Virus record (IMG/VR): IMGVR_UViG_3300044785_000009
Span: 1 to 54,792 of that record
Length of the DNA stretch: 54,792 nt
Reading direction: 5' to 3' (one strand)
Source: a virus
Taxonomy: Duplodnaviria; Caudoviricetes
A program made the position numbers and the translations under genes. Positions 1 through 54,792 of this stretch are shown in pieces. A model generated the notes under the pieces. The model ran no database searches. It was not told where the DNA came from and was given only the letters and a program-made list of their open reading frames with translations. Within the stretch, counting starts at the first letter, position 1, and every line of letters starts with the position of its first letter.

Positions 1-217
1 CAAGATCGCGGCGCTAGAGCAGGAGCTCGCGACGATGCGGGCGGAGAAGGCTGCGGCTGCCGTTCCTCAGGGCGACGCTCCAGACGCTACGCCCGAAGAG
101 ATCAAGGCTTCTTCGGACGCTAAGGCAGCGGAGGAGAAGGCTTCTTCGGACGCTACGCCCGAAGAGATCAAGGCTTCTTCGGACGCTAAGGCTGCTGCTG
201 ACAAGGCTGCTGCTACT
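1..217. repeat. terminal overlap with 54642-54792 (circular permutation / assembly overlap)
   Basis: Direct repeat of the window end. The start copy has an extra 66 bp (127-192). Confidence 0.9.
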
Positions 218-247
218 GCCGCAACTCCGGTGAAGCCCGTTCCGTAA
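1..247 (+). CDS. 3' part of the small gene following the major capsid gene (begins at 54457, wraps the join); Ala/Lys/Glu-rich C-terminal repeat
   Basis: Positions 1-126 repeat 54642-54767. The frame continues MTNQYTAV...LATMRAEKAAAA. A 22-aa unit (SSDATPEEIKASSDAKAAEEKA-like) is tandemly repeated. Confidence 0.75.
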   Translation, partial: KIAALEQELATMRAEKAAAAVPQGDAPDATPEEIKASSDAKAAEEKASSDATPEEIKASSDAKAAADKAAATAATPVKPVP

Positions 248-260
248 GTCCTAGTGGAGG

Positions 261-725
261 GTGGTGATAGTCATGTCAGTACAACTCGTTACCAAAGAAC
301 GTTGTCAGGGTTGGGCTGAGCGTACGAAACTGACTATCGCCGCCCTCGATCAGGACTTGCTAGGTAGTATCCAGGATGAAGTTCTTGGCCGCCTAGGTTC
401 GATTGCGGACGTAACAACTTGGATCACACCAACGACGACTCCAACCATTGTTCAGGTTATCATCTCGAAGATGTACATGGCGTGGCAGTACGACCGTCAG
501 TACTCTGAGGACATCGAGGGTGGTAACAACTATGCGGATCGGCTGAAGATGAACGCCGAGATGCTCATGATAGGCCTCCTCGATGGAACGATCGGGTTGC
601 CAGGCCTTCCCGACATTGCCGGCTCGCCTGTGTTCTATCCGACTGACGCCTCGTCGGCGCAGGCTCCAACTGACCTAGATCCTTCCCTTGGCCCTGCCGC
701 ATTCTCGATGGGGATGCGCTTCTAG
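261..725 (+). CDS. head-to-tail adaptor (Mu gp36-like); start possibly ATG 273
   Basis: Position after the capsid genes, ~150 aa helical protein, Mu-like head module upstream. Confidence 0.6.
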   Translation: MVIVMSVQLVTKERCQGWAERTKLTIAALDQDLLGSIQDEVLGRLGSIADVTTWITPTTTPTIVQVIISKMYMAWQYDRQYSEDIEGGNNYADRLKMNAEMLMIGLLDGTIGLPGLPDIAGSPVFYPTDASSAQAPTDLDPSLGPAAFSMGMRF

Positions 726-742
726 CAGGGAGGTGATCTCGC

Positions 743-1513
743 GTGACTACGCCCTGGGGCGATATGCCGAGCCTGCCTCGTGGCAAGGGTAAGTTTGGCA
801 TTCGTAATTATTTGCCGACGCCTGTCGGTCCCGGAGGACCAACACCGTCAACAAGTGGACCACTTCGTCTCTCAGATATCAAGTACTCTGTCTATGGCGG
901 CCTTCGCTTCCAGCGTGTGCTCACTGCAGGGTGGGAATTCACACCATCGATTGGTATCGTGGCCAAAGACATTGATCGACTCGGTCTAGAGATTACGCAA
1001 TACCAAGTACCTCTGCATGCAGCAGCTGCTTACATGTCAGACTCGATCAAGAAGAACTTCCGCCAGCAAGGACGACCTTCTAAATGGGAACCGCTAGCGG
1101 AGTATACCGTTAAGCTCCGAGGCAATCGCGGTCCTATTCTTATTCGTACTGGCAATCTGATGAGAGCTGCGACTAGCCTTTCGATCTGGTCGTTCACTGC
1201 GACTACAGCGTCCGTCCAGTCTCTTCCGGCTAACGTCTGGTATGGTAACATTCATCAGGAGGGCTACGGCACTATAATGAATGTAGCCCGTAAAATGCTT
1301 GGTCATGTAGCGTCCGAGCTGGATGTGACAGCCTTAGCAACAAAGCTGTTCAGAGAACCTCGTCCACCCGCGCAGCAGACCAAGTTCGCAATTCCACAGC
1401 GCGAGTTCATCCTGTTCCAAGAGCCTGAAGATGTCGAAGCGATTCAGGAGATCTTCATCAACTGGATGGAAGGACTGGCTGGTCAGGTCGGAAGGAGCTG
1501 GAACAGACTATGA
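743..1513 (+). CDS. virion morphogenesis / tail completion protein (Mu gpG-like)
   Basis: NFRQQGRP.KW.PL...T, LIRTG.L, YGNIHQEG and IPQREF motifs typical of this family. Confidence 0.75.
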   Translation: MTTPWGDMPSLPRGKGKFGIRNYLPTPVGPGGPTPSTSGPLRLSDIKYSVYGGLRFQRVLTAGWEFTPSIGIVAKDIDRLGLEITQYQVPLHAAAAYMSDSIKKNFRQQGRPSKWEPLAEYTVKLRGNRGPILIRTGNLMRAATSLSIWSFTATTASVQSLPANVWYGNIHQEGYGTIMNVARKMLGHVASELDVTALATKLFREPRPPAQQTKFAIPQREFILFQEPEDVEAIQEIFINWMEGLAGQVGRSWNRL

Positions 1514-1983
1514 CGTATCCTTACCCGGGCAGCATTGTTGTGATCACCCAGCTTCTCGTCGACAAGATTGCTGCTAACGCTGCGAGCTATACCATTCCTA
1601 TTGCACCCGAAGATGTCATGTACGGGGACCAAGATCGGATCCCTCGTACACCCTTCGTGTGCGTAGAGCCAAACGATAAGCAGCGAACGCTTAAGGGCGT
1701 TCCAAACATGACGGAGAACGAGTTTCAGATCTTCATTCTGTTGTACCACAACAAGGTACAGGACAACCAGCTTACGCGCAAGGAGATTGACCAGTTCGCG
1801 TACGAGGTTGAGCAGCTTATCCACCAGGATCTGCAGCTCAAGAATGGTGGTCTTACGCCGAACATGATTCACGGATTTTGTCAGTCCAACGAGTCAGGCT
1901 ATACGTTCAAGGCTGGCACATTGTATAGGACAGCGCGTCTAACCTACCGTGGCCTAAACAAGACCTCTCTACCAGTAGCGTGA
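1510..1983 (+). CDS. tail terminator-like protein
   Basis: Synteny before the tail tube, size, ATGA overlap with the upstream gene. Confidence 0.55.
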   Translation: MTYPYPGSIVVITQLLVDKIAANAASYTIPIAPEDVMYGDQDRIPRTPFVCVEPNDKQRTLKGVPNMTENEFQIFILLYHNKVQDNQLTRKEIDQFAYEVEQLIHQDLQLKNGGLTPNMIHGFCQSNESGYTFKAGTLYRTARLTYRGLNKTSLPVA

Positions 1984-1996
1984 AACGAGGAGCATC

Positions 1997-2194
1997 ATGT
2001 TGCGAGTAACATTCGAGGTCACTGCCGAGCACGGGTGTCAGATTCCTGTCCTCGGCGAATTCAAAGCCGGTGAGACTAAGACAGTCACCGATGACCAGAT
2101 ACAGTTGTTCCCACTACATCTTGGCTATTCGTTAGCCAAGGCGAACTTTCCTCCGTGGGTTCACCTCTCCGCTGTACTGACTGAGAAGGAGTAA
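1997..2194 (+). CDS. small hypothetical virion-module protein
   Basis: GAGGAG RBS, fills the gap in the operon. Confidence 0.6.
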   Translation: MLRVTFEVTAEHGCQIPVLGEFKAGETKTVTDDQIQLFPLHLGYSLAKANFPPWVHLSAVLTEKE

Positions 2195-2196
2195 CG

Positions 2197-3462
2197 ATGC
2201 CACAGACTATTGGTGCCGCTGGTCAATGTGGCATAGCCTTCGAAATGCTACCGCCACCCGTAGCTACCTCCGCGACACCTACGGCCGGCGGTGCACTAAC
2301 TGCTGGTACGTACAAGTACTACATCACCGCGATCAATACCTTCGGTGAGACGACCATCAGCAACGAGCTCACAGGTACTACCGCTGCGGGTAACCTGACG
2401 CTTACTCTCCTCTGGGCTGCAGTAGCAGGTGCTACTGGCTACAAGATCTATCGGACCGCTGCGGCTGGCGCTACAGGTTCGGAGCTGTTGCTCACGACGG
2501 TCGGCGCAGTTACTACGTTCAACGACGTAGCGGTCGGAGCTCCTGCTGGAGCGTTCCCAACGATCAACACTGCACAGACAAGTGGCACGTACGCTCCGCC
2601 GGTTAAGTTTTTCCCGATCAACAGTGAGAACCTCAAGTTCCAGCAGGCAACGAACTGGCGTCGGCCGATCCGCAAGACGGCTGATATCGTCGGCGCTGTT
2701 GCAGGCGATGTGCACATCGAGGGCGACATCGAGATGGAAGCGTTGGAGGACGTCGTCCCGTACTTCCTCTTCGCTTCTCGTACTGCCGTCGTCAAGTCGG
2801 GTGGTCCGACGAACTGGATCTACACCTTCACGCCCACACCGGCCGCGCTTCCTCAGCGTACACTGAGCATCACCATCGAGCGCAACACCGGCGTAGTCTT
2901 CGGCTACGTCGGATGTGTCGTTGGCCAGTACAAGTTCAGCATCAGCAACGGGATGCTGATGTTCAACTGCAGTATCGTAGGCCGTGACGAAGCAAGCCAG
3001 ACGACGCCAACCCCGTCGTTCACGACCTCGGTACCATTCGGCGCAGGCCAGTACAGCATCGAGATTCCGACTGCCACGCAGGTCTTCGATGTTGACACGT
3101 TCGAGTGGACGTGTAACGACAATGCCGACCCACAGTACCGCCTGAAGAACACCGGTCGCGGTGCCCAGTTCATCAAGTACGGCGAGCGTGCATTGGGTCT
3201 GACATGTGAACGTGACTTCGACACTCGCGCTGACTACGATGCCTTCAAGGCTCTAACGTCGCAGTCGTTCACGATCACGGCAAGCAAGGGCGTCAATAAC
3301 CTGATCACCTTACTCAACGGTGTTGCCATCAAGGACACCTACGAGCTGGCACTGAGCGGTGAGGGTGATCTTGTTCGAGCTTCGATCGCCTACCAGTTCC
3401 CAATCGACGGTTCAGGCATCAGCTATACGATTACCGTGAAGACACAGGAGAGCATTTCCTAA
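2197..3462 (+). CDS. major tail (tube) protein with an inserted Ig/FN3-like domain
   Basis: Tail-tube-like GIAFE...SGTY.PP.KFFP..SE.L N-terminus interrupted by ~110 aa containing TYKYYITA...GATGYKIYR. Strongly biased codon usage. Confidence 0.8.
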   Translation: MPQTIGAAGQCGIAFEMLPPPVATSATPTAGGALTAGTYKYYITAINTFGETTISNELTGTTAAGNLTLTLLWAAVAGATGYKIYRTAAAGATGSELLLTTVGAVTTFNDVAVGAPAGAFPTINTAQTSGTYAPPVKFFPINSENLKFQQATNWRRPIRKTADIVGAVAGDVHIEGDIEMEALEDVVPYFLFASRTAVVKSGGPTNWIYTFTPTPAALPQRTLSITIERNTGVVFGYVGCVVGQYKFSISNGMLMFNCSIVGRDEASQTTPTPSFTTSVPFGAGQYSIEIPTATQVFDVDTFEWTCNDNADPQYRLKNTGRGAQFIKYGERALGLTCERDFDTRADYDAFKALTSQSFTITASKGVNNLITLLNGVAIKDTYELALSGEGDLVRASIAYQFPIDGSGISYTITVKTQESIS

Positions 3463-3463
3463 C

Positions 3464-3838
3464 ATGGACAAAGCCATCATCATCGCGCTCATCGCAGCAG
3501 TCGCTGTTATCGGTGGGCCTTTACTGGTAGCTGTGTACCAAAACAAGCGTCTGGATAGACTCGCAGAAGTCGGAGCGGCTACTCTACGTAGGGTTGCTTC
3601 AGTTGAGAAGCTAGCTGACGGTTCCCTTACGGCGGCCTATCGAGCGGAGCTTGCGGCTGTGGAAGCTCAGGTCGTAGCCATGCGTCGACCACTACCAGAT
3701 ACGCAGGCTGCGATCAAAGCGGCAGAGGCACGAGTTATCTCCATGCGTAAAGCTCTTGCCGTACGCGAGGCAGCACTTGAAGAACACCGCAACGATGCTA
3801 AAAACGAAATCCTAGCAATTAACATAGACGATAAATAG
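3464..3838 (+). CDS. membrane-anchored coiled-coil protein
   Basis: N-terminal hydrophobic helix followed by an Ala-rich coiled coil. Confidence 0.6.
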   Translation: MDKAIIIALIAAVAVIGGPLLVAVYQNKRLDRLAEVGAATLRRVASVEKLADGSLTAAYRAELAAVEAQVVAMRRPLPDTQAAIKAAEARVISMRKALAVREAALEEHRNDAKNEILAINIDDK

Positions 3839-3919
3839 ACAAGAGAGACAACGTGAGAGACAAAAGGAATCTACAGGCTACATAGCAACAGTACATAATT
3901 TGTCTAACTAGAATCTAAG
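3836..3919 (+). repeat. dispersed palindromic element, copy 1 (TAGACAA...AGACAAAAGGAAT...TTTGTCTAACTAG)
   Basis: Similar to the reverse complement of 13437-13530 and to 29547-29626 and 40071-40152. Confidence 0.8.
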
Positions 3920-3926
3920 GGGGGCT

Positions 3927-4262
3927 ATGCAACCACTAATCACGATTACGGTCGCAGGTGATCTGCACATCCACCCACAGGCCAACCCGCAAGAGATCAT
4001 CCAACCAATCCTGGCAGCTATTGCTGAGGCAGAAGGGAACATCATGACCGACTTCCACGCCGAGATGGGTGCACTGCTCGACCAGGTCGTAGCGGCCGTC
4101 GACACCCTCGATACCGACCTCGCCCGCGAGCTGGCTGACTTCGCATCGGCGCTCTCGCCGAAGCTCACCCAGGAGGAGAAGGACCGCTTCGCAGCGCTCA
4201 CGCAGCGCCTCGTCGACTTCAACGCCAACATCGATGCGGTTGACCCGCCGGTCGTTCCGTAA
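3927..4262 (+). CDS. hypothetical acidic helical protein
   Basis: ORF with purine-rich RBS and biased codon usage in its 3' two-thirds. Confidence 0.65.
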   Translation: MQPLITITVAGDLHIHPQANPQEIIQPILAAIAEAEGNIMTDFHAEMGALLDQVVAAVDTLDTDLARELADFASALSPKLTQEEKDRFAALTQRLVDFNANIDAVDPPVVP

Positions 4263-4267
4263 GTGAT

Positions 4268-4317
4268 TTGCTGGCAGGTAGGCGAAACAGACAGGGCCTT
4301 CGCCTACCTGTCAGCAA
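4268..4317 (+). terminator. 19-bp stem-loop (terminator or processing site)
   Basis: TTGCTGGCAGGTAGGCGAA (4268-4286) pairs with TTCGCCTACCTGTCAGCAA (4299-4317). Confidence 0.7.
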
Positions 4318-4409
4318 TCAACGCGATGCGGAAAAGGAAACGTGCGGCCCTGTGGGGATTGCTAAAGGTAGTGATCCTTGTTACATGGATATACTGGAGG
4401 GTGAAGAGA

Positions 4410-4865
4410 ATGCCTAGGGCAACAGTTTCAATTACAGTTGAGCGCAAGGACCTACTATCGCTTCCGCCTATCGACGCTACTGATGTTACTGCGGCAGTCG
4501 AGGGTGGTTGGGTCGAGCTTCGTCGCATGTCCTACGGTGAGAAGATCGCCAAGGACGCCGAAGCTATGAAGATGAAGTTCGGTATGGACGACGCGGCCGC
4601 CGGCAACATGAATGCCGAAGTTGCCATGATCAACGAGAAGGTGACTCTCCTCGAGTTCCAGCGTTGCATCGTGGACCACAATCTCACTGCGCCGATCGAC
4701 AAGAACGACGAGAGCAAGGGCGAGCGTCCTCTCAACTTCCAGAAGCTCGCGGACATCCAGAGTCTCGACCCCCGTGTCGGAGATGAGATCTCCCAGCTCA
4801 TTGGTGAGATGAACGACTTCGAGAGGACGCTGACGGAGAATAAGAAGGACTCTTCGGGAAAATAG
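4410..4865 (+). CDS. tail assembly chaperone (G-like)
   Basis: GGAGG RBS before ATG 4410, lies upstream of the tape measure gene, ends in the slippery G GGA AAA TAG. Confidence 0.8.
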   Translation: MPRATVSITVERKDLLSLPPIDATDVTAAVEGGWVELRRMSYGEKIAKDAEAMKMKFGMDDAAAGNMNAEVAMINEKVTLLEFQRCIVDHNLTAPIDKNDESKGERPLNFQKLADIQSLDPRVGDEISQLIGEMNDFERTLTENKKDSSGK

Positions 4866-5101
4866 TTGAGCCTGCTCTAGTCTTTCGACTTGAAGCTTCG
4901 ATCGTAATGAAGCGGAAGCTAGACCCTGAAGTGCAGGAGGTCCTTAGTATGGTAAGGTTGTGTCAAGCAATGAGTACCTTACCACGTGCTGGAGGTCTCT
5001 TGGACCAAGATGCACTTTTCGTTTACCTTCTCGAACGAGTTCTTCTAGCAGATCAAAAGAAGATGGAGCTCGAAGAGGCTAGAGCGAAGGCGAAGGGGTA
5101 G
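4856..5101 (+). CDS. tail assembly chaperone -1 frameshift extension (GT-like)
   Basis: GGGAAAA at 4856-4862. The -1 frame is open from there (IVEPALVFRLEASIVMKRKL...) to 5101. Confidence 0.8.
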   Translation, partial: GKIVEPALVFRLEASIVMKRKLDPEVQEVLSMVRLCQAMSTLPRAGGLLDQDALFVYLLERVLLADQKKMELEEARAKAKG

Positions 5102-5103
5102 TT

Positions 5104-7944
5104 ATGGCTCTCGCGACACGAAATCTATACCTCGTCCTGAAGGCTAGGGATGAGGCTTCTCGTGTCATTAAAGGATTCGGTCGTGAGCTTGCTGTCACCG
5201 GTAAACTAGCCCAGGCTCAAACACTTCGTAATACCGCAGCAATAGCCGACCAGCGCATTGTAGCTTTGCAGGCTGCTGCCCAGATGGCTGGTGCTGAAGC
5301 TAGACAGATGCAGATGGCTAAGCAGCGAGAGATCCAAGCCATTCGGACTAAGGCAATGATTGCGTCGCAGAACGCTGCGACGATAGTAGGGTCTAGTCGA
5401 GAGGTTCAAAGGCAGCGGGAGTTAGCGCAACAGCTTCGTCGGACTGCTGCAACGAAGTCCGCTGAGCTCGCTGAGATGCGAGCAGGTCATAAGGCAGAGT
5501 CGGATGCTATACAGACTGAGATTGAACAGGAAAGATCTCTCGCTAGGACAGCACGTGCCAGTGCTGCACAGCTAGAACGCCAACACGGAAACACAATTCG
5601 TCTCGCTAATGCTTTGCACCAGGTAAGCTCTACACTCATTACCGTTGGTTCAGGTTTTGCTATTGCTGGCGCAGCCGGTCTATTCGGACTCTACGAGGCG
5701 GCCAAGGCAGCTGCTGAGTACCAACGGCAAGTAGCCTTGACAGCTACGCAGGTGGACGGTTTCAAGGTATCGCTGCAGCAACTATCTGATGTTGGCCTTA
5801 AGACAGCGAGAACTATTGCTGTACCATTCGAGGAGATCCAACCAGCCCTGTACGACATCTTCTCGTCGACAAGTGCTAACCTCGAGCAAGCTCAAATCCT
5901 ACTCGAAGGCTTTGCTAAGACAGCCGTTGCTGGACAAGTATCTCTCCAAGATGCAACACGTGGTACAATTCCGATCCTAAACGCCTTCAATCTACCACTG
6001 GAGAGCGTTAATAGGATTCTAGACATTCAGTTCCAGTTGGTCCGTAAGGGCGTAGGCACTTACGGTGAGTTCGCTTCTGTCTTTGGTAGAGTCGTTCCAT
6101 CAGCAACACGTGCCGGGCAGAGCTTCGAAGAAGTCGCCGCCATGCTTGCGTACTTGACTCGTAATGGTTTGAGCGCTGCGATGGCTTCGACGTCTGCAGC
6201 CCGTGCTCTTGATGCAATGTCAAATCCCAAGGCAGTTCACAGCATGGAGAACCTTGGCATTAAGGTTCGAGATGCTGCAGGTAATATGTTGCCGCTTGAA
6301 ACATCATTGAAGAACCTTCAGAAGTACTTACTCGGTCTTCCGAACAAGGATCGTATTAGCGCTCTGGTAGACATCTTCAAGGGTGCCGGTGGTACAATCC
6401 AAGCTCGTCGATTCCTTGACCAGATCCTTCTCAAGCCTGGTGAGCTTGATGAGTTCGTAGGCTTCTTGAATGACATGAAGAACTCTTCAGGTCAGTTCGA
6501 GATGGCCTACGATAAGATGTCCAATACGGTAGCCGCGCAGACAACGTTGTTGCGGAACAAGTTTAAGGTTATGGAGGTGACAATCGGTCAGGCCGTCACA
6601 CCGATCTTCGTTGCCATCCTCAAGGTTCTGAATAGAATCGTTGACGCTTTCAATAATCTAAGTCCTGCTACCCAGAAGTGGATAGGAATTGGCATTGCAC
6701 TAGCTAGTGTATTCCTAATTATAGCCGGTGTGACACTCATTACAGTTGGAGCACTTGCGGGTATAGCTGCTGCTATCATGACGGCTGGTGCAGGATTCTT
6801 CTACCTGGTCGGTGCTGTCATTGGAGTAGTAGCTGCGCTAGCTAGTTTCGGGGCGATAATAGCCATCGCCTGGACTCGGAGTAAACGCTTTAGGGAGATA
6901 CTTCAAGACATCCACGACACAGGAATGCATCTGTGGAAGGATGTACTGGTACCATTTGCTCTCGATGTGAAGAAGTCCTTCGAGATGCATTTGTTGCCTT
7001 CGCTGTTGAAGCTCAAGGACCTAATCGAGAAGTACGTTCTTCCAGCCGTGCTATCGCTGCAGAGAACCTTTGGTGGTTCTTTCCTGGCTGATGCAAAAGA
7101 AGTAGCGAACTTCATGAAGGATCGTCTCGGTCAGGTCTTTGGCTATATTGGCTGGGTAATCACTACCCTGGTAATCCCAGCAGTCAAGTGGCTTACTCAG
7201 TTCTACCAGAAACACAAAGAAACCATCGATGAGATTGTGCAGGCTCTAGGCGAAGCTGCTAAGTGGTTCTTGATCGTCGCAGGTATTATCACTGGCGTTC
7301 TGCTTATGGCATTTGTTGGTACAATCGTCGTAGCTATCGTAGTGTTCATCGCGGCGATCCTTGCGATCATTGCGGTAATCATTGGAATAATCAATGCGGT
7401 TAAAAATGTCATACATTGGTTCGGCGATTTCGGTGCTCACTTGGACTGGCTCGGTACTAAGATGGCTGACTTCGTTGTAGGCATCGTTAACTGGTTCCGA
7501 GGCCTAGGTAAGAACATCATGGACTCACTACATGACTTCGACACCTTACTTATTCAGTCAGGTAAGAACCTCATGAAGGGTTTGATCCAAGGTATTACAG
7601 ATTCGATTCCAGGCCTTGGATCTGTTCTTCATGGCGTAGCAGCGTTCATCAAGGATCACTTCCCATCCTCACCCGCAAAGCGCGGACCGCTATCTGGTAA
7701 GGGTAGCCTGTTCTACTCCGGCCAGAAATTGATGGAGCAGCTCAGTTCTGGTATAGCATCGCAGCAGGTAGCATTAGGCACTGCTTCTTCTGGTGCGGCT
7801 CTTAACGCCGCAGGTAGTCAACTAACTTCTCCGTCAGCCCGTCATGGCGGAAATGTTCAACAGACGTTCAACATCACTACGCAGGAGATCAATCCACGTA
7901 AGCACTCGCAAGAACTTGGATTCCTACTGGCATCGAGGGTATGA
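5104..7944 (+). CDS. tape measure protein (TP901-family core)
   Basis: 946 aa, Ala-rich helical, hydrophobic segments, C-terminal P.SPAK.GPL motif, follows the chaperones. Confidence 0.92.
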   Translation: MALATRNLYLVLKARDEASRVIKGFGRELAVTGKLAQAQTLRNTAAIADQRIVALQAAAQMAGAEARQMQMAKQREIQAIRTKAMIASQNAATIVGSSREVQRQRELAQQLRRTAATKSAELAEMRAGHKAESDAIQTEIEQERSLARTARASAAQLERQHGNTIRLANALHQVSSTLITVGSGFAIAGAAGLFGLYEAAKAAAEYQRQVALTATQVDGFKVSLQQLSDVGLKTARTIAVPFEEIQPALYDIFSSTSANLEQAQILLEGFAKTAVAGQVSLQDATRGTIPILNAFNLPLESVNRILDIQFQLVRKGVGTYGEFASVFGRVVPSATRAGQSFEEVAAMLAYLTRNGLSAAMASTSAARALDAMSNPKAVHSMENLGIKVRDAAGNMLPLETSLKNLQKYLLGLPNKDRISALVDIFKGAGGTIQARRFLDQILLKPGELDEFVGFLNDMKNSSGQFEMAYDKMSNTVAAQTTLLRNKFKVMEVTIGQAVTPIFVAILKVLNRIVDAFNNLSPATQKWIGIGIALASVFLIIAGVTLITVGALAGIAAAIMTAGAGFFYLVGAVIGVVAALASFGAIIAIAWTRSKRFREILQDIHDTGMHLWKDVLVPFALDVKKSFEMHLLPSLLKLKDLIEKYVLPAVLSLQRTFGGSFLADAKEVANFMKDRLGQVFGYIGWVITTLVIPAVKWLTQFYQKHKETIDEIVQALGEAAKWFLIVAGIITGVLLMAFVGTIVVAIVVFIAAILAIIAVIIGIINAVKNVIHWFGDFGAHLDWLGTKMADFVVGIVNWFRGLGKNIMDSLHDFDTLLIQSGKNLMKGLIQGITDSIPGLGSVLHGVAAFIKDHFPSSPAKRGPLSGKGSLFYSGQKLMEQLSSGIASQQVALGTASSGAALNAAGSQLTSPSARHGGNVQQTFNITTQEINPRKHSQELGFLLASRV

Positions 7945-8798
7945 TGGCACTTAGTGATTACTCGTACCAGCTATCGAGCACAGGCGTCATTCTGAATGCT
8001 GATGCTGTGTCGTTCCCGTTCGTGGATGTAACGAAAGTCGGAGGGTTAGATTCTGCCCCCTACCGAGAGACAATTCGAGACCACGAAGGTGCTGATGGCG
8101 GCTTCATCGATGCTGAGTTTGAGCAAGGCCGAGACTTATCAGTCGAAGGTACTGTTTTTGCTACTGTAGGTAACATTGAGACCTTCCTTGACAGCTTGAA
8201 GGCGAACTTTGCACCTGTTAAGACACCGATTCCATTCTACTTCAAGCCACCCGGTGTGAATCAGCGATTGTTGTTCGTTAAGCCTCGTGGTTGTAGATAC
8301 GATCAGGATATAGCTCAGCGAACTGGACAAACACCAATCCAGTTCTTGATGTACGCTGAGGATCCTCGAATCTACGACGATAACCTTTTTAGTCTTGTCG
8401 TTGCGTTCGGCGGTATAGCAACAACAGGCTTCGGATTTAGCTTTGGATTCAACCTGAGCTTTGGTGCTGTTGTGCCACCTATTGGTGTTAACGTCTTTAA
8501 TGGTGGCAACCGTGCTACGCCTGCGATACTTACTCTTGCTGGGCCGCTCGTTGATCCTCGCATTATTAATGATACGAGTGGTAAGACACTACCATTCAGT
8601 ATCACTCTGGAGGCGGGCGACGTCCTAGTAATTGACTTGCTCAATCGAACGGTTGTACTGAACGGCTCTACGAATAAGAGGGCATCCCTTTTGTCCTCAG
8701 ACTGGTTCTTGTTCGATCCAGGAAACACGTTCATCAGATTCGGTGGCGCTTCAGGTACAGGCACGCTGACCGTCAGCTATAGATACGCATGGAGATGA
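7941..8798 (+). CDS. distal tail protein (Dit-like)
   Basis: Immediately after the tape measure gene. AEDPRIY, N.GN..TP and PG.N...F...YRYAW motifs. Confidence 0.8.
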   Translation: MMALSDYSYQLSSTGVILNADAVSFPFVDVTKVGGLDSAPYRETIRDHEGADGGFIDAEFEQGRDLSVEGTVFATVGNIETFLDSLKANFAPVKTPIPFYFKPPGVNQRLLFVKPRGCRYDQDIAQRTGQTPIQFLMYAEDPRIYDDNLFSLVVAFGGIATTGFGFSFGFNLSFGAVVPPIGVNVFNGGNRATPAILTLAGPLVDPRIINDTSGKTLPFSITLEAGDVLVIDLLNRTVVLNGSTNKRASLLSSDWFLFDPGNTFIRFGGASGTGTLTVSYRYAWR

Positions 8799-8803
8799 TC
8801 TGA

Positions 8804-9841
8804 GTGGCAGAATTCAATCCTCCAGGGTGGCTGCAGAATGCTGGTGCCACCCATACCGCTACACAGATGCGAAACTACATTGCATCGCTGAGTGCTGGTG
8901 CTTCCGCATCTGCGGCTTTGACTGGTCGCGGTGGTGTAAACATTTCGCTTGGGAATAAGCTAGTGGTTACACAAACCGGTTCACCATCAATGGCCGTGAT
9001 TATCAGATCAGGCGCTGCACTGATTCCTGGAACGGAGAGCGGTACTCAAGGTAGCTATGGCGTCTTCAATGATGCCGACGTAACCCTGAGCGTCACGGCT
9101 GCACATCCCACACTGCCTCGAATTGACATTGTCGCCTTTAAGGTTCAGGACTCCCAGTTCTCTGGTGCGACAAACTCCTGCTCGTTGGTCGTTGTAGCTG
9201 GCACAGCCGCAGGATCACCAACGCCACCTGCTGCCCCTGCGAACTCCATTGTGTTGGCGAACATCGCGGTTGGTGCTGCTGTTACGTCTATCACGAATGC
9301 CAACATCACTGACAAGCGCGTCTGGTTGACAGCGGCTGGTGGTGTTATGGTAGTTAGTAGTACGACTCGGCCCGCTGCCGGTACTGTCGGAGTCGGTCAG
9401 GTTATCTACGAGACTGACACCCTGAGGTTGCTTCGTACTGATGATGGTGGTACTACGTGGTTGAGTATTCAGTCGTATGCAACTGCAAGCGTTGCGACGG
9501 GTCAGACCACTGCATCGACGACGTATGCGGACCTTGCAACAGTTGGACCTTCAGTAACACTAACCACGGGTACTGCGGTTAAGATCACGATCACCGCAGC
9601 TGTCGGCAATACACTTGCATCCGCTTCGCTCATCAGCTTCGCAGTTTCAGGTGCAACAACAATTGCCGCACTTGACCTCAACTATCTTGTCCGAAATGAT
9701 AATTCGCTAACGACTAAACAGTCCGGAGTAATGATCCTTACAGGTCTTACACCAGGATCAAATACGTTCACTGTGAAGTACAGAGTAGTATCTGGCACAG
9801 GCACCTTCACAGACCGTATTCTTATCGTCGAACCTCTGTAA
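8804..9841 (+). CDS. minor tail protein
   Basis: AHPTLPRID.V and P..PANS..LA.I.V...I....I.D.R motifs common in actinophage minor tail proteins. Confidence 0.75.
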   Translation: MAEFNPPGWLQNAGATHTATQMRNYIASLSAGASASAALTGRGGVNISLGNKLVVTQTGSPSMAVIIRSGAALIPGTESGTQGSYGVFNDADVTLSVTAAHPTLPRIDIVAFKVQDSQFSGATNSCSLVVVAGTAAGSPTPPAAPANSIVLANIAVGAAVTSITNANITDKRVWLTAAGGVMVVSSTTRPAAGTVGVGQVIYETDTLRLLRTDDGGTTWLSIQSYATASVATGQTTASTTYADLATVGPSVTLTTGTAVKITITAAVGNTLASASLISFAVSGATTIAALDLNYLVRNDNSLTTKQSGVMILTGLTPGSNTFTVKYRVVSGTGTFTDRILIVEPL

Positions 9842-9851
9842 GGAGGTTGTA

Positions 9852-10682
9852 ATGAATCTCAAGCAGGTGACAGCTTGGCGGCATGTAGGCTCTCCGTATG
9901 ATCTTTGCCAACCAGGTAAGGACTTCAAAAGAGTCATGCAAGGTTATGGCTATACGGTGTACGACTATCCCGATGACGCACATCTACTAGCCAATCCAGC
10001 TGAGGACCACTGCCCGTTCAGTGACACAGGATTCCCGAGCGAGTCGCCATACGGTCGAGGCATGGCAACTGACTTGATGCCACACTCGGATCCGAAGATG
10101 CCGACGCTAGTTCAAATCGGTCTGCAAATGTATAACGACAAGATGGCAGGACATCCTGCACTCGCTGCGATGAAGTATCAGAACTGGACTGACACGGACA
10201 ACAACTGTTGGCACGACAAGTGGCAGTATAGTCACGTCCGCAGTTCGAGCACGGATCGCGGTCACCAACATAACTCGTACTACACCGACTACGTGGACAG
10301 CAACGCCATGACTAGCTACGATCCAATTGCAAGACTCCGAGGAAAGAAGGGAAAGAAGATGCGTGCATATAAGGCGAGTGATAACGATACGGTCTACCTC
10401 GGTGACGGCATCACCTGCCGGAGCAACTTCACCTGGGAGCAGTTCAAGTACATGATCGACCTCGGCCTGATCGAGTCGCCGCCGTCCGGTCAGCCTACTG
10501 CCGGCGCCGACAAGTACGACGCGATGGTCTGGGTGCTGATTCCCGGTCAAGTCGAGAACTACGCCGGCGTTCTGATCGAGCCTGGCTCGGTCGCCCTGCC
10601 CGAATCGTTGCCGACTACCGGCAACGGAACATTCACCTTCACGACAGGATCGATTGAACTGACTTCGACAAGATTGGCATAA
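9852..10682 (+). CDS. putative endolysin / Zn-dependent peptidoglycan peptidase (M15-like)
   Basis: DDAH...EDH...ATD...KY.NW...GHQH pattern resembles the H...D...HxH Zn ligands of actinophage lysin peptidases. Confidence 0.5.
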   Translation: MNLKQVTAWRHVGSPYDLCQPGKDFKRVMQGYGYTVYDYPDDAHLLANPAEDHCPFSDTGFPSESPYGRGMATDLMPHSDPKMPTLVQIGLQMYNDKMAGHPALAAMKYQNWTDTDNNCWHDKWQYSHVRSSSTDRGHQHNSYYTDYVDSNAMTSYDPIARLRGKKGKKMRAYKASDNDTVYLGDGITCRSNFTWEQFKYMIDLGLIESPPSGQPTAGADKYDAMVWVLIPGQVENYAGVLIEPGSVALPESLPTTGNGTFTFTTGSIELTSTRLA

Positions 10683-10699
10683 GAAGGGTAAGTCGTTCC

Positions 10700-11782
10700 A
10701 TGGCCGATTATAGGTACATCTATAGTGCACTACGTACCGAAGCGATCATTGCGGAGATTCCACTCTTCGGTACGTACTTCGATCTTGCGCTGAACATCGG
10801 AGGTCGCGGGGACGGTACCTTTCAGTTGGACATGACAGGCTATGATAATCAGACTTTGATGGATGCAACTATTCCCGGCGAGTGTGGACTCGTTGTCGAG
10901 CGGAATGGTGATCCAGTCTGGTCTGGGTTCGTTTGGTCACGCACCTATCAGAGCCAATCTAAAACGGTGCAATTGTACCATCAGAGCTGGGAGAACTTTC
11001 CCTCGTACCAATTGAATCTTGAAGATCTTGATTTGACTGACGAGCAAATTACCATCTTCAAGAGTCTATGGACTCGTATGCAGGCGGTTCCAGGACGCAA
11101 CATGAATATCAACGTCGATCCATCAACAGCTCCGATAGTTACGACGAAGCCACTTCAGACACTCTTGACAGACTACAAGTTCTATGGTGAGCTGATGTCT
11201 TCACTGGCTGACTCTGATAACGGTTTCGACTGGACTATCGACATCGGAAAGACAGGCAATCAGTACGTTCGTACGTTGCGTACAGGCTTTCCCAGGCTAG
11301 GCTCGGCAGACCCGTCGCTGCTGACGTTCGAGTATCCTGGTGCCATCTTAAACTACTACGCAACCGAATCGATGTCAGGAGCCGGCACGAACGTCTTCAC
11401 TCTCGGTGCCGGTTCGGGATCAGACATGCCAGTCTTCGAGTCGAAACAGGACTTGATGATCGCTCAAGGCTCGCCGAGGTGGGATGCTGTAGTTACCCGC
11501 AAAGACGTTACTGACCAAAGCCTGCTCGAAGGTATTGGTATCCAGAACGGATTCAACCGAAAGCCTCCGCAGTTAGTTATCAAGCCCGAATTCAACTCCG
11601 ACTTGCAGCCGCAGTTTGGTAGCTTCGGTTTGGGTGACTCAGCCCAGCTCAATATCAAGGACCCAAGATTCCCGAATGGTTTCCTCTTTAACTGTCACGT
11701 TGCGAAGTGGACTCTACAACCCCAGTCGACATCTAACATCGACTATTACAATCTCATCTTCGTAGGAGACACGGACTCATGA
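10700..11782 (+). CDS. minor tail protein (baseplate hub / Tal-like)
   Basis: V.R.G.PVW.G.VW.R and GD...L.I.D.RFP.G motifs, position in the tail module. Confidence 0.75.
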   Translation: MADYRYIYSALRTEAIIAEIPLFGTYFDLALNIGGRGDGTFQLDMTGYDNQTLMDATIPGECGLVVERNGDPVWSGFVWSRTYQSQSKTVQLYHQSWENFPSYQLNLEDLDLTDEQITIFKSLWTRMQAVPGRNMNINVDPSTAPIVTTKPLQTLLTDYKFYGELMSSLADSDNGFDWTIDIGKTGNQYVRTLRTGFPRLGSADPSLLTFEYPGAILNYYATESMSGAGTNVFTLGAGSGSDMPVFESKQDLMIAQGSPRWDAVVTRKDVTDQSLLEGIGIQNGFNRKPPQLVIKPEFNSDLQPQFGSFGLGDSAQLNIKDPRFPNGFLFNCHVAKWTLQPQSTSNIDYYNLIFVGDTDS

Positions 11783-12465
11783 CGGGTAAGGGTAGATATA
11801 ATCTTGGTGAGAACACAGATCTTATTGCCAAGCTCGCCGATATGGAGAACCGTCTCTCGAGGCTTGAGCGGGCACCTCAACTTGGAACAACAAGCATCGA
11901 TAGCGGCACTCTCGTCGTCAAGGATAACACCGGCACCACACGAGTTGAGGTTGGCCTGCTAGAGGATGGTTCCTACGGTCTGGAAGTACGCGAACAAGGA
12001 CAAACAGATCTGCACCAGGTCCCATTCGTGTACACACAATCGATCATAACTGGCGAAGTGTGTTCTAGCTCGACGTATGGAGACCTTACTACACCTGGTC
12101 CGGCCGTGACTGTACCCGTTCGATCGAGTGGTCGAATCTTGATTCTCGCTACTGCACAAATTCAAGTCACGACTGCCTTCGCGGCAAGTGTAACGGCCGA
12201 CGGTCGGTTCAATGTCGAATTCTCAGGAGCCAATACCAGGACTCCAAACGAAGTAGTCGACCCACTCGTCGGCATTGCTGACAATAACACCATTGTCACA
12301 TCAGGTACGATCGCGTTCTTCTCCGCCATCTCGGGGACATCACAGGCTGTCTTCGAAGGTTTGAATCCAGGCAATACAACGATCACCATGAAGTATCGAC
12401 GAAGCACCCTCGCTACTGCTGACCCTACGTTCTTCCGGCGTGCTCTAACGGTGTTCGCGCTCTAA
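11779..12465 (+). CDS. minor tail protein
   Basis: N-terminal coiled coil (ENRLSRLERAP). C-terminal domain resembles that of 8804-9841 (STYxDLxTxGPxVT...GLxPG). Confidence 0.7.
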   Translation: MTGKGRYNLGENTDLIAKLADMENRLSRLERAPQLGTTSIDSGTLVVKDNTGTTRVEVGLLEDGSYGLEVREQGQTDLHQVPFVYTQSIITGEVCSSSTYGDLTTPGPAVTVPVRSSGRILILATAQIQVTTAFAASVTADGRFNVEFSGANTRTPNEVVDPLVGIADNNTIVTSGTIAFFSAISGTSQAVFEGLNPGNTTITMKYRRSTLATADPTFFRRALTVFAL

Positions 12466-12473
12466 CATAGACT

Positions 12474-12518
12474 GCTGGCCGGCTACTCGGACTCACCCTC
12501 CTCCAGTAGCCGGCCAGC
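12474..12518. terminator. stem-loop between the convergent late and early/middle arms
   Basis: GCTGGCCGGCTACT / AGTAGCCGGCCAGC, a perfect 14-bp stem. Confidence 0.75.
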
Positions 12519-12522
12519 TTGC

Positions 12523-12702
12523 TCAGTACCCTACGAATACCATAGCTAATGCGCCGAGCAGGATAAGATCGAGGAGACCCCAAAGGCCAAAGAAGATAAA
12601 GAGTACACTCACTACGTGATACTCGATCTTATCTCCAAGCTTCCTATCGTCAGCTCTTCTCTGTGGTATTGCAAAGTCGATTATGTCGAGTGGTTTATTC
12701 AT
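12523..12702 (-). CDS. 59-aa membrane protein (not in the ORF track)
   Basis: MNKPLDIIDFAIPQRRADDRKLGDKIEYHVVSVLFIFFGLWGLLDLILLGALAMVFVGY. ATGA overlap with the upstream gene. Confidence 0.55.
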   Translation of the reverse strand: MNKPLDIIDFAIPQRRADDRKLGDKIEYHVVSVLFIFFGLWGLLDLILLGALAMVFVGY

Positions 12703-13376
12703 GACGGTGATGAGCTCCCGCCGAGACGATTTGTAAGGGGTCCATCAGGTGGTACTTCAACGTCAGTGGGGCGGAACGGATCGAAGAGGTGCTTCTCTCC
12801 GAGGGAGAACGAGCGGTACCTCAGCAAGTGCCTTGTGGCATCCATCGCGTGCCCCTGTCCAGGAACCCACAGGTGCAATTGCTTGATTCGATTATCAGTC
12901 CAGAATCCCTTACCGAGACCAGCACCGGACGGAATAAGCTTGACGTAGTCTCGATCAACCGCCCAGTATTTTAAGGCGCCAATAACTTCGGCGGCTGTAT
13001 AGTCGATCTTGTCTCGATAGCGCTCGGTCATCCGATAGTCGAAGGTCTCGTAGCCAATGTGCACTCTCGGCTTCGCAATGAATGGTTGAACTGTAGTGGT
13101 CCAGAGCTGCAGCTGCTTAAACATTGCCTTGAGAAAGTAGCCGTCAGTGCAAGGCATCTGTGCCCGTTCCCAGGTCATAGCCTTATCGATCCCGGAATCG
13201 ATAGTCCAGAACGCTGCCATGCCCGTAGTACCACCTGGGTCTAACCAGATGATCAGCTTCGGCGCTACGTATGTACCGCCTAGGTTCATATTAGTCATGT
13301 AGCTGTCTCTCCACTTCTTCTTGAACGCGACGAGATCACCCATCACGTCGTGGTTAGGATCGTCCCAAGGTAGCAT
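12699..13376 (-). CDS. RuvC-like Holliday junction resolvase
   Basis: WLDPGGTTG, GYETF and HAMDA motifs of the RNase H/RuvC fold. Confidence 0.7.
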   Translation of the reverse strand: MLPWDDPNHDVMGDLVAFKKKWRDSYMTNMNLGGTYVAPKLIIWLDPGGTTGMAAFWTIDSGIDKAMTWERAQMPCTDGYFLKAMFKQLQLWTTTVQPFIAKPRVHIGYETFDYRMTERYRDKIDYTAAEVIGALKYWAVDRDYVKLIPSGAGLGKGFWTDNRIKQLHLWVPGQGHAMDATRHLLRYRSFSLGEKHLFDPFRPTDVEVPPDGPLTNRLGGSSSPS

Positions 13377-13436
13377 TTAATTCGCCACCTTCCTTTTGCC
13401 GCAATCGCCCCTGTGGGAGTTCGTTGCACCGTCTTG

Positions 13437-13530
13437 CTTAGACTCTAGTTAGACAAAACTGGTATAAAGTCTATCTAGACCATAGATTCCTTTTGTCTAT
13501 TAGGTTATCTCTCTTGTCTAACTAACGTCT
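13437..13530 (-). repeat. dispersed palindromic element, copy 2
   Basis: Reverse complement reads TAGACAAGAGAGATAAC...AGACAAAAGGAATCTA...TTTTGTCTAACTAGAGTCTAAG. Confidence 0.8.
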
Positions 13531-13545
13531 CTACGACTTGCTAGC

Positions 13546-13866
13546 CTAGAGGTTCTCTATGACTTCTAGCCTCTTGACTAGTTCGTCTCGTAGCGCTGTG
13601 AGCTCGTCGAGTCTAGCTTGGACGAGTGCGAGCTTGCGCTGTAGGGAAGTACGGCCGCGTAGGCAGACGATGATGTTGTCAGGCTCAAGGTTGGTCTTGT
13701 CACCATCGGAGAAGGTAACATACTCGTCAGAGCGAAGCTTTCGTCCGAGCTTCTCTTCGGCTACGAGGCGTTGGACGAGTATCCAACCTTCTTCCACTTT
13801 GACGTACTGGTAACCGTTTGGAGCTATTCGGCTCGTTCCGATATCGGATGTTGTTCCTCTTGGCAT
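13546..13866 (-). CDS. degenerate HNH-like protein with C-terminal coiled coil
   Basis: GY..V....W..V(Q)RLV.E..LGR.L...E.V(TF).DGDK.N...N follows the HNH pattern, but its His residues are replaced. Confidence 0.6.
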   Translation of the reverse strand: MPRGTTSDIGTSRIAPNGYQYVKVEEGWILVQRLVAEEKLGRKLRSDEYVTFSDGDKTNLEPDNIIVCLRGRTSLQRKLALVQARLDELTALRDELVKRLEVIENL

Positions 13867-13947
13867 ATATCACCCCTTAATGTTCTTCAGTGTCCAATCG
13901 ACGAACTTGTCCATGATCTTGTTGGCGAGCTTGAGAAACCAGAGCAT

Positions 13948-16332
13948 CTATAAATCACCCCAGTTCTTTCCGATGGATAGATCTACGGGCCAGGGAACAT
14001 AGTCAGTGAACTTGCTGCCTTCCTCGGCCATGACCGAAGAGAGTATCTCCCCGACTTCGGTGGCCTGTACTTCCTTGCACTCGACAACCAGAGCGTCGTG
14101 AATTGTAAGCCGGATAAATCCCAAACCACGAAGCATTGGTCGCACGCGGATAAGTGCGGATAGACAAATATCGGACGCAGTAGATTGTGGCAGATAGGAC
14201 AAGGCTTCATTCATCACATCCTTCTTGTTCTGTTCAGTAATCAACCAGAACCTACGGCGGCGACCAAATGGTGACACAAGAGGATTGCCGCTCATTACTT
14301 GAGCCCTGACCATATTCTGCCATGCCATGACTTCAGGAAACAACCCTAGGAACTCTCGGTACTGTCGCTCGCCATCAGTCGCGGACAGACCGTATTCTTG
14401 TGCAATACTCCACGACTCTCGTCCATAAGCGATGCCGTAGAAGAATGCCTTCGTTCGAATGTACTCTTCCTTGCCCCAGCCTTCGCCGTAGAGTTGATCC
14501 GACAACTCGTTAAAGAACTTGTATCCTGGCGTCTGATTGCTGAGGATATCCCGAAGATAACTATCTTGGGCTAGCGTAGCCATGACACGAGCTTCAGCGT
14601 TAGCATAGTCACATTGGATTAGTACGTTGTCAGGATGTGTGACACTAAACTGTCGTCGGATCTCCTTATCACGCACAATGTTTTGAAGATTCGGATTTCG
14701 ACTCGCCAGACGTCCTGAAGTTGTACCGTGAAGAAGGTAAGTCGTGTAAATACGTCCACGGTACATTCGCTTCCGGATGCCAGCAATGTATGTACTATAG
14801 AGCTTGTGCTGTCGTCGATATTTGAGCATAGCTCCAATAAATCGTCGGCAGGCACTCCCTTCGTGCACTCTTCCGAGCAGCGCTGTGAGTGTCTCTTCAT
14901 TCGTAGACTGGACTCTGACATTCTGACTCTCCAGGTAGGCCTTGACCTGCATCGGCGAACGAGGATTGATTCCAGTCATCGGCACATCGAGATGACCTGT
15001 TGAGCCGATAACAACGTCTGCGATCTCCTGCTCGATCACTTCTAGGCGAGCGAGGTACTCACCCTCCAGCTTGAGCATATACTCCTTGTCGATAGCGATA
15101 CCATTCAGCTCGAGGAACATAAGCTGGTTAGCAGCCTTGACAAGGAAGTCGTGAACATGACGAACACCCTCACGCTCCATACTGGCAGTGAACAACTCCC
15201 ACAAATCCCACGTGCACACAACATCGTATGCATTGTACTTGTATAGGATAGGCCGCGGGATGTTCGCGTACGATCCTTTCTTCGGAATGTACTTCTTGAT
15301 GTCGTCATCGTACTTCGGAGCGCCTAGCTTCTCTACAGCCAGGACCTTAAGGCCGTGACCTCCAGGCCGCTCATCGAGTACGTAGCTGGCAAGCATTGTG
15401 TCACCCCAGAGCTCGAGGGTTCCGAGGGTTGGGAAAAGTCCGGCAAGATCAAATTTGCCGTTGTGTCCGATGAGTTGCTTGGATCGGAGGAGTTTCCGGA
15501 GAGCATTGACCACTGCTGGGAAGGTAAGTGCACTTTCACCCAGAACCACTGCTCGTCCTCTTGCGTAAGCAATTCCCACGCATAGAAGAGAATAGTTGTT
15601 CGGATGGTCAAACCCGACGTCTTTATCAAAACCGACTTCAATGTCAATAACGAGAGGTCCCTCCAACTCTCCTAGTTCATCAATAATTCGGAGCGCTTGA
15701 TCAGGATCGTCAAATGCTCGCCAGATAGGTTCACTCCAAGGCTCACGGTTACTCTCCTTCAGCTTTCCGATGTCAGATACGAGGGCCGGAAATGCATCTG
15801 CATTCCGGAGACAGTACGCTGGATGCCATGTCGGAATGACAGTCGCAGTATCTGCAAGGCCAGCGTTCGTAAGGAACCTTGCAGGTCGCTTGGGTGGACC
15901 GATACGAAGCGTGGTAATTGTACCTGGATCATCAACGAGTAAGGTCGATGCGGTGCCACCAAGTGCAATGATACTAGTAGACTCATTGGCGACGAGTTCG
16001 TTTGTGAGACGTCCACGACAAGCAACCACTGCAGCCTTAGGAGGAGTTGCGTTATCCGCAGGACGGCATAGACAAACATTGGTCAACATCACCTCCGATC
16101 GAGATACCCCATGATGTTTGAGCACGGTCGTAAGCAACTTGCCGGAAGGACCTGTAAAGGGAACACCCTTCGTCACCTCGTAGAATCCAGGAGCCTCTCC
16201 GACCAAAGCTATTCTACGTTCGCCATTCGACGCAGGCGGCCCCTGTGGGTGTTTAGTAGGCACCATCCCCTCGTCTCGCAGCGGGCAATGGCTACAGTCA
16301 GCACCTAAGTGCTCAGCTTTCATGTAGCCCAC
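13948..16332 (-). CDS. polA: family A DNA polymerase with N-terminal family-4 uracil-DNA glycosylase domain and 3'-5' exonuclease
   Basis: UDG: CSHC, GEAPG, PFTGPSG, N.CLCRP, HPAY. Exonuclease: DIE, HNGKFD, YNAYD. Polymerase: TTSGRLAS.NPNLQN, DYANAE, RTKAFFYGIAYG, IHDAL. Confidence 0.93.
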   Translation of the reverse strand: MGYMKAEHLGADCSHCPLRDEGMVPTKHPQGPPASNGERRIALVGEAPGFYEVTKGVPFTGPSGKLLTTVLKHHGVSRSEVMLTNVCLCRPADNATPPKAAVVACRGRLTNELVANESTSIIALGGTASTLLVDDPGTITTLRIGPPKRPARFLTNAGLADTATVIPTWHPAYCLRNADAFPALVSDIGKLKESNREPWSEPIWRAFDDPDQALRIIDELGELEGPLVIDIEVGFDKDVGFDHPNNYSLLCVGIAYARGRAVVLGESALTFPAVVNALRKLLRSKQLIGHNGKFDLAGLFPTLGTLELWGDTMLASYVLDERPGGHGLKVLAVEKLGAPKYDDDIKKYIPKKGSYANIPRPILYKYNAYDVVCTWDLWELFTASMEREGVRHVHDFLVKAANQLMFLELNGIAIDKEYMLKLEGEYLARLEVIEQEIADVVIGSTGHLDVPMTGINPRSPMQVKAYLESQNVRVQSTNEETLTALLGRVHEGSACRRFIGAMLKYRRQHKLYSTYIAGIRKRMYRGRIYTTYLLHGTTSGRLASRNPNLQNIVRDKEIRRQFSVTHPDNVLIQCDYANAEARVMATLAQDSYLRDILSNQTPGYKFFNELSDQLYGEGWGKEEYIRTKAFFYGIAYGRESWSIAQEYGLSATDGERQYREFLGLFPEVMAWQNMVRAQVMSGNPLVSPFGRRRRFWLITEQNKKDVMNEALSYLPQSTASDICLSALIRVRPMLRGLGFIRLTIHDALVVECKEVQATEVGEILSSVMAEEGSKFTDYVPWPVDLSIGKNWGDL

Positions 16333-17069
16333 TCCTTGAACACCTTGATGTTATAGTCGAGCAGCTTTATGCTGACAGGCGAAGGCCGCTGGAAGTAGTC
16401 GAAACGACGTGGCTCACGAAACTCCGAAGCGTGTAGAGCTGTCATCGTCAGATCAGCTTCGGCCATCTTGTACGGCTGTGCTGAGTCCATCGATCGAACT
16501 TCAGAAGGGAATTCTACGTCGAGCATTTCGGTCTGGAAGAGCTTGTGTAGCCCCAGCAGGTGGATCTTGAAACGGTTTCTGTGTCGCTTCAGGATAGCCT
16601 GGGCTACTTCCGACCTAATTGTGTCATGACGCTTGGTGATGAGGATCTTCGGAATGCCGATCGTAGTGATAGCAGGTAGCTGACTGAACTGTCGAATGAG
16701 ATACATCACTTCATCGAAGTCGACACCCTGAGCAACCGCCATGATGTTGTAGTCGTGTGACTCTGGCCAGTCAGTGAGGAAGTCCATCGTGCGTGTGAGG
16801 GTAGCTGCAGCATCGCCGAGAACGTCAGGTGCGACGATCTCATGCACCTGCATGTCCTTAGCCGTCTGCATGAGTCGGTTGTTGCTGATCAGGTTGCCCT
16901 CGGCGCAGCCATTATCGAGGATGAGATAGTCGCCACGCTTGCGAGCGTCTACGTAGGTCCGTTGGTACTCTTGGTTCCGTCGAAGCGATAAGAATGGGAG
17001 GCAGAGGTGGATGTCACTCTGTAGCGCGGTGGCTTCTAGGCCCCTCGGTGGAATCAGTGCGGCTTTCAT
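16320..17069 (-). CDS. divergent TGT/DpdA-like TIM-barrel (putative 7-deazaguanine transglycosylase)
   Basis: LILDNG..E, APDVLGD, MAVAQG, IHLLG and SMDS follow the motif order of the tRNA-guanine transglycosylase fold. Adjacent to preQ0 genes. Confidence 0.6.
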   Translation of the reverse strand: MKAALIPPRGLEATALQSDIHLCLPFLSLRRNQEYQRTYVDARKRGDYLILDNGCAEGNLISNNRLMQTAKDMQVHEIVAPDVLGDAAATLTRTMDFLTDWPESHDYNIMAVAQGVDFDEVMYLIRQFSQLPAITTIGIPKILITKRHDTIRSEVAQAILKRHRNRFKIHLLGLHKLFQTEMLDVEFPSEVRSMDSAQPYKMAEADLTMTALHASEFREPRRFDYFQRPSPVSIKLLDYNIKVFKEWAT

Positions 17070-17175
17070 TCTTCTCCCTGCTCAAGTTCCATTTGATGGC
17101 AATTAGGAGGGCTACGAGAGTAATTCCGTTGCCCATAACGATAGCGCTAACCAGTAAGATATACTGCTGCCACAT
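17014..17175 (-). CDS. 53-aa single-TM protein (not in the ORF track)
   Basis: MWQQYILLVSAIVMGNGITLVALLIAIKWNLSREK... TAATG coupling with the upstream gene. Confidence 0.45.
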   Translation of the reverse strand: MWQQYILLVSAIVMGNGITLVALLIAIKWNLSREKNESRTDSTEGPRSHRATE

Positions 17176-17486
17176 TAGTTCCCCAGTCCCATAAATCCTG
17201 CAGCGTTCATGAATGGTGTACTTGTAGGAGCACCTTCACCATCAGCGATGACTTCTCGGATACGCTCCTGAAGTAGTCGTAGCTTGATAAAGGTGTACCT
17301 AGCATAGTTCGCTAGGTCGACGATCTCGTCTAGAGCTTCCTCCATCGTATCGACAATAAGGAAGTTGCCAGGACCATACTTCTCGGCGCCTACTAGATGA
17401 CGCTCTTCGCACGCAGCGTCGAACTCTTCGCTGAAGCCGACGATGATCTCGGCAATGCCCTTCTCTGCTTCTTCTGTCTCTGCCAT
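17175..17486 (-). CDS. small all-alpha NTP-pyrophosphatase (MazG-superfamily)-like protein
   Basis: R...G.EKYG followed by the acidic helix EEALDEIVDLANY. Confidence 0.55.
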   Translation of the reverse strand: MAETEEAEKGIAEIIVGFSEEFDAACEERHLVGAEKYGPGNFLIVDTMEEALDEIVDLANYARYTFIKLRLLQERIREVIADGEGAPTSTPFMNAAGFMGLGN

Positions 17487-18046
17487 TAGTGACTCCCGTT
17501 GAGTCTGCTGAGGAATTCGGCCTTAGCTGTACGAGTATGATCGTTAAACACGCCAGACATCGAGGCTGTGTACGTCTTCGTGCCCGAACTCTTGACGCCC
17601 CGAATCGACATGCACATGTGTTCGGCTTCGAGGACGACGGCAAGTCCTCGAGGTACTAGTCCTTCCTCGAGGAAGTCGGCGACCTGCTTCGTCAGTCGCT
17701 CTTGCAGCTGCAGACCGTGAGCGAAGTGTTGTACGACCCTCGCCAACTTGCTTAGGCCAACGAGTAGCTCTCCTGGAACGTAGCCGATGTGAGCGACTCC
17801 GAAGAAGGGAATGACGTGATGGTTACAGAGCGAGACGAATTGAATGTCTCGCTCGATGATCATCTCGTCGGTTCCATCGTTGTTGAAGACCTTCCACTTG
17901 ATTGGTGGAGGTGTCGTAAGCTCCTGCAACATCTTGACGAAGCGCGTAGGAGTATCTTCACCGTGCTGATCGTGAATGTCCAGGCCAGCTGCTAGTCGTA
18001 GCAACGTACTAGCAGCTGCGACAGCTTCACGTTCGTCAGGTGTCAC
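17486..18046 (-). CDS. folE: GTP cyclohydrolase I
   Basis: TP.R, SLCNHHVIPFFG..HIGY.P, GLSKLAR, QLQERLT, HMCM..RG. Confidence 0.95.
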   Translation of the reverse strand: MTPDEREAVAAASTLLRLAAGLDIHDQHGEDTPTRFVKMLQELTTPPPIKWKVFNNDGTDEMIIERDIQFVSLCNHHVIPFFGVAHIGYVPGELLVGLSKLARVVQHFAHGLQLQERLTKQVADFLEEGLVPRGLAVVLEAEHMCMSIRGVKSSGTKTYTASMSGVFNDHTRTAKAEFLSRLNGSH

Positions 18047-18378
18047 TGCTGGCTCCTCGGGTGATCAGTGGGAAGTGGCTTGAGAGCAGCCTCTTCGACG
18101 TTCTCGCGAGGAATGACCATCTTGCGGACCGTTCTACCAGTAGCATCCTTGACGTGAATCGCGACGAACTGATCCCAGCGGAAGGGTACGAGCTTCTTGC
18201 CACCGAGACGAGCATGTCCCGTACCGGTTGACCGTGTCAGGTTGAACTTCTTGTTGCGGAGCGTCGTACGGTTCGGAATGCGTTGCGGCTTGAACTTCTG
18301 CTCACGCAGCTCCGAAGCAATTGACTTATGTTCAAGCTCGGCGTTGAGTGCGATCTGAGCACTTAGTCTGTTGTCCAT
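18043..18378 (-). CDS. basic hypothetical protein within the preQ0 cluster
   Basis: Start MDNRLSAQ coupled to the queE stop by TAATG. Its stop overlaps the folE start. Confidence 0.6.
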   Translation of the reverse strand: MDNRLSAQIALNAELEHKSIASELREQKFKPQRIPNRTTLRNKKFNLTRSTGTGHARLGGKKLVPFRWDQFVAIHVKDATGRTVRKMVIPRENVEEAALKPLPTDHPRSQQ

Positions 18379-19130
18379 TACTTGTCCTTGTCGTCGCCCC
18401 AGAGGAGCACGTGCGAACGGAAAGTGACGCCATAGCCACGACAAATGGCCCTGTCGGCGAACAGCTGCGCAGTTGCGATGTTCTTCTCGGTCTTAGACCC
18501 TTCCGGCATAATCATGACTCGCCGTCGAGGAATGTGGCAATCGTTTACGATCAGGTCGATCTCGTCGAAGTCAGGGCCTAGTGTTTCAGGCGTGACCACG
18601 AACTTGAACCATGCTTTGCCTGTGCCGTTCAAGAGGCGAAGTACTTCAGGACGGTACCTCATCTCCTTTCGGTTGCCGCTCGACTCGAGCTTCGGCGAAA
18701 CGTTGTACTGAGTAACTACACGATCGAACTCGTACGTAGGTGCGATTGTTCCAGCCGTTTCGATGTGAATCTCGTTACTCCAATTGCGAAGAGCCCTACC
18801 GAGGTGCGTTAAATCCACCTGTTGAATCATTGGCTCACCACCAGAGATCACGACGATGGTTGGGTACTCCTTGTAGTTCCAGAGTTCGTCGATTTTCTTC
18901 AGAACAGTATCTAAATCCATCTCCTTTAGACCGTATGCCGGATCGTATCGATCGTACTGGATGCCGCTCTGGGTCTTGGCTGCACGCTCAGGAGTGTCGG
19001 CCCAGGTGTAGGCCGTATCACACCAGGTGCACGACAGATTGCAGTTGTACGTACGAACAAAGACGCAGTGCCTCCCAGCTGCTGCGCCCTCGCCCTGGAT
19101 AGTAGGACCAAAGATCTGACTGATCTTCAT
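18378..19130 (-). CDS. queE: 7-carboxy-7-deazaguanine synthase (radical SAM)
   Basis: IFGPTIQGEG, CNLSCTWCDT (CxxxCxxC), ISGGEP, IETAG, VSPKL. Confidence 0.95.
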   Translation of the reverse strand: MKISQIFGPTIQGEGAAAGRHCVFVRTYNCNLSCTWCDTAYTWADTPERAAKTQSGIQYDRYDPAYGLKEMDLDTVLKKIDELWNYKEYPTIVVISGGEPMIQQVDLTHLGRALRNWSNEIHIETAGTIAPTYEFDRVVTQYNVSPKLESSGNRKEMRYRPEVLRLLNGTGKAWFKFVVTPETLGPDFDEIDLIVNDCHIPRRRVMIMPEGSKTEKNIATAQLFADRAICRGYGVTFRSHVLLWGDDKDK

Positions 19131-19612
19131 GGCAGGATGTACTCCGCTCCGTTAGTCCCCGTCTCTTGGATACTTACTAGTACCTCATTGATAGCGCCAC
19201 TGATGTTCATGAACGTTTCGTACATCTCGTCACAGATCCACTTGGCGAGATTCTCAGTCGTTGGATCTCCCGACCAGACCTGTAAGCCAGGCAGGCGTGA
19301 GTAGATAACATCTGCCGCGCCAAGCTTCGAGAGCCCCGGCCGTGCCGACCACGTACGCAGCTGGTTAGCCCACACGTCGTCGACGTTGAGGTGCAGATGG
19401 TGATCGAGCTTCTCGTCGATGTATCCGCGGAAGATCTTTTTGACAGCTCCGAAGTCAAGACCGGCGAGGATGCCATTCTTGTCGAGACGACCTTCGATCG
19501 TCAGTTCGATCTGAAGTGAGTGTCCATGAATGTTCTGACATTTGCCGGGCAGCAAGCTGAGACGGTGTGCGATCTCAGCATTGTGTCGAACGAAGATCCT
19601 ACTTGTCGTCAC
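19127..19612 (-). CDS. queD: 6-carboxy-5,6,7,8-tetrahydropterin synthase
   Basis: AHRL, KCQNIHGHS, DF..VK, LDH, PTTEN, ET motifs. GTG start at 19612 with AAGGAGG RBS. Confidence 0.92.
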   Translation of the reverse strand: MTTSRIFVRHNAEIAHRLSLLPGKCQNIHGHSLQIELTIEGRLDKNGILAGLDFGAVKKIFRGYIDEKLDHHLHLNVDDVWANQLRTWSARPGLSKLGAADVIYSRLPGLQVWSGDPTTENLAKWICDEMYETFMNISGAINEVLVSIQETGTNGAEYILP

Positions 19613-20048
19613 TAGATGTTGCCTCCTTGTGAGCATAAGAGGCCTCGCCGGCTGCGAGTGAAACGTCCTCGGCCGCATCCATAGTCTCTTGGTCGACCTC
19701 GTCCTTCTCTTCCTGATCGATCGGATCGTTGAGGTGAGCATGCACAGCTGCGAGCTTATTCTCGATCATCTGAATGCTGTCCGCTTCGAGATTCAGTGTC
19801 TCGATCGGATCAGTGAGAGGATCTGGCTTGACGGCGACCGTCTCGATATAGTGGACACCGGCAGGAATGAAATGAGCGTACTTCACGCCGTCGCGGTAGA
19901 TGCAGAGGAACGCACCTTCGATGTTCCAGCCGTCGAACGTGGTGAGCGATATGAGTGGAACTACGTCGTCAGCGTATAGCTTGACCTCGTACTTCACGGG
20001 GTTAGGCATTGTGAGTTCCTCTGAACTGCCCAAGAATATTTCAGCCAT
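19599..20048 (-). CDS. acidic hypothetical protein between queC and queD
   Basis: ORF overlaps both neighbours in operon fashion. Confidence 0.65.
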   Translation of the reverse strand: MAEIFLGSSEELTMPNPVKYEVKLYADDVVPLISLTTFDGWNIEGAFLCIYRDGVKYAHFIPAGVHYIETVAVKPDPLTDPIETLNLEADSIQMIENKLAAVHAHLNDPIDQEEKDEVDQETMDAAEDVSLAAGEASYAHKEATSSDDK

Positions 20049-20911
20049 TAGTTGTTCAACTCTCTCTGCGCGATATCCTGCCGTTGCGCTTCTGCAACAA
20101 CGACCTTCCAGTACTCGGTGTCGTCGTAGACAGTCAGGTCGCAGATCAAGGGTCGTCTTGCGGATGTTACGTCGTACTCCGTACAGATGATGTCATACGC
20201 ACCATTGATTGCCTCGAGCCGCTCGACACAAGTGCCGCAGCGACCGCAGTGATTCTCGCCGCCCTTATAGCAACTCCACGTCATGTGAAGTGGTACTCCG
20301 AGGACGAACGCACGATAGGCGATGTCCATCTTTGAGTGATGCAGATATGGTGCCTTGATGTACTTCATCAGCAGAGTACCCTCATTCTGCTCGGGAATCG
20401 GGCCGAAGCCTTCATTGCCGAGTACAACAGCGCCATTGGCTGCAGCGATGAAGTGTGGACGACAATCAGGGTAGACCACGTGATCACCTGCGTGGACGGC
20501 TGTTGCGATCCCGTCGAAGCCCCGATTCACAGCAACACCAGCAGCGATCGACAGCATGATCATGTTGCGGTTTGGAACGACCGTGAGCTTCATGTTGTCT
20601 TCGGCGTAGTGACCTTCAGGTACCTCGATCTCCTGACGTGCCTGCGCGTCAGGACCGTCCGAGGTCATAGCACTAGTAAGGGCCGAGTTGCTGATTAGCT
20701 TCGCCAGACCACTCAGGTCGACGACGTCGAACCGAAGACCAAGCTGAGACGCCATTGCACGGGCGAAGACGAGTTCCTTCTTGTGTCGCTGTCCGTAGTC
20801 GAACGAGATGATCTCGAGGTCATAGCCTTGACTGCACAAGTCGTAGACCATCGTCGTACTATCGAGGCCACCACTAACTACTGCTACTACTTTTGGCATT
20901 GTCATTAACAA
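20048..20911 (-). CDS. queC: 7-cyano-7-deazaguanine synthase
   Basis: SGGLDS, FDYGQRH.KE, VPNRN, YPDCR, TWSCY, HCGRCGTC.ER. Confidence 0.96.
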   Translation of the reverse strand: MLMTMPKVVAVVSGGLDSTTMVYDLCSQGYDLEIISFDYGQRHKKELVFARAMASQLGLRFDVVDLSGLAKLISNSALTSAMTSDGPDAQARQEIEVPEGHYAEDNMKLTVVPNRNMIMLSIAAGVAVNRGFDGIATAVHAGDHVVYPDCRPHFIAAANGAVVLGNEGFGPIPEQNEGTLLMKYIKAPYLHHSKMDIAYRAFVLGVPLHMTWSCYKGGENHCGRCGTCVERLEAINGAYDIICTEYDVTSARRPLICDLTVYDDTEYWKVVVAEAQRQDIAQRELNN

Positions 20912-23138
20912 TCATCCTTCCGGCTACTTCGTATAGCCATGTTCGACCCATTCTTGTTGCCAGGATCAATCCTCGTTGTTCCATTGTCATAAAGAGGACC
21001 TCAGCTCCTCTTGCGTCAAGATGATACCACTGCATCAACTTCGACCTGGAAATACCTGGATGCTTCCTGATCGATTGGTAGATGCGTTGCAGCATGATCT
21101 CGTTGGCAGTACGTCCGATTCCATTGATGATCTCCAACGCATAACCACGCCAGCTCTCACCGTACTTGATCGCCAAGAGAAGATCTTCCAGTTCAACTAC
21201 GACGGTCTCCCCCTGCAATCTAGTCGCCGCAATAAGAACGGCAGCTTTGAGCATCGACTTAGCTAATCGGTCGTACATGGGTGTCATAATGTCTGGCTGA
21301 TCACTACTAACACCCGCATACAATAGAGTTGCTTCGAGCTGATTGTATCTTTGCCAAGCATCAGGAGTCAGTTTTGCCATGGTACGATCGTTGCTAACAC
21401 CGACTACCTTACCCTTGACAGTTATTTCCACATTGGATTGGTATCTACCGCTAAGCTCGGTGAGTTCTTCTATGAGGAGCTCACGGGCTTCTAAGTTCTC
21501 TTCAGTCGGAGGACCAAGCGGCTGGAGCTTACTTACATCTGACTCAGCTGTTATGAAGATGAATCGTGGTACAAAGCCCGAAGCTACATGTTCGAGTGTT
21601 AATAGGCTCTGCACACGCGTTTTGATTCCACCTCCGAAGATGAGTAGGCATGGTTCTTTTACTGTGACTGTTTCACGTTTTAGAACTCTCTTCATTGTTT
21701 TGCCGTCATACAGCTTAGTGAGAGCCTCGGCCATTCCTGCCATGTAATCTTTTCTGGACATAGCTTCAATCAGTCCAGAGAACTCATCTCGCAAGAACAT
21801 AGAAGGCTTTCCAGGACGTATCTCAAGGCTCTGCATAAGCCCTTCAAGAGATCCATCCGTAGCTAGTAGTACATCTGGATCAACCTCCTCGAGTATCTCC
21901 ATCGCTACGTCCATCGCTGTCGACTTTCTAGTTAAAGTCGTATCAGCTAGTAGCATGAACCAGAGGTTGGGCATGATCGTTCCGAACGATGTCGGTAATC
22001 GAATCGATCCAGCCAAGAGCGAGCTCAGGATCATGAAGGCTCCTGCTTGATGATATTGTACTGCTGCATCTCCAAGACTACTTGCCCATTTGATATACCT
22101 CTCGACGAATGTAAACGTTCCATTTAGTGATGCAAGTTCTGTATCACTGATTAACGGTACTACCTTCTCGGTTTCAGGTACAAGAATGTTGAGTTTTTCA
22201 ACCGTCGCAACGTACGCACGACATACTTCGTTCCAGAGCAGCTTAGGGTGTTTGTTATCACGTTTGTACTTGTTGCAAGCCGCATCGCTAGTAACTGTGA
22301 ATACTTCTTCTCGAGACATACCTGCCTCGAACAGCAGCATCTCTAGCTGCCAGAGAGGCTTACTCCAACCCCCATCACTAGTCGACTGATCAGGTGCAAC
22401 ACTGTGCAGACTAAAGGCGATCGAGTTGAGCGTCTTGCGGTATCGTTGCATAATATCGAGTGCTGATTCGGTAGGCAGAACTTGTGGCATCGGATCATGC
22501 GTACGTGTGTTGATTCGTGCTTCTCGGTACTCATTAAAGTCGTCAGGAGCATAGTAGGTTGTATGGACCTTTGTGATGTTTACGGTTAGGGGGATTGGAT
22601 ACTTAAAATTGAATGTGAGTGGTACCCGCAGTAGTTGTGTCAGATCCCAACCACTAGTATCCGCACCATCAGCTACGTGGTGATATGCGATATTAGCTGA
22701 GATTTGCTCTGCGACAGCAGGCTCTACTGGCCTCTCAAATACCCACAGGGCCTGCCATCTATCTGTTGACGTCTCAAGTAGTACTGTTGGTTCGACAAGA
22801 AGAAGTTCCGGCTTGCAAGTATCGAGATCTGCCCATGCGGAGGCACAGGTCTTGACGTTCTCTTTAGTTCTTGCACTCCTTGCACCAGGGAGTCGTTCTC
22901 TCGACTTCAAGAGTTGCGGGCAAAAGTAGGTATTACCCTTTGTTGCAACGCTTTCGATGTGCACTAACATACGAGTGAGTTCTTCTGGATATTGAAAGAA
23001 CTCTTCGGAGAACCTTCCGCTCTCGATCGCCTTGTGCGATATACAGACAAACCCGCTTGAGTTCGGTCCGAATACCAATTTGAAGAACGTGGATCGCTTC
23101 GAGCGTCGTTCTTCTGGCGTCAGAGACGGTGATGTCAT
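20874..23138 (-). CDS. primase (RepB/AEP-like) fused to a DUF3987-like helicase domain
   Basis: WADLD, ETS..RWQALW and LLRVP.T.N.KY in the N-terminus. RKSTA, DEFSG and SGFVPRF in the C-terminus. Confidence 0.8.
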   Translation of the reverse strand: MTSPSLTPEERRSKRSTFFKLVFGPNSSGFVCISHKAIESGRFSEEFFQYPEELTRMLVHIESVATKGNTYFCPQLLKSRERLPGARSARTKENVKTCASAWADLDTCKPELLLVEPTVLLETSTDRWQALWVFERPVEPAVAEQISANIAYHHVADGADTSGWDLTQLLRVPLTFNFKYPIPLTVNITKVHTTYYAPDDFNEYREARINTRTHDPMPQVLPTESALDIMQRYRKTLNSIAFSLHSVAPDQSTSDGGWSKPLWQLEMLLFEAGMSREEVFTVTSDAACNKYKRDNKHPKLLWNEVCRAYVATVEKLNILVPETEKVVPLISDTELASLNGTFTFVERYIKWASSLGDAAVQYHQAGAFMILSSLLAGSIRLPTSFGTIMPNLWFMLLADTTLTRKSTAMDVAMEILEEVDPDVLLATDGSLEGLMQSLEIRPGKPSMFLRDEFSGLIEAMSRKDYMAGMAEALTKLYDGKTMKRVLKRETVTVKEPCLLIFGGGIKTRVQSLLTLEHVASGFVPRFIFITAESDVSKLQPLGPPTEENLEARELLIEELTELSGRYQSNVEITVKGKVVGVSNDRTMAKLTPDAWQRYNQLEATLLYAGVSSDQPDIMTPMYDRLAKSMLKAAVLIAATRLQGETVVVELEDLLLAIKYGESWRGYALEIINGIGRTANEIMLQRIYQSIRKHPGISRSKLMQWYHLDARGAEVLFMTMEQRGLILATRMGRTWLYEVAGRMIVNDNAKSSSSS

Positions 23139-23163
23139 AGCTCACCGCCTATTCAATTGAAAG

Positions 23164-23229
23164 GGAGTAGGCACTCAGTTGGTTGTGGTTCTACTGCCAA
23201 CCACGGTAGCAGCGCTGAGTGCCTACTCC
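23164..23229 (-). terminator. 15-bp stem with internal hairpin between the SSB-like and primase genes
   Basis: GGAGTAGGCACTCAG / CTGAGTGCCTACTCC. Confidence 0.65.
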
Positions 23230-23241
23230 GGTCTTCAGGAG

Positions 23242-23793
23242 CTACGACAGAAGCGAGCTCTTGGCACTTGCTGTCGCCTTCTTGCCGGTGATCGCACCGC
23301 CCGTTGCATCCCACTTCTCAGGAGGCATGAACGACTTCGGCTCGAACTTCGGCGGGTACACCTTAGTCGGGTCGGCCTTGTCCTTCGTCTCGCCGACCAG
23401 AATGCCGCCGACCACGACCTGCTTGTCGATAAGCTCGGAGGGCTCAGGAACGCGTCCACGACCCGACTGAACGTCCCAACCGGTCGACTTCATGATCTGA
23501 ACGATAGTATATAGTGCCGGGTTGAAGAGCATCGCGTTGGTCCAGCACTTGCGGTTGACGTACTGGCCACCACGCTTGTCGGCGACCACTGTGAACTCGA
23601 TCGCGTAGTACGGCTTGCCTGCATTCTTCGCCGACTTGCTCTCGCGAAGATCAACGTCGGTGATGGTGCAGAGGTACTTACCGCTCGGGAGTGGCTCGAT
23701 GTCACGGCCTTCACTGGCCGCCTCCTCCTCGGAGAAGTTGACGTAGAGGCCATCGCCCTGGTTGTCCATCATCTGGTCATCGTTGGGCTGCAT
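23242..23793 (-). CDS. single-stranded DNA-binding protein (DUF669-like)
   Basis: PLPSGKY...I.DV...SK...G.PY...F.V. Located beside a Sak4-like ATPase. Confidence 0.7.
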   Translation of the reverse strand: MQPNDDQMMDNQGDGLYVNFSEEEAASEGRDIEPLPSGKYLCTITDVDLRESKSAKNAGKPYYAIEFTVVADKRGGQYVNRKCWTNAMLFNPALYTIVQIMKSTGWDVQSGRGRVPEPSELIDKQVVVGGILVGETKDKADPTKVYPPKFEPKSFMPPEKWDATGGAITGKKATASAKSSLLS

Positions 23794-23803
23794 TTGTTAC
23801 CTT

Positions 23804-24667
23804 TCAGTTTGTGAGGTCTGCGAGTTCCGCATCTGTGATGAACGGTTGTGCACTTTGTACAGGCTCTTTCTTCGCTGCTGCCATCGTTCCAGTACGGCGA
23901 ACGATTAGTTCGTACAGTTGCTCCATGTCGGGATCGACCATGACTGTCGGTAGTAGCCCCGAGCGATCCTTTGCGATCGTCGACTCTGTGGCTGCGGATT
24001 GGAGAACACGTACTTGCTTGGTCTCTCCGTCCTCGTTGACCTCCTTCATTGAGTAGTATAGCACGATGTCCAGGAAGGCTGCTACCTCACCTGCCATCTT
24101 GCCACTGAGGGATGGAAGATTGATGGGACGCTTGAGCCGATCTTCCTTCTGCATGTCAAGTGCAGTGAAGATCACGTTCAACGGGAGATCCCGGAACGCT
24201 CGAACGAACCGTCGGATCTGCTCGAGGTTCTTGCCCCACTCACGAATGGATGGGACATCTTCGTCTCGAGCTTCGTTCGCATCAACGAGCTTGCGCATGA
24301 TCTCGTCCATGTTGAACTTCTGGATCTCAGTTAGGCTGTCGAGAATGACGGTCCTGAAGCCATGACCGCCGGCATACAGGCTGTCGTAGAGCGCCTGCAT
24401 GTCTTTCCAGGATGTTACTCGAACTCGTTCTACACCAGGAAACTCCTTACGAAGCGTCATGATGCCACCCTCGATGTCGATGTAGAGCACCCGACGCATC
24501 TCAGGTACGTCGTACGATGAGCCAGCGAGTCGCGTCTTGCCGACGCCTGACTTGCCATAGACCAGCAAGTTGAAGTGCGGATCCACATCGGCGGCGCGCT
24601 CGAGCTTCAGTCCAGCGATTGTCGTTGGGGTGAGCTCTCTTACAGTGGCATTGATCGATCTGGTCAT
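23804..24667 (-). CDS. AAA ATPase, Sak4-like recombinase
   Basis: YGKSGVGKT, DIEGG, VILDSLTE, AKDRSG. Confidence 0.85.
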   Translation of the reverse strand: MTRSINATVRELTPTTIAGLKLERAADVDPHFNLLVYGKSGVGKTRLAGSSYDVPEMRRVLYIDIEGGIMTLRKEFPGVERVRVTSWKDMQALYDSLYAGGHGFRTVILDSLTEIQKFNMDEIMRKLVDANEARDEDVPSIREWGKNLEQIRRFVRAFRDLPLNVIFTALDMQKEDRLKRPINLPSLSGKMAGEVAAFLDIVLYYSMKEVNEDGETKQVRVLQSAATESTIAKDRSGLLPTVMVDPDMEQLYELIVRRTGTMAAAKKEPVQSAQPFITDAELADLTN

Positions 24668-24693
24668 GCTGTTCCTTTCTTAACCCGTCCTCA

Positions 24694-24798
24694 CTACTTC
24701 GGACGGACATCCTGTCGTCTCCGGATTACGTACACCACGAGACGAAGCGCTCCTAAGATTAGGAGGCCATACAAAATGCCAATGGTCCAGTCACGCAT
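24694..24798 (-). CDS. 34-aa membrane peptide
   Basis: MRDWTIGILYGLLILGALRLVVYVIRRRQDVRPK. TAATG coupling with the upstream gene. Confidence 0.45.
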   Translation of the reverse strand: MRDWTIGILYGLLILGALRLVVYVIRRRQDVRPK

Positions 24799-26042
24799 TA
24801 CTGACCACCCTTGCTCTCGGTCGATACAGGAGCTGTCTCCCAGTAGCGACGTTCGCGCTTCTCGAAGTTGGAGAGGAACATGTACTCGATATCCTCGTTG
24901 CGATTCGCGCCGATGCACGGCTGGCGATAAGCACAGAAGGTACAACCGAATCGTCCTGGCGAAGGGTAGATCGCCAGGTCTTCATCGATCATCTCCTTCG
25001 CCATCTTGTACAGATCTAGTCCACAGTTGGCGAGCTCAGCTTCGCTCCGAGTGACCTGCTTGCGACTGAAGAAGTGTGGTCCTTCGTTCTTGAGGTACTC
25101 GAGGAACTCGTCGTATGCACCTGAAGCGAGACCGAGAGGATCGCCTTCGCTAACCGTCTCGAAGTACAACTCGTAGGACGTGTTCTGCTGCTTGTTGACG
25201 GAGTACCAAGCACCTTTGCGCTTCACTTTGTTCGGTTCAGGCTCGATCGGGAACGCCTTCTTGATCTCGTGGTGAACAAAGCCAGCCACAGGAATTCCCA
25301 AGAGCCATAGGGCCCAGCAGTACGATGTTATCTGGGTGTCGAGCTGGATGAACTCGTCTGGAGAATCCTGCTCTTCCTGTCCAGACAACCTTGCAGCGGT
25401 CTTCCAGTCGAAGATCCACAGCCGACCGAGATCGTCTTCAGCCAGCATGTCGATGCGACCACCGAACGTGACAGGAAGACCTACCCAGTTATCACGGAGC
25501 ATATGCTCGTCGACGATGAGATTGTGCTCCCATGCGTACTTGTGATAAAGCTTCCAACACTGTGCACACTTGCACCAGAGCTGGTTACCTTCGGGGTCGG
25601 TGATCGGAACTTCGAACTCGATCTCGACTCTGATCGGCTTGAACTGTTGATCGAGCCTCGGACTTACCTTCTGACAGTGATAACGCAACATCCCCTCGCC
25701 CAAGGAGACACGCTCAGCGTAGTCTTCTTCGACGAGGGGATCGATCTGTCCGTCTGTAGTTTTGAGGAACTCAGTCTTCTGGTTCGCCGTCATCTGCTTG
25801 AATGCGAGAAGAGATAGTGTCAGCCTAGCTTCAGGGTCTCTCCCCCACATCGACGGATCGTACCAAGTCTCTAGGGCCTTATGGAACGCAGACCCGAACT
25901 CGAGCGGCTTCGCAGTTGTCATCGGATACCACCGATCGTTGAACAACCAGTTCCATCGACGACGGCAACTACGGTAAGATGCTGCTTCGCTGTTATGGAT
26001 CGCATGTGTTAGTTTGGCTGGGATGTAGTCGTTTATTTTCAA
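24798..26042 (-). CDS. PD-(D/E)XK exonuclease (Cas4/RecB-like)
   Basis: C.RRW, FGSAFH..LE, GRID, DWKT, Q...Y, C.FC.Y...C. Confidence 0.85.
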   Translation of the reverse strand: MKINDYIPAKLTHAIHNSEAASYRSCRRRWNWLFNDRWYPMTTAKPLEFGSAFHKALETWYDPSMWGRDPEARLTLSLLAFKQMTANQKTEFLKTTDGQIDPLVEEDYAERVSLGEGMLRYHCQKVSPRLDQQFKPIRVEIEFEVPITDPEGNQLWCKCAQCWKLYHKYAWEHNLIVDEHMLRDNWVGLPVTFGGRIDMLAEDDLGRLWIFDWKTAARLSGQEEQDSPDEFIQLDTQITSYCWALWLLGIPVAGFVHHEIKKAFPIEPEPNKVKRKGAWYSVNKQQNTSYELYFETVSEGDPLGLASGAYDEFLEYLKNEGPHFFSRKQVTRSEAELANCGLDLYKMAKEMIDEDLAIYPSPGRFGCTFCAYRQPCIGANRNEDIEYMFLSNFEKRERRYWETAPVSTESKGGQ

Positions 26043-26060
26043 CTTACCCTCCTATCACCA

Positions 26061-26091
26061 ATTATACCCCTGGTTAACATGTTGACTACAA
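26061..26091 (-). promoter_or_regulatory. leftward promoter TTGTAG-N19-TATAAT for the recombination/replication operon
   Basis: Member of the repeated TTGNAGTC...TATAAT family. Confidence 0.7.
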
Positions 26092-26156
26092 GGGGCCCAT
26101 AGCCTCGTTGTTATAGATCTCATGTTAGACGATTAAGTAACACATTCATAGCAACA

Positions 26157-26417
26157 CTAAGGTCCGGACAATACACCGTTCGGCCCTGTGGGGTTCTTCG
26201 GACCTTCGCCGGCATTGATAGTCTTGAGATTCGTGATGTTCTTTTTCTGTTCCGGTCGGAGCGAGTTAACTGGTCTATGTGTTTTGTTGTCAGGGCATTT
26301 TTTGTAGTTCAATTCGTCCTTCCAGAAGTCTCCTCTCCACCAGAGCTCCATTCCACAGTGACGGCATGGTCTAGCTTTAACTCGGCGGGGTGTTGTTTCC
26401 ACCTTCTCGTACTCCAA
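26157..26417 (-). CDS. hypothetical Zn-finger-like protein
   Basis: CRHC...C...H pattern. Confidence 0.5.
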   Translation of the reverse strand: MEYEKVETTPRRVKARPCRHCGMELWWRGDFWKDELNYKKCPDNKTHRPVNSLRPEQKKNITNLKTINAGEGPKNPTGPNGVLSGP

Positions 26418-26712
26418 TGTAGAGGTTGTCGGTTAGCTTTGCGCCAGGATGAAGTAGATTCCATGGATGATGAGTCATTCCACGTTTCGGCTTGCCGCAT
26501 GCCTTATGAAGCCACCAGCCCCACTTAGCTCCTCGAACGCTCTTGTCATCCTTCGTTGTGCACTCACAAAATAACGTCGGACGCTTAAACACTCCGACTA
26601 CGTTGAGTGACTGATGTGAACCCTCAGGAGCAGGTCCAGCGTTGATGATGGTGGATGAAAAGGAGTCAGCCTCCTCGTCGTTGTCAAAAGCCAGTACCAC
26701 ATACTTCGCCAT
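26377..26712 (-). CDS. hypothetical protein
   Basis: GAGG RBS, operon position. Confidence 0.65.
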   Translation of the reverse strand: MAKYVVLAFDNDEEADSFSSTIINAGPAPEGSHQSLNVVGVFKRPTLFCECTTKDDKSVRGAKWGWWLHKACGKPKRGMTHHPWNLLHPGAKLTDNLYIGVREGGNNTPPS

Positions 26713-26737
26713 TAGAACCTCTCTAGAGATACGAATA

Positions 26738-26764
26738 GGCGGTAGGCTAATTCAGCCTACCGCC
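26738..26764 (-). terminator. stem-loop
   Basis: GGCGGTAGGCT / AGCCTACCGCC. Confidence 0.6.
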
Positions 26765-26770
26765 ACGTCT

Positions 26771-27118
26771 TCAAAGCCTTGGACCGTCGTGTTCTTCGTC
26801 ATTCCAGGTCTTGAGAAGACCGTCTTTCTGCATCTCGACAAGGTCGACGATCATGCCTGCAGCCCTCATGCTGATCTCGTCTCCGACCTTTAACGTACCA
26901 GCCGGAATGGTTGTCCCCTGCTCCTCGGTGGTGTCCTTCTGCTCGGGGAATGTGAAGTGCTCGTGCATGTACTCGTCGCACGACGTGTTAGACGGGTGCT
27001 TGTGGATGATTGACTCCTCGGGATGAGACCAGTACTTATCGCTCAGACGATAGTTCGCGTCCGAACGCATTGCATCGAGGTCGGTAACACCCTCATGATG
27101 CCAGTAGTGATGCGTCAC
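26771..27118 (-). CDS. hypothetical protein
   Basis: AGGAGG RBS, overlaps the helicase stop. Confidence 0.6.
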   Translation of the reverse strand: MTHHYWHHEGVTDLDAMRSDANYRLSDKYWSHPEESIIHKHPSNTSCDEYMHEHFTFPEQKDTTEEQGTTIPAGTLKVGDEISMRAAGMIVDLVEMQKDGLLKTWNDEEHDGPRL

Positions 27119-28517
27119 GTGCTTCCTCCTGGATCCTGTCGCCGAGTAACTCCTTGAGCCAAGACCATTTCATTTCAAGTTGCTGCAACCGACCACCGTC
27201 AACCGTATCTGTTGCGACGATGTCGATTACCTCGACGGCATTCTTCTGACCAATACGATGCAGACGATCTTCAGCCTGCCGATTCCGACTAGGATTCCAC
27301 GTTCGGTCAAGGAAGATAACGGTCGAAGCTGCAGTAAGCGTAATGCCTTCGCCTCCTGCGTGGATAGTACCTGCGAATACACGTGCTTTTCCGGCTTGGA
27401 AATCATCCACCAAGCCTCCACGATCCGCCTGCGGCGTGTCCCCAGTGAGAGCAACGTGTGTAATGTTGGCCTTCGTGAGTCTTGCGGCGAGCATGTTGAT
27501 GATTTGCTTCGACTCACTAAAGACGACGAATTGTTCCGTTGGGTTGTCTTCAAGCCTCTCCATGACCACATCGAGCTTGGAACTTGGTTCAGAGAGCTTG
27601 ACTCGTCGAACTTCATGTCCAATACATCCTGCCTCGCACCCATCTTCAGGACACTCCCGCCTACGCCTTGTTACCATCTCGATCTCTGCGTAGGCCAGTG
27701 CGAACTGCTTTAGTCTAACGAGCTGCGCCATAACGATTGGCGCCGCGACTGGTTCCTCTTCATGCTTGCCTATCCACGCAAGCATGTCCTTCGCCATCTG
27801 TTCGTAGATCTTCCGCTGCCGAGGTGAGAGTGTCACCTCGATCTCGGTGTAGTACTTATCGGGCAGATCGGCGATCACGTCTTCCTTCAACCTTCGAAGG
27901 TAGTACTGCTCGACGGATTCGAGTAATTCTTCGACGTTTGCAACACCTACCTGCTTGCGGAAAGGCCTCTGGTGGTAACCATTGCAACCCTCTGCCGCAC
28001 ATGGACCTTGATTGTGCGGTTCCGTCTTGATGAAGTAGTGTTCGAACCTCCAGTAGCTCGTCCATACTCTTGGGTAGAGCCACTGAAGGATGGAGTACAA
28101 GTCTTGTGGTTTGTTGTCGGCTGGAGTGCCAGACAATGCCGTCTTGCAACGGGTGTTGATCTTCTTTAGTGCCTGTGTCTGTTGTGCCTTACGGTTCTTG
28201 GCTCTATGTGCTTCATCCGCAATTACATGGTACCATTGCAGACTTTGCAACTCGTCGACAAGACGAAGAGCCTCCCAGTGGATGATGTAGTAGTGATAGG
28301 GCTGACTCAGCTTCTTGATAAAGTCATCCCTATTCTTAGGATCGATCATAACTACTCTAGCCCCAGGCCACATCTGTTGGATGTGCCAGGCCCAGGACGA
28401 GATGACAGATGTCGGTGCTACGACTAGCGTCTTAAAGTCTGTCTGTCGCATACCTTTGAGACGTGTTGTCCTTCTGCGGAGGTCTAGGGCGATTGCTTCG
28501 TACGTCTTACCAGTCAA
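27093..28517 (-). CDS. SNF2-family (SF2) helicase, main fragment starting inside Walker A
   Basis: GKT, DEAH, LSGTP, GGEGITLT, QAEDRLHRIGQ. Confidence 0.88.
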   Translation of the reverse strand: MTGKTYEAIALDLRRRTTRLKGMRQTDFKTLVVAPTSVISSWAWHIQQMWPGARVVMIDPKNRDDFIKKLSQPYHYYIIHWEALRLVDELQSLQWYHVIADEAHRAKNRKAQQTQALKKINTRCKTALSGTPADNKPQDLYSILQWLYPRVWTSYWRFEHYFIKTEPHNQGPCAAEGCNGYHQRPFRKQVGVANVEELLESVEQYYLRRLKEDVIADLPDKYYTEIEVTLSPRQRKIYEQMAKDMLAWIGKHEEEPVAAPIVMAQLVRLKQFALAYAEIEMVTRRRRECPEDGCEAGCIGHEVRRVKLSEPSSKLDVVMERLEDNPTEQFVVFSESKQIINMLAARLTKANITHVALTGDTPQADRGGLVDDFQAGKARVFAGTIHAGGEGITLTAASTVIFLDRTWNPSRNRQAEDRLHRIGQKNAVEVIDIVATDTVDGGRLQQLEMKWSWLKELLGDRIQEEARDASLLAS

Positions 28518-28600
28518 GTACCCATTTCATCTCCACACAACACGGATGGCACATTGACAAACTTGTCCACCATAGCTTTTTGGAAAGGATATAGGCGCAT
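28514..28600 (-). CDS. N-terminal fragment of the helicase (Q-motif and first half of Walker A)
   Basis: MRLYPFQKAMVDKFVNVPSVLCGDEMGT* with AGGAGGTG RBS. Out of frame with the main fragment by 5 nt. Confidence 0.8.
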   Translation of the reverse strand: MRLYPFQKAMVDKFVNVPSVLCGDEMGT

Positions 28601-28605
28601 TTGCA

Positions 28606-29016
28606 TCACCTCCTATGGGTCCGCCGAACAGCTTCCCGTCGGCAATCCTTACACCCATGGACAATACCTGTTCGTGGGTGGTAGTACGTATTCTCTTCAG
28701 TTCTAGTATGACCGTTACTACACACCGCTTTGCGAGCTCGCAGCATGTTCTCTTCGTGCGTAACTGCTTCGGTGTGCCTTACACAAGGCCGGAACTTGCA
28801 AAGGTGATCGAGCTCCAGACCTTCTGCTATCGGTCCTATAGTCACTTCGTAATACACGACATGCGCCATTCGGGTAATCCGTTGTCCTGCGACAACCCAA
28901 GTAGCAATTCCATACCCGCCGTGACCTCCGAGAGCTCCCTGCCAAACTAGGCAAGGCGTCTCGTAGCCATGATCCTCCTCGATCAACTTCGACTCTAGCC
29001 ACTCCAGGAGTTTCAC
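28606..29016 (-). CDS. HNH homing endonuclease
   Basis: CLVWQG, GYG, AH...Y, LDHLC...C..H.E.VT..EN, then C..GH...C..C. GTGA overlap at the start. Confidence 0.85.
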   Translation of the reverse strand: MKLLEWLESKLIEEDHGYETPCLVWQGALGGHGGYGIATWVVAGQRITRMAHVVYYEVTIGPIAEGLELDHLCKFRPCVRHTEAVTHEENMLRARKAVCSNGHTRTEENTYYHPRTGIVHGCKDCRREAVRRTHRR

Positions 29017-29534
29017 TTCTCTTCCTCCTTTCCGAAGTCGAAGATCACCCACCCATCTCCTTCAACCACCTGAGGTCCCTCAGCTGCTCGCTTCAGGAAG
29101 TTCTCGAGGTCATCATCGGGCATGGATGTGCATGTGCAGGGCGTGAGATCGTCGTACTTAATTTTGTACGCAGTCTCTTGCCCAAGACGAAACATCCGAA
29201 CACCGATCATGGCAGCTGATTTACCCAAGGCATCTGTTGCGTATTCGAACTGCGTATCTTCAGTGAGCTCGCCCGCGTTGCACAACGCCTGCATCTGTTC
29301 CTGAATAGTATCGACGCACTCCGATACGATCTCCACTAGCAGACGTCCGAGCCCTGCCGGTGGATGGTGCATATCTTGTATCCAGTCAGCTAGTCGCTCA
29401 CCATTGTCCTTCTGATCGACGTACAACTCGTACCAGGCGCGCTGTAATTGCTTGTACTCGATATACTGTGCCTTGTACATATCGTTTCGAGTTGCCACCC
29501 AAATCCCCTTAAGCCTAGCAAGACTGTCTAACAA
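29013..29534 (-). CDS. hypothetical protein (true start probably downstream of 29534)
   Basis: ORF coupled to the HNH gene. Confidence 0.6.
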   Translation of the reverse strand: MLDSLARLKGIWVATRNDMYKAQYIEYKQLQRAWYELYVDQKDNGERLADWIQDMHHPPAGLGRLLVEIVSECVDTIQEQMQALCNAGELTEDTQFEYATDALGKSAAMIGVRMFRLGQETAYKIKYDDLTPCTCTSMPDDDLENFLKRAAEGPQVVEGDGWVIFDFGKEEEK

Positions 29535-29546
29535 ACGTCTAACCCG

Positions 29547-29626
29547 CTTAGACCTCAGAGAGACAAAAGGAATATACTACCTGAGTACAAACACATAGCC
29601 TTTTGTCTCTCTAAAGTCTAACTAGT
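29547..29626. repeat. dispersed palindromic element, copy 3
   Basis: TTAGAC.AGAGAGACAAAAGG ... CCTTTTGTCTCTCT.GTCTAA inverted repeat. Confidence 0.8.
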
Positions 29627-29629
29627 TGG

Positions 29630-29983
29630 TCAGCGTCGAACTTCAGCCGTACCTTCGTCGCCCGTCTCAAGACGAACCTGCTCGTCGAGTTGGTCTTGCA
29701 CCTGCTTGACAAGGTCGGGACGGGCTGGAAACTCCTTAATGCGTTTCGTCTCAGGCTCCGGGATCGATCCATCAGGGTTCACCTGAATAATCCGACTAAC
29801 CTGAGTGTGCCATCGGCATCGAACGTTCTCGCAGATGTACACCTTAAGCACCGTACCAGGTTCGACACCGAACTTGCGAGATCCGTCCTTGTTACGGAGT
29901 GGAACAGGTGCCTCATGAGAGTACTTACTCGGTTGGAGGCACTTCGGACATCTACTTGCTTCTTCCAGTGTCGTCACTTCCAA
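29630..29983 (-). CDS. hypothetical Zn-ribbon protein
   Basis: CPKC...CENVRC. Confidence 0.65.
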   Translation of the reverse strand: MEVTTLEEASRCPKCLQPSKYSHEAPVPLRNKDGSRKFGVEPGTVLKVYICENVRCRWHTQVSRIIQVNPDGSIPEPETKRIKEFPARPDLVKQVQDQLDEQVRLETGDEGTAEVRR

Positions 29984-30438
29984 CTCCTATCCGGCATCAT
30001 CCTTGCCATGTACGCGCATAGTTCTTCCAACTTATTGACACGCTCGTGTAGATCCTTGATCTGCCCTGCCATTTGCTGGGTAGCATTCCCTCGACGCGCC
30101 CTCTTGGGTGTGAAGTCCTTCCAAGCGTCAAGCTCAGGTTCCTTCCAGAGCACCCATCTGCTCGTAGCGTTACCGCCACCACGTCGTATTTGTTCGATGC
30201 AGCCCATACCAATGAGTTGGTTCTTGAGCAAGGTGTAATAAGGAACACTCAACAGGAGCTTCTTGAACAAATTCGTTAAGTGCCCCTCATACACCATCAG
30301 GCCGGACTCTTTGTCAGGCGCAGAGTGCTTCTGCATCTCCCGGTAAACCCGCACAGCATGCTCGAACACTGCAGGCACAACAGTTAGGTCTACCCTCTGG
30401 TCTTCCGCAGGTTCAGCCATCCGACCGTCAATCGCCAT
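29974..30438 (-). CDS. hypothetical protein, possibly a winged-helix DNA-binding protein
   Basis: Helix-helix-wing-like segment (L...G.IEQIRRGGG...SRW.L) followed by a coiled coil. Confidence 0.55.
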   Translation of the reverse strand: MAIDGRMAEPAEDQRVDLTVVPAVFEHAVRVYREMQKHSAPDKESGLMVYEGHLTNLFKKLLLSVPYYTLLKNQLIGMGCIEQIRRGGGNATSRWVLWKEPELDAWKDFTPKRARRGNATQQMAGQIKDLHERVNKLEELCAYMARMMPDRSWK

Positions 30439-30439
30439 G

Positions 30440-30646
30440 TTAACCCCGTAGCTTCTGTTGTAGTGTCTTAAGAGCCGTGAGGTGATCCTGAGCGTCCGAG
30501 ACGACCTCCATGAACTCTTCGATCGTCTCAGGGGTCTGATCCGATTCGATGTGAATCTCCAAAACGCCCTCGGCGACGGTTATGGCGTCGTCAAGGGCAT
30601 CATCGAGCAGCTCTAGATCTTCGTCTGTCAGGTTGTACTTCAGCAT
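30440..30646 (-). CDS. small highly acidic protein
   Basis: AGGAGG RBS, directly below the promoter at 30666-30696. Confidence 0.65.
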   Translation of the reverse strand: MLKYNLTDEDLELLDDALDDAITVAEGVLEIHIESDQTPETIEEFMEVVSDAQDHLTALKTLQQKLRG

Positions 30647-30665
30647 GTGTTGCCTCCTATCTCTA

Positions 30666-30696
30666 ATTATACAGCAGACTACCTTATGGACTTCAA
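30666..30696 (-). promoter_or_regulatory. leftward promoter TTGAAG-N19-TATAAT
   Basis: Repeated promoter family. Confidence 0.7.
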
Positions 30697-30796
30697 CGGT
30701 GCTATTTAGATATCTATGTAACACACTGTTACACCCTACGAAGCCCCACAGGGCTGGACTAGTCTGCTGTCATTTCAAGATCCTTTAATGGCGCAA

Positions 30797-31024
30797 AAGA
30801 AAGGGGCCGACCTTGGTCGCTATGCACCGTCCTGCAGTACATAGATACCTCGACCGACCCCTTCCTCCTGGAAGCTGCGCCGTCAACCGCGCTTCCATGC
30901 GGACAGCACACACCTGCACCAGCCAGCTACTACAAGTGCGGCATCCTATCATTTGAAGCTTCGCACAGCTGACCTCAGTCGCTATCCGAATTTACGGTTT
31001 GCGGGTCTGCGAACCAGCTGTGCT
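30797..31024 (-). ncRNA. hairpin-rich non-coding segment ending in a terminator-like stem
   Basis: No ORF of 60 aa or more. Stems GCACAGCTG/CAGCTGTGC, GGAAGC/GCTTCC and AAGGGGYCG/CGRCCCCTT followed by a U-rich run on the minus strand. Confidence 0.5.
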
Positions 31025-31026
31025 CG

Positions 31027-31137
31027 TGGGGAGAGGAGGAATCGAACCTCCATGTCTGCAGCTCACCCTTAAGGGCCCATCCCCTGCAGTCGAGTCGCAC
31101 TCGCGCTTGTGCATTCGTTGCGACAACCAGACTCCCC
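31027..31137 (-). ncRNA. tRNA-like element A (111 nt)
   Basis: GGGGAG/CTCCCC acceptor, GGAGG-TTCGATT-CCTCC T arm. Middle replaced by two other stems. Confidence 0.65.
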
Positions 31138-31221
31138 TTGCACTGGCCTAACCCCTACCAGCATGTGCGTCCTTTAACGTGGTGACCACTCGCATAGGCT
31201 AACGCACTTCCCCACGCCGTA

Positions 31222-31551
31222 CTAGAGGAAGTCCACTTCCCTCGTCGGTTCATTGCCACTGGCAAGCCAGAGGATGAAGTCCTCCGTGGTGAAGCCGTCA
31301 CGATTGGTTGAACCGGTCGTGTACCACCGTCCGGCGACGTTCAAGGCCGCGTAGGCGTACACGATGTTCGAGCCGTTGAACTTCTTCTTGAACGTGCAGA
31401 CCGCACCCTCATGGTCGAAGGTGAAGAAGGCGTTCTCCAGATCTAGGACGATCCGCCGCTTCTCCTCGACGTCCCGCAGTGCCAGTCCGGCCGCCCGCTC
31501 CGCGCGGAAAGCCTCAATCGCCGGGTCGTGCTCTTCGTCATTCTCGTACAT
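31222..31551 (-). CDS. hypothetical protein
   Basis: AAGGAGG RBS before MYENDEE. Confidence 0.7.
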   Translation of the reverse strand: MYENDEEHDPAIEAFRAERAAGLALRDVEEKRRIVLDLENAFFTFDHEGAVCTFKKKFNGSNIVYAYAALNVAGRWYTTGSTNRDGFTTEDFILWLASGNEPTREVDFL

Positions 31552-31576
31552 TGCACCCTCCTTGACGTAACTTACG

Positions 31577-31716
31577 TGGACGGTCGAGGATTCGAACCTC
31601 GGTACTTCCAGGAACCACTCGCTGTGCTTTACGGTCGCCTCCTGCAGGGGAAGACGGTATGTCATCGTAAAGTCAGGAATAGCCTTGGAATCGCTCTACC
31701 ATTGAGCTAACCGCCC
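31577..31716 (-). ncRNA. tRNA-like element B (140 nt) with greatly extended anticodon arm and G3:U70
   Basis: GGGCGGT/ACCGTCC-A acceptor, GCTC-AATGGTA-GAGC D arm, CGAGG-TTCGAAT-CCTCG T arm. Confidence 0.8.
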
Positions 31717-31915
31717 GCGATGGGAAGCAAGGTGTTCCTGCTTCCCATCATCGCCGAGAGCCGTCCTAACCTGGCTTTGTCTCTCCCGACTTCTCCCCAC
31801 ATCTTTCCCCGGTGCTGTACGCACTCGAAGTCGTCATCGGCCGGTATAGCATGTGGTTTGCGTGAACTGGCTGCTTCGATGCTACGGCCTTGTTTCAGCC
31901 GACCAGCTCTCCTTG

Positions 31916-32437
31916 TTACTCCGCCTCAGTGACCGGGGTCTCGTCAGCGGTTCCCTCGGCCTCGGTCGTAGGCGTTGCCGCCTTCGCCGCTTCCTTGGCC
32001 GCGCGGGCCTCCTTCGAAGCCGTGACACGCGAGTTCTTCGCGTCCCACCACGCCAAACCCTCTTCGGGCTTGATGTACCACGCGTACCCATCCAGCTCGT
32101 GAATCGGGAAGGGGTTCTTCTTGCCGTCTCCGACGTTGTTCTTGACGTAGCTGTAGACCACCTGCGGCGGGACCGCCTTGCCGAGGTGAATGGACAGCAG
32201 CTTGGCGAACTCGACGGGCTTCACGAACCCATCGGGGGCCTTCGTGCGGGGTGTCGAAGTGGCCTTCGCCGGCTTCGACGCGTCGGCAGCGGTCTCCGGG
32301 GCGACCTCGTCGAGCTCGTCACTCGGCGTGTCCACGTCCAGGTTACTGTCGTCGTTGACCTCGAGGTCCAGATCCGTTTCCGGCTGGTCGGTCTCCACCA
32401 CAGAGGCGTCCTCGAAGGTCGGAGTGGTCTGCGTCAT
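31916..32437 (-). CDS. early protein with acidic N-terminus and putative DNA-binding core
   Basis: AAGGAG RBS, own promoter, strongly biased codons. Confidence 0.75.
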   Translation of the reverse strand: MTQTTPTFEDASVVETDQPETDLDLEVNDDSNLDVDTPSDELDEVAPETAADASKPAKATSTPRTKAPDGFVKPVEFAKLLSIHLGKAVPPQVVYSYVKNNVGDGKKNPFPIHELDGYAWYIKPEEGLAWWDAKNSRVTASKEARAAKEAAKAATPTTEAEGTADETPVTEAE

Positions 32438-32480
32438 TGTAGTCTCCTTGTCGTTGACGCTTTCCTTGCTTGCTACTTCA

Positions 32481-32511
32481 AGTATACGCTGGACACTCCA
32501 TTGGACTGCAA
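32481..32511 (-). promoter_or_regulatory. leftward promoter TTGCAG-N19-TATACT
   Basis: Repeated promoter family, with an A-rich UP-like tract upstream. Confidence 0.7.
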
Positions 32512-32551
32512 GCGGGATCTTGAAGTTTTTTATGGGGCTCTTTTTGTTACG

Positions 32552-32627
32552 CACGCCTGGAAGGATTCGAACCTTCACTTCCTGTTGCCCTCTGGTAAAG
32601 GCGGCTACCTAGCGGTAGCTCAGGCGC
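32552..32627 (-). ncRNA. tRNA-like element C (76 nt)
   Basis: GCGCCTG/CAGGCGT acceptor, GAAGG-TTCGAAT-CCTTC T arm, non-canonical D and anticodon hairpins. Confidence 0.65.
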
Positions 32628-32709
32628 TGTAATGCCTACTCGTCGTACGACGGCCGGTTCAAGCCATGACCGTCGTCGACGGTGGCCGTGCGTGCGTACT
32701 GCCCGACGG

Positions 32710-33030
32710 TCACCATCGGTGTGGCTCCGTACGCCCGTAGATGCGGTAGGATGCGCTCGGGTTGACGACCTTCATGTCCTGGTCGCCGACGGTCGCCGAC
32801 TCGATCGGCATGCCGCTGTCGTCGATGATCTGGTACGTCGTGACGTAAGTGGACTTGGCGGTTCCACTCGCAATGCCCGCCACGACGCTCTCCCAGCGAT
32901 CCTCATCGGGCTGCACCCGCAGCTCGACGAAGATCTCCTCGTTGGTCATCTGGCTGCCGTCCGCATTCTTCCAGGCGCTGATGTCGACGTCCTGGGTGGT
33001 ACGAACGGTGTGGTACACTCGCACCTTCAC
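32710..33030 (-). CDS. hypothetical protein
   Basis: AAGGAGG RBS, GTG start. Confidence 0.7.
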   Translation of the reverse strand: MKVRVYHTVRTTQDVDISAWKNADGSQMTNEEIFVELRVQPDEDRWESVVAGIASGTAKSTYVTTYQIIDDSGMPIESATVGDQDMKVVNPSASYRIYGRTEPHRW

Positions 33031-33057
33031 TGCTACCTCCTTGACGGTTTACTTACG

Positions 33058-33170
33058 TGGGAAAGTCGGGAATCGAACCCGATCTGCAACTTCGCAGCGC
33101 ATAACACCTGAGGAATCGGACAAGAAACTCTCGGTGTCTACGTGAGCGGCTCTCCATGAGCTTCTTTCCC
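33058..33170 (-). ncRNA. tRNA-like element D (113 nt) with extended anticodon arm
   Basis: GGGAAAG/CTTTCCC-A acceptor, GCTC-ATGGA-GAGC D arm, TCGGG-TTCGATT-CCCGA T arm. Confidence 0.78.
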
Positions 33171-33421
33171 TCGTCGGAAGCGGGTTCCCAGTGACGAGGA
33201 CTTTCCGCTTCCGACTTGTGCAAAACTCCCCTTGAGATTAGAACCGTACGGCCTTTAGGCACTCAACCGCATGATGTCCTCCCAACTTCGGGAAATGACA
33301 GGATCATCTTCGCCAAATGCGGCCCTACGACAATGGCTGCTTACGGGCCTGATGGCGACCTTTGGGAATTAGACCCAACTCCAGTCGCGCTTCATTGGAA
33401 TCACCTGCCTCTCTATCTTCA

Positions 33422-33452
33422 ATTATACGCGGGACACCTCTCTCGACTTCAA
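33422..33452 (-). promoter_or_regulatory. leftward promoter TTGAAG-N19-TATAAT upstream of a non-coding structured region
   Basis: Repeated promoter family. Confidence 0.7.
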
Positions 33453-33608
33453 GCGGGCCTCTTAGGGCTCTTCTTGAACGCTTGCACGATCTCGTAGACT
33501 GCCCAGAAAGGTATGGCCAGTCCACATGAGAGGATCGTACCGATAAAGAACGCAGCCCGCATTGATGTCTGCGGGCTATACTGCACGTACTGCACATCTG
33601 TCTTCACG

Positions 33609-33671
33609 TGCCCTCGGGAGGAATCGAACCTCCGTCGCTATCCGTTCTAGCGGCCAATACCTGGCGAGGGC
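33609..33671 (-). ncRNA. tRNA-like element E (63 nt, miniature)
   Basis: GCCCTCG/CGAGGGC-A acceptor, GGAGG-TTCGATT-CCTCC T arm, shrunken D arm, CGCTA-GAACGGA-TAGCG hairpin. Confidence 0.7.
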
Positions 33672-33764
33672 TTTATTTAGTTAGGATTCGACAATATCGA
33701 GCTCCAATGTGTGCGCCTTACCACTTTCGCAGGCCCTGTGGGTCTTCCAACCCAAAGGCCCTTG

Positions 33765-33905
33765 TTACATGGATATAGCGAAGAGGCTCATCATGTGCAA
33801 TCCGCTCGCCCACAACCCAGGCTTACGGTGCTTCCCTCTATGCAGGTACCTATCGATCATTGGTACGTACAGGGTTTCACCAATCGTTTCAGCCCACCTA
33901 TGCAT
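33765..33905 (-). CDS. 46-aa hypothetical protein (not in the ORF track)
   Basis: AAGGAGGT RBS below the promoter at 33930-33959. Confidence 0.45.
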   Translation of the reverse strand: MHRWAETIGETLYVPMIDRYLHRGKHRKPGLWASGLHMMSLFAISM

Positions 33906-33929
33906 TATATCCACCTCCTTACTAGTCCA

Positions 33930-33959
33930 AGTATACCCTGACAACTAATTGGACTTCAA
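33930..33959 (-). promoter_or_regulatory. leftward promoter TTGAAG-N18-TATACT
   Basis: Repeated promoter family. Confidence 0.65.
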
Positions 33960-33998
33960 CGGATACTTTCGTGGCCGGAAGTATCCGAAGAGGCACAA

Positions 33999-34238
33999 TT
34001 ACTTGTACATCAGTGCGAACTGGGCGAAGATCGTCGCCTGTTCCTGATAGGCTCGACGATCCCCAACATAACCCATGTAGACTTGATCCTGCTTCAATCG
34101 GACACTAGCGACATACTTATCGCCGATGTCCGATACTGCCCGCTCTTCGATGCTCTCTATCAGGGCCTGCACGGCTCGGTACTTAGCCATGAACTTTTCA
34201 GCCAGTTGCCGGTACGCTTCGTAACTACTCGTCACCAT
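33999..34238 (-). CDS. hypothetical protein
   Basis: GGAGGT RBS before MVTSS. Confidence 0.6.
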   Translation of the reverse strand: MVTSSYEAYRQLAEKFMAKYRAVQALIESIEERAVSDIGDKYVASVRLKQDQVYMGYVGDRRAYQEQATIFAQFALMYK

Positions 34239-34315
34239 TTCAAACCTCCAAGTCGGACATGGCGGCACAGGGACTGATTAGCTTTCTATATATTACGTCC
34301 CTGTACCACTATGTT

Positions 34316-34660
34316 CTACGACCTCGAAGCTGGGTTCCCTACGGGCTCGTACCACTCCCTGATATCGAGAGCGAGCATTCCCCGCTTGGTGAGTACGACG
34401 GTCACCCGCAACTCACCCTCTTTGTACGCCATCTTCGTGATGGCCTTGTGACCGAAGCTGTCGTTCTCCTCGGTCCACTCGAATTCCATCTCGCCCTGCT
34501 CGTCTCCGTCGCCCGTGAGAGCGTCGATGACGATACCCGGCGACTCGTCGTTCGCCTCATCCATGAAGCAGACGTTGACGTCGCCAAGTGCCTTCTGAAC
34601 GAAGTGCAGTACCTCTTCGTTCAGTACCAGGTGGATTCCTTTTCCAGGAAACATGTCCAC
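34316..34660 (-). CDS. hypothetical acidic protein with PC4-like C-terminal motif
   Basis: LRV.V....G...LDIREWY resembles PC4/p15-type ssDNA-binding proteins. Confidence 0.55.
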   Translation of the reverse strand: MDMFPGKGIHLVLNEEVLHFVQKALGDVNVCFMDEANDESPGIVIDALTGDGDEQGEMEFEWTEENDSFGHKAITKMAYKEGELRVTVVLTKRGMLALDIREWYEPVGNPASRS

Positions 34661-34710
34661 CTCCTTTCGTACCTACCAGGCCTGCGATGATGTACCTGAT
34701 AGGCCCCAGC

Positions 34711-34953
34711 TCAGTAGGTGACGAGAGTGTCGTCCCATCCGAGCTCGATCATTGCTACGAGCTGTGCCTCTGCGTATACCCAGGCATCCTCTTTCACCCT
34801 GAGTGTACCATCGGCTTCCCTGACCACCTCGATCGGCTCGATCTGACCTTCCATCAAGAGCCGTCCGCCCTGAACCTTCCACGTACGCTCCGACGGTGGC
34901 TGTTTCTCGTGCCGCCACCGTACATCACTAGGGTTGACGTGATAGATTTCCAC
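34711..34953 (-). CDS. small ParB/Srx-like domain protein (degenerate)
   Basis: L..EGQIEPI.V......L.V......A...LGW pattern, but no GxxR motif. Confidence 0.45.
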   Translation of the reverse strand: MEIYHVNPSDVRWRHEKQPPSERTWKVQGGRLLMEGQIEPIEVVREADGTLRVKEDAWVYAEAQLVAMIELGWDDTLVTY

Positions 34954-35108
34954 GTTTTCCTCCCTTACTTGTCGAGGTATGCAGTGAATAGGAATAGCCC
35001 ACCAACACCAGCAATGAGAGCCTGGAATAGCAGGAACTCAATCCTACGATACATTCGCAACCCCCCTTTCGCGAGAGACAAGGCTCTGACCCCTTGCCTC
35101 CCCATGCC

Positions 35109-35537
35109 TTACGGCATCATACCATCCGAGATCTCGGCCTCGTACAACAGCTCGGCCAAGTTGCGGTCGATCTGCTCCTGCGGGGTACCCATCGTCACAC
35201 GGGCGAAGTTGATACCCCAGAGGATCTGATTGATCCGGGTTTCCTTGCGCATGAGCCTCTTGGCCGGCTCGTCCCAGTCGGCCCCAAGTACACGCTCGAC
35301 GGCCTGCTCCATACCCTCCGCCGGGTAGCCCAGCGACTCGACGGTCTTGGCCAATGCGGTCTCGATCTTCTGCTCCGCACTGACCTCGTTCTTGTGTTGC
35401 ATGAGCGCGTACGCATCCTTGCGCGCCTTGTGTATTCCCGTAGGCCCACCGGTCTTGCTGATGCAGCCCTCACCCGGCAATGCCCCACAACCACCATCGG
35501 CCATGTTGCATCCCACACTCTTCGTCACTTTGGTCAT
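35109..35537 (-). CDS. hypothetical protein with N-terminal Zn-finger-like motif
   Basis: C.....CGA.PG..C....G.....H.AR. Confidence 0.65.
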   Translation of the reverse strand: MTKVTKSVGCNMADGGCGALPGEGCISKTGGPTGIHKARKDAYALMQHKNEVSAEQKIETALAKTVESLGYPAEGMEQAVERVLGADWDEPAKRLMRKETRINQILWGINFARVTMGTPQEQIDRNLAELLYEAEISDGMMP

Positions 35538-35637
35538 TGCACCCTCACTTCTATGCAAGCGGGTTCCTGTCTTTAAGTAACCCACAGGGCCACACAGCTT
35601 CATTGAGCACGTCCCTAAAGCTGTATGACCCTGCATG

Positions 35638-35856
35638 TTACTGCTCGATCCTATGAAGTCTCCTCAAGAGGTCCTTCACAGCTGCGCACTCCTCAGGCGA
35701 CCAGACTACCAACAGCCGGCCTTCGGACCGCCTTACCTTCTGGTACACACGCTCTCTCGCTTCCACAGTGGCGCACTCCGGACCTGCGGCGTACATGCTC
35801 TCGCCACACTCCGAACAGAACGTCCCTTTGGCTAGCTCGATGACCTTGTGTTCCAT
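35638..35856 (-). CDS. hypothetical protein
   Basis: GGGAG RBS, CSEC motif. Confidence 0.55.
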   Translation of the reverse strand: MEHKVIELAKGTFCSECGESMYAAGPECATVEARERVYQKVRRSEGRLLVVWSPEECAAVKDLLRRLHRIEQ

Positions 35857-35970
35857 TAGGTCTCCCTTCTGCCTTGGTTCGTCGTTCAGTAGAGGACCGT
35901 AATGACTTCGTTCCTCCACGCGCCCAGATTGCCTATGACGGCCTACCCCTTTCGGGTCTGGGCTCTCCCC

Positions 35971-36234
35971 TTACTCGACGGTATGGGGGTATTCTGCAAT
36001 AGTCCAGCCCGGCACTGTGTAGAGTACCTTCATGGGCCCGTCGTACACATCGTACTCAGGCATCCACTCGAGCGTGCCTTCTGTCCACTTGACGAGCACG
36101 GCTGGATCGAAGTCGCCGATGTCCGACATCAGTGCACAACACATGAGCAGTTCTCCCTGCGGCCACCCTTCCGCCTCGATCTTCTCGAGGTGCTCGTCGG
36201 GAATGGTCACTTCGTACTTGCGGACCAGAATCAT
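35971..36234 (-). CDS. hypothetical acidic protein
   Basis: AAGGAGG RBS before MILVRK. Confidence 0.6.
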   Translation of the reverse strand: MILVRKYEVTIPDEHLEKIEAEGWPQGELLMCCALMSDIGDFDPAVLVKWTEGTLEWMPEYDVYDGPMKVLYTVPGWTIAEYPHTVE

Positions 36235-36292
36235 GATGGCCCTCCTTTCGTCGAAGGAGCCGCTACACTGAAGCTGCACTCCTTCGCCCCCG

Positions 36293-36496
36293 TTACCTGA
36301 ACGGATTGTATCCTTGCGCCTTCATCGTTGCTAGGACATCCTCCACTCGGCTGATCTCGTCGTTCAGGAACACTTCGTCCTCCGGACCGAACCTCGGATG
36401 GCCTCCGTACTTAGTGTCGAGGTCCTTCTGGAGGCTCCCCTTGTACTTCTCGAGTGCAAACCAGATAGTATGACCCTGTTGTAGGGTGATATCCAT
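36293..36496 (-). CDS. hypothetical protein
   Basis: AAGGAGG RBS before MDITL. Confidence 0.6.
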   Translation of the reverse strand: MDITLQQGHTIWFALEKYKGSLQKDLDTKYGGHPRFGPEDEVFLNDEISRVEDVLATMKAQGYNPFR

Positions 36497-36578
36497 CATG
36501 GCCTCCTTTCGCACCCGACTCGCCTGCGATGGCCTAGGCAAACACCCACAGGGGCGCTTCCTAATCGGGCTCCTGCAA

Positions 36579-36857
36579 CTACTGCAGGTTTCGTCGATCC
36601 AGCCTCGCGAGGTTCTGCAGTCCGTTCCTCGCGTAACCGCTACGCCAATCGATCTCGACGTAGTCCTGCTCATTCGTTGCGTAGTACGCTCTTGCGAGCC
36701 TCAGCACCTGCGATCTCCTCATGTCGATCGCCCGTTGCAGTGCTTGTTGGTGCGTCATTCTCGCTGCCTTGGCACGTTCCGATGCCATGATCTTCTCGAC
36801 ATCGTCAGGTGCACATATGACAGCTACGAGCGCTGCCATACCCTCCGGATGATACAT
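36579..36857 (-). CDS. hypothetical protein
   Basis: AAGGGGAG RBS. Confidence 0.6.
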   Translation of the reverse strand: MYHPEGMAALVAVICAPDDVEKIMASERAKAARMTHQQALQRAIDMRRSQVLRLARAYYATNEQDYVEIDWRSGYARNGLQNLARLDRRNLQ

Positions 36858-36976
36858 GCTACTCCCTTGACGGTGGAGTAGATTACCTGTAGGTAACCCC
36901 CGCGATTACCTATGAACCTGTCCAATGGTACTTCGGGGCAAAGTGCTTAGGGGAGCTCTCGCTCCCCCTCGCACCC

Positions 36977-37243
36977 TTACGCGTAGTGCTCGCTCTCCTG
37001 TCCGGTTCTCTCACTGTACACTGCCTTGACGAAGTCAAGACCAGGATGTTGAGAACTCCCCGGACTCCTACTGATCAGGCTCTGATTGAACGAACCTGAT
37101 TTGCTTACTGGACGCTTACCGATCTTGACTCGCATGTGTGACGGTCGCATCATGCTTGTCATGAGTCGCGCTGTACTCCAATCGAGCCCCTCGCGCTTCT
37201 CGCGGTCTGCCTCGATCTCCTCGAGGGTTACCACCCGATTCAT
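36977..37243 (-). CDS. hypothetical protein
   Basis: GGAG RBS, below the promoters at 37331-37514. Confidence 0.55.
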   Translation of the reverse strand: MNRVVTLEEIEADREKREGLDWSTARLMTSMMRPSHMRVKIGKRPVSKSGSFNQSLISRSPGSSQHPGLDFVKAVYSERTGQESEHYA

Positions 37244-37330
37244 TTAGACTCCATTCGGTTAGAGTTACCTGTCACTATGGTTTTGTGCCTTGTTGCCTAG
37301 CTCCTACGCTTAGTTTTTGTCGCTACAATA

Positions 37331-37514
37331 ATTATATCTCAGCCCCCCATATAGACTACAAGTGGTCGATGTGAGGTGCTCTTTGTCCAAGGGCCCCTGT
37401 GAGGTAACGAGCCCCACAGGGGCAGTTGCTACGCTTTGTCCTCGTCACTGTTTAGTTATCGCGAGTTTTTCTCGCTCACATTAATTGTATAGTAGACCCC
37501 TATATAGTGGACAA
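37331..37514 (-). promoter_or_regulatory. two tandem leftward promoters (TTGTAG-N19-TATAAT at 37331-37361; TTGTCC-N19-TACAAT at 37484-37514)
   Basis: Repeated promoter family. A GCCCCTGTG/CACAGGGGC hairpin lies between them. Confidence 0.6.
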
Positions 37515-37531
37515 GGGGGCTATTGATGGGG

Positions 37532-37783
37532 CTATTTATTCGCAGTACGAAACCTGATGTAGACTATGCCAGCCAACTCTTCCGGTGCTAACGTCGTAAA
37601 CAGGATGGATTGGTCACGCATTAGCTCGACTACTTGTTCAAGGATCTCGTCCTGAACTGGCAGTCCGAAGTACTTGGTTACTGCCTTCTCCACTTGGGTA
37701 CAACGCTCGAATAGGATCTTGGCATCCATGCTATTGTCCCACCAGTCGTCATCATCAGGTAACCCACCCTTAGTCCGTTCCAT
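37532..37783 (-). CDS. hypothetical protein
   Basis: Overlaps the upstream gene in operon fashion. Confidence 0.55.
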   Translation of the reverse strand: MERTKGGLPDDDDWWDNSMDAKILFERCTQVEKAVTKYFGLPVQDEILEQVVELMRDQSILFTTLAPEELAGIVYIRFRTANK

Positions 37784-38210
37784 CCTCTGGTTCCCCTTCC
37801 ATGTTCTGGGCGTCGAACTCGTCTTCCCGCTGCCGTATCTGGGCTGCCAGCTTTTCCTTCTCCGTCTTAAAGTACTGGAAGCCGAGTTCGTTATCGCCCA
37901 GGCTCTGAGTCCAACAGTATAGCCCTTCCAACGAGGCTCGCTTTAAAATGCGGATCCTCATTGCTTCTACGGACCGTGGAACTTGCGCCGTTAGACACTC
38001 GATGATGTGGTACTTACCATCCGTCCATATCTGCCAAGGGTAGATCCCCGGTCGACCCGGCTTCCTCCCTATCTCCCTATCTCCCATAACTACGGGGAGA
38101 TAGGGTAGAACCCCAGATTTAGGTAATTGGGGACTTTGGGGGTAATCGGTATGTTCCGCTAGGGCTGCAAGCTCTTCTGGTGTTACCCACTCGTCTCTGG
38201 ACGTAGCCAT
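37770..38210 (-). CDS. hypothetical protein, possibly DNA-binding
   Basis: GRP..YPW..W.DG motif. Directly under the promoter at 38256-38285. Confidence 0.6.
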   Translation of the reverse strand: MATSRDEWVTPEELAALAEHTDYPQSPQLPKSGVLPYLPVVMGDREIGRKPGRPGIYPWQIWTDGKYHIIECLTAQVPRSVEAMRIRILKRASLEGLYCWTQSLGDNELGFQYFKTEKEKLAAQIRQREDEFDAQNMEGEPEDGTD

Positions 38211-38255
38211 TGGAATATGCCCCTTTATGCTGCCTAATAAAAACCTCTTACCTAA

Positions 38256-38285
38256 ATTATACCCTGAAACTCCCTATGACCACAA
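38256..38285 (-). promoter_or_regulatory. leftward promoter TTGTGG-N18-TATAAT
   Basis: Repeated promoter family (TTGTGGTC). Confidence 0.6.
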
Positions 38286-38782
38286 GGGGGCGATTTTCTA
38301 TACCAAATCGGTCTAAATCCCCCTGAATTCGCCCATAATTTCACTAAAATCCTGTGAATGCGACAACGTGCCTCCCTCTCTCCCCGCAGGTTCCTTTATA
38401 TTAGAATGTACATATGGTGTTATAATACTATAGACGTAGTGACAATTGGAGGTATCCATTTGTTACACAGATAAAATAGCCAACGTTTTACTAGAGATTA
38501 AAGCTCCCTATCTAATAAAACGTTTTATTAGGCAGTTCGCCCACCCAACCCCGCTGCCCCCGTGGGTGTTTTGGCTCCCTTAGACCCGGGGTCGTCCCCA
38601 GGATGCCGACTGCCCGGGGCACGCTCGTGTAGCGGCACCTGGCCCGGGGTCGGACCCGACCTGTTTTTCAAGATCCGGAGGGTACCCTTCCGATCCGGAT
38701 TTTGGGCAGGTGGGGGTCATCCTCATACGGTCCACCGTTCGGACCGGAGGCTTCGTTACGCTTTACTCGCCGCCGCGATACT

Positions 38783-39104
38783 CGATATGGGCACTTGGAG
38801 CTGCTCGTCCAGGTACTACTGGGGCTTTACTTACCTGTTAGTAGGGGCGATACCCAACTCGATCTCTACCTGCTTGATCGCGGCGATCAGCAGGCGACCC
38901 ATCGTGCACTCTGTCTGGATGATCCTCCAGACATCGTCCTCGTCGACGTGCTCAACGCAGATCTCGCAATCCGAGGAGTGCTCGGCCCACGCATCACTGG
39001 TATCGATCAACCAGTTCCACATCTCGGGGTTGGGAATGTTATCTACCATGACTGCTCCTTTGTCCGATTCTGGCCTGGACGAGCAGCTTCAGGAACCCAT
39101 ATCG
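38783..39104. repeat. 31-bp inverted repeat pair 1 (38783-38813 / 39074-39104) enclosing one gene
   Basis: CGATATGGGCACTTGGAGCTGCTCGTCCAGG vs CCTGGACGAGCAGCTTCAGGAACCCATATCG, 27/31 complementary. Confidence 0.9.
38831..39049 (-). CDS. small putative Zn-binding early protein
   Basis: AAGGAG RBS, H...CEIC...C..G.LLI. Confidence 0.7.
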   Translation of the reverse strand: MVDNIPNPEMWNWLIDTSDAWAEHSSDCEICVEHVDEDDVWRIIQTECTMGRLLIAAIKQVEIELGIAPTNR

Positions 39105-39105
39105 T

Positions 39106-39385
39106 AACCAAGTCGCCTTAGGACCGCTCGGACCCTGTTACCTTACTTGGAGGTGTTCTTGACTTCCAACATCCGTGTTATCAAGATCCAACCATCCAAG
39201 CACTTCAGGTTGTAAAGATCCTTACCTTCCGTGGCCCACAGCTCGCAGATCTCGCATCGCTTGCCGTGGGTAAGTACGTCCGTCATCGCATCGGCCAACT
39301 TGACTGGCTTACCAATGGGAATCAACATCTCGTGCTCCTTTGTCCGATTTTCGGGGGGCCCGAGCGGTCTTAGGACGACTTGGTT
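39106..39385. repeat. 30-bp inverted repeat pair 2 (39106-39135 / 39356-39385) enclosing one gene
   Basis: AACCAAGTCGCCTTAGGACCGCTCGGACCC vs GGGCCCGAGCGGTCTTAGGACGACTTGGTT, 26/30 complementary. Confidence 0.9.
39143..39328 (-). CDS. small putative Zn-binding early protein (paralog of 38831-39049)
   Basis: Same 17-nt leader, H...CEIC...C..G..LI. Confidence 0.7.
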   Translation of the reverse strand: MLIPIGKPVKLADAMTDVLTHGKRCEICELWATEGKDLYNLKCLDGWILITRMLEVKNTSK

Positions 39386-39388
39386 CGT

Positions 39389-39871
39389 GATCAGGTAGCT
39401 TCGGGGAGGTCCGGGTGGTTACTACTTGTGGATCTTAATTACTTGTACTGGTGGTACGCCGAACTACATCTGGAGGTCAAGCTCCATCTGGTTCGGGTCG
39501 ATCTCTGTGATCTGGTTGATCTTGATTCCATTACGCGTGGCGTAACGGATCACGAACTCCCGCACCTCGTCCGCGGTAACCTCACGAAGCGACGTGCCGA
39601 AGATCTTCTCGCCGCGGACGATAAGTCCGTTGCGGAGGTAGTTGTACATCATCTGCGGGCGGATCTTCTCCGCGCCACCCTGCACCAGTACTGCGTTCAG
39701 GACGGTGTGGATCCCGTAGCCGGTGTACGACTCCTTCGTGACCAGCCGGTCGAGGATCTCGTTCCACGAGGAACGGATCTCGTCGGTGATCTCGATCTTG
39801 GTACCAGACATTTGGTGCTCCTTAGGTAGGTACTACATGGTCCACCCGGACCCCCTCGGAGCTACCTGATC
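39389..39871. repeat. 30-bp inverted repeat pair 3 (39389-39418 / 39842-39871) enclosing one gene
   Basis: GATCAGGTAGCTTCGGGGAGGTCCGGGTGG vs CCACCCGGACCCCCTCGGAGCTACCTGATC, 27/30 complementary. Confidence 0.9.
39464..39811 (-). CDS. early protein, putative HTH-like DNA-binding protein
   Basis: TAAGGAG RBS. PQMMYNYLRNG motif shared with 31916-32437. Confidence 0.7.
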   Translation of the reverse strand: MSGTKIEITDEIRSSWNEILDRLVTKESYTGYGIHTVLNAVLVQGGAEKIRPQMMYNYLRNGLIVRGEKIFGTSLREVTADEVREFVIRYATRNGIKINQITEIDPNQMELDLQM

Positions 39872-40070
39872 CCTATCTCTCCCTGTGTAATTGTTAAGGT
39901 ACGATTGCCTACAACTCGTCCGTGTAGCCGATGGACGCATCGATGATCGTGTAGACGTTTCTTGCTGGCGATAACTATATTATAGTGCAGGTTTCAAGAT
40001 CTTTAACCCCCCGAGGGTCTTAGAAGCAAGCGAGATATTTTCAAGGTGAGCAGGTTATATAGAAACAGAT

Positions 40071-40152
40071 AGACGTTAGTTAGACAAATCAGGTATACTT
40101 TCTACGTAAACGCGCTAGTAACACATCTCTCTTGCTATCTCTCTTGTCTAAT
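40071..40152. repeat. dispersed palindromic element, copy 4, in the divergent control region
   Basis: AGACGTTAGTTAGACAAA ... TATCTCTCTTGTCTAA. Confidence 0.7.
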
Positions 40153-40244
40153 CATCTATCTCTACTAATCCTAGCACTAGAGATAGCGGTGACAATGAAA
40201 TAAAGTAACGTACGAAGGAAAAAATGCATTTGTTACTCAGATAG

Positions 40245-40282
40245 AGTGAATTGTTGCCTAAAAAGTAAAGATAGGAGAGAAT
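40245..40282 (+). promoter_or_regulatory. putative late promoter
   Basis: AGTGAATTGTTGCCT, identical to 51733-51747. TTGCCT-N17-GAGAAT. Confidence 0.5.
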
Positions 40283-40307
40283 AAAGTTGAGAACCCAGGA
40301 GGGTACG

Positions 40308-40625
40308 ATGGAAGAGATCCGTCGGGAAATCACCCGCGCTGAGTGGACCCCGGATGCGGAGCTGCAGAAGCTTCAGTGTGAGCGTGTACTAGCTCCCGAG
40401 AAGACCAACATCGAGCTAGCTCGAGAGATACTCACGTCTGCAGCCCCGATGGCGGCGCAGAGCGTGGCGTTCCTGTCTACACACGCAGCCAACGAGAACA
40501 TCCGGCTTAAGGCATCGCAGTATATTATCGATGGCGTTGTTGGTGGGGCCTGGCGAGGCGATGGAGACATCGACGACATGCTTATGGCGCTTGTCGCAAA
40601 GCTGGGGGAGAACGACGAGCGTTAA
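40308..40625 (+). CDS. putative terminase small subunit
   Basis: First gene of the rightward arm. Helical A..A...V......E.IRLKAS.YIID motif seen in small terminases. Confidence 0.5.
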   Translation: MEEIRREITRAEWTPDAELQKLQCERVLAPEKTNIELAREILTSAAPMAAQSVAFLSTHAANENIRLKASQYIIDGVVGGAWRGDGDIDDMLMALVAKLGENDER

Positions 40626-40706
40626 AATGCGACAAAGGAAAGCAGCAGTCCTGTGGGTGTGTTAAAGGCCTGGGGCGAGTGTTCCTGAGATATAAAGGAG
40701 GGTAAA

Positions 40707-41906
40707 ATGCAGAAGATTATACCAACGGCGGTCATAGCGATTGTCGTGGGAATCGCAGGGGTCGTAGCGTTTACGCCTGCGCGCCAAGAAGGTGTCGCCC
40801 AGGTAGTACCGTTCGGAGATAACTGCACGCGAGTAATTCAGGTGGATGGTAGTTCAGACATCCATTGTCCTCCACCGCCAACCGTGGAGCCTACGATTAC
40901 GCCGACAGTTACGCCAAGTCCGACGGTAACCGCGAGCCCTACTGCAACTCCGAGCCCATCTCCGACCACGACTGCACCACCGACCACGACTCCGGCGCCT
41001 ACAACGAACCCACCGACTACCACGCCAGTACCGAGTCCGACACCGACTACTACACCACCGGGAACCATTACGTTTCCGGGCGCTTTTACTACTGGGGTCG
41101 GCCCGTTCTGGGTGGCTAAGACGACCTACACCAGCGATCTGGTGGTCAGCACAGCTGGCGCTATCGTGGAGGATGCAGCGTTCCTTAACGGGGCCGACCT
41201 GCTCATCCGCGCGCCCAACGTAATCGTGCGGAGGTCGGTGTTTCAGGGTGGCTCGATCGACAATGATCAGGTGGCCGGCAGCTGCCACGGCACGGTGATC
41301 GAGGATGTTTCGATGCTGCGCAACCCGGCCGTGCTGACCACGCAGAACGACGGGCAGGCGATCGGGACCGGTGGCTACACGGCGCGCCGGGTGAAGATCG
41401 ACGGGCCCACCGAGGGGTTCCGGATCGGCGATAAGGCCAACTGCGGGCCGGTCGTCATCGAAGATAGTTATGCCAACATCGGCATCCCGCAGGCCGGCTG
41501 CCCCGGTGTTGCCTGGCACGGCGACGCACTGCAGGGCTACCAGGGGGCCGCGCTCACGGTCCGGCACTCCACGTTCGTCATGGACGGCACCACGGCCACC
41601 TGTGACGGCACCCGGCCGTTCTTCTATCCCAGCCAGGGCAACACGTCGGTCGACCTGGACGGGGTGCTGGCCATCGGCGGCTACTGGGACGCGTTCACCC
41701 TGGGCGAGCCCGGAGTAGCTCACAATATCTACCTGACACCGGCCCCCAACGGTCGGGGTGGCGCGCTGGACGTGAAGTGCTCCCTGTACAATCCAGCTTC
41801 GTCGGGCAAGTGGAGTGCATGGCGAGTTAGTGCGGTTGCCGGGGTCGGTGGGTACGCAGTCACCAAGTTAGCCGTGCAGCTGTGCAACACCGAGGGTGGT
41901 ATCTGA
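40707..41906 (+). CDS. secreted or membrane-anchored protein with Pro/Thr linker and right-handed beta-helix (pectate lyase-like) domain
   Basis: N-terminal signal/TM segment, PT-rich linker, VVIEDSY...HGDALQ...TVRHSTF beta-helix motifs. Confidence 0.7.
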   Translation: MQKIIPTAVIAIVVGIAGVVAFTPARQEGVAQVVPFGDNCTRVIQVDGSSDIHCPPPPTVEPTITPTVTPSPTVTASPTATPSPSPTTTAPPTTTPAPTTNPPTTTPVPSPTPTTTPPGTITFPGAFTTGVGPFWVAKTTYTSDLVVSTAGAIVEDAAFLNGADLLIRAPNVIVRRSVFQGGSIDNDQVAGSCHGTVIEDVSMLRNPAVLTTQNDGQAIGTGGYTARRVKIDGPTEGFRIGDKANCGPVVIEDSYANIGIPQAGCPGVAWHGDALQGYQGAALTVRHSTFVMDGTTATCDGTRPFFYPSQGNTSVDLDGVLAIGGYWDAFTLGEPGVAHNIYLTPAPNGRGGALDVKCSLYNPASSGKWSAWRVSAVAGVGGYAVTKLAVQLCNTEGGI

Positions 41907-41923
41907 AGAAACATGGAGGCATA

Positions 41924-42466
41924 ATGGCAGTCAAGACAGCAACTATCGGAGATACCGTTCAGTTCCGCGACGCTGGTGGTAGCTCTCGTAACGTGTTGGT
42001 CTACGGTACTCAGGCCAACTCGGGAGCCGCTCCTTCAGCGCCGGCCGTTGCCAACTCGGGAGCTGGTGGAGTGCTGACGGCAGCGACGTACAGCTACCGA
42101 ATTAGCCGTGTGAGAGGTGGCGCTGAGACGCTCGCCAGTACTGCTGGTACCACAGTGGTCGGTGCTGGTACTACGAACAAGTGCACGATTACGCTGCCAG
42201 GAGAAGCTGGCGCATCCTACCGCATCTACGGGCGTGTGGGTGGTTCGGAACTCTTCATCGGCGAATCGGCTGTCGGAGCTGTGAGCTTTGACGATACTGG
42301 TTCCGTCGTTACACCGGCTGGTGCTCTTCCTGCGACTGATGGACGAATCGGTATTTACGATCCTCACATCGATCCGGAGATCCGGCCGCTTGGTGGGGGT
42401 GCGCCGATCCTCAAGGCAACCGCGAAGCATGGGGCCGGTTCGACAAACGTTTACTTCAAGTACTAA
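41924..42466 (+). CDS. putative virion protein with Ig/FN3-like domain
   Basis: GG.LTA.TY.Y.I.......ET..S...Y.IY...GSE.......F.D pattern shared with the tail tube insertion. Confidence 0.65.
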   Translation: MAVKTATIGDTVQFRDAGGSSRNVLVYGTQANSGAAPSAPAVANSGAGGVLTAATYSYRISRVRGGAETLASTAGTTVVGAGTTNKCTITLPGEAGASYRIYGRVGGSELFIGESAVGAVSFDDTGSVVTPAGALPATDGRIGIYDPHIDPEIRPLGGGAPILKATAKHGAGSTNVYFKY

Positions 42467-42540
42467 GAGGAACGACATGCGACGCCGTAATATGCCTGAC
42501 GTTCGCCATTGTGAGTCAGGATCTTAGTTAGGGAGGGTGA

Positions 42541-42765
42541 ATGAGTGAGTACAAGACGTCGAGCTTCTGCGATTCAGGAGCTTGCACCGAAGTAGCGTTT
42601 GTCAAGGCCAAAAGTTGTGGCGATAGTGCGTGCGTTGAAGCAGCTTCTCTACCAGTAACGGTCCTGTTGCGGGCAACGGGTGATCCGGAGAACGTGCTCG
42701 AGATCGATCGCAGTTCCTGGAAGCACCTGTTGTCCGCTATTAAGGAAGGAGCATTCAACGTATGA
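42541..42765 (+). CDS. DUF397-family protein
   Basis: K.SSFC.SGAC.EVA (duplicated), then VLLR...P...L......W..LL.AIK.G.F. Confidence 0.8.
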   Translation: MSEYKTSSFCDSGACTEVAFVKAKSCGDSACVEAASLPVTVLLRATGDPENVLEIDRSSWKHLLSAIKEGAFNV

Positions 42766-43034
42766 ATATCGATGCTGCGAACCCTTGGGAGAATCGTCAC
42801 CCGAGCGTGAAGCACTTCGAGCCTCTATTCGAGTTCTCGCACCTATCAGAGGGACTACTTCGCGATACGTCGAGAGTGTTCGCGCAGATGGCTCGGACGA
42901 TGTTGACATTAGTCGAAGATGGTCCCGAGATGAGTGCAGGTCTTCGCAAGTTGCTCGAAGCGAAGGACTGCTTTGTACGGCAGGCAGTCCTGGACAGAGC
43001 AGCTGCGATCGCAAGGGTGAAGGACGACACATGA
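42762..43034 (+). CDS. helical-hairpin protein, candidate anti-defence nucleotide sponge
   Basis: F.F.HL...L...S..F...A.......GPE.SAGLRKLLEAKDCFVR. General resemblance to Acb2/Tad1-type hairpins. Confidence 0.5.
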   Translation: MNIDAANPWENRHPSVKHFEPLFEFSHLSEGLLRDTSRVFAQMARTMLTLVEDGPEMSAGLRKLLEAKDCFVRQAVLDRAAAIARVKDDT

Positions 43035-43306
43035 GCGCCTACGACGGTGGAAGTACCGGAAGCGGTAACACACACACGTCCGCAATGATCAGTGGCGGCA
43101 AGAAGCAACCGAGTACTGCAATCAAGAAGGCAAAGCGCGTCCAGAGGTTCGAGGATCCGCCAGCTGTGACACCCCGCCAGAAAGTGGCTAAAGCTGGCGG
43201 ACGTTCGACAAAGGCGGCAGCCGGAAAGGCTATGGCCGCCCCTGTGGGTCTTTCAGCTCGCATGCGCCGGCAGGCGTCCAATATGACAGTCCGAAAGGGG
43301 ATGTAG
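43031..43306 (+). CDS. small basic Lys/Arg/Ala-rich protein
   Basis: ATGA overlap, AAGGA RBS. Confidence 0.55.
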   Translation: MSAYDGGSTGSGNTHTSAMISGGKKQPSTAIKKAKRVQRFEDPPAVTPRQKVAKAGGRSTKAAAGKAMAAPVGLSARMRRQASNMTVRKGM

Positions 43307-43310
43307 AGAG

Positions 43311-43481
43311 ATGACTATCGCTAAGAAGGTAACTCCGAAGAGGGCACCTGCGAAGGCGTCACGCGGCGCAGCTACGACGGCTGCTAAGACCGTTCCGGTC
43401 AAGGTTGCGGGTGGCTACAAGGGTGCTAAGACGGTTCGTGGTAAGGGTACGGCAAGTTCCAGTGGTAGCAAGCAGGACTAG
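43311..43481 (+). CDS. 56-aa Lys/Ala-rich basic protein (not in the ORF track)
   Basis: MTIAKKVTPKRAPAKASRGAATTAAKTVPVKVAGGYKGAKTVRGKGTASSSGSKQD. Fills the gap exactly. Confidence 0.65.
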   Translation: MTIAKKVTPKRAPAKASRGAATTAAKTVPVKVAGGYKGAKTVRGKGTASSSGSKQD

Positions 43482-43721
43482 ATGTCAACCTGGAAGCCGA
43501 AAATCGGTCGGCACGTCCAAGTGTTCGTGCAGAAGACTGTCGGTGGGAACGTGCAATTCCAGAAGGTACGTACTGCACGAATTACGGCTCTTGGTGCAGG
43601 CAACTTGATTACCTGCCGCGTCGGTCGTTTCAGTTCGCCATCGACCGAGATCTACACGAACATCGATGAGCGGCAAGATCCGAATGAGGATCTAGTAGCT
43701 GTCAAGTACATTCCGCAGTAA
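43482..43721 (+). CDS. hypothetical protein
   Basis: Abuts the upstream stop codon. Confidence 0.65.
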   Translation: MSTWKPKIGRHVQVFVQKTVGGNVQFQKVRTARITALGAGNLITCRVGRFSSPSTEIYTNIDERQDPNEDLVAVKYIPQ

Positions 43722-43753
43722 AGCATTCCTCTATATAAGCTCCTGGAGGCGAG

Positions 43754-44128
43754 ATGGATCCGCATAAGCTAGGATGGGCGGCCGGGTTCATCGATGGTGA
43801 GGGTTGTGTTCGCGTGGCGACCCACCGAGATGGCTACATGGAAATACGTCTGACCGTCGGTCAACGAGTACGTGAGCCGTTGGACTTAATCCAGGAGATG
43901 TTTGGTGTTGGCAAGGTATACGGCCCCTACAAGACGGGAAACGTTTACGTCTTGAATGTGTCTGGCCAAGGACTAGTAGATATGCTAACGCAATTGCTCC
44001 CGCACCTGATTGTGAAGAGGCGGCAGGCTCAGCTGGCGTTATCGTTCTACGAGCGCGACCAAGAAGGTCGTAGGGAATTGTCAGATCAATTAACTGAGGC
44101 CAAGCGACCTTGGTTGCGAGCGGTATAA
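43754..44128 (+). CDS. single-motif LAGLIDADG homing endonuclease
   Basis: WAAGFIDGEGC, then L..IQE.FG.G and LLPHLIVKR.QA. Confidence 0.85.
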   Translation: MDPHKLGWAAGFIDGEGCVRVATHRDGYMEIRLTVGQRVREPLDLIQEMFGVGKVYGPYKTGNVYVLNVSGQGLVDMLTQLLPHLIVKRRQAQLALSFYERDQEGRRELSDQLTEAKRPWLRAV

Positions 44129-44145
44129 GGGCGGGTGAGGCTCTG

Positions 44146-44388
44146 ATGAACATTCCGGAATGGTTGAATGCACATGCCAAGGCCATCGTATCAGGTATGA
44201 CGGCTGGCGTGTTCATGTTCTTCGCGTTCAAGGACGGTGGAATCACGAGCGGTGAATGGTCGACCATCATCGCGGGAATGTTGACTGCGGGTGGGGCGAC
44301 GTGGGCGATCCCCAACACGCCTGCACTGATCGGAACTTCGGTGAAGATCGAAGCTACTAAGACGGAGAGAGGACCGAGTAACCTCTAA
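44146..44388 (+). CDS. holin-like membrane protein
   Basis: Two TM helices, KAIV...DG.IT..EW...A.......W.IPN actinophage holin-like pattern. Confidence 0.65.
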   Translation: MNIPEWLNAHAKAIVSGMTAGVFMFFAFKDGGITSGEWSTIIAGMLTAGGATWAIPNTPALIGTSVKIEATKTERGPSNL

Positions 44389-45845
44389 TGACCCTCTCGA
44401 AGGCGAAGTATTTCGAACTGGTAGGATACGTCCCTCATCCTAAGCAGGGACTATTCCATGCTTCACCTTCGAGATTTCGAGTCCCGTGCTGTGGAAGGCG
44501 ATTTGGTAAGAGCCACATGGCTGCACGGGACTGTGGCGCAGAGCTGTTCTTGCCGAAGAAACGCTTCTGGATTATTGGACCGACGTACGACTTGGCCGAG
44601 AAGGAGTTCCGAGTTATCTGGGACGACTTGATTATCGGCAAGATGCTTGGTAGAGACAAGCGAGTGAAGAAGGCGTACTCCAAGCGATCTGGAGAGATGT
44701 GGATTGAGTTCCCTTGGCAGACGCGAATCGAGTGTCGAAGTGCAGATCACCCGGAGAACCTCGTTGGTGAGAAGCTCGACGGGGCGATCATGTCGGAGGC
44801 TGCAAAGCACCGGGCGGATACATGGGAGAGGTTCATCCGACCTGCCTTGGCTGACGCGCGCGGTTGGGCTACTTTCCCAACAACTCCTGAGGGTTTCAAC
44901 TGGCTATACAACCTCTGGGCTTGGGGCCAGTCGCCGGATCCAGTGTTCAAGGACTATACGTCATGGCAGTTTCCGAGCTGGGATAACCCTTACGTCTATC
45001 CAGAGGGAAAGAGCGACCCCGAAATTGCTCTGATCAAGGCGACGGTCCTACCGGCCTTCTTCGACCAAGAGATCGCAGCTCTCTTTAATGCGTTTGTCGG
45101 TAAGATTTACGACGAGTTTCAAGAGGTTACTCACGTCAAGCAGCACAAGTACAATCCAGCCTGGCCAAACTACATGGCGTTCGACTGGGGCTTCACTAAC
45201 CCACTCGCGTGTATCGAATTCCAGGTCAGTCCATGGGGTCAGGTGTTTGTCTGGCGTGAGCACTACTCGGGTGGGTTAATGCTTGAACAGCACATCAACC
45301 TCATCAAAGCGAGGGAACAGCCCGCCGGATACAAGATTGACCTTGCTTTTGGTGATGCTGCGTCTCCAGAGTCGGTTGTTACTGTTTCTACGAAGCTCGC
45401 TCCATGCTATGCCGACCCACGCAGCAAGTCTGGAACGGCAAAGGAAACAGGGTCTCGGGAGTCTGGTTGGCGTGAAGGTGTGGAGCTCGTCAAGTCGTAC
45501 CTTCAGCTCAAGCAGACGGGAGTAGCAGATGAGTTTGGGACTCCGATCGAAGAGCCTTGGTTGTACATCGATCCGTCTTGCCGCAATACTATCCGAGAGT
45601 TCAATAACTACCGAGCTCCATCTGCGGCTGGACGGGTCCTCCGGAACGTACGTGAGGATGCCCAGAAGTTCGACGATCATGCTCTAGACGCCTTGCGTTA
45701 TGCGTTCATGATGATCTTCAAGCTAGGAGCTACTCACAAGCTGAGTGAGATCTATAGCCTCGAAGATCTTCAACGGGCGAGCGATAGTGTGTTCGGCACT
45801 CAGAGTGGTTTCTTTAGTTCCGAGGACCTATCTCGGATGTTCTAA
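44388..45845 (+). CDS. terL: terminase large subunit
   Basis: GRRFGKS Walker A, TTPEG.NW, DWGFTNP, DHALDALRY. Confidence 0.95.
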   Translation: MTLSKAKYFELVGYVPHPKQGLFHASPSRFRVPCCGRRFGKSHMAARDCGAELFLPKKRFWIIGPTYDLAEKEFRVIWDDLIIGKMLGRDKRVKKAYSKRSGEMWIEFPWQTRIECRSADHPENLVGEKLDGAIMSEAAKHRADTWERFIRPALADARGWATFPTTPEGFNWLYNLWAWGQSPDPVFKDYTSWQFPSWDNPYVYPEGKSDPEIALIKATVLPAFFDQEIAALFNAFVGKIYDEFQEVTHVKQHKYNPAWPNYMAFDWGFTNPLACIEFQVSPWGQVFVWREHYSGGLMLEQHINLIKAREQPAGYKIDLAFGDAASPESVVTVSTKLAPCYADPRSKSGTAKETGSRESGWREGVELVKSYLQLKQTGVADEFGTPIEEPWLYIDPSCRNTIREFNNYRAPSAAGRVLRNVREDAQKFDDHALDALRYAFMMIFKLGATHKLSEIYSLEDLQRASDSVFGTQSGFFSSEDLSRMF

Positions 45846-45919
45846 TCCGGAAGATTACAAGGATCTTGCGCTTTATGTTAATCCTGGCAATGTTGAATTA
45901 ACGTATCGTTGGAGGTTCA

Positions 45920-46267
45920 GTGACGGCGATTAAGAAGGACATTAAGGTTGAGCAGGGAGCTAAGTTTGTCCTGAACATCGCCGTTCAGAATGCGGACAAA
46001 ACTCCCAAGGACCTTACCGGGTACTCCGGCAAGATGCAGGTTCGTCCAGCTCCTGGTGGCACGTTGCTGATGGAGGCATCGACTGCAAATGGATTCCTTA
46101 CCATCAACGCACCTGGTGGAATCGTGATGATCAACGTTCCTTCGACAACTACTGATCCTATGGTCTGGACGAACGGTGTCTGGGACCTAGAGATTTCTAC
46201 GAGCACGGCAGACGTCATAAGGCTTGCCGAAGGGTTCGCCTCACTGAGCCAGGAGGTAACGGTATGA
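45920..46267 (+). CDS. putative virion beta-sandwich protein
   Basis: I.VEQGA.F, DLTGY...MQVR, WDLE...RL.EG motifs of phage baseplate/adaptor-like proteins. Confidence 0.6.
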   Translation: MTAIKKDIKVEQGAKFVLNIAVQNADKTPKDLTGYSGKMQVRPAPGGTLLMEASTANGFLTINAPGGIVMINVPSTTTDPMVWTNGVWDLEISTSTADVIRLAEGFASLSQEVTV

Positions 46268-47136
46268 GTAATGGTTTGTTCGAGCTGGCCCGGGAGAAGT
46301 TCTTGGGCGGTACCTTGGACTGGGACACACAGACGTTCTCTGCAGTACTGATGGACCTTACTCCAACGGTTTCAGATGTCGGGATTCGTCAGATTACTTC
46401 GTCTACCAACGCGACCCCGATCGTCGTGACCACAGCTGTTGCTCACGGCTACACGACCGGCGACATCGTGTACGTCGATGGTATCGTTACTGGTACGAGT
46501 GGTAATGGTCTTTGGCAGATCGGTGCCGCGGCCGGTTCCACATTCAGCTTGCTGGATCCAGTTACTGGTGGTAACTCGGTTGGCAACGGTGTCGGTGCTG
46601 GTGGCTACTGCGTGAATATGGGCCGTAGTACTTCAGCGGACTTTTGGGACGACTTCGACGCCTCGCTGGTCGGAGGTGCTCCAGGCAAGGTCAACCTAAC
46701 TTCACCGACAATCGTTAGTGGCGTTGCGGATGCTGCAGACGTTACGTTCACGGCGATCTCGGGCAACCAGGTAGAGGCGATCGGAATCATCCGAGATACT
46801 GGTACTGCTAGCACATCAGAGATGGTAGCTCTCATCACTGGTAAGTTCATCGTCGTTTGTGATGCCAACCTGGCTGCAGGTACGACGCTCGTCGTCGAGC
46901 CGTTGAAGGGCGCAATCCCGAACGGTACAGTCTTGGCATTCTCTACAGGTCAGTCGGCGACGCTTACAGCTCTCGCCAATGCTGGCGATCGAGCGCTCAC
47001 GGTTTCAAGTACAACCGTTACGGCGGGTGGTCGTGCTCTCGCACCGATTACCGCATCCGGTCTTCCGGTCACACCTAACGGCGGCAATATCGTCGTGACG
47101 TGGGATAACGGTGTCAATAGGATCTTCAAGCTTTAA
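46264..47136 (+). CDS. putative virion structural protein
   Basis: GVADAADVTF and LPVTPNGGNI.V.W...IF.L motifs. Inserted TNATPIVVT...HG..TGD.V module. Confidence 0.65.
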   Translation: MSNGLFELAREKFLGGTLDWDTQTFSAVLMDLTPTVSDVGIRQITSSTNATPIVVTTAVAHGYTTGDIVYVDGIVTGTSGNGLWQIGAAAGSTFSLLDPVTGGNSVGNGVGAGGYCVNMGRSTSADFWDDFDASLVGGAPGKVNLTSPTIVSGVADAADVTFTAISGNQVEAIGIIRDTGTASTSEMVALITGKFIVVCDANLAAGTTLVVEPLKGAIPNGTVLAFSTGQSATLTALANAGDRALTVSSTTVTAGGRALAPITASGLPVTPNGGNIVVTWDNGVNRIFKL

Positions 47137-47148
47137 GGAGGGTAGCCA

Positions 47149-47715
47149 GTGAAGCTAGGTGGCGCTTCGATCGTCGAGTGCTTCGGTCCGTTTGCGACAG
47201 CCGGAGGTGTTGCGGCTAACACGTTCACAACCAAGAGGGATATCTCACCACTTCCGATTCCACGCATTCCGGGTGGTATCCTCTTCGTTGGTGATGTGAT
47301 CAAGATCGAGGCAGAGGGTGAGTACTCCTGCGCAACAGGAGTTGTTGCTACTCCTGGCTTGCACTTGGGTACGTATGCCGATGATGGTACAACTCCTGTG
47401 GTAGTTACGGACATCGCACTTGCCTCAGCGATCACAACGGGTACAAGTCCTGCTGCGTGGCCGTGGCGCATGGAGTGGCGTGGTAAGGTCACCAAGACTG
47501 GATCGTCCGGAACAATGTTAGGTGAGGGTGATATCGAATTTGGTACAGCTCTTACCACATTTAGTGGCACTCCAATTCCGATCACAGCGGCTCTACGTAC
47601 CGTAGCCATCAACACGACAGTCGACAACCGTGTTGGTGTCTCTTGGACTTGGGGTGCTTCTGCGGCTGGTAATACAGTCACCTGCTACAACATCACATGT
47701 ATGCGTCTCAACTAA
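47149..47715 (+). CDS. putative virion beta-rich protein
   Basis: AAGGAGG RBS, Thr/Gly-rich. Confidence 0.65.
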   Translation: MKLGGASIVECFGPFATAGGVAANTFTTKRDISPLPIPRIPGGILFVGDVIKIEAEGEYSCATGVVATPGLHLGTYADDGTTPVVVTDIALASAITTGTSPAAWPWRMEWRGKVTKTGSSGTMLGEGDIEFGTALTTFSGTPIPITAALRTVAINTTVDNRVGVSWTWGASAAGNTVTCYNITCMRLN

Positions 47716-47724
47716 GGAGAGTAA

Positions 47725-48036
47725 GTGGCACTTCCTACCGCAGGCTACCAAATCACCAAGGCCGACCTCGACAATCGTATGGGCGGTGCTGTTGTCACCC
47801 TACGAGACGCTCTCATTACCATTGTCGCGCTTAAAGCCGAACTTGATGATGCTACGATCCTTCCGGACGCTACACTGACTACACTTGGTTACTCAGGTGC
47901 TGACATCACGTTGATTCGTGCGGCGTTTACTGATCTCTCCAAGCTCAACGACATCTCTCGGGCAGTAGCTACCCAGGCAAGTACCAATGACTTCTGGTTC
48001 AATGCTAAGCACCTCGCCGGCCTAAACTTCCACTGA
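47725..48036 (+). CDS. hypothetical helical protein
   Basis: TAAGGAG RBS. Confidence 0.65.
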   Translation: MALPTAGYQITKADLDNRMGGAVVTLRDALITIVALKAELDDATILPDATLTTLGYSGADITLIRAAFTDLSKLNDISRAVATQASTNDFWFNAKHLAGLNFH

Positions 48037-48063
48037 GTACTAGCTGTCGAGGGGGTTGACTAA

Positions 48064-50079
48064 ATGGCACTAGCTATCGACGCGTCAACCCCTGCCATTG
48101 CAGTCAACAGCTCAACCACCATCGCGACAGTCACGACAGCAAGCTTCACACCACCTGCGGGAGCGTTACTACTCGTCCGGTGGTGTGGCGATAGCAACCT
48201 AGGAACTAATCCTGGCACACCAACGATCACGGATAGCCTAGGTACACCTCTTACCTATACATTGTTGAATTGGCAGTCTCAGGCCGACACACCAGGAGTA
48301 GCAGGACAGGCAGCGTGTTGGTCGGCCGTTGTTGGTTCATCAGCAGCAATGACTGTTACAGTTACCAGCGGAACACTCTCAGGTCACCGGGCTTCCGCCG
48401 TGCACGTCACCGTCATCACGGGCCAGCACGCGACGCCGATCGGTGCTCACGGCAAATCAGGATCAGCTTCGGCTGCAGCTATTGCACAAAACTTTACCGG
48501 GACAGCGACAAGCAGTCAGGGCTTTATTTGTTCCACTGACTGGGATGCACTAGGAACAGCAACAGCGGGAACTGGATGTACCACTACAGATGGTGGCGCA
48601 GCTACAATCGCTGGACAGATTTCATATGAGTTCATGCGCCGCACGTCAGCGGATGGAACTAATGGTGGCACAACCACCATGAATGTCACTCTTCCTGGTA
48701 CCTCCACGAACCTGTCTTGGGTGTACGCCGAAGTTGTTCCTGCAACAGGCGGTCAAGATATTGTATACACCACACAATATGAATTAAACCTAACACCACT
48801 AGCTCTCTTCGAGATGATCCTCGAGCACCAGAGACGTATTCAAACTGGTATCGCAACAGCACCTAATCAAACAGTTCCAGCTTTAGGAATCATATCAGCA
48901 GAGACATTCGGCAATCCGACAATCTCAACAACAGTCACTGTAACTGCAAACGGCATATCAACTTCGGAAGTACTAGGCACACCAACACTCTCAACAACAG
49001 TCACAGTTACCCCTGCTGGTATTCCGTCAAGTGGGGCATTCGGATCTCCAACTATTCAGCAAGCGCAGTCAGTCACAGCAAGTGCAATCCTAAGCGGTGA
49101 GGCATTCGGTTCGCCCGCAATCGCATTGACAGTTAATCCTGCAGGCATTCCATCGTCTGAGCGATTCGGCTCAGCCACGGTGAGTACTACAATCACTGTA
49201 ACACCCACAGGCATTCCAAGTCAGGAAGCTTTTGGTAGTCCAACCCTCCAGGTCATTACAGCTGTTAACGCGACAGGTATAACGTCTGGCGAAGCTTTTG
49301 GCAATTCGACAATCTCAACCACATACACAGTCAATGCAACAGGTATTCCATCCGCAGAAGCTTTCGGCAATGTAACTATCCTACAAGCCCAGTCCGTCGT
49401 AGCCTCAAGCATACCAAGTCAAGAAGCATTCGGCAATCAAAGTATCTCGACAACAGTAACAGTATCACCTACAGGCATAACTTCAGCAGAACGTCTCGGC
49501 TCTCCAACCATAACACTTACAGTCACACCTACGGGCATACCTAGTCAAGAAGCCTTCGGCAGTCCGACACTTCAAGTTATCACTGCGGTCAATGCAACCG
49601 GAATCTCTTCAGCTGAACGTTTTGGCAACGCAGCAGTAACCACAACGTACACGATCAACGCAACCGGCATTCCAAGCTCCGAAGCCTTCGGTTCACCGAC
49701 AATCACCAACGCAGCCACGATCCAAGCTACAGGCATTCCGAGTTCTGAAGCGTTCGGAAAGCCCACCATCACTACTGGTTCTGTAACGGTCACAGCAAGT
49801 GGTATTCCCAGTAGCGAAAGGTTCGGTAGTGCTCAGGTTAGTCTTGGAGCACTCTCACTACAGGTTCAAGCTTCGGGCATTCTGACAGCACAAGCATTCG
49901 GTAATCCTTTCGTAGGTAGGGAGATCACCCCGGATATAACTGTTAGGGTTTTTACCGAGGTCATCGTTTGGAGAGCTGACGTAGATGTACCCTCGATAGT
50001 AGCAATACCAGTTCTAGTCAATCGAGCAGAACCTACCATAACTAATGTCGACCCTAGCAATCTAGTGGTCGAAACATAA
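48064..50079 (+). CDS. Thr/Ser-rich repeat protein (putative fibre/adhesin)
   Basis: About 16 repeats of GI.S.E.FG..T after a ~225-aa beta-rich N-terminal domain. Confidence 0.7.
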   Translation: MALAIDASTPAIAVNSSTTIATVTTASFTPPAGALLLVRWCGDSNLGTNPGTPTITDSLGTPLTYTLLNWQSQADTPGVAGQAACWSAVVGSSAAMTVTVTSGTLSGHRASAVHVTVITGQHATPIGAHGKSGSASAAAIAQNFTGTATSSQGFICSTDWDALGTATAGTGCTTTDGGAATIAGQISYEFMRRTSADGTNGGTTTMNVTLPGTSTNLSWVYAEVVPATGGQDIVYTTQYELNLTPLALFEMILEHQRRIQTGIATAPNQTVPALGIISAETFGNPTISTTVTVTANGISTSEVLGTPTLSTTVTVTPAGIPSSGAFGSPTIQQAQSVTASAILSGEAFGSPAIALTVNPAGIPSSERFGSATVSTTITVTPTGIPSQEAFGSPTLQVITAVNATGITSGEAFGNSTISTTYTVNATGIPSAEAFGNVTILQAQSVVASSIPSQEAFGNQSISTTVTVSPTGITSAERLGSPTITLTVTPTGIPSQEAFGSPTLQVITAVNATGISSAERFGNAAVTTTYTINATGIPSSEAFGSPTITNAATIQATGIPSSEAFGKPTITTGSVTVTASGIPSSERFGSAQVSLGALSLQVQASGILTAQAFGNPFVGREITPDITVRVFTEVIVWRADVDVPSIVAIPVLVNRAEPTITNVDPSNLVVET

Positions 50080-50110
50080 CCCGTCCGGCCCTGTGGGGAG
50101 TTGAATCGCC

Positions 50111-51721
50111 GTGACCCCGGTTGACACTGGCAGTGAGGGCTTGTCCCAGTACAGGACCACAACACTGCAGGAAGTATTCGATAGGTACGACGTAGTAAGT
50201 GCTCGCGTCGACGATAAGAAGATGGGCGATAGTGCTTACCTTGTTGTTGCTGAGCGTCCAATTCTATTGGCCAACAAGCCGAACATCGATACTCCGTCGG
50301 CGTTGAGGGAGCTCGGCTACACGTCGATGAGTCCATGGACATCATGGACTCGCGACGAGAATGTTCCCCAGCTCCGTGACAAGCTAGGCACACGTACCTA
50401 CTACGACATGAAGCGGAATGATGGAACAGTTCGAGGATCGCTACGGATGGTTAAAACTCCCATCCAAGCGGCTCACTGGTTCATCGAGCCTGGTGCGGAT
50501 ACGACCATCGCGCATAACATTGCAGAATTCATCCAGAAGTGCTTGTTCGACGACCTAAATGTTGGTTGGTCACAAGTGCTCGATGACATTCTGTTGATGT
50601 TCGACTACGGGTATATGCTCTTCGAGAAGGTGTACAAGTTCGAGAACGACAACCTCGCGACTGGTAAGGTCATCCTTCGGAAGCTTGCACCTCGACACCC
50701 ACTCGACATCAACGAGTGGATCTTTGATGCTAATGGTGGTCCGTCAGGCGTTGTAATGGATCCGTTCGTACCATATGGTAACCAGTATGGTGCGGCTCGT
50801 TCCGACTCACAGCTCGAGTCGATAGGTATGAGCTTAGGAGAGTTCATTCCGATTAACAAGTTGGTCATCTTCTCTCTCGAGCCGGAAGGTGGTGACCTGC
50901 GTGGTATCTCAATTCTTCGGTCCGCGTATAAGCACTGGTACTATAAGGATACACTTTACAAGATTGATGCCATTCAGAAGGAGAGGCATGGTATCGGGGT
51001 ACCTGTTATCAAGCTTCCACCTGGGTACTCAGACGACGACAAGAAGCTCGCGGATGAGCTTGGTCGTAACCTGCGAACTAACGATCGGGCCCACATCGTT
51101 ATTCCTGCGAACTGGGAGATCCTATTTGCTAAGCTCGAAGGTCAACCGGTATCAGCGATCGAGTCGATCGATCATCACAACGAGCAGATCCAGGTAAACG
51201 TACTAGCACCCTTCATGAACTCACCAACTCCATCCGAGACATCCTTGGACATGTTCTTCAAGTCAGATCGATACGTCGCTAATGCTGTTGCGGAGGTAAT
51301 TAACAAGTTCGTTATCAAGCAGCTCGTAGATCTGAACTTTAAGAATGGCCCATACCCGAAGCTACGTGCTCGTCGAATTGGTGAGTGGCTCGATCTTCGT
51401 ACTCTCAGCTTTGCGATTCGAAACTTCGTTGGTGCTGGCTTGATTACTCCGGACGACGTTCTCGAAGCACAGCTCCGCGAGGAATCAGACCTTCCGCATC
51501 AGGACTTCGCTACTTCTCGTACGGCGGTGCAGCCTGGAGGAATACCGACATCCAGTACTGGTGGTACTGGATCGGATGTGGTTACAGGCACCGGTACTGG
51601 TGATGCGAACAAGCCGTTGCCGCCTAAGCCTCCGAAGGTTGGGCTTCCGCGACAGAAGGGTACTCCTCCTGTCGCACCTCCGCGTGGCAATGCAGGACGT
51701 GACAAGTCAGGAGGTAAGTGA
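50111..51721 (+). CDS. portal protein (DUF935 / Mu gp29-like)
   Basis: FDYGY..FEKVY, G.SILR.AY..W..K, ER.G.GVP, I..LV.LNF. Confidence 0.9.
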   Translation: MTPVDTGSEGLSQYRTTTLQEVFDRYDVVSARVDDKKMGDSAYLVVAERPILLANKPNIDTPSALRELGYTSMSPWTSWTRDENVPQLRDKLGTRTYYDMKRNDGTVRGSLRMVKTPIQAAHWFIEPGADTTIAHNIAEFIQKCLFDDLNVGWSQVLDDILLMFDYGYMLFEKVYKFENDNLATGKVILRKLAPRHPLDINEWIFDANGGPSGVVMDPFVPYGNQYGAARSDSQLESIGMSLGEFIPINKLVIFSLEPEGGDLRGISILRSAYKHWYYKDTLYKIDAIQKERHGIGVPVIKLPPGYSDDDKKLADELGRNLRTNDRAHIVIPANWEILFAKLEGQPVSAIESIDHHNEQIQVNVLAPFMNSPTPSETSLDMFFKSDRYVANAVAEVINKFVIKQLVDLNFKNGPYPKLRARRIGEWLDLRTLSFAIRNFVGAGLITPDDVLEAQLREESDLPHQDFATSRTAVQPGGIPTSSTGGTGSDVVTGTGTGDANKPLPPKPPKVGLPRQKGTPPVAPPRGNAGRDKSGGK

Positions 51722-51732
51722 TATTGAGATAT

Positions 51733-51770
51733 AGTGAATTGTTGCCTCATAAACTAGAATGCTATATGAT
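51733..51770 (+). promoter_or_regulatory. putative late promoter for the head genes
   Basis: AGTGAATTG-TTGCCT-N17-TATGAT. Confidence 0.6.
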
Positions 51771-51790
51771 CAAGGCAGGAGGTACCGCTA

Positions 51791-52963
51791 ATGCCAGAAG
51801 AGCGTTTTGGTTGGTGGGTCGATACGTCGAAGCTCACACTCAGTGATACGGCGGGTGGCTCTACCACGTGGGTGCACGCGTTGCCCTTTGGCACGTATCA
51901 GCATCCGCTGTACGGTCAGATGCAGTTCGATGCAGCCAAGCTCACAGCTCTGGCCACTAGCGTCAAGTCCAAGACGCGTGGTATCGATCCTGACATCGAC
52001 TACGATCACAAGGCCGATCCGACCAAGGGAAACTTGGCTGCAGGTTGGGTCAAGGACGCCAAGGTTGATGACCAAGGCCTTCACTTGCAAGTCGACTTCA
52101 CGCCTGCAGCTACCAAGTCCATCAAGGACAAGGAGTACCGCTACTTCTCGGCAGAGTTTGTCGACGAGTGGTCGGATGCTTCCGGTGTGAAGCACAAGGA
52201 TGTTCTGTTCGGTGGTGGGCTGACGAATCGTCCATACATGAAGAACCTCCTCCCAGTTAACCTCTCGGAGCTGTTGTCCGAGGGACCGCCCAAGGTAACA
52301 CCTCCGGAGGACGATGTGGATCTGAAGAAGCTGAGGGAGCTCCTGGGGCTACCCGAGGCGACAACCGAAGAGCAGGCACTCGCCAAGCTCACCGAGACGA
52401 TCGGCAGCATCGCGACGCTGGCCGATTCCAACAAGAAGCTGACAGACGAGATCACGGCTCTCAAGACGCCGTCGACCGACCCGAAACTGGATCCGGCGCT
52501 CATGCAGCTCGTCGAGGCCTCGCCGGCCTTCAAGAAGCTGTTCGAGGACATGCAGGACAAGGAACAGAAGCTCACCGAGGCGCAGACGGCGATCCGGTTG
52601 GCCGAAGTTACTAACCAGCTCGGCGAGCTTCAGCGCGGTAAGGTCTTCGCGCTCTCGCCTGTCGTTCGGGAGGACTTGCAGAACATCCTCCTCAAGTCAA
52701 CCCCGGAAGCCGGCAAGACCCTCTTCGAGTTCCTCGACAAGGTCATGTCCGGCAGCGCTCTCGTCGATCTGTCGGAGAAGGGCTATACTGGCAGGCGTGA
52801 AGGCAACGAGGTCGACGCGACGAACCAGTTCAATGCGCTGATCAAGAAGTTCATGGACGACAATAAGGGCTCGACGTTCGGCGACGCTACCGAGGCCGTC
52901 GCGCGTGCGAACCCGACACTGTTCCTCGCGTACCGTGAGGGTACGTACCAGTTCAAGGCATAA
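51791..52963 (+). CDS. Mu-like prohead protease / scaffold
   Basis: IDYDH, AAGW, EYRYFSAEF, GLTNRP. Confidence 0.9.
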   Translation: MPEERFGWWVDTSKLTLSDTAGGSTTWVHALPFGTYQHPLYGQMQFDAAKLTALATSVKSKTRGIDPDIDYDHKADPTKGNLAAGWVKDAKVDDQGLHLQVDFTPAATKSIKDKEYRYFSAEFVDEWSDASGVKHKDVLFGGGLTNRPYMKNLLPVNLSELLSEGPPKVTPPEDDVDLKKLRELLGLPEATTEEQALAKLTETIGSIATLADSNKKLTDEITALKTPSTDPKLDPALMQLVEASPAFKKLFEDMQDKEQKLTEAQTAIRLAEVTNQLGELQRGKVFALSPVVREDLQNILLKSTPEAGKTLFEFLDKVMSGSALVDLSEKGYTGRREGNEVDATNQFNALIKKFMDDNKGSTFGDATEAVARANPTLFLAYREGTYQFKA

Positions 52964-52979
52964 GGGGAGGTGAACTAGA

Positions 52980-53429
52980 ATGGCAGGATCCAACTACGTT
53001 CTCGACAAGGGCTGGGACGTTCTTTCCACGTACAACAGCTCGGCGGTCGCTGGCGTTACGTCGTACCGTTGTGTCGCGGCAAGTGCTACGACCGGCAAGA
53101 TCGACCTGAACGCTACTGCAACCGTGTTCAGTATCGGCGTCGTACAGGAGTCTGTGGATGCGATCAAGGTTGCGACCGGCAAGGTTGTCGCCGACGTTCG
53201 CATGATGGGGATCACGAAGGTTCGTGTCTCGGATACCCCGGGCACTATCCAGATCGGCTCCAAGTTGGCACCATCAGGTACAGGTGCCAATGCCGGCGGT
53301 GTTAAGGTTGCCGTTACTACCAACGCAGTGATCGGCATCTGCGTGGGTCCCGTTCCCATCGGCACGCCTGCCGCTGGTGACCTCATCGACATGATGCTGA
53401 CGCCTGGCGTCGGCGCGTTGCTTTCGTAA
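52980..53429 (+). CDS. capsid decoration/cement protein
   Basis: Between protease and capsid genes. IGV.Q...V...G...V...G......G...A..AGD.I pattern. Confidence 0.7.
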   Translation: MAGSNYVLDKGWDVLSTYNSSAVAGVTSYRCVAASATTGKIDLNATATVFSIGVVQESVDAIKVATGKVVADVRMMGITKVRVSDTPGTIQIGSKLAPSGTGANAGGVKVAVTTNAVIGICVGPVPIGTPAAGDLIDMMLTPGVGALLS

Positions 53430-53449
53430 CCTGAGGGGAGTGAAAACTA

Positions 53450-54442
53450 GTGCCTACTTATAACCCGACAGGTTCCGGCAACGTCCACATCGACCAGATC
53501 CTGACGCAGATCAGCCTCGGCTGGCCGAACGCCGGACTCGTGGGCGAGCGGCTCTTCCCGACGGTTCCCGTTCGGAAGCAGTCCGACAAGTACTACGTCT
53601 TCGGTCGTGAGGGATGGCTCGTCGAGAACGACGTGCGTGCTCCTGGCACCGAAGCGAACGAGATCCCGGGCCTGTCGCTGTCGACCGACACGTACTACGC
53701 CCAGGAACACTCACTGCAGATCCCGGTCACGGATGAGGAGCGTTGGAACTCAGACAGTCCGCTGTCGCCGGATCGTGACGCTACTGAACTCGTGACATCC
53801 AAGATCTGGCTCGGTCGCGAGAAGGCTATGCAGACCCTAGTCACTACAGCCGCCAACTTTGCGTCAGGCAATACCACGACGCTAGTCGGTACCGCGCAGT
53901 GGAACGACTATGTCAACTCCGACCCAATCACCGACATGCGTACTGCGAAGCTGACGATTAACAGTCGCATCTTCCAGGACCCGAACACGGCCGTGATCCC
54001 CTACCAGGTCATGACCAAGCTCGAGGATCACCCCGACTTCATCGAGCGTATCAAGTACTCAGAGCGCGGCATCGTCTCGTCGGAGCTAATCGGCGCGGTC
54101 CTAGGGATCGAGACGATTATCATTCCCGGTGTCGGCATCAACACTGCGAACGCCGGCCAACCGGCCACGCTCGGCTACCTCTGGGGCAAGGACGTTCTGT
54201 TCGCCTGGGTGCCTCCGCGCGCAGGTCTGAAGATCCCGGCCTTCGCGTACGAGTTCGCCTGGTCCGGCAACCCTGGTGGATCGATTCAGTATGTCGATCG
54301 CTGGCGCGAGGAGAAGCGGAAGTCCGACCTCGTTCGGGTCTGCCGCTACTACGACCTCAAGCTGGTGGCTCAGGGCGACGCAGGTACCGCGGACGCCGGC
54401 AAGTCTATTGCCGGTTACCTCATCAAGGCAGCGATCGCCTAA
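53450..54442 (+). CDS. major capsid protein
   Basis: ID..LT.IS.G..N, LFP.VPV.KQS.KY, W.....SDPI.D. Strongly biased codons. Confidence 0.9.
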   Translation: MPTYNPTGSGNVHIDQILTQISLGWPNAGLVGERLFPTVPVRKQSDKYYVFGREGWLVENDVRAPGTEANEIPGLSLSTDTYYAQEHSLQIPVTDEERWNSDSPLSPDRDATELVTSKIWLGREKAMQTLVTTAANFASGNTTTLVGTAQWNDYVNSDPITDMRTAKLTINSRIFQDPNTAVIPYQVMTKLEDHPDFIERIKYSERGIVSSELIGAVLGIETIIIPGVGINTANAGQPATLGYLWGKDVLFAWVPPRAGLKIPAFAYEFAWSGNPGGSIQYVDRWREEKRKSDLVRVCRYYDLKLVAQGDAGTADAGKSIAGYLIKAAIA

Positions 54443-54456
54443 CCAGGAGGTGTGAC

Positions 54457-54792
54457 ATGACGAATCAGTATACCGCGGTTACGCGGATCGAGATTGGTAC
54501 GGGCAATGGCGAACGCCGGATCATCGAGCCTGGCGAGGTAGTCGACGGTCTGACCAAGGATCAGATGGTCGAGCTCTGGAACGCCGGAGTCCTAACCGAG
54601 AAGGACGATGCGGCCGACAAGAAGGCCGACGAGCGCGACGACAAGATCGCGGCGCTAGAGCAGGAGCTCGCGACGATGCGGGCGGAGAAGGCTGCGGCTG
54701 CCGTTCCTCAGGGCGACGCTCCAGACGCTACGCCCGAAGAGATCAAGGCTTCTTCGGACGCTAAGGCTGCTGCTGACAAGGCTGCTGCTACT
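54457..54792 (+). CDS. 5' part of the gene wrapping the join (continues to 247)
   Basis: AGGAGGT RBS, ATG at 54457, frame open to the window end. Confidence 0.8.
   Translation, partial: MTNQYTAVTRIEIGTGNGERRIIEPGEVVDGLTKDQMVELWNAGVLTEKDDAADKKADERDDKIAALEQELATMRAEKAAAAVPQGDAPDATPEEIKASSDAKAAADKAAAT

Follow-up and report, generated by a model that had tools for sequence, protein, structure and literature searches.

A putative DpdA3-type 7-deazaguanine DNA modification module within the replication genes of an uncultured siphovirus lineage

Gene content of the locus

The window analysed here is the whole 54,792-nt stretch of the IMG/VR record IMGVR_UViG_3300044785_000009. Its minus strand, on which the genes described in this section lie, carries at positions 13948–20911 the chain QueC-orf149-QueD-QueE-orf111-FolE-orf103-TGT-like-UDG-PolA. 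This chain had been proposed in a first-pass annotation of the sequence, and Pfam and PHROGs confirmed QueC, QueD, QueE, FolE, and the UDG-fused family-A polymerase. The upstream neighbour is a primase (20874–23138; DUF3987/RepB-primase-like), which matched PHROG 10514 DNA primase (E = 1.1e-92) and Pfam DUF3987 (72 bits) and is the first gene of a conserved replication/modification block.

TAATG overlaps of 1 nt were found at four junctions (QueC/orf149, QueE/orf111, FolE/orf103, and orf103/orf53), and 4-nt ATGA or GTGA overlaps join QueD to QueE and orf111 to FolE. The TGT-like/PolA junction is also a 4-nt overlap (ATGA) provided that PolA starts at ATG 16323, which is likely. These overlaps fit the single overlapping chain described earlier except at one point, a 105-nt spacing between orf103 and the start of the TGT-like gene. 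The spacing is spanned solely by orf53 (17014–17175), a doubtful small hydrophobic ORF of 53 aa that shares 56 nt with the 5′-end of the TGT-like gene and has a counterpart in 1 of 80 related loci.

FolE, QueD, QueE, and QueC form the established pathway from GTP to the free base preQ0, in which FolE catalyzes the first step. All four genes exceeded or nearly reached curated thresholds of Pfam, PHROGs, and NCBIfam. QueC (7-cyano-7-deazaguanine synthase, 287 aa; 20048–20911) matched Pfam QueC (179.2 bits) and NCBIfam TIGR00364 (165.4 bits, cut-off 150.3); it has a C-terminal extension of ~50 aa, no Gat domain, and alternative starts at ATG 20905 or 20899. QueD (6-carboxytetrahydropterin synthase; 19127 to ~19636) matched Pfam PTPS (81.1 bits) and PHROG 2389 QueD-like (E = 7.9e-25), and its start candidates are ATG 19636, GTG 19612, and further upstream ATGs to 19741. 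Its translation contains C-x3-HGH, which we take to be the QueD motif. QueE (7-carboxy-7-deazaguanine synthase, radical SAM; 18378–19130) contains CxxxCxxC and matched PHROG 2076 QueE-like (E = 3.5e-54); the NCBIfam QueE models (E = 3e-26) stayed under their cut-offs, and Pfam Radical_SAM scored 28.4 bits (cut-off 29.5). FolE (GTP cyclohydrolase I; 17486–18046) matched Pfam GTP_cyclohydroI (180.7 bits) and NCBIfam NF006826 (181.7 bits, cut-off 162). The four genes are apparently intact, and together they would turn GTP into preQ0. Searches with Pfam and NCBIfam found no QueF, ArcS, Gat-QueC, or second QueD-like gene, and the first three had already been reported as missing. Because QueF, ArcS, and Gat genes are absent, dPreQ0 is supported as the default product, as was predicted before.

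Two variable slots lie among these genes. The slot between QueC and QueD holds orf149 (19599–20048; acidic, pI 4.2), which had no match in Pfam, PHROGs, or NCBIfam and for which an Atlas search yielded nothing usable. The slot between QueE and FolE holds orf111 (18043–18378; basic, pI 11), which had no family match and whose profile was unlike both the MazG cluster and orf103. By tblastn, they were present in 8/80 and 10/80 related loci, respectively, confined to the closest relatives. Given this distribution and the missing family matches, they are unlikely to tailor the base further, a role that had been suggested for both.

The chain ends with a family-A DNA polymerase of 794 aa (13948–16332) with a UDG domain at the N-terminus and a 3′-5′ exonuclease domain. 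Pfam placed UDG (87.2 bits) at residues 36–179 and DNA_pol_A (188.7 bits) at residues 418–793. The GEAPG and HPA motifs were present in 57 of 63 relatives, and motif C was HDA in 49 of the 63. UDG-fused family-A polymerases of SP-15/YerA41-like phages were described by Missoury et al., NAR 2026 (PMC13697223). According to the available part of that paper, they also have a UDG domain fused to the replicative PolA in phages with modified DNA, but they are large, carry extra insertions, and belong to thymidine-hypermodified phages, whereas the present polymerase has 794 aa and an HDA motif C. That part mentions 7-deazaguanine in the reference list alone.

The DpdA3-like transglycosylase and its companion orf103

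The TGT-like gene (16320–17069) encodes a protein of 249 aa and pI 6.7, a minimal TGT-fold barrel. Placement among the DpdA subfamilies by HMM and structure, as the first-pass annotation had advised, assigned it to DpdA3. In hhalign, its match to seven cultured-phage DpdA3 proteins (phiST, MA9V-3, BSP7, Youna2, StAshley, CP220, and immuto_2-6A) had a probability of 100% and an E value of 7.8e-42 over 247 columns. The tblastn search matched phiST CGPG_00065 (24% identity, E = 5e-9) and the BSP7-group phages (34%, E = 1e-12). The AF2 model is a confident TIM barrel (pLDDT 96.9); its best Foldseek matches were ArcTGT, TGT, and QTRT1 (E ~2e-6), and VIA gave a Z of 15.7 against both 1iq8_A and DpdA 7ui4_A.

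D52, D82, and D195 were invariant in 40 of 40 aligned sequences, and strands 3, 4, and 8 are predicted by the model to end at these residues. Salmonella DpdA has D95, D130, and D256 at those strand ends (PMC10164549, available part). The motifs LDNG..E, AQG, and HLLG, pointed out earlier, map to invariant or nearly invariant columns of the 40-sequence alignment. The enzyme had been called an atypical TGT-like protein. It is a divergent transglycosylase, but judging from its sequence it is a member of the DpdA3 subfamily already named by Cui/Hutinet et al. 2023 (PMC10516641) and not a new type. The proposed combination of a preQ0 pathway with a divergent guanine transglycosylase directly upstream of a UDG-fused polymerase is thereby supported.

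In 74 of 80 loci, the DpdA3-like gene is immediately preceded by orf103 (17175–17486), which encodes a protein of 103 aa. Conversely, the DpdA3-like gene was present in all 54 of 54 loci retrieved via orf103. The orf103 profile gathered 402 clusters at E ≤ 1e-3, and no Pfam family was found in the members scanned (38 + 47). Residues G33, Y37, G38, E54, D57, N60, and Y61 are invariant, and R29, H30, and K36 nearly so. In cultured phages, tblastn found no orf103. It is thus a new, lineage-specific partner gene that always accompanies DpdA3 in this clade.

The protein had been read as MazG-like, an NTP pyrophosphatase-like candidate for removing dNTPs. It had no Pfam, PHROG, or NCBIfam match, and its AF2 model (pLDDT 70) gave no match in a fold search. 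The hhalign probability was 0.9% against the MazG of its own lineage and 0.1% against phiST MazG. Of 70 informative relatives, 58 carry the genuine MazG as a gene of its own, located between FolE and orf103; the locus of the other 12 lacks it, as does this window. orf103 and a bona fide MazG occur together in 54/70 loci, and therefore orf103 is no MazG replacement. The MazG-like and dNTP-removing assignments are therefore not supported. Our best guess is that orf103 may assist the exchange reaction as an accessory factor or may be an all-alpha nucleotide hydrolase that has diverged strongly.

Conservation and related phage modules

The order primase-QueC-QueD-QueE-FolE-orf103-DpdA3-PolA was conserved among the 80 IMG/VR loci examined, with the primase upstream of QueC in 55 and PolA immediately 3′ of the DpdA3-like gene in 78, and the identity of the DpdA3-like protein fell as low as 29%.

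Cultured relatives were compared from GenBank records (Bacillus phages BSP7/BSP19/BSTP5-12, Weizmannia phage Youna2, and Brevundimonas phages StAshley/MaInes). The cassette and the adjoining polymerase were found in BSP7, Youna2, and StAshley, with 28–34% identity for the DpdA3-like protein and ~29% for PolA over 98–100% of its length. BSP7 and Youna2 share the order primase-QueC-x-QueD-QueE-x-FolE-small ORFs-DpdA3-like-UDG/PolA, and StAshley has QueC-QueD-QueE-x-DpdA3-like-PolA with FolE elsewhere in its genome. Unlike the window, BSP7 and Youna2 have no orf103, its slot being filled by a Walker-A protein of ~185 aa, and the polymerase of the Bacillus and Weizmannia phages is interrupted. The Youna2 paper (PMC10468668) makes no mention of queuosine, deazaguanine, restriction, QueC, or modification.

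DpdA3 enzymes of the phiST/immuto type are likewise small (~250–265 aa) and homologous over their full length. Their genes are co-located with FolE, QueD, and QueE, in immuto also with QueC, and a polymerase gene is nearby in phiST and immuto. The window enzyme differs in occupying a separate tree branch. The window has the full preQ0 set and lacks QueF, DpdL, and DpdN, has neither an adjoining P-loop kinase-like gene nor MazG, and adds the obligatory 103-aa partner.

Bacterial DpdA and phage DpdA1/DpdA2, which insert preQ0 into DNA, share the TIM barrel (7UI4: rmsd 3.2, 223 residues, 17% identity). As in bacterial DpdA, the invariant aspartates stand on equivalent strand ends and preQ0 is the likely base. 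However, the window enzyme is ~160 residues shorter than classical DpdA and has neither its CXCX2CX22H Zn site nor the large Ins8 four-helix bundle; the NCBIfam DpdA model scored 16.9 bits (cut-off 200), and the DpdB/ParB-like ATPase partner of bacterial DpdA is missing from the window. With classical DpdA, no more than 30% of G is modified (PMC10516641, available part).

Possible routes of base replacement

We give a probability of roughly 0.5 to a DpdA3-type 7-deazaguanine modification acting at the DNA level within the replication gene block. Double-displacement chemistry has been shown for TGT and bacterial DpdA. The three catalytic aspartates of the TGT/DpdA superfamily are retained in the DpdA3-like enzyme, which would exchange guanine for preQ0 or its precursor ADG in the same way, yielding dPreQ0 or dADG. 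Its substrate would be phage DNA at the fork or just behind it, and a single operon with translational coupling would yield the enzyme along with the primase and the UDG-fused polymerase. In analogy to CP220, phiST, and immuto_2-6A, the three DpdA3 phages with analysed DNA, whose G is reported as completely modified (PMC10516641), most or all G may be replaced, and the resulting dPreQ0-DNA would resist G-dependent restriction. This would be DNA modification of a known anti-restriction kind, and the novelty is the always-attached partner gene orf103.

No kinase, dGTPase, RNR, or PRT was found in the window by PHROGs (0/51 proteins) or Pfam (0/42 and 0/21), and a Walker A motif within a gene frame occurred in Sak4 alone. 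Therefore, the window must make do with preQ0 synthesis, DpdA3, and orf103, and the simplest way to do so is with DNA as the substrate. Against exchange on DNA, no DpdA3 is known to act on DNA; the authors of PMC10516641 report that their E. coli tests failed, and they cite ADG nucleoside in the cytoplasm of CP220-infected cells. Ins1 and Ins8 shape the DNA-binding surface of bacterial DpdA (PMC10164549), and the DpdA3-like protein lacks Ins1 as well as Ins8 and the Zn site; its pI of 6.7 is also close to neutral. Full replacement is also easier to achieve before replication.

A less probable route, suggested by the first-pass annotation, is that the base enters via the nucleotide pool. The DpdA3-like enzyme would swap guanine for preQ0 on free dGMP, dGTP, or dG, and the product would be phosphorylated to the triphosphate and incorporated by the adjoining polymerase, which DpdA3 directly abuts in nearly all loci. 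The MazG of the relatives, present in most of their loci, would clear dGTP, and orf103 could act as a second, divergent pyrophosphatase or confer specificity. Family-A polymerases accept 7-deaza-dGTP. The bare barrel, with neither the nucleic acid-binding insertions nor the Zn site of TGT and DpdA, agrees with this route, as does the 100% G replacement in DpdA3 phages (PMC10516641). The title of one fold match, 9ntn (Cap10-CdnD complex), hints at partners other than nucleic acids. This route has comparative support because other DpdA3 phages carry adjoining P-loop kinase-like and NTP-pyrophosphatase genes, which lie outside the window. P-loop kinase-like genes adjoin DpdA3 or lie at most three genes away in phiST (AAA_18), MA9V-3 (AAA_18/33), CP220 (HD+AAA_33 upstream, AAA_28 downstream), and immuto (AAA_28); the adjoining protein of BSP7 and Youna2 has a Walker A motif at residue 9; and NTP-pyrophosphatase-fold genes adjoin DpdA3 in phiST (MazG) and immuto (PRA-PH). 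The window itself is slightly contrary, with neither MazG nor a recognisable nucleotide kinase (PHROGs, Pfam, and Walker A scan), and no likeness of orf103 to MazG was detected. We know of no TGT-superfamily enzyme that acts on mononucleotides. Kinase, PRT, and MazG neighbours could alternatively serve to supply GTP, or to salvage guanine, for making preQ0, and an 'adenylate kinase' adjoins FolE in a classical-DpdA mycobacteriophage too. Post-replicative insertion is the published view (PMC10516641, available part).

A pre-replicative precedent is cyanophage S-2L, where PurZ/MazZ/DatZ reportedly replace one base completely. The likeness is an analogy only, consisting of full single-base replacement, a cassette that in most relatives includes an NTP pyrophosphatase, and a link with the phage polymerase; unlike S-2L, the window gives no evidence for a nucleotide-level enzyme and has no pyrophosphatase or kinase.

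It is unlikely that orf103 stands outside the modification chemistry, as an acidic DNA mimic or an inhibitor of host defence sensing 7-deazaguanine DNA, and adjoins the DpdA3 gene solely because modified DNA demands it. Its pI of 4.2, its small helical hairpin, its lack of an enzyme family, and its coexistence with bona fide MazG agree with such a role, but its conserved polar residues seem to resemble a ligand or metal site more than a mimic surface. It is very improbable that the cassette, whose FolE, QueD, QueE, and QueC are labelled auxiliary metabolic genes by PHROGs, spares phage DNA and instead enhances or redirects queuosine/tRNA modification of the host, or folate/pterin metabolism, with the small barrel as a tRNA-acting or non-catalytic TGT relative, since the barrel lacks tRNA-binding insertions and the Zn subdomain, the gene sits in a primase-polymerase block across the 80 loci, and the phages of the cultured homologues bear the base in DNA rather than tRNA (PMC10516641, available part).

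The gene chain and its conservation

The window, 54,792 b long, spans a complete IMG/VR virus record whose completeness CheckV puts at 84%. Its gene content is siphovirus-like, with terminase, portal, protease, major head, tape measure, and tail genes. The replication block runs on the minus strand from 26 kb to 12.7 kb and comprises an exonuclease, a Sak4-like annealase, orf183, a primase, the deazaguanine cassette (~13948–20911), an HNH gene, and orf225. Short ORFs are crowded on either strand between 29500 and 40400, where the sole family match is a weak one to a phage zinc finger at 35109–35636 (−). The strand of the genes in this region is uncertain, and the composition skew suggests minus-strand coding to about 40 kb.

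Family-level matches in Pfam, PHROGs, and NCBIfam were obtained for all four enzymes of the preQ0 pathway (FolE, QueD, QueE, and QueC). QueC (20048–20911, −) reached 179 bits in Pfam and scored above the cut-off of TIGR00364; its C-terminus extends about 50 residues beyond the Pfam domain, and this extension has no family match. FolE reached 181 bits and QueD 81 bits (PTPS) in Pfam. QueE, which fell under the Pfam and NCBIfam cut-offs, was identified mainly by its match to PHROG 2076 (E 3.5e-54). The 794-aa polymerase (13948–16332, −) joins a UDG domain (PF03167, 87.2 bits, residues 36–179) to a PolA domain (PF00476, 188.7 bits, residues 418–793). The first-pass annotation of this region was largely right: the identities of the preQ0 genes and of the UDG-fused polymerase are firm, and the Pfam and NCBIfam scans of the cassette bore out its statement that no QueF, ArcS, or Gat-QueC is visible. 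These scans were also negative for a DpdL-like second QueD, DUF3109, and a formyltransferase.

The stop and start codons overlap as TAATG at QueC/orf149, QueE/orf111, FolE/orf103, and orf103/orf53, and as ATGA or GTGA at QueD/QueE and orf111/FolE, as well as between the TGT-like gene and PolA if the PolA start is the ATG at 16323. The cassette genes are translationally coupled. The chain had been described as one series of overlapping genes, which holds except for a single break, a 105-nt spacer ahead of the TGT-like gene; a doubtful ORF of 53 aa covers part of this spacer. This hydrophobic orf53 (17014–17175, −) starts with TAATG like the real genes, overlaps the start of the TGT-like gene by 56 nt, and has a counterpart in one related locus only (L021). 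Such an ORF could have arisen by chance, or it could encode a small membrane protein.

A relative of the TGT-like gene, called DpdA3-like below, is encoded by 214 IMG/VR stretches, from which 80 loci were taken and searched by tblastn with the window proteins. The DpdA3-like gene was found in 80/80 loci, with PolA directly downstream in 78 and orf103 directly upstream in 74. FolE was found in 73 loci, QueD in 63, QueC in 56, the primase in 55, and QueE in 44; many loci are incomplete at contig ends, so the misses are partly due to truncation. QueE is divergent and therefore undercounted by tblastn, and ORF clustering placed it in 55 loci. The gene order is that of the window, except that QueE and QueD are swapped in a few close relatives. 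The same order occurs in Bacillus phage BSP7 and Weizmannia phage Youna2, and Brevundimonas phage StAshley keeps QueC-QueD-QueE-x-DpdA3-PolA. The HNH endonuclease gene 3′ of the polymerase (13546–13866, −; HNH_3, E 5.9e-5) and the 225-aa orf225 further downstream (12699–13376, −; PHROG 1981) are kept in 60/80 and 54/80 loci, indicating that both are part of the same conserved block. Among 185,579 species genomes, relatives were present on one contig only (L142, 36% identity). It belongs to a MAG with the label Pedobacter, is probably of phage origin and was binned there with it, and no host can be inferred from it.

The two small ORFs between the preQ0 genes, orf149 and orf111, had been proposed to tailor the base further, which found no support. 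They belong to no family and are confined to the nearest relatives (8/80 and 10/80 loci, respectively), their slots holding unrelated small ORFs in other members. The Atlas search gave no usable match for orf149, and jackhmmer of orf149, orf111, and orf53 against the cassette and cultured-phage neighbour proteins recovered only their own small clusters. The cassettes of some relatives encode a DUF6884 protein with a 290-aa partner of unknown function (4–5 loci), a NUDIX hydrolase, or a DJ-1/PfpI-like protein (L037:4380–4946, L085:4222–5094, L047:6165–6590, L072:4631–5284). These genes, absent from the window, could possibly act in tailoring or nucleotide handling, and they are the better tailoring candidates in the phages carrying them.

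Placement and predicted active site of the TGT-like protein

The 249-aa TGT-like protein (16320–17069, −) had no Pfam match when searched alone. In tblastn against 50,697 phage records it matched 13 records, including Cellulophaga phage phiST and its relatives (24.4% over 99% of the query, E 5e-9), Weizmannia phage Youna2 (28.5%), six BSP7-group Bacillus phages (~33–34%), and Chryseobacterium phage MA9V-3. The phiST match, CGPG_00065, is the founding member of DpdA3 (PMC10516641). The BSP7 homologue bridges to the other named DpdA3 proteins, those of CP220 and immuto_2-6A, and to two Brevundimonas phages. A profile of 40 metagenomic sequences aligned with seven cultured-phage proteins over 247 columns in hhalign (probability 100%, E 7.8e-42). 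The DpdA3-like gene also lies in the same operon as FolE, QueD, and QueE, within 4 kb, an arrangement conserved in the relatives. Maximum-likelihood analysis of 47 sequences placed the metagenomic clade apart from the three cultured pairs. StAshley was nearest to it, on a branch so long that its position is unsure.

The window protein did not match PF01702, which was matched by 3/40 relatives (best E 4.8e-6), and on the DpdA model NF041059, whose cut-off is 200 bits, it reached 16.9. The DpdA3-like family profile found no TGT among PDB sequences, its best match being a phosphofructokinase (E 0.57). For the DpdA4 model DUF6610 (PF20314), the window protein scored 13.4 bits (E 0.061), under the 27-bit cut-off, and weak matches were found in 24/40 relatives (best E 8.6e-7). 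Similar matches occur in the DpdA3 proteins of BSP7 and CP220, so they reflect shared motifs. The placement among the DpdA subfamilies, which the first-pass annotation had suggested as a check, therefore keeps the protein in DpdA3; by sequence it is assigned to this subfamily as a new uncultured branch, set apart from DpdA4 on the DUF6610 scores. The enzyme described earlier as atypical is divergent, but as a type it is not new, DpdA3 having been published in 2023.

The AF2 model of the protein (pLDDT 96.9, pTM 0.92) points to a (β/α)8 barrel of the TGT type. ArcTGT, bacterial TGT, and human QTRT1 held the top ranks in Foldseek (best E 2.1e-6), and the list consisted mostly of these enzymes with two D-psicose epimerase entries besides. 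With VIA-align, ArcTGT (1iq8) and DpdA, the DNA preQ0 insertase (7ui4), each scored Z 15.7. Generic, unrelated TIM barrels reach Z 12–15, and with so small a margin the fold alone is not decisive.

Three aspartates, D52 (LDNG), D82 (APD), and D195 (RSMDS), are invariant in 40/40 sequences and follow predicted strands 3, 4, and 8. The DpdA of Salmonella S. Montevideo is described with D95 as general acid/base, D130 as base-recognising residue, and D256, which ends strand 8, as nucleophile (PMC10164549). In the model, D52, D82, and D195 lie at the equivalent strand ends and are predicted to have these roles. In hhalign, D52 and D82 pair with the aspartates in GDSGAF and LDV of a classical phage DpdA, though with little confidence (probability 22%, E 9e-4), and residues 77–205 have a low-scoring local match to positions 142–265 of the NCBIfam DpdA model. 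D195 follows predicted strand 191–196 and is the candidate counterpart of D256. Unlike the Salmonella enzyme, the window protein has neither the Zn site CXCX2CX22H (it contains just two Cys, neither conserved) nor the large Ins8 insertion. [quoted passage not shown] Only 54 residues follow D195 in the window protein, with R221, N240, and W247 as the invariant columns.

The orf103 partner and the MazG of the lineage

The 103-aa product of orf103 (17175–17486, −) had been called MazG-like, with an NTP-pyrophosphatase role, and this label found no support. The protein had no match in Pfam, PHROGs, or NCBIfam, and the NTP-pyrophosphatase models PF03819, PF01503, PF08761, and PF18909 matched 0/38 family members and 0/47 more distant ones. 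A profile search of 1.8 billion representatives found 402 relatives, of which 47 were scanned in Pfam without an informative family. No orf103 was found in cultured phages by tblastn against 50,697 phage records. The AF2 model is a two-helix hairpin (pLDDT 70); Foldseek against the PDB returned nothing specific, and the wide VIA search returned generic helical hairpins only (Z≤6.6). All-alpha NTP pyrophosphatases have a four-helix-bundle fold with an ExxE...ExxD metal site; the orf103 family has an invariant E54-x-x-D57. The structure comparison with PF18909 gave TM 0.35, under the bar, and a PF18909 search in five phage records gave 0 matches, controls included. Nothing was found by hhalign against the BSP7 proteins BSP7_055 and BSP7_056, and the probability was 0.1% against the phiST MazG and 0.9% against the MazG of the lineage itself, with which orf103 has just E-[IV]-[VI]-D-x-x-x-Y in common, at no significance.

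The genuine MazG of the lineage is a separate gene, cluster c8, in the slot between FolE and orf103 (e.g., L066:7332–7712; L008–L087). PF03819 was matched at E≤0.01 by 25/32 distinct members, 9 of the 32 scoring above the 22-bit cut-off, and the cluster is homologous to the phiST MazG (hhalign probability 79%, E 1.6e-5). Co-occurrence was counted in the 70 loci with enough upstream sequence: MazG and orf103 were both present in 54, orf103 alone in 12, and MazG alone in 4. MazG is thus encoded by 58/70 informative relatives and is absent from the window and its closest relatives; the best hit of a six-frame hmmsearch of the whole window had E 1.1. Three loci (L008, L097, and L109) have a weaker MazG-like match (E 1.6e-10) 3′ of the polymerase, outside the FolE–orf103 slot.

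The loci retrieved via orf103 had a DpdA3-like gene just downstream in 54/54 cases (49 new by HMM, 5 from the 80 loci above), a count that covers near relatives only, since the retrieval patterns were strict. No other companion is linked to this DpdA3 clade as tightly as orf103, a strictly co-inherited new partner. The DpdA3 family was already known in 2023; the uncultured branch and its obligatory partner gene orf103 are new. The window places a large uncultured phage lineage of soil and water in this family.

Proposed base exchange on DNA or on free nucleotides

Many restriction enzymes are kept at bay by 7-deazaguanine in phage DNA, and complete replacement of G is the mark of the DpdA3 phages. 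Such replacement is reported in the virion DNA of CP220, phiST, and immuto_2-6A, and tests of DpdA3 in E. coli are reported as unsuccessful (PMC10516641). By analogy, the window protein is a predicted guanine:7-deazaguanine transglycosylase that would exchange the base directly on DNA. We put the probability of this DNA-level mechanism at about 0.5. The window cassette is the smallest seen in the lineage, consisting of the preQ0 genes, DpdA3, and the 103-aa partner with neither MazG nor a kinase. Direct exchange on DNA is the simplest explanation for the persistence of this set in a sub-lineage.

The alternative raised in the first-pass annotation, that the base enters through the nucleotide pool before replication, is less probable but worth testing. 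It draws on distant cultured phages, in which small P-loop kinase-like and NTP-pyrophosphatase or HD genes flank DpdA3. The kinase-like proteins are CGPG_00066 of phiST (AAA_18), that of MA9V-3 (AAA_18/33), gp203 of immuto (AAA_28), and gp055 (HD+AAA_33) and gp057 (AAA_28) of CP220, and BSP7_056 and its Youna2 counterpart have a Walker A at residue 9. In six cultured phages (L001, L089, L006, L007, L002, and L003), the kinase-like gene adjoins DpdA3 or lies within three genes of it. NTP pyrophosphatases near DpdA3 are the phiST MazG and the immuto PRA-PH, and phosphoribosyltransferases are also encoded by StAshley and immuto. The main text of PMC10516641 does not mention this kinase-neighbour pattern and contains neither of the words kinase and phosphoribosyl. 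However, a role of such neighbours in preQ0 synthesis, through GTP supply or through salvage of the guanine set free, would account for them just as well, and a mycobacteriophage with classical DpdA also carries an 'adenylate kinase' beside FolE. PHROGs (51 proteins) and Pfam (42 and 21 further ORFs) found no kinase, RNR, phosphoribosyltransferase, or NTPase in the window, and the only Walker A in a gene frame belongs to Sak4. As a case for the nucleotide-level route, the window is thus the weakest rather than the strongest.

A specific form of that route, in which DpdA3 would not be a DNA insertase but would convert dGMP or dGTP to the 7-deaza-dG nucleotide and feed a dedicated adjacent polymerase, with orf103 as a new component of the exchange, is unlikely in our view. 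Here orf103 might be a subunit that presents the substrate, or a pyrophosphatase that has escaped recognition. In the literature searched, a nucleotide-level DpdA3 was neither proposed nor tested; if true, it would be the first pre-replicative pathway of purine C7 replacement. Exchange on DNA and exchange on nucleotides can be compared directly at the bench, since Bacillus, Weizmannia, and Brevundimonas phages that carry the module can be cultured.

The fusion of UDG and DNA_pol_A is kept in the relatives, and the UDG domain retains the motifs GEAPG and HPA in 57/63 of them. Removal of dU ahead of the fork by a UDG-fused PolA was recently described for thymidine-hypermodified phages, in a paper that draws no link to deazaguanine (PMC13697223). 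Near the C-terminus of the window PolA, motif C reads HDA, where HDE is usual. Among 63 related polymerases, 49 have HDA and 5 have HDS, so HDA characterises the lineage and does not stem from an error.

Follow-up and report, generated by a model that had tools for sequence, protein, structure and literature searches.

Genes in the loops of their own covarying stems: an array of small-gene cassettes in uncultured soil phages with candidate sites for transcript processing

Introduction

The stems of rRNA operons are formed by long-range pairing of the flanks of the 16S and 23S RNAs, in tandem, with at least 22 bp and dyad symmetry, and their cleavage by RNase III releases the enclosed RNA. In phage T7, a polycistronic early transcript is cut by the host RNase III into products stabilised by terminal duplexes; the T7 sites are local intergenic hairpins with an asymmetric internal loop, which undergo single-strand cleavage and do not enclose a gene. 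The ends left by RNase III are 5′-phosphate and 3′-hydroxyl, and are not substrates of RtcB. The archaeal bulge-helix-bulge (BHB) consists of two bulges of 3 nt with 4 bp between them and is the substrate of the splicing endonuclease. In the icaR mRNA, RNase III reportedly acts on a pairing between untranslated regions, which is said to mask the Shine-Dalgarno sequence and to repress translation. At the DNA level, integrons hold arrays of promoterless small genes, and their attC sites, conserved in structure rather than in sequence and with characteristic unpaired bases, are local hairpins between cassettes that are recombined by the tyrosine recombinase IntI. MITE/IS-like elements, including MPME of mycobacteriophages, show a terminal repeat shared among copies and target-site duplications, whereas PeSLs are reportedly shared promoter-terminator motifs in direct orientation.

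Nicholson's review (PMC3867540) describes the general principle of RNase III processing of phage mRNAs, an idealised substrate of 22 bp with two-fold symmetry and the BHB processing of archaeal pre-rRNA. The RNase III sites of E. coli have paired bases at the two positions that separate the cuts (PMC6212723). In B. subtilis, the enzyme cuts intramolecular duplexes between mRNA segments more than 100 nt apart and leaves 2-nt 3′ overhangs (Taggart et al. 2025, PMC11780869). The 5′-UTR of S. aureus icaR pairs with the 3′-UTR of the same mRNA, in a paper whose text also mentions RNase III (PMC3868564). In T4-type phages, the PeSL cassettes reportedly comprise early ORFs that are small and novel and lie within a hyperplastic region, with structured borders and modular shuffling between relatives (PMC2839356, PMC4122927).

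The window analysed here is the whole of a 54,792-nt virus record (IMGVR_UViG_3300044785_000009) of an uncultured soil phage, in which three cassettes start the leftward (minus-strand) operon, each with its gene in the loop of a long stem. The first-pass annotation knew of no phage architecture like this, and a literature search likewise found no published description. By structure and pairing alone, these stems can be likened to those of rRNA operons, with helices of about two turns or more and compensatory pairing, but their loops are protein-coding cistrons with their own ribosome-binding site (RBS), up to five units abut within 0–4 nt, the centre shows a conserved C·A or U·U mismatch, two pairs and a second mismatch, and the presumed cut-adjacent positions are frequently unpaired. 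Unlike the T7 sites, the arms enclose a gene and the irregularity is symmetric, and unlike in icaR, the RBS is free in the loop, at a median of 32 nt inside the stem. The B. subtilis duplexes are scattered, mostly within or across genes and paired at the cuts, whereas the phage stems are repeated, covarying and hold one gene each. The BHB is also a two-fold symmetric irregularity central in a gene-enclosing stem, where it marks symmetric cuts, but this bacterial virus shows 1×1 mismatches 2 bp apart.

Results

Layout of the array

All elements of the array lie on the minus strand, and the arms are named here as on the sense RNA. Stem A pairs a 5′ arm at 39842–39871 with a 3′ arm at 39389–39418 (30 nt, 90% complementary), with CCGA centres at 39856–39859 and 39401–39404, and encloses the gene for a 115-aa protein of family F1 (39464–39811; core R-P-Q-M-M-Y-N-Y; RBS AAGGAG at 39818–39823). 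Stem B (30 nt, 87%) joins positions 39356–39385 to 39106–39135, with CUAA centres at 39370–39373 and 39118–39121, around the gene for a 61-aa CxxC protein of family F7 (39143–39328). The arms of stem C (31 nt, 87%), at 39074–39104 and 38783–38813, have the centres CUGA (39089–39092) and CCAA (38795–38798) and flank the gene for a 72-aa CxxC protein of family F5 (38831–39049). The arms of one pair are 220–423 nt apart, and consecutive pairs abut with spacers of only 1 and 3 nt. The coordinates and geometry given by the first-pass annotation proved exact on re-computation, and its assignment of one minus-strand gene with an RBS to each pair was confirmed in 3/3 loops, with AAGGAG preceding each of the three ORFs. 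A 17-nt RBS block is the only direct repeat between the three cassettes.

Upstream of the array, an untranslated leader and divergent intergenic region (39872–40195, minus strand) contains two candidate promoters: TTGTCA-16-TAGGAT (40195–40168), from a consensus scan whose hit count was not above that of shuffles, and GTTAAA-17-TATAAT (40007–39979), read by eye from the sequence. Downstream, a G+C-rich non-coding trailer (38520–38782, minus strand) is not significantly structured (z = −0.6 for 38500–38790) and does not pair with the leader (score 10.0 versus a null mean of 9.7), which indicates that there is no outer stem around the array. No known RNA family was found by Rfam within 38200–40300. 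A role of the stems as intrinsic terminators was also considered and rejected, as no U-tract follows the 3′ arms.

Stems beyond chance

A scan of the whole record for long-range inverted repeats (10-nt seed, arms of at least 20 nt, spacing of 60–4000 nt) returned only these three pairs. The cassettes fold far better than their dinucleotide shuffles, with z-scores of −8.10 (A), −6.45 (B) and −6.70 (C), and no shuffle folded as well (0/100, 0/100 and 0/200, respectively). In the MFE fold of the whole 1,116 nt, all three stems form on either strand, in agreement with the pairing first proposed. Moreover, each of the six arms pairs solely with its own partner, with duplex scores of 22.8–24.3 as compared to at most 9.9 for non-cognate arms. 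The three-stem arrangement is real, and chance is excluded as its origin.

Covariation and cassette content in relatives

Related uncultured phage contigs yielded 78 non-redundant gene-enclosing stems, with a median length of 31 bp (10–90% range, 27–36) and at least 22 families of cargo proteins. The cargo genes vary between relatives, and so do the number and order of the cassettes, for example F1-F7-F5 in the record, F1-F5-F7 in L056 and F3-F2-gap-F1 in L009. A second array, with five cassettes, in G003 shows that the architecture does not depend on F1. Two complete relatives carry such stems at this locus only.

The covarying arms that the first-pass annotation had proposed to look for were found in 36 non-redundant orthologous cassettes as well as in seven cargo families. 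Among the 36 cassettes, the 5′ arm and its cognate 3′ arm match at 0.94 (minimum 0.90), as compared to a mean of 0.56 with the arms of other cassettes, and the median identity between 5′ arms is only 0.43. Their alignment (A2) has 82.4% of its cells paired, as compared to 53.7% in shuffles, and 265 cells changed on both sides as compared to 89, a figure reached by 0/500 shuffles; the covariation score is 0.479 versus 0.149, falls to at most 0.133 when partners are slid by 1–3 columns, and compensatory change is present in 29 of the 30 pairs. The terminal stem was predicted de novo by RNAalifold on 21 of the 36 sequences, whereas a consensus fold of the full set of 36 contained 0 pairs, an outcome probably due to gappy arm columns. 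Within the seven cargo families, 90–95% of positions are paired at an arm identity of 0.26–0.38 (0.74 in F7). Arms that are nearly unrelated between orthologues, yet form pairs that are 90–95% complementary, represent strong covariation, and judged by this comparison the stems are a selected structure whose pairing is kept by compensating mutations.

The stems are also adjusted to the genes that they enclose. The 5′ arm ends a median of 32 nt before the start codon, the stop codon lies a median of 14 nt before the 3′ arm, and 21 of 75 cassettes have stops in all three frames ahead of the 3′ arm, a number that averaged 3.4 and never exceeded 8 in 200 shuffles. The spacing of the stems is thus translation-aware.

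A symmetric central motif

On the sense strand, the centres CUGA/CCAA (C), CUAA/CUAA (B) and CCGA/CCGA (A) all form a C·A mismatch, two pairs and an A·C mismatch. Across the relatives, a two-fold symmetric motif, 5′-Y-C/U-Y-R-A/U-R-3′, is present on both arms, with C·A or U·U mismatches flanking two pairs and helices of 12–14 bp outside and 13–16 bp inside. A centre made of a mismatch, 2 bp and a mismatch occurs in 42 of the 78 stems, 24 of them with C·A followed by A·C, none in the reverse order, and the remainder with U·U. The consensus over these 84 half-sites is Y in 76, C/U in 79, Y in 73, R in 73, A/U in 79 and R in 76, and about half of them have a C-G pair next to the mismatch. The full mismatch pair is missing from the other 36 stems, among which 28, by our own count, show a single central C·A, A·C or U·U mismatch and one is perfectly paired. 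The symmetric centre noticed at first is consequently a conserved and orientation-specific motif, but its description as CNNA on both arms, valid for these three stems, does not hold as a general rule, since U·U replaces C·A in many stems and 36/78 are incomplete.

Discussion

The stems probably allow each gene of the transcript to be cut out or clamped individually. With a probability of roughly one half, they are processing sites of the sense RNA, cut by a dimeric double-stranded RNase (dsRNase) of the host, of the RNase III type, into end-paired monocistronic mRNAs. Under this model, the array would be transcribed as one sense (minus-strand) RNA, where each gene, together with its own RBS and a stop-rich tail, would form the loop of a stem of about 30 bp made from its own flanks. 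Since arms do not pair across cassettes, such a transcript would fold as a string of abutting lollipops. A dimeric endoribonuclease specific for double strands, most likely RNase III of the host, would recognise the symmetric centre and cleave the two arms with a stagger of 2 nt, presumably between R and A on each arm; the two-pair spacing between the mismatches matches this stagger, as the initial proposal of RNase III cleavage would predict. The released monocistronic mRNAs would have their 5′ and 3′ ends held in a duplex of 13–16 bp, which may protect them against end-dependent RNases and give each cassette mRNA a fate of its own. The selected pairing, the symmetric and oriented centre, the length of about 31 bp and the translation-aware layout all argue for this pathway, as do the precedent of the long-range B. 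subtilis duplexes and the finding of no DNA-level machinery in the record.

Other data count against RNase III processing. The presumed cut-adjacent positions are mismatched in 42 of the 78 stems and have one mismatch in 28 more, whereas the positions beside the cuts are paired in more than 90% of the in vivo sites reported for E. coli (PMC6212723) and B. subtilis (PMC11780869). According to Nicholson's review (PMC3867540), a GC/CG substitution at position 2 of the proximal box is inhibitory in E. coli, and the C-G pair of the phage motif would correspond to this position. Mismatches next to the presumed cuts and C-G neighbours thus indicate that the motif is not the known RNase III consensus, which is that of E. 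coli and B. subtilis and may not be that of the host. Mismatches can also restrict cutting to a single strand or prevent it. The full motif is absent from 36/78 stems, the pairing does not settle the strand (G·U versus A·C outside the centre, only 34 to 20, p = 0.076), and no match to RNase III or dsRBD was found in the phage record, which is estimated to be 84% complete. One metatranscriptomic run contained a single 198-nt contig (39644–39841, 100% identical), whose boundary lies one base inside stem A's 5′ arm, but it says nothing on RNA ends, because contigs do not reveal such ends and DNA contigs of similar depth are interrupted at numerous positions in the vicinity.

If the stems are processing sites, unique 30-bp arms and a 6-nt symmetric centre would be a compact and portable rule to obtain monocistronic end-protected mRNAs. 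The gene-enclosing RNase III logic of rRNA operons would then extend to protein-coding arrays, and more than 70 natural orthogonal stems would be offered for studies of dsRNase specificity and for synthetic operon design. In any case, the design has been kept across a lineage of uncultured soil and sediment phages while the arm sequences diverged almost completely, and one stem per gene, in a region of variable cassette content and order, connects RNA structure with the modular gene shuffling of phage early regions in a way that can be tested.

A possible, though unlikely, explanation is that the stems are never cut and act as end-to-end clamps, holding together the flanks of each cistron within a polycistronic RNA. 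They would thereby insulate the folding of each cistron, protect it against endonucleases or Rho, or serve ribosome recycling. The central mismatches would then split the helix into two halves of 12–16 bp and evade RNase III, which needs about two turns. This agrees with the lack of any register with 20–22 uninterrupted pairs, with the C-G pair beside the mismatch in about half of the half-sites and with the many stems that have a single mismatch only. However, one 1×1 mismatch is usually tolerated by RNase III, and helix disruption would require neither an oriented motif, such as the one seen in the 24 to 0 bias of C·A-then-A·C and in YCYRAR over 84 half-sites, nor an exact 2-bp spacing. On the side of the clamps are also the normally paired cut-flanking positions of real RNase III sites in the E. 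coli and B. subtilis sources cited above, as well as the antideterminants and the structure-dependent uncoupling of binding from cleavage that are established for E. coli RNase III (PMC3867540). If uncut, the stems would show how long 5′–3′ clamps coexist with RNase III.

It is rather improbable that the centre is the site of another dimeric factor, such as a dsRNA-binding protein of the host or the phage or a nuclease of an unknown family, which would regulate translation or decay. A motif that differs from the RNase III consensus of E. coli and B. subtilis and the many unannotated small early proteins of the record would fit such a factor, but no candidate was identified and the record shows no dsRBD. 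The first idea on the cargo was that F1 may adopt a dsRBD-like alpha-beta-beta-beta-alpha fold; its sequence weakly resembles an HTH DNA-binding protein and not an RNA-binding one. Fifteen of 72 F1 relatives match DUF1836 (best E = 1.7e-4) and 3/72 match HTH_17, suggesting a possible small MerR/DUF1836-like HTH protein, while for F1 neither a profile search of the PDB nor the ESM Atlas returned a usable result, and the F5 and F7 cargo had no Pfam or PHROG match.

Likewise improbable is that the stems are the ends of a new kind of cassette, in which excision from the transcript, possibly followed by rejoining or circularisation by a host ligase, is combined with a border for gain, loss and permutation. 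No RtcB or RNA ligase family was matched in the phage record (estimated 84% complete). If true, this would be an RNA-first or ssDNA analogue of integron cassettes without a phage-encoded recombinase.

The first-pass annotation had offered recombination sites folded in ssDNA as its alternative. That the arms fold in this way, similarly to attC, or mark module borders, and that a structure-specific recombinase or nuclease moves the cassettes, is very improbable. The varying content, number and order of cassettes, with 22 cargo families, would be in line with it, as would arms that travel with their cargo and hairpins slightly better paired on the template strand, where C·A becomes a G·T wobble. 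However, the alternative gained no support: the record (estimated 84% complete) shows no integrase, resolvase, Y1 (HUH) transposase or reverse transcriptase family, target sites are not consistently duplicated (mean 2.4 nt versus 1.9 nt at random positions), and three DNA runs, at low coverage and as contigs only, yielded colinear contigs, in which no junction from excision or rearrangement was seen. Moreover, the distances to the RBS and stop codon and the stops in several frames have no DNA-level rationale, the single locus with stems in the two complete relatives also speaks against mobility of this kind, and a sequence-specific recombinase is excluded because the arm sequences differ for every cassette. 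Site-specific recombination of dsDNA (a 4–6-nt core in direct orientation with inverted arms) was discarded, as the cores of stem C differ (CUGA/CCAA) and each cassette would need its own recombinase.

Described mobile systems differ as well. Integrons share with the phage locus the arrays of single small genes and the structure-conserved sites, but the phage arms enclose the gene in a translation-aware layout, the record has no PF00589 match and the 1–3-nt junctions have no local hairpins. The phage arms are unique and inverted, whereas PeSLs have the same promoter/stem-loop motif at their borders in direct orientation. In contrast with MITE/IS-like elements, the arms are unrelated between cassettes, with no consistent duplication and no transposase families found, and in contrast with retron msr-msd, the loops are coding and carry an RBS, and the record has no RVT_1 match.

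Extremely improbable is an action of the structure in the antisense transcript, with the centre as two G·U wobbles in a continuous helix: although the plus-strand fold gives continuous stems and true mismatches are fewer there (128 versus 149 on the sense strand, of 2,445 pairs over all stems) because C·A becomes G·U, all cargo genes are on the sense strand, the pairs that replace each other at the centre would be G·U and A·A, which are structurally unlike, instead of the two pyrimidine mismatches C·A and U·U of the sense RNA, plus-strand terminator-like hairpins lie just upstream of the array (38550–38566 and 38647–38662), and flank G·U is favoured on the sense strand under two zone definitions (34:20 and 43:22), with the same bias in the five cassettes of the second array.

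Regarding the kinship of this phage, no protein match to F1, F5 or the 146-aa neighbour was found in 50,697 phage records, F1 had no relatives in 185,579 species genomes and no DNA match to cultured relatives was obtained. Repeats of this type are absent from the first 50 kb of Arthrobacter phage Wollypog, which has the nearest terminase. The large terminase shares 38% identity with those of actinophages, and the polymerase shares less than 33% with that of any cultured phage.

A conserved array of gene-enclosing stems

The stem array is a real, conserved RNA architecture, apparently undescribed so far. A repeat search of the window recovered exactly the three abutting inverted-repeat pairs reported in the first-pass annotation (stem A, 39842-39871/39389-39418; stem B, 39356-39385/39106-39135; stem C, 39074-39104/38783-38813), and a window-wide scan found no other long-range inverted repeats of at least 20 nt. 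As had also been claimed, each loop contains one minus-strand ORF preceded by AAGGAG, which encodes 115, 61 or 72 aa in stems A, B and C, respectively (cargo families F1, F7 and F5). On the sense (minus) strand all three stems carry the centre noticed initially, with a layout that reads, from the outside, 12 pairs, a C.A mismatch, two pairs, an A.C mismatch and 14-15 pairs. Among the outer 12 pairs, stem B has a single G.U wobble and stem C both a wobble and one more mismatch; among the inner pairs, stems A and B each have one G.U wobble. The arms of the three stems are mutually orthogonal. The fold of each cassette (a stem with its cargo gene) beats those of its shuffles by 6.5-8.1 standard deviations, and the folded whole array forms three abutting lollipops on either strand. 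An outer stem around the whole array was looked for and not found, and structure in the 260-nt trailer is not significant.

An identical 17-nt block including the RBS, the only sequence common to different cassettes of the window, precedes both small CxxC genes (39053-39069, 39333-39349). Two copies of a 20-nt motif, 90% identical (38454-38473 and 40224-40243), lie in the intergenic regions on either side of the array, one ahead of the array itself and one ahead of the following minus-strand operon, possibly as an operator or promoter element. A variant contig from one soil DNA run (covering 38736-39154) shows 23 differences, all within the 72-aa ORF (38848-39002) and none in the arms.

Stems and covariation in related phages

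Neither Pfam nor PHROG has a match for any of the three cargo proteins. The F1 protein has 30 metagenomic homologues, and a profile made from them retrieved 25 viral and 57 metagenomic loci besides the first locus, some contigs being fetched twice. Scanning all 83 loci for stems with arms of at least 24 nt and loops of 120-700 nt yielded 91 distinct gene-enclosing stems, the window's three included, or 78 after removal of near-duplicates, with a median length of 31 bp (range 25-41) and a median loop of 328 nt. Full flanks are available for 58 distinct F1 genes, of which 42 sit inside an enclosing stem that beats every one of 290 shuffles; two further stems were missed solely through the search window, and the 14 stemless genes are mostly the most distant homologues. 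Stems are confined to the F1 locus in G005 (complete) and G001 (85% complete), two relatives scanned over their whole records. A more distant 79-kb phage, G003, has three stems at that locus and, far from it, a second array of five abutting cassettes (52598-54937, or 12598-14937 of its locus L098), with central mismatches mostly U.U and flank wobbles that favour the coding strand. A dense nest of 33-61-nt inverted repeats adjoins this second array (L098:10355-10892).

The prediction that the arms of relatives would covary was borne out. Between orthologues, F1-cassette arms have a median best-register identity of 0.43, against a 0.94 match to their own partner. In a MAFFT alignment of 36 cassettes, scored on the window's 30 pairs, 82.4% of cells are paired versus 53.7% after shuffling, and 265 are doubly changed versus 89, a level reached by none of 500 shuffles. 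Compensatory change occurs in 29 of the 30 pairs, and sliding the partner columns by 1-3 positions collapses the signal. Unpaired cells are most numerous in the two columns of the mismatch positions, with 14 and 21 sequences. The 36-row alignment is gappy, and RNAalifold gave no consensus structure for it; with 21 of the rows it did predict the terminal stem, interrupted where the mismatches lie. The covariation pattern is repeated in six further cargo families.

On the other hand, the CNNA/CNNA centre stood only in part: a symmetric mismatch / two pairs / mismatch centre is present in 42 of the 78 stems, but the motif is wider, also uses U.U, and is not complete in the other 36. Among the 42, C.A then A.C accounts for 24, U.U/U.U for five, C.A or A.C mixed with U.U for eight and other types for five, and A.C followed by C.A is not seen once. 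Of the remaining 36, we count 28 with only one C.A, A.C or U.U mismatch, situated 10-19 pairs in from the outer end; one stem is paired throughout. Alignment on the motif gives 5'-Y-C/U-Y-R-A/U-R-3' as the consensus of both arms, a two-fold symmetric element whose dyad has pyrimidines on its 5' side and purines on its 3' side. Between the motif and the ends of the stem lie 12-14 bp on the outer side and 13-16 bp on the inner side. In A+T-richer relatives (loci L006, L007, L009, L034-L036 and L039), many stems share the loop-side end AAATCCGG / CCGGATTT, and a related motif, TATGTCCGGATTT, recurs in spacers; these sequences may be a protein-binding or promoter element.

Cassette layout and strand of action

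Adjacent stems are -1 to 9 nt apart in 27 of 44 neighbouring pairs. The cargo does vary. Its small proteins, many of which contain CxxC motifs, belong to at least 22 families, in numbers and orders that differ among relatives: F1-F7-F5 in the window and locus L032, F1-F5-F7 in L056, F1-F5 in L014, and F3-F2, about 195 nt and then F1 in L009. Median spacing is 32 nt from the end of the 5' arm to the start codon and 14 nt from the stop to the 3' arm, a spacing that leaves ribosomes clear of the stem at both initiation and termination and thus points to a function in translated sense RNA. Of 75 cassettes, 21 (3.4 expected) have stops in every frame, provided by a stop-rich AGUAAGUA-like tract.

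The strand cannot be told from pairing statistics alone: the ratio of G.U to A.C outside the centre is 34:20 (p = 0.076), and true mismatches summed over everything are fewer on the antisense strand, because C.A turns into G.U there. The sense-RNA reading follows from gene orientation and the translation-aware layout, from the fact that C.A and U.U stand in for each other, both being pyrimidine mismatches, whereas in an antisense stem G.U and A.A would have to serve as equals, and from two terminator-like hairpins with T-runs in the trailer (plus strand, 38550-38566 and 38647-38662), oriented to stop antisense transcription entering the array.

Possible processing and its rivals

By analogy, cleavage of the stems by an RNase III-type enzyme, as first proposed, is plausible. 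A two-fold symmetric helix of about 30 bp, with element halves two pairs apart, would be readable by a dimeric enzyme of this type; PMC3867540 describes an idealised E. coli substrate as 22 bp and two-fold symmetric, in PMC6212723 some 90% of E. coli in vivo sites have base pairs at both positions lying between the staggered cuts, and PMC11780869 reports cutting of long-range intramolecular mRNA duplexes by B. subtilis RNase III. A dyad-centred 2-nt 3' overhang would place the cut between R and A in each arm, and each resulting mRNA would have the mismatched A or U as its first nucleotide, with a 13-16-bp duplex closing it. The phage record, estimated to be 84% complete, encodes no RNase III, dsRBD, RtcB or RNA ligase, so processing would need a host enzyme, and the idea of ligated or circular ends is left without support.

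A serious rival is that the stems evade RNase III and act uncut, as clamps joining the flanks of each cistron. Known E. coli and B. subtilis sites are paired beside the cuts; the stems are mismatched there, and mismatches can restrict or block cleavage, which keeps this rival in contention with processing. The earlier alternative of recombination sites acting in DNA lacks support: the record has no recombinase, transposase or reverse transcriptase family, target-site duplications are not consistent, and three DNA runs of low coverage gave no rearranged contigs. A sequence-specific recombinase is excluded, because the arms are different in every cassette.

In agreement with the first-pass annotation, full-text searches, with most subscription journals outside their reach, turned up no account of phage arrays in which stems enclose genes. 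The nearest known systems are the processing stems of rRNA operons, the long-range RNase III mRNA duplexes of B. subtilis and the intercistronic sites of T7, together with the paired UTRs of icaR, the attC cassettes of integrons and the PeSL cassettes of T4, and each differs from the stem arrays in a defining feature.

The F1 protein and the phage

The F1 family is a broad one, with 296 representatives at E <=0.001, all small proteins. Weak DUF1836 matches in 15 of 72 sampled members, and HTH_17 matches in three of the 72, suggest that F1 is a small early regulator that binds DNA and not a factor for RNA processing.

The window's virus is a tailed phage, its linear record of 54,792 nt (the entire IMG/VR entry) being estimated as 84% complete. 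The plus strand encodes the terminase, Mu-like portal and protease, tail tube and tape measure. The array stands at the head of a long minus-strand block, straight after the divergent intergenic region 39872-40286. This block encodes primase, SNF2 helicase, a PD-(D/E)XK nuclease and a 794-aa family A DNA polymerase (PolA; one ORF, 13948-16332) with an N-terminal uracil-DNA-glycosylase-superfamily domain, as well as GTP cyclohydrolase I (FolE), radical-SAM QueE-like, PTPS/QueD and QueC proteins (17486-20911), a 7-deazaguanine set which suggests that the phage DNA is modified through this pathway. The best large-terminase match is 38%, to actinophage terminases, and polymerase identity is below 33% to that of any cultured phage. 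Directly 3' of a small terminase-like gene, a 399-aa plus-strand protein (40707-41906) has a long Pro/Thr-rich linker, an actinobacterial-style feature. Finally, a minus-strand Rfam tRNA match of 42.7 bits spans 140 nt (31577-31716) with no ARAGORN call there, its anticodon-arm region having 84 nt versus 15 in the model, that is, an insert of about 69 nt; on the same strand, ARAGORN calls a tRNA at 32551-32627, with a four-base anticodon (acca), no assigned identity and no Rfam report.
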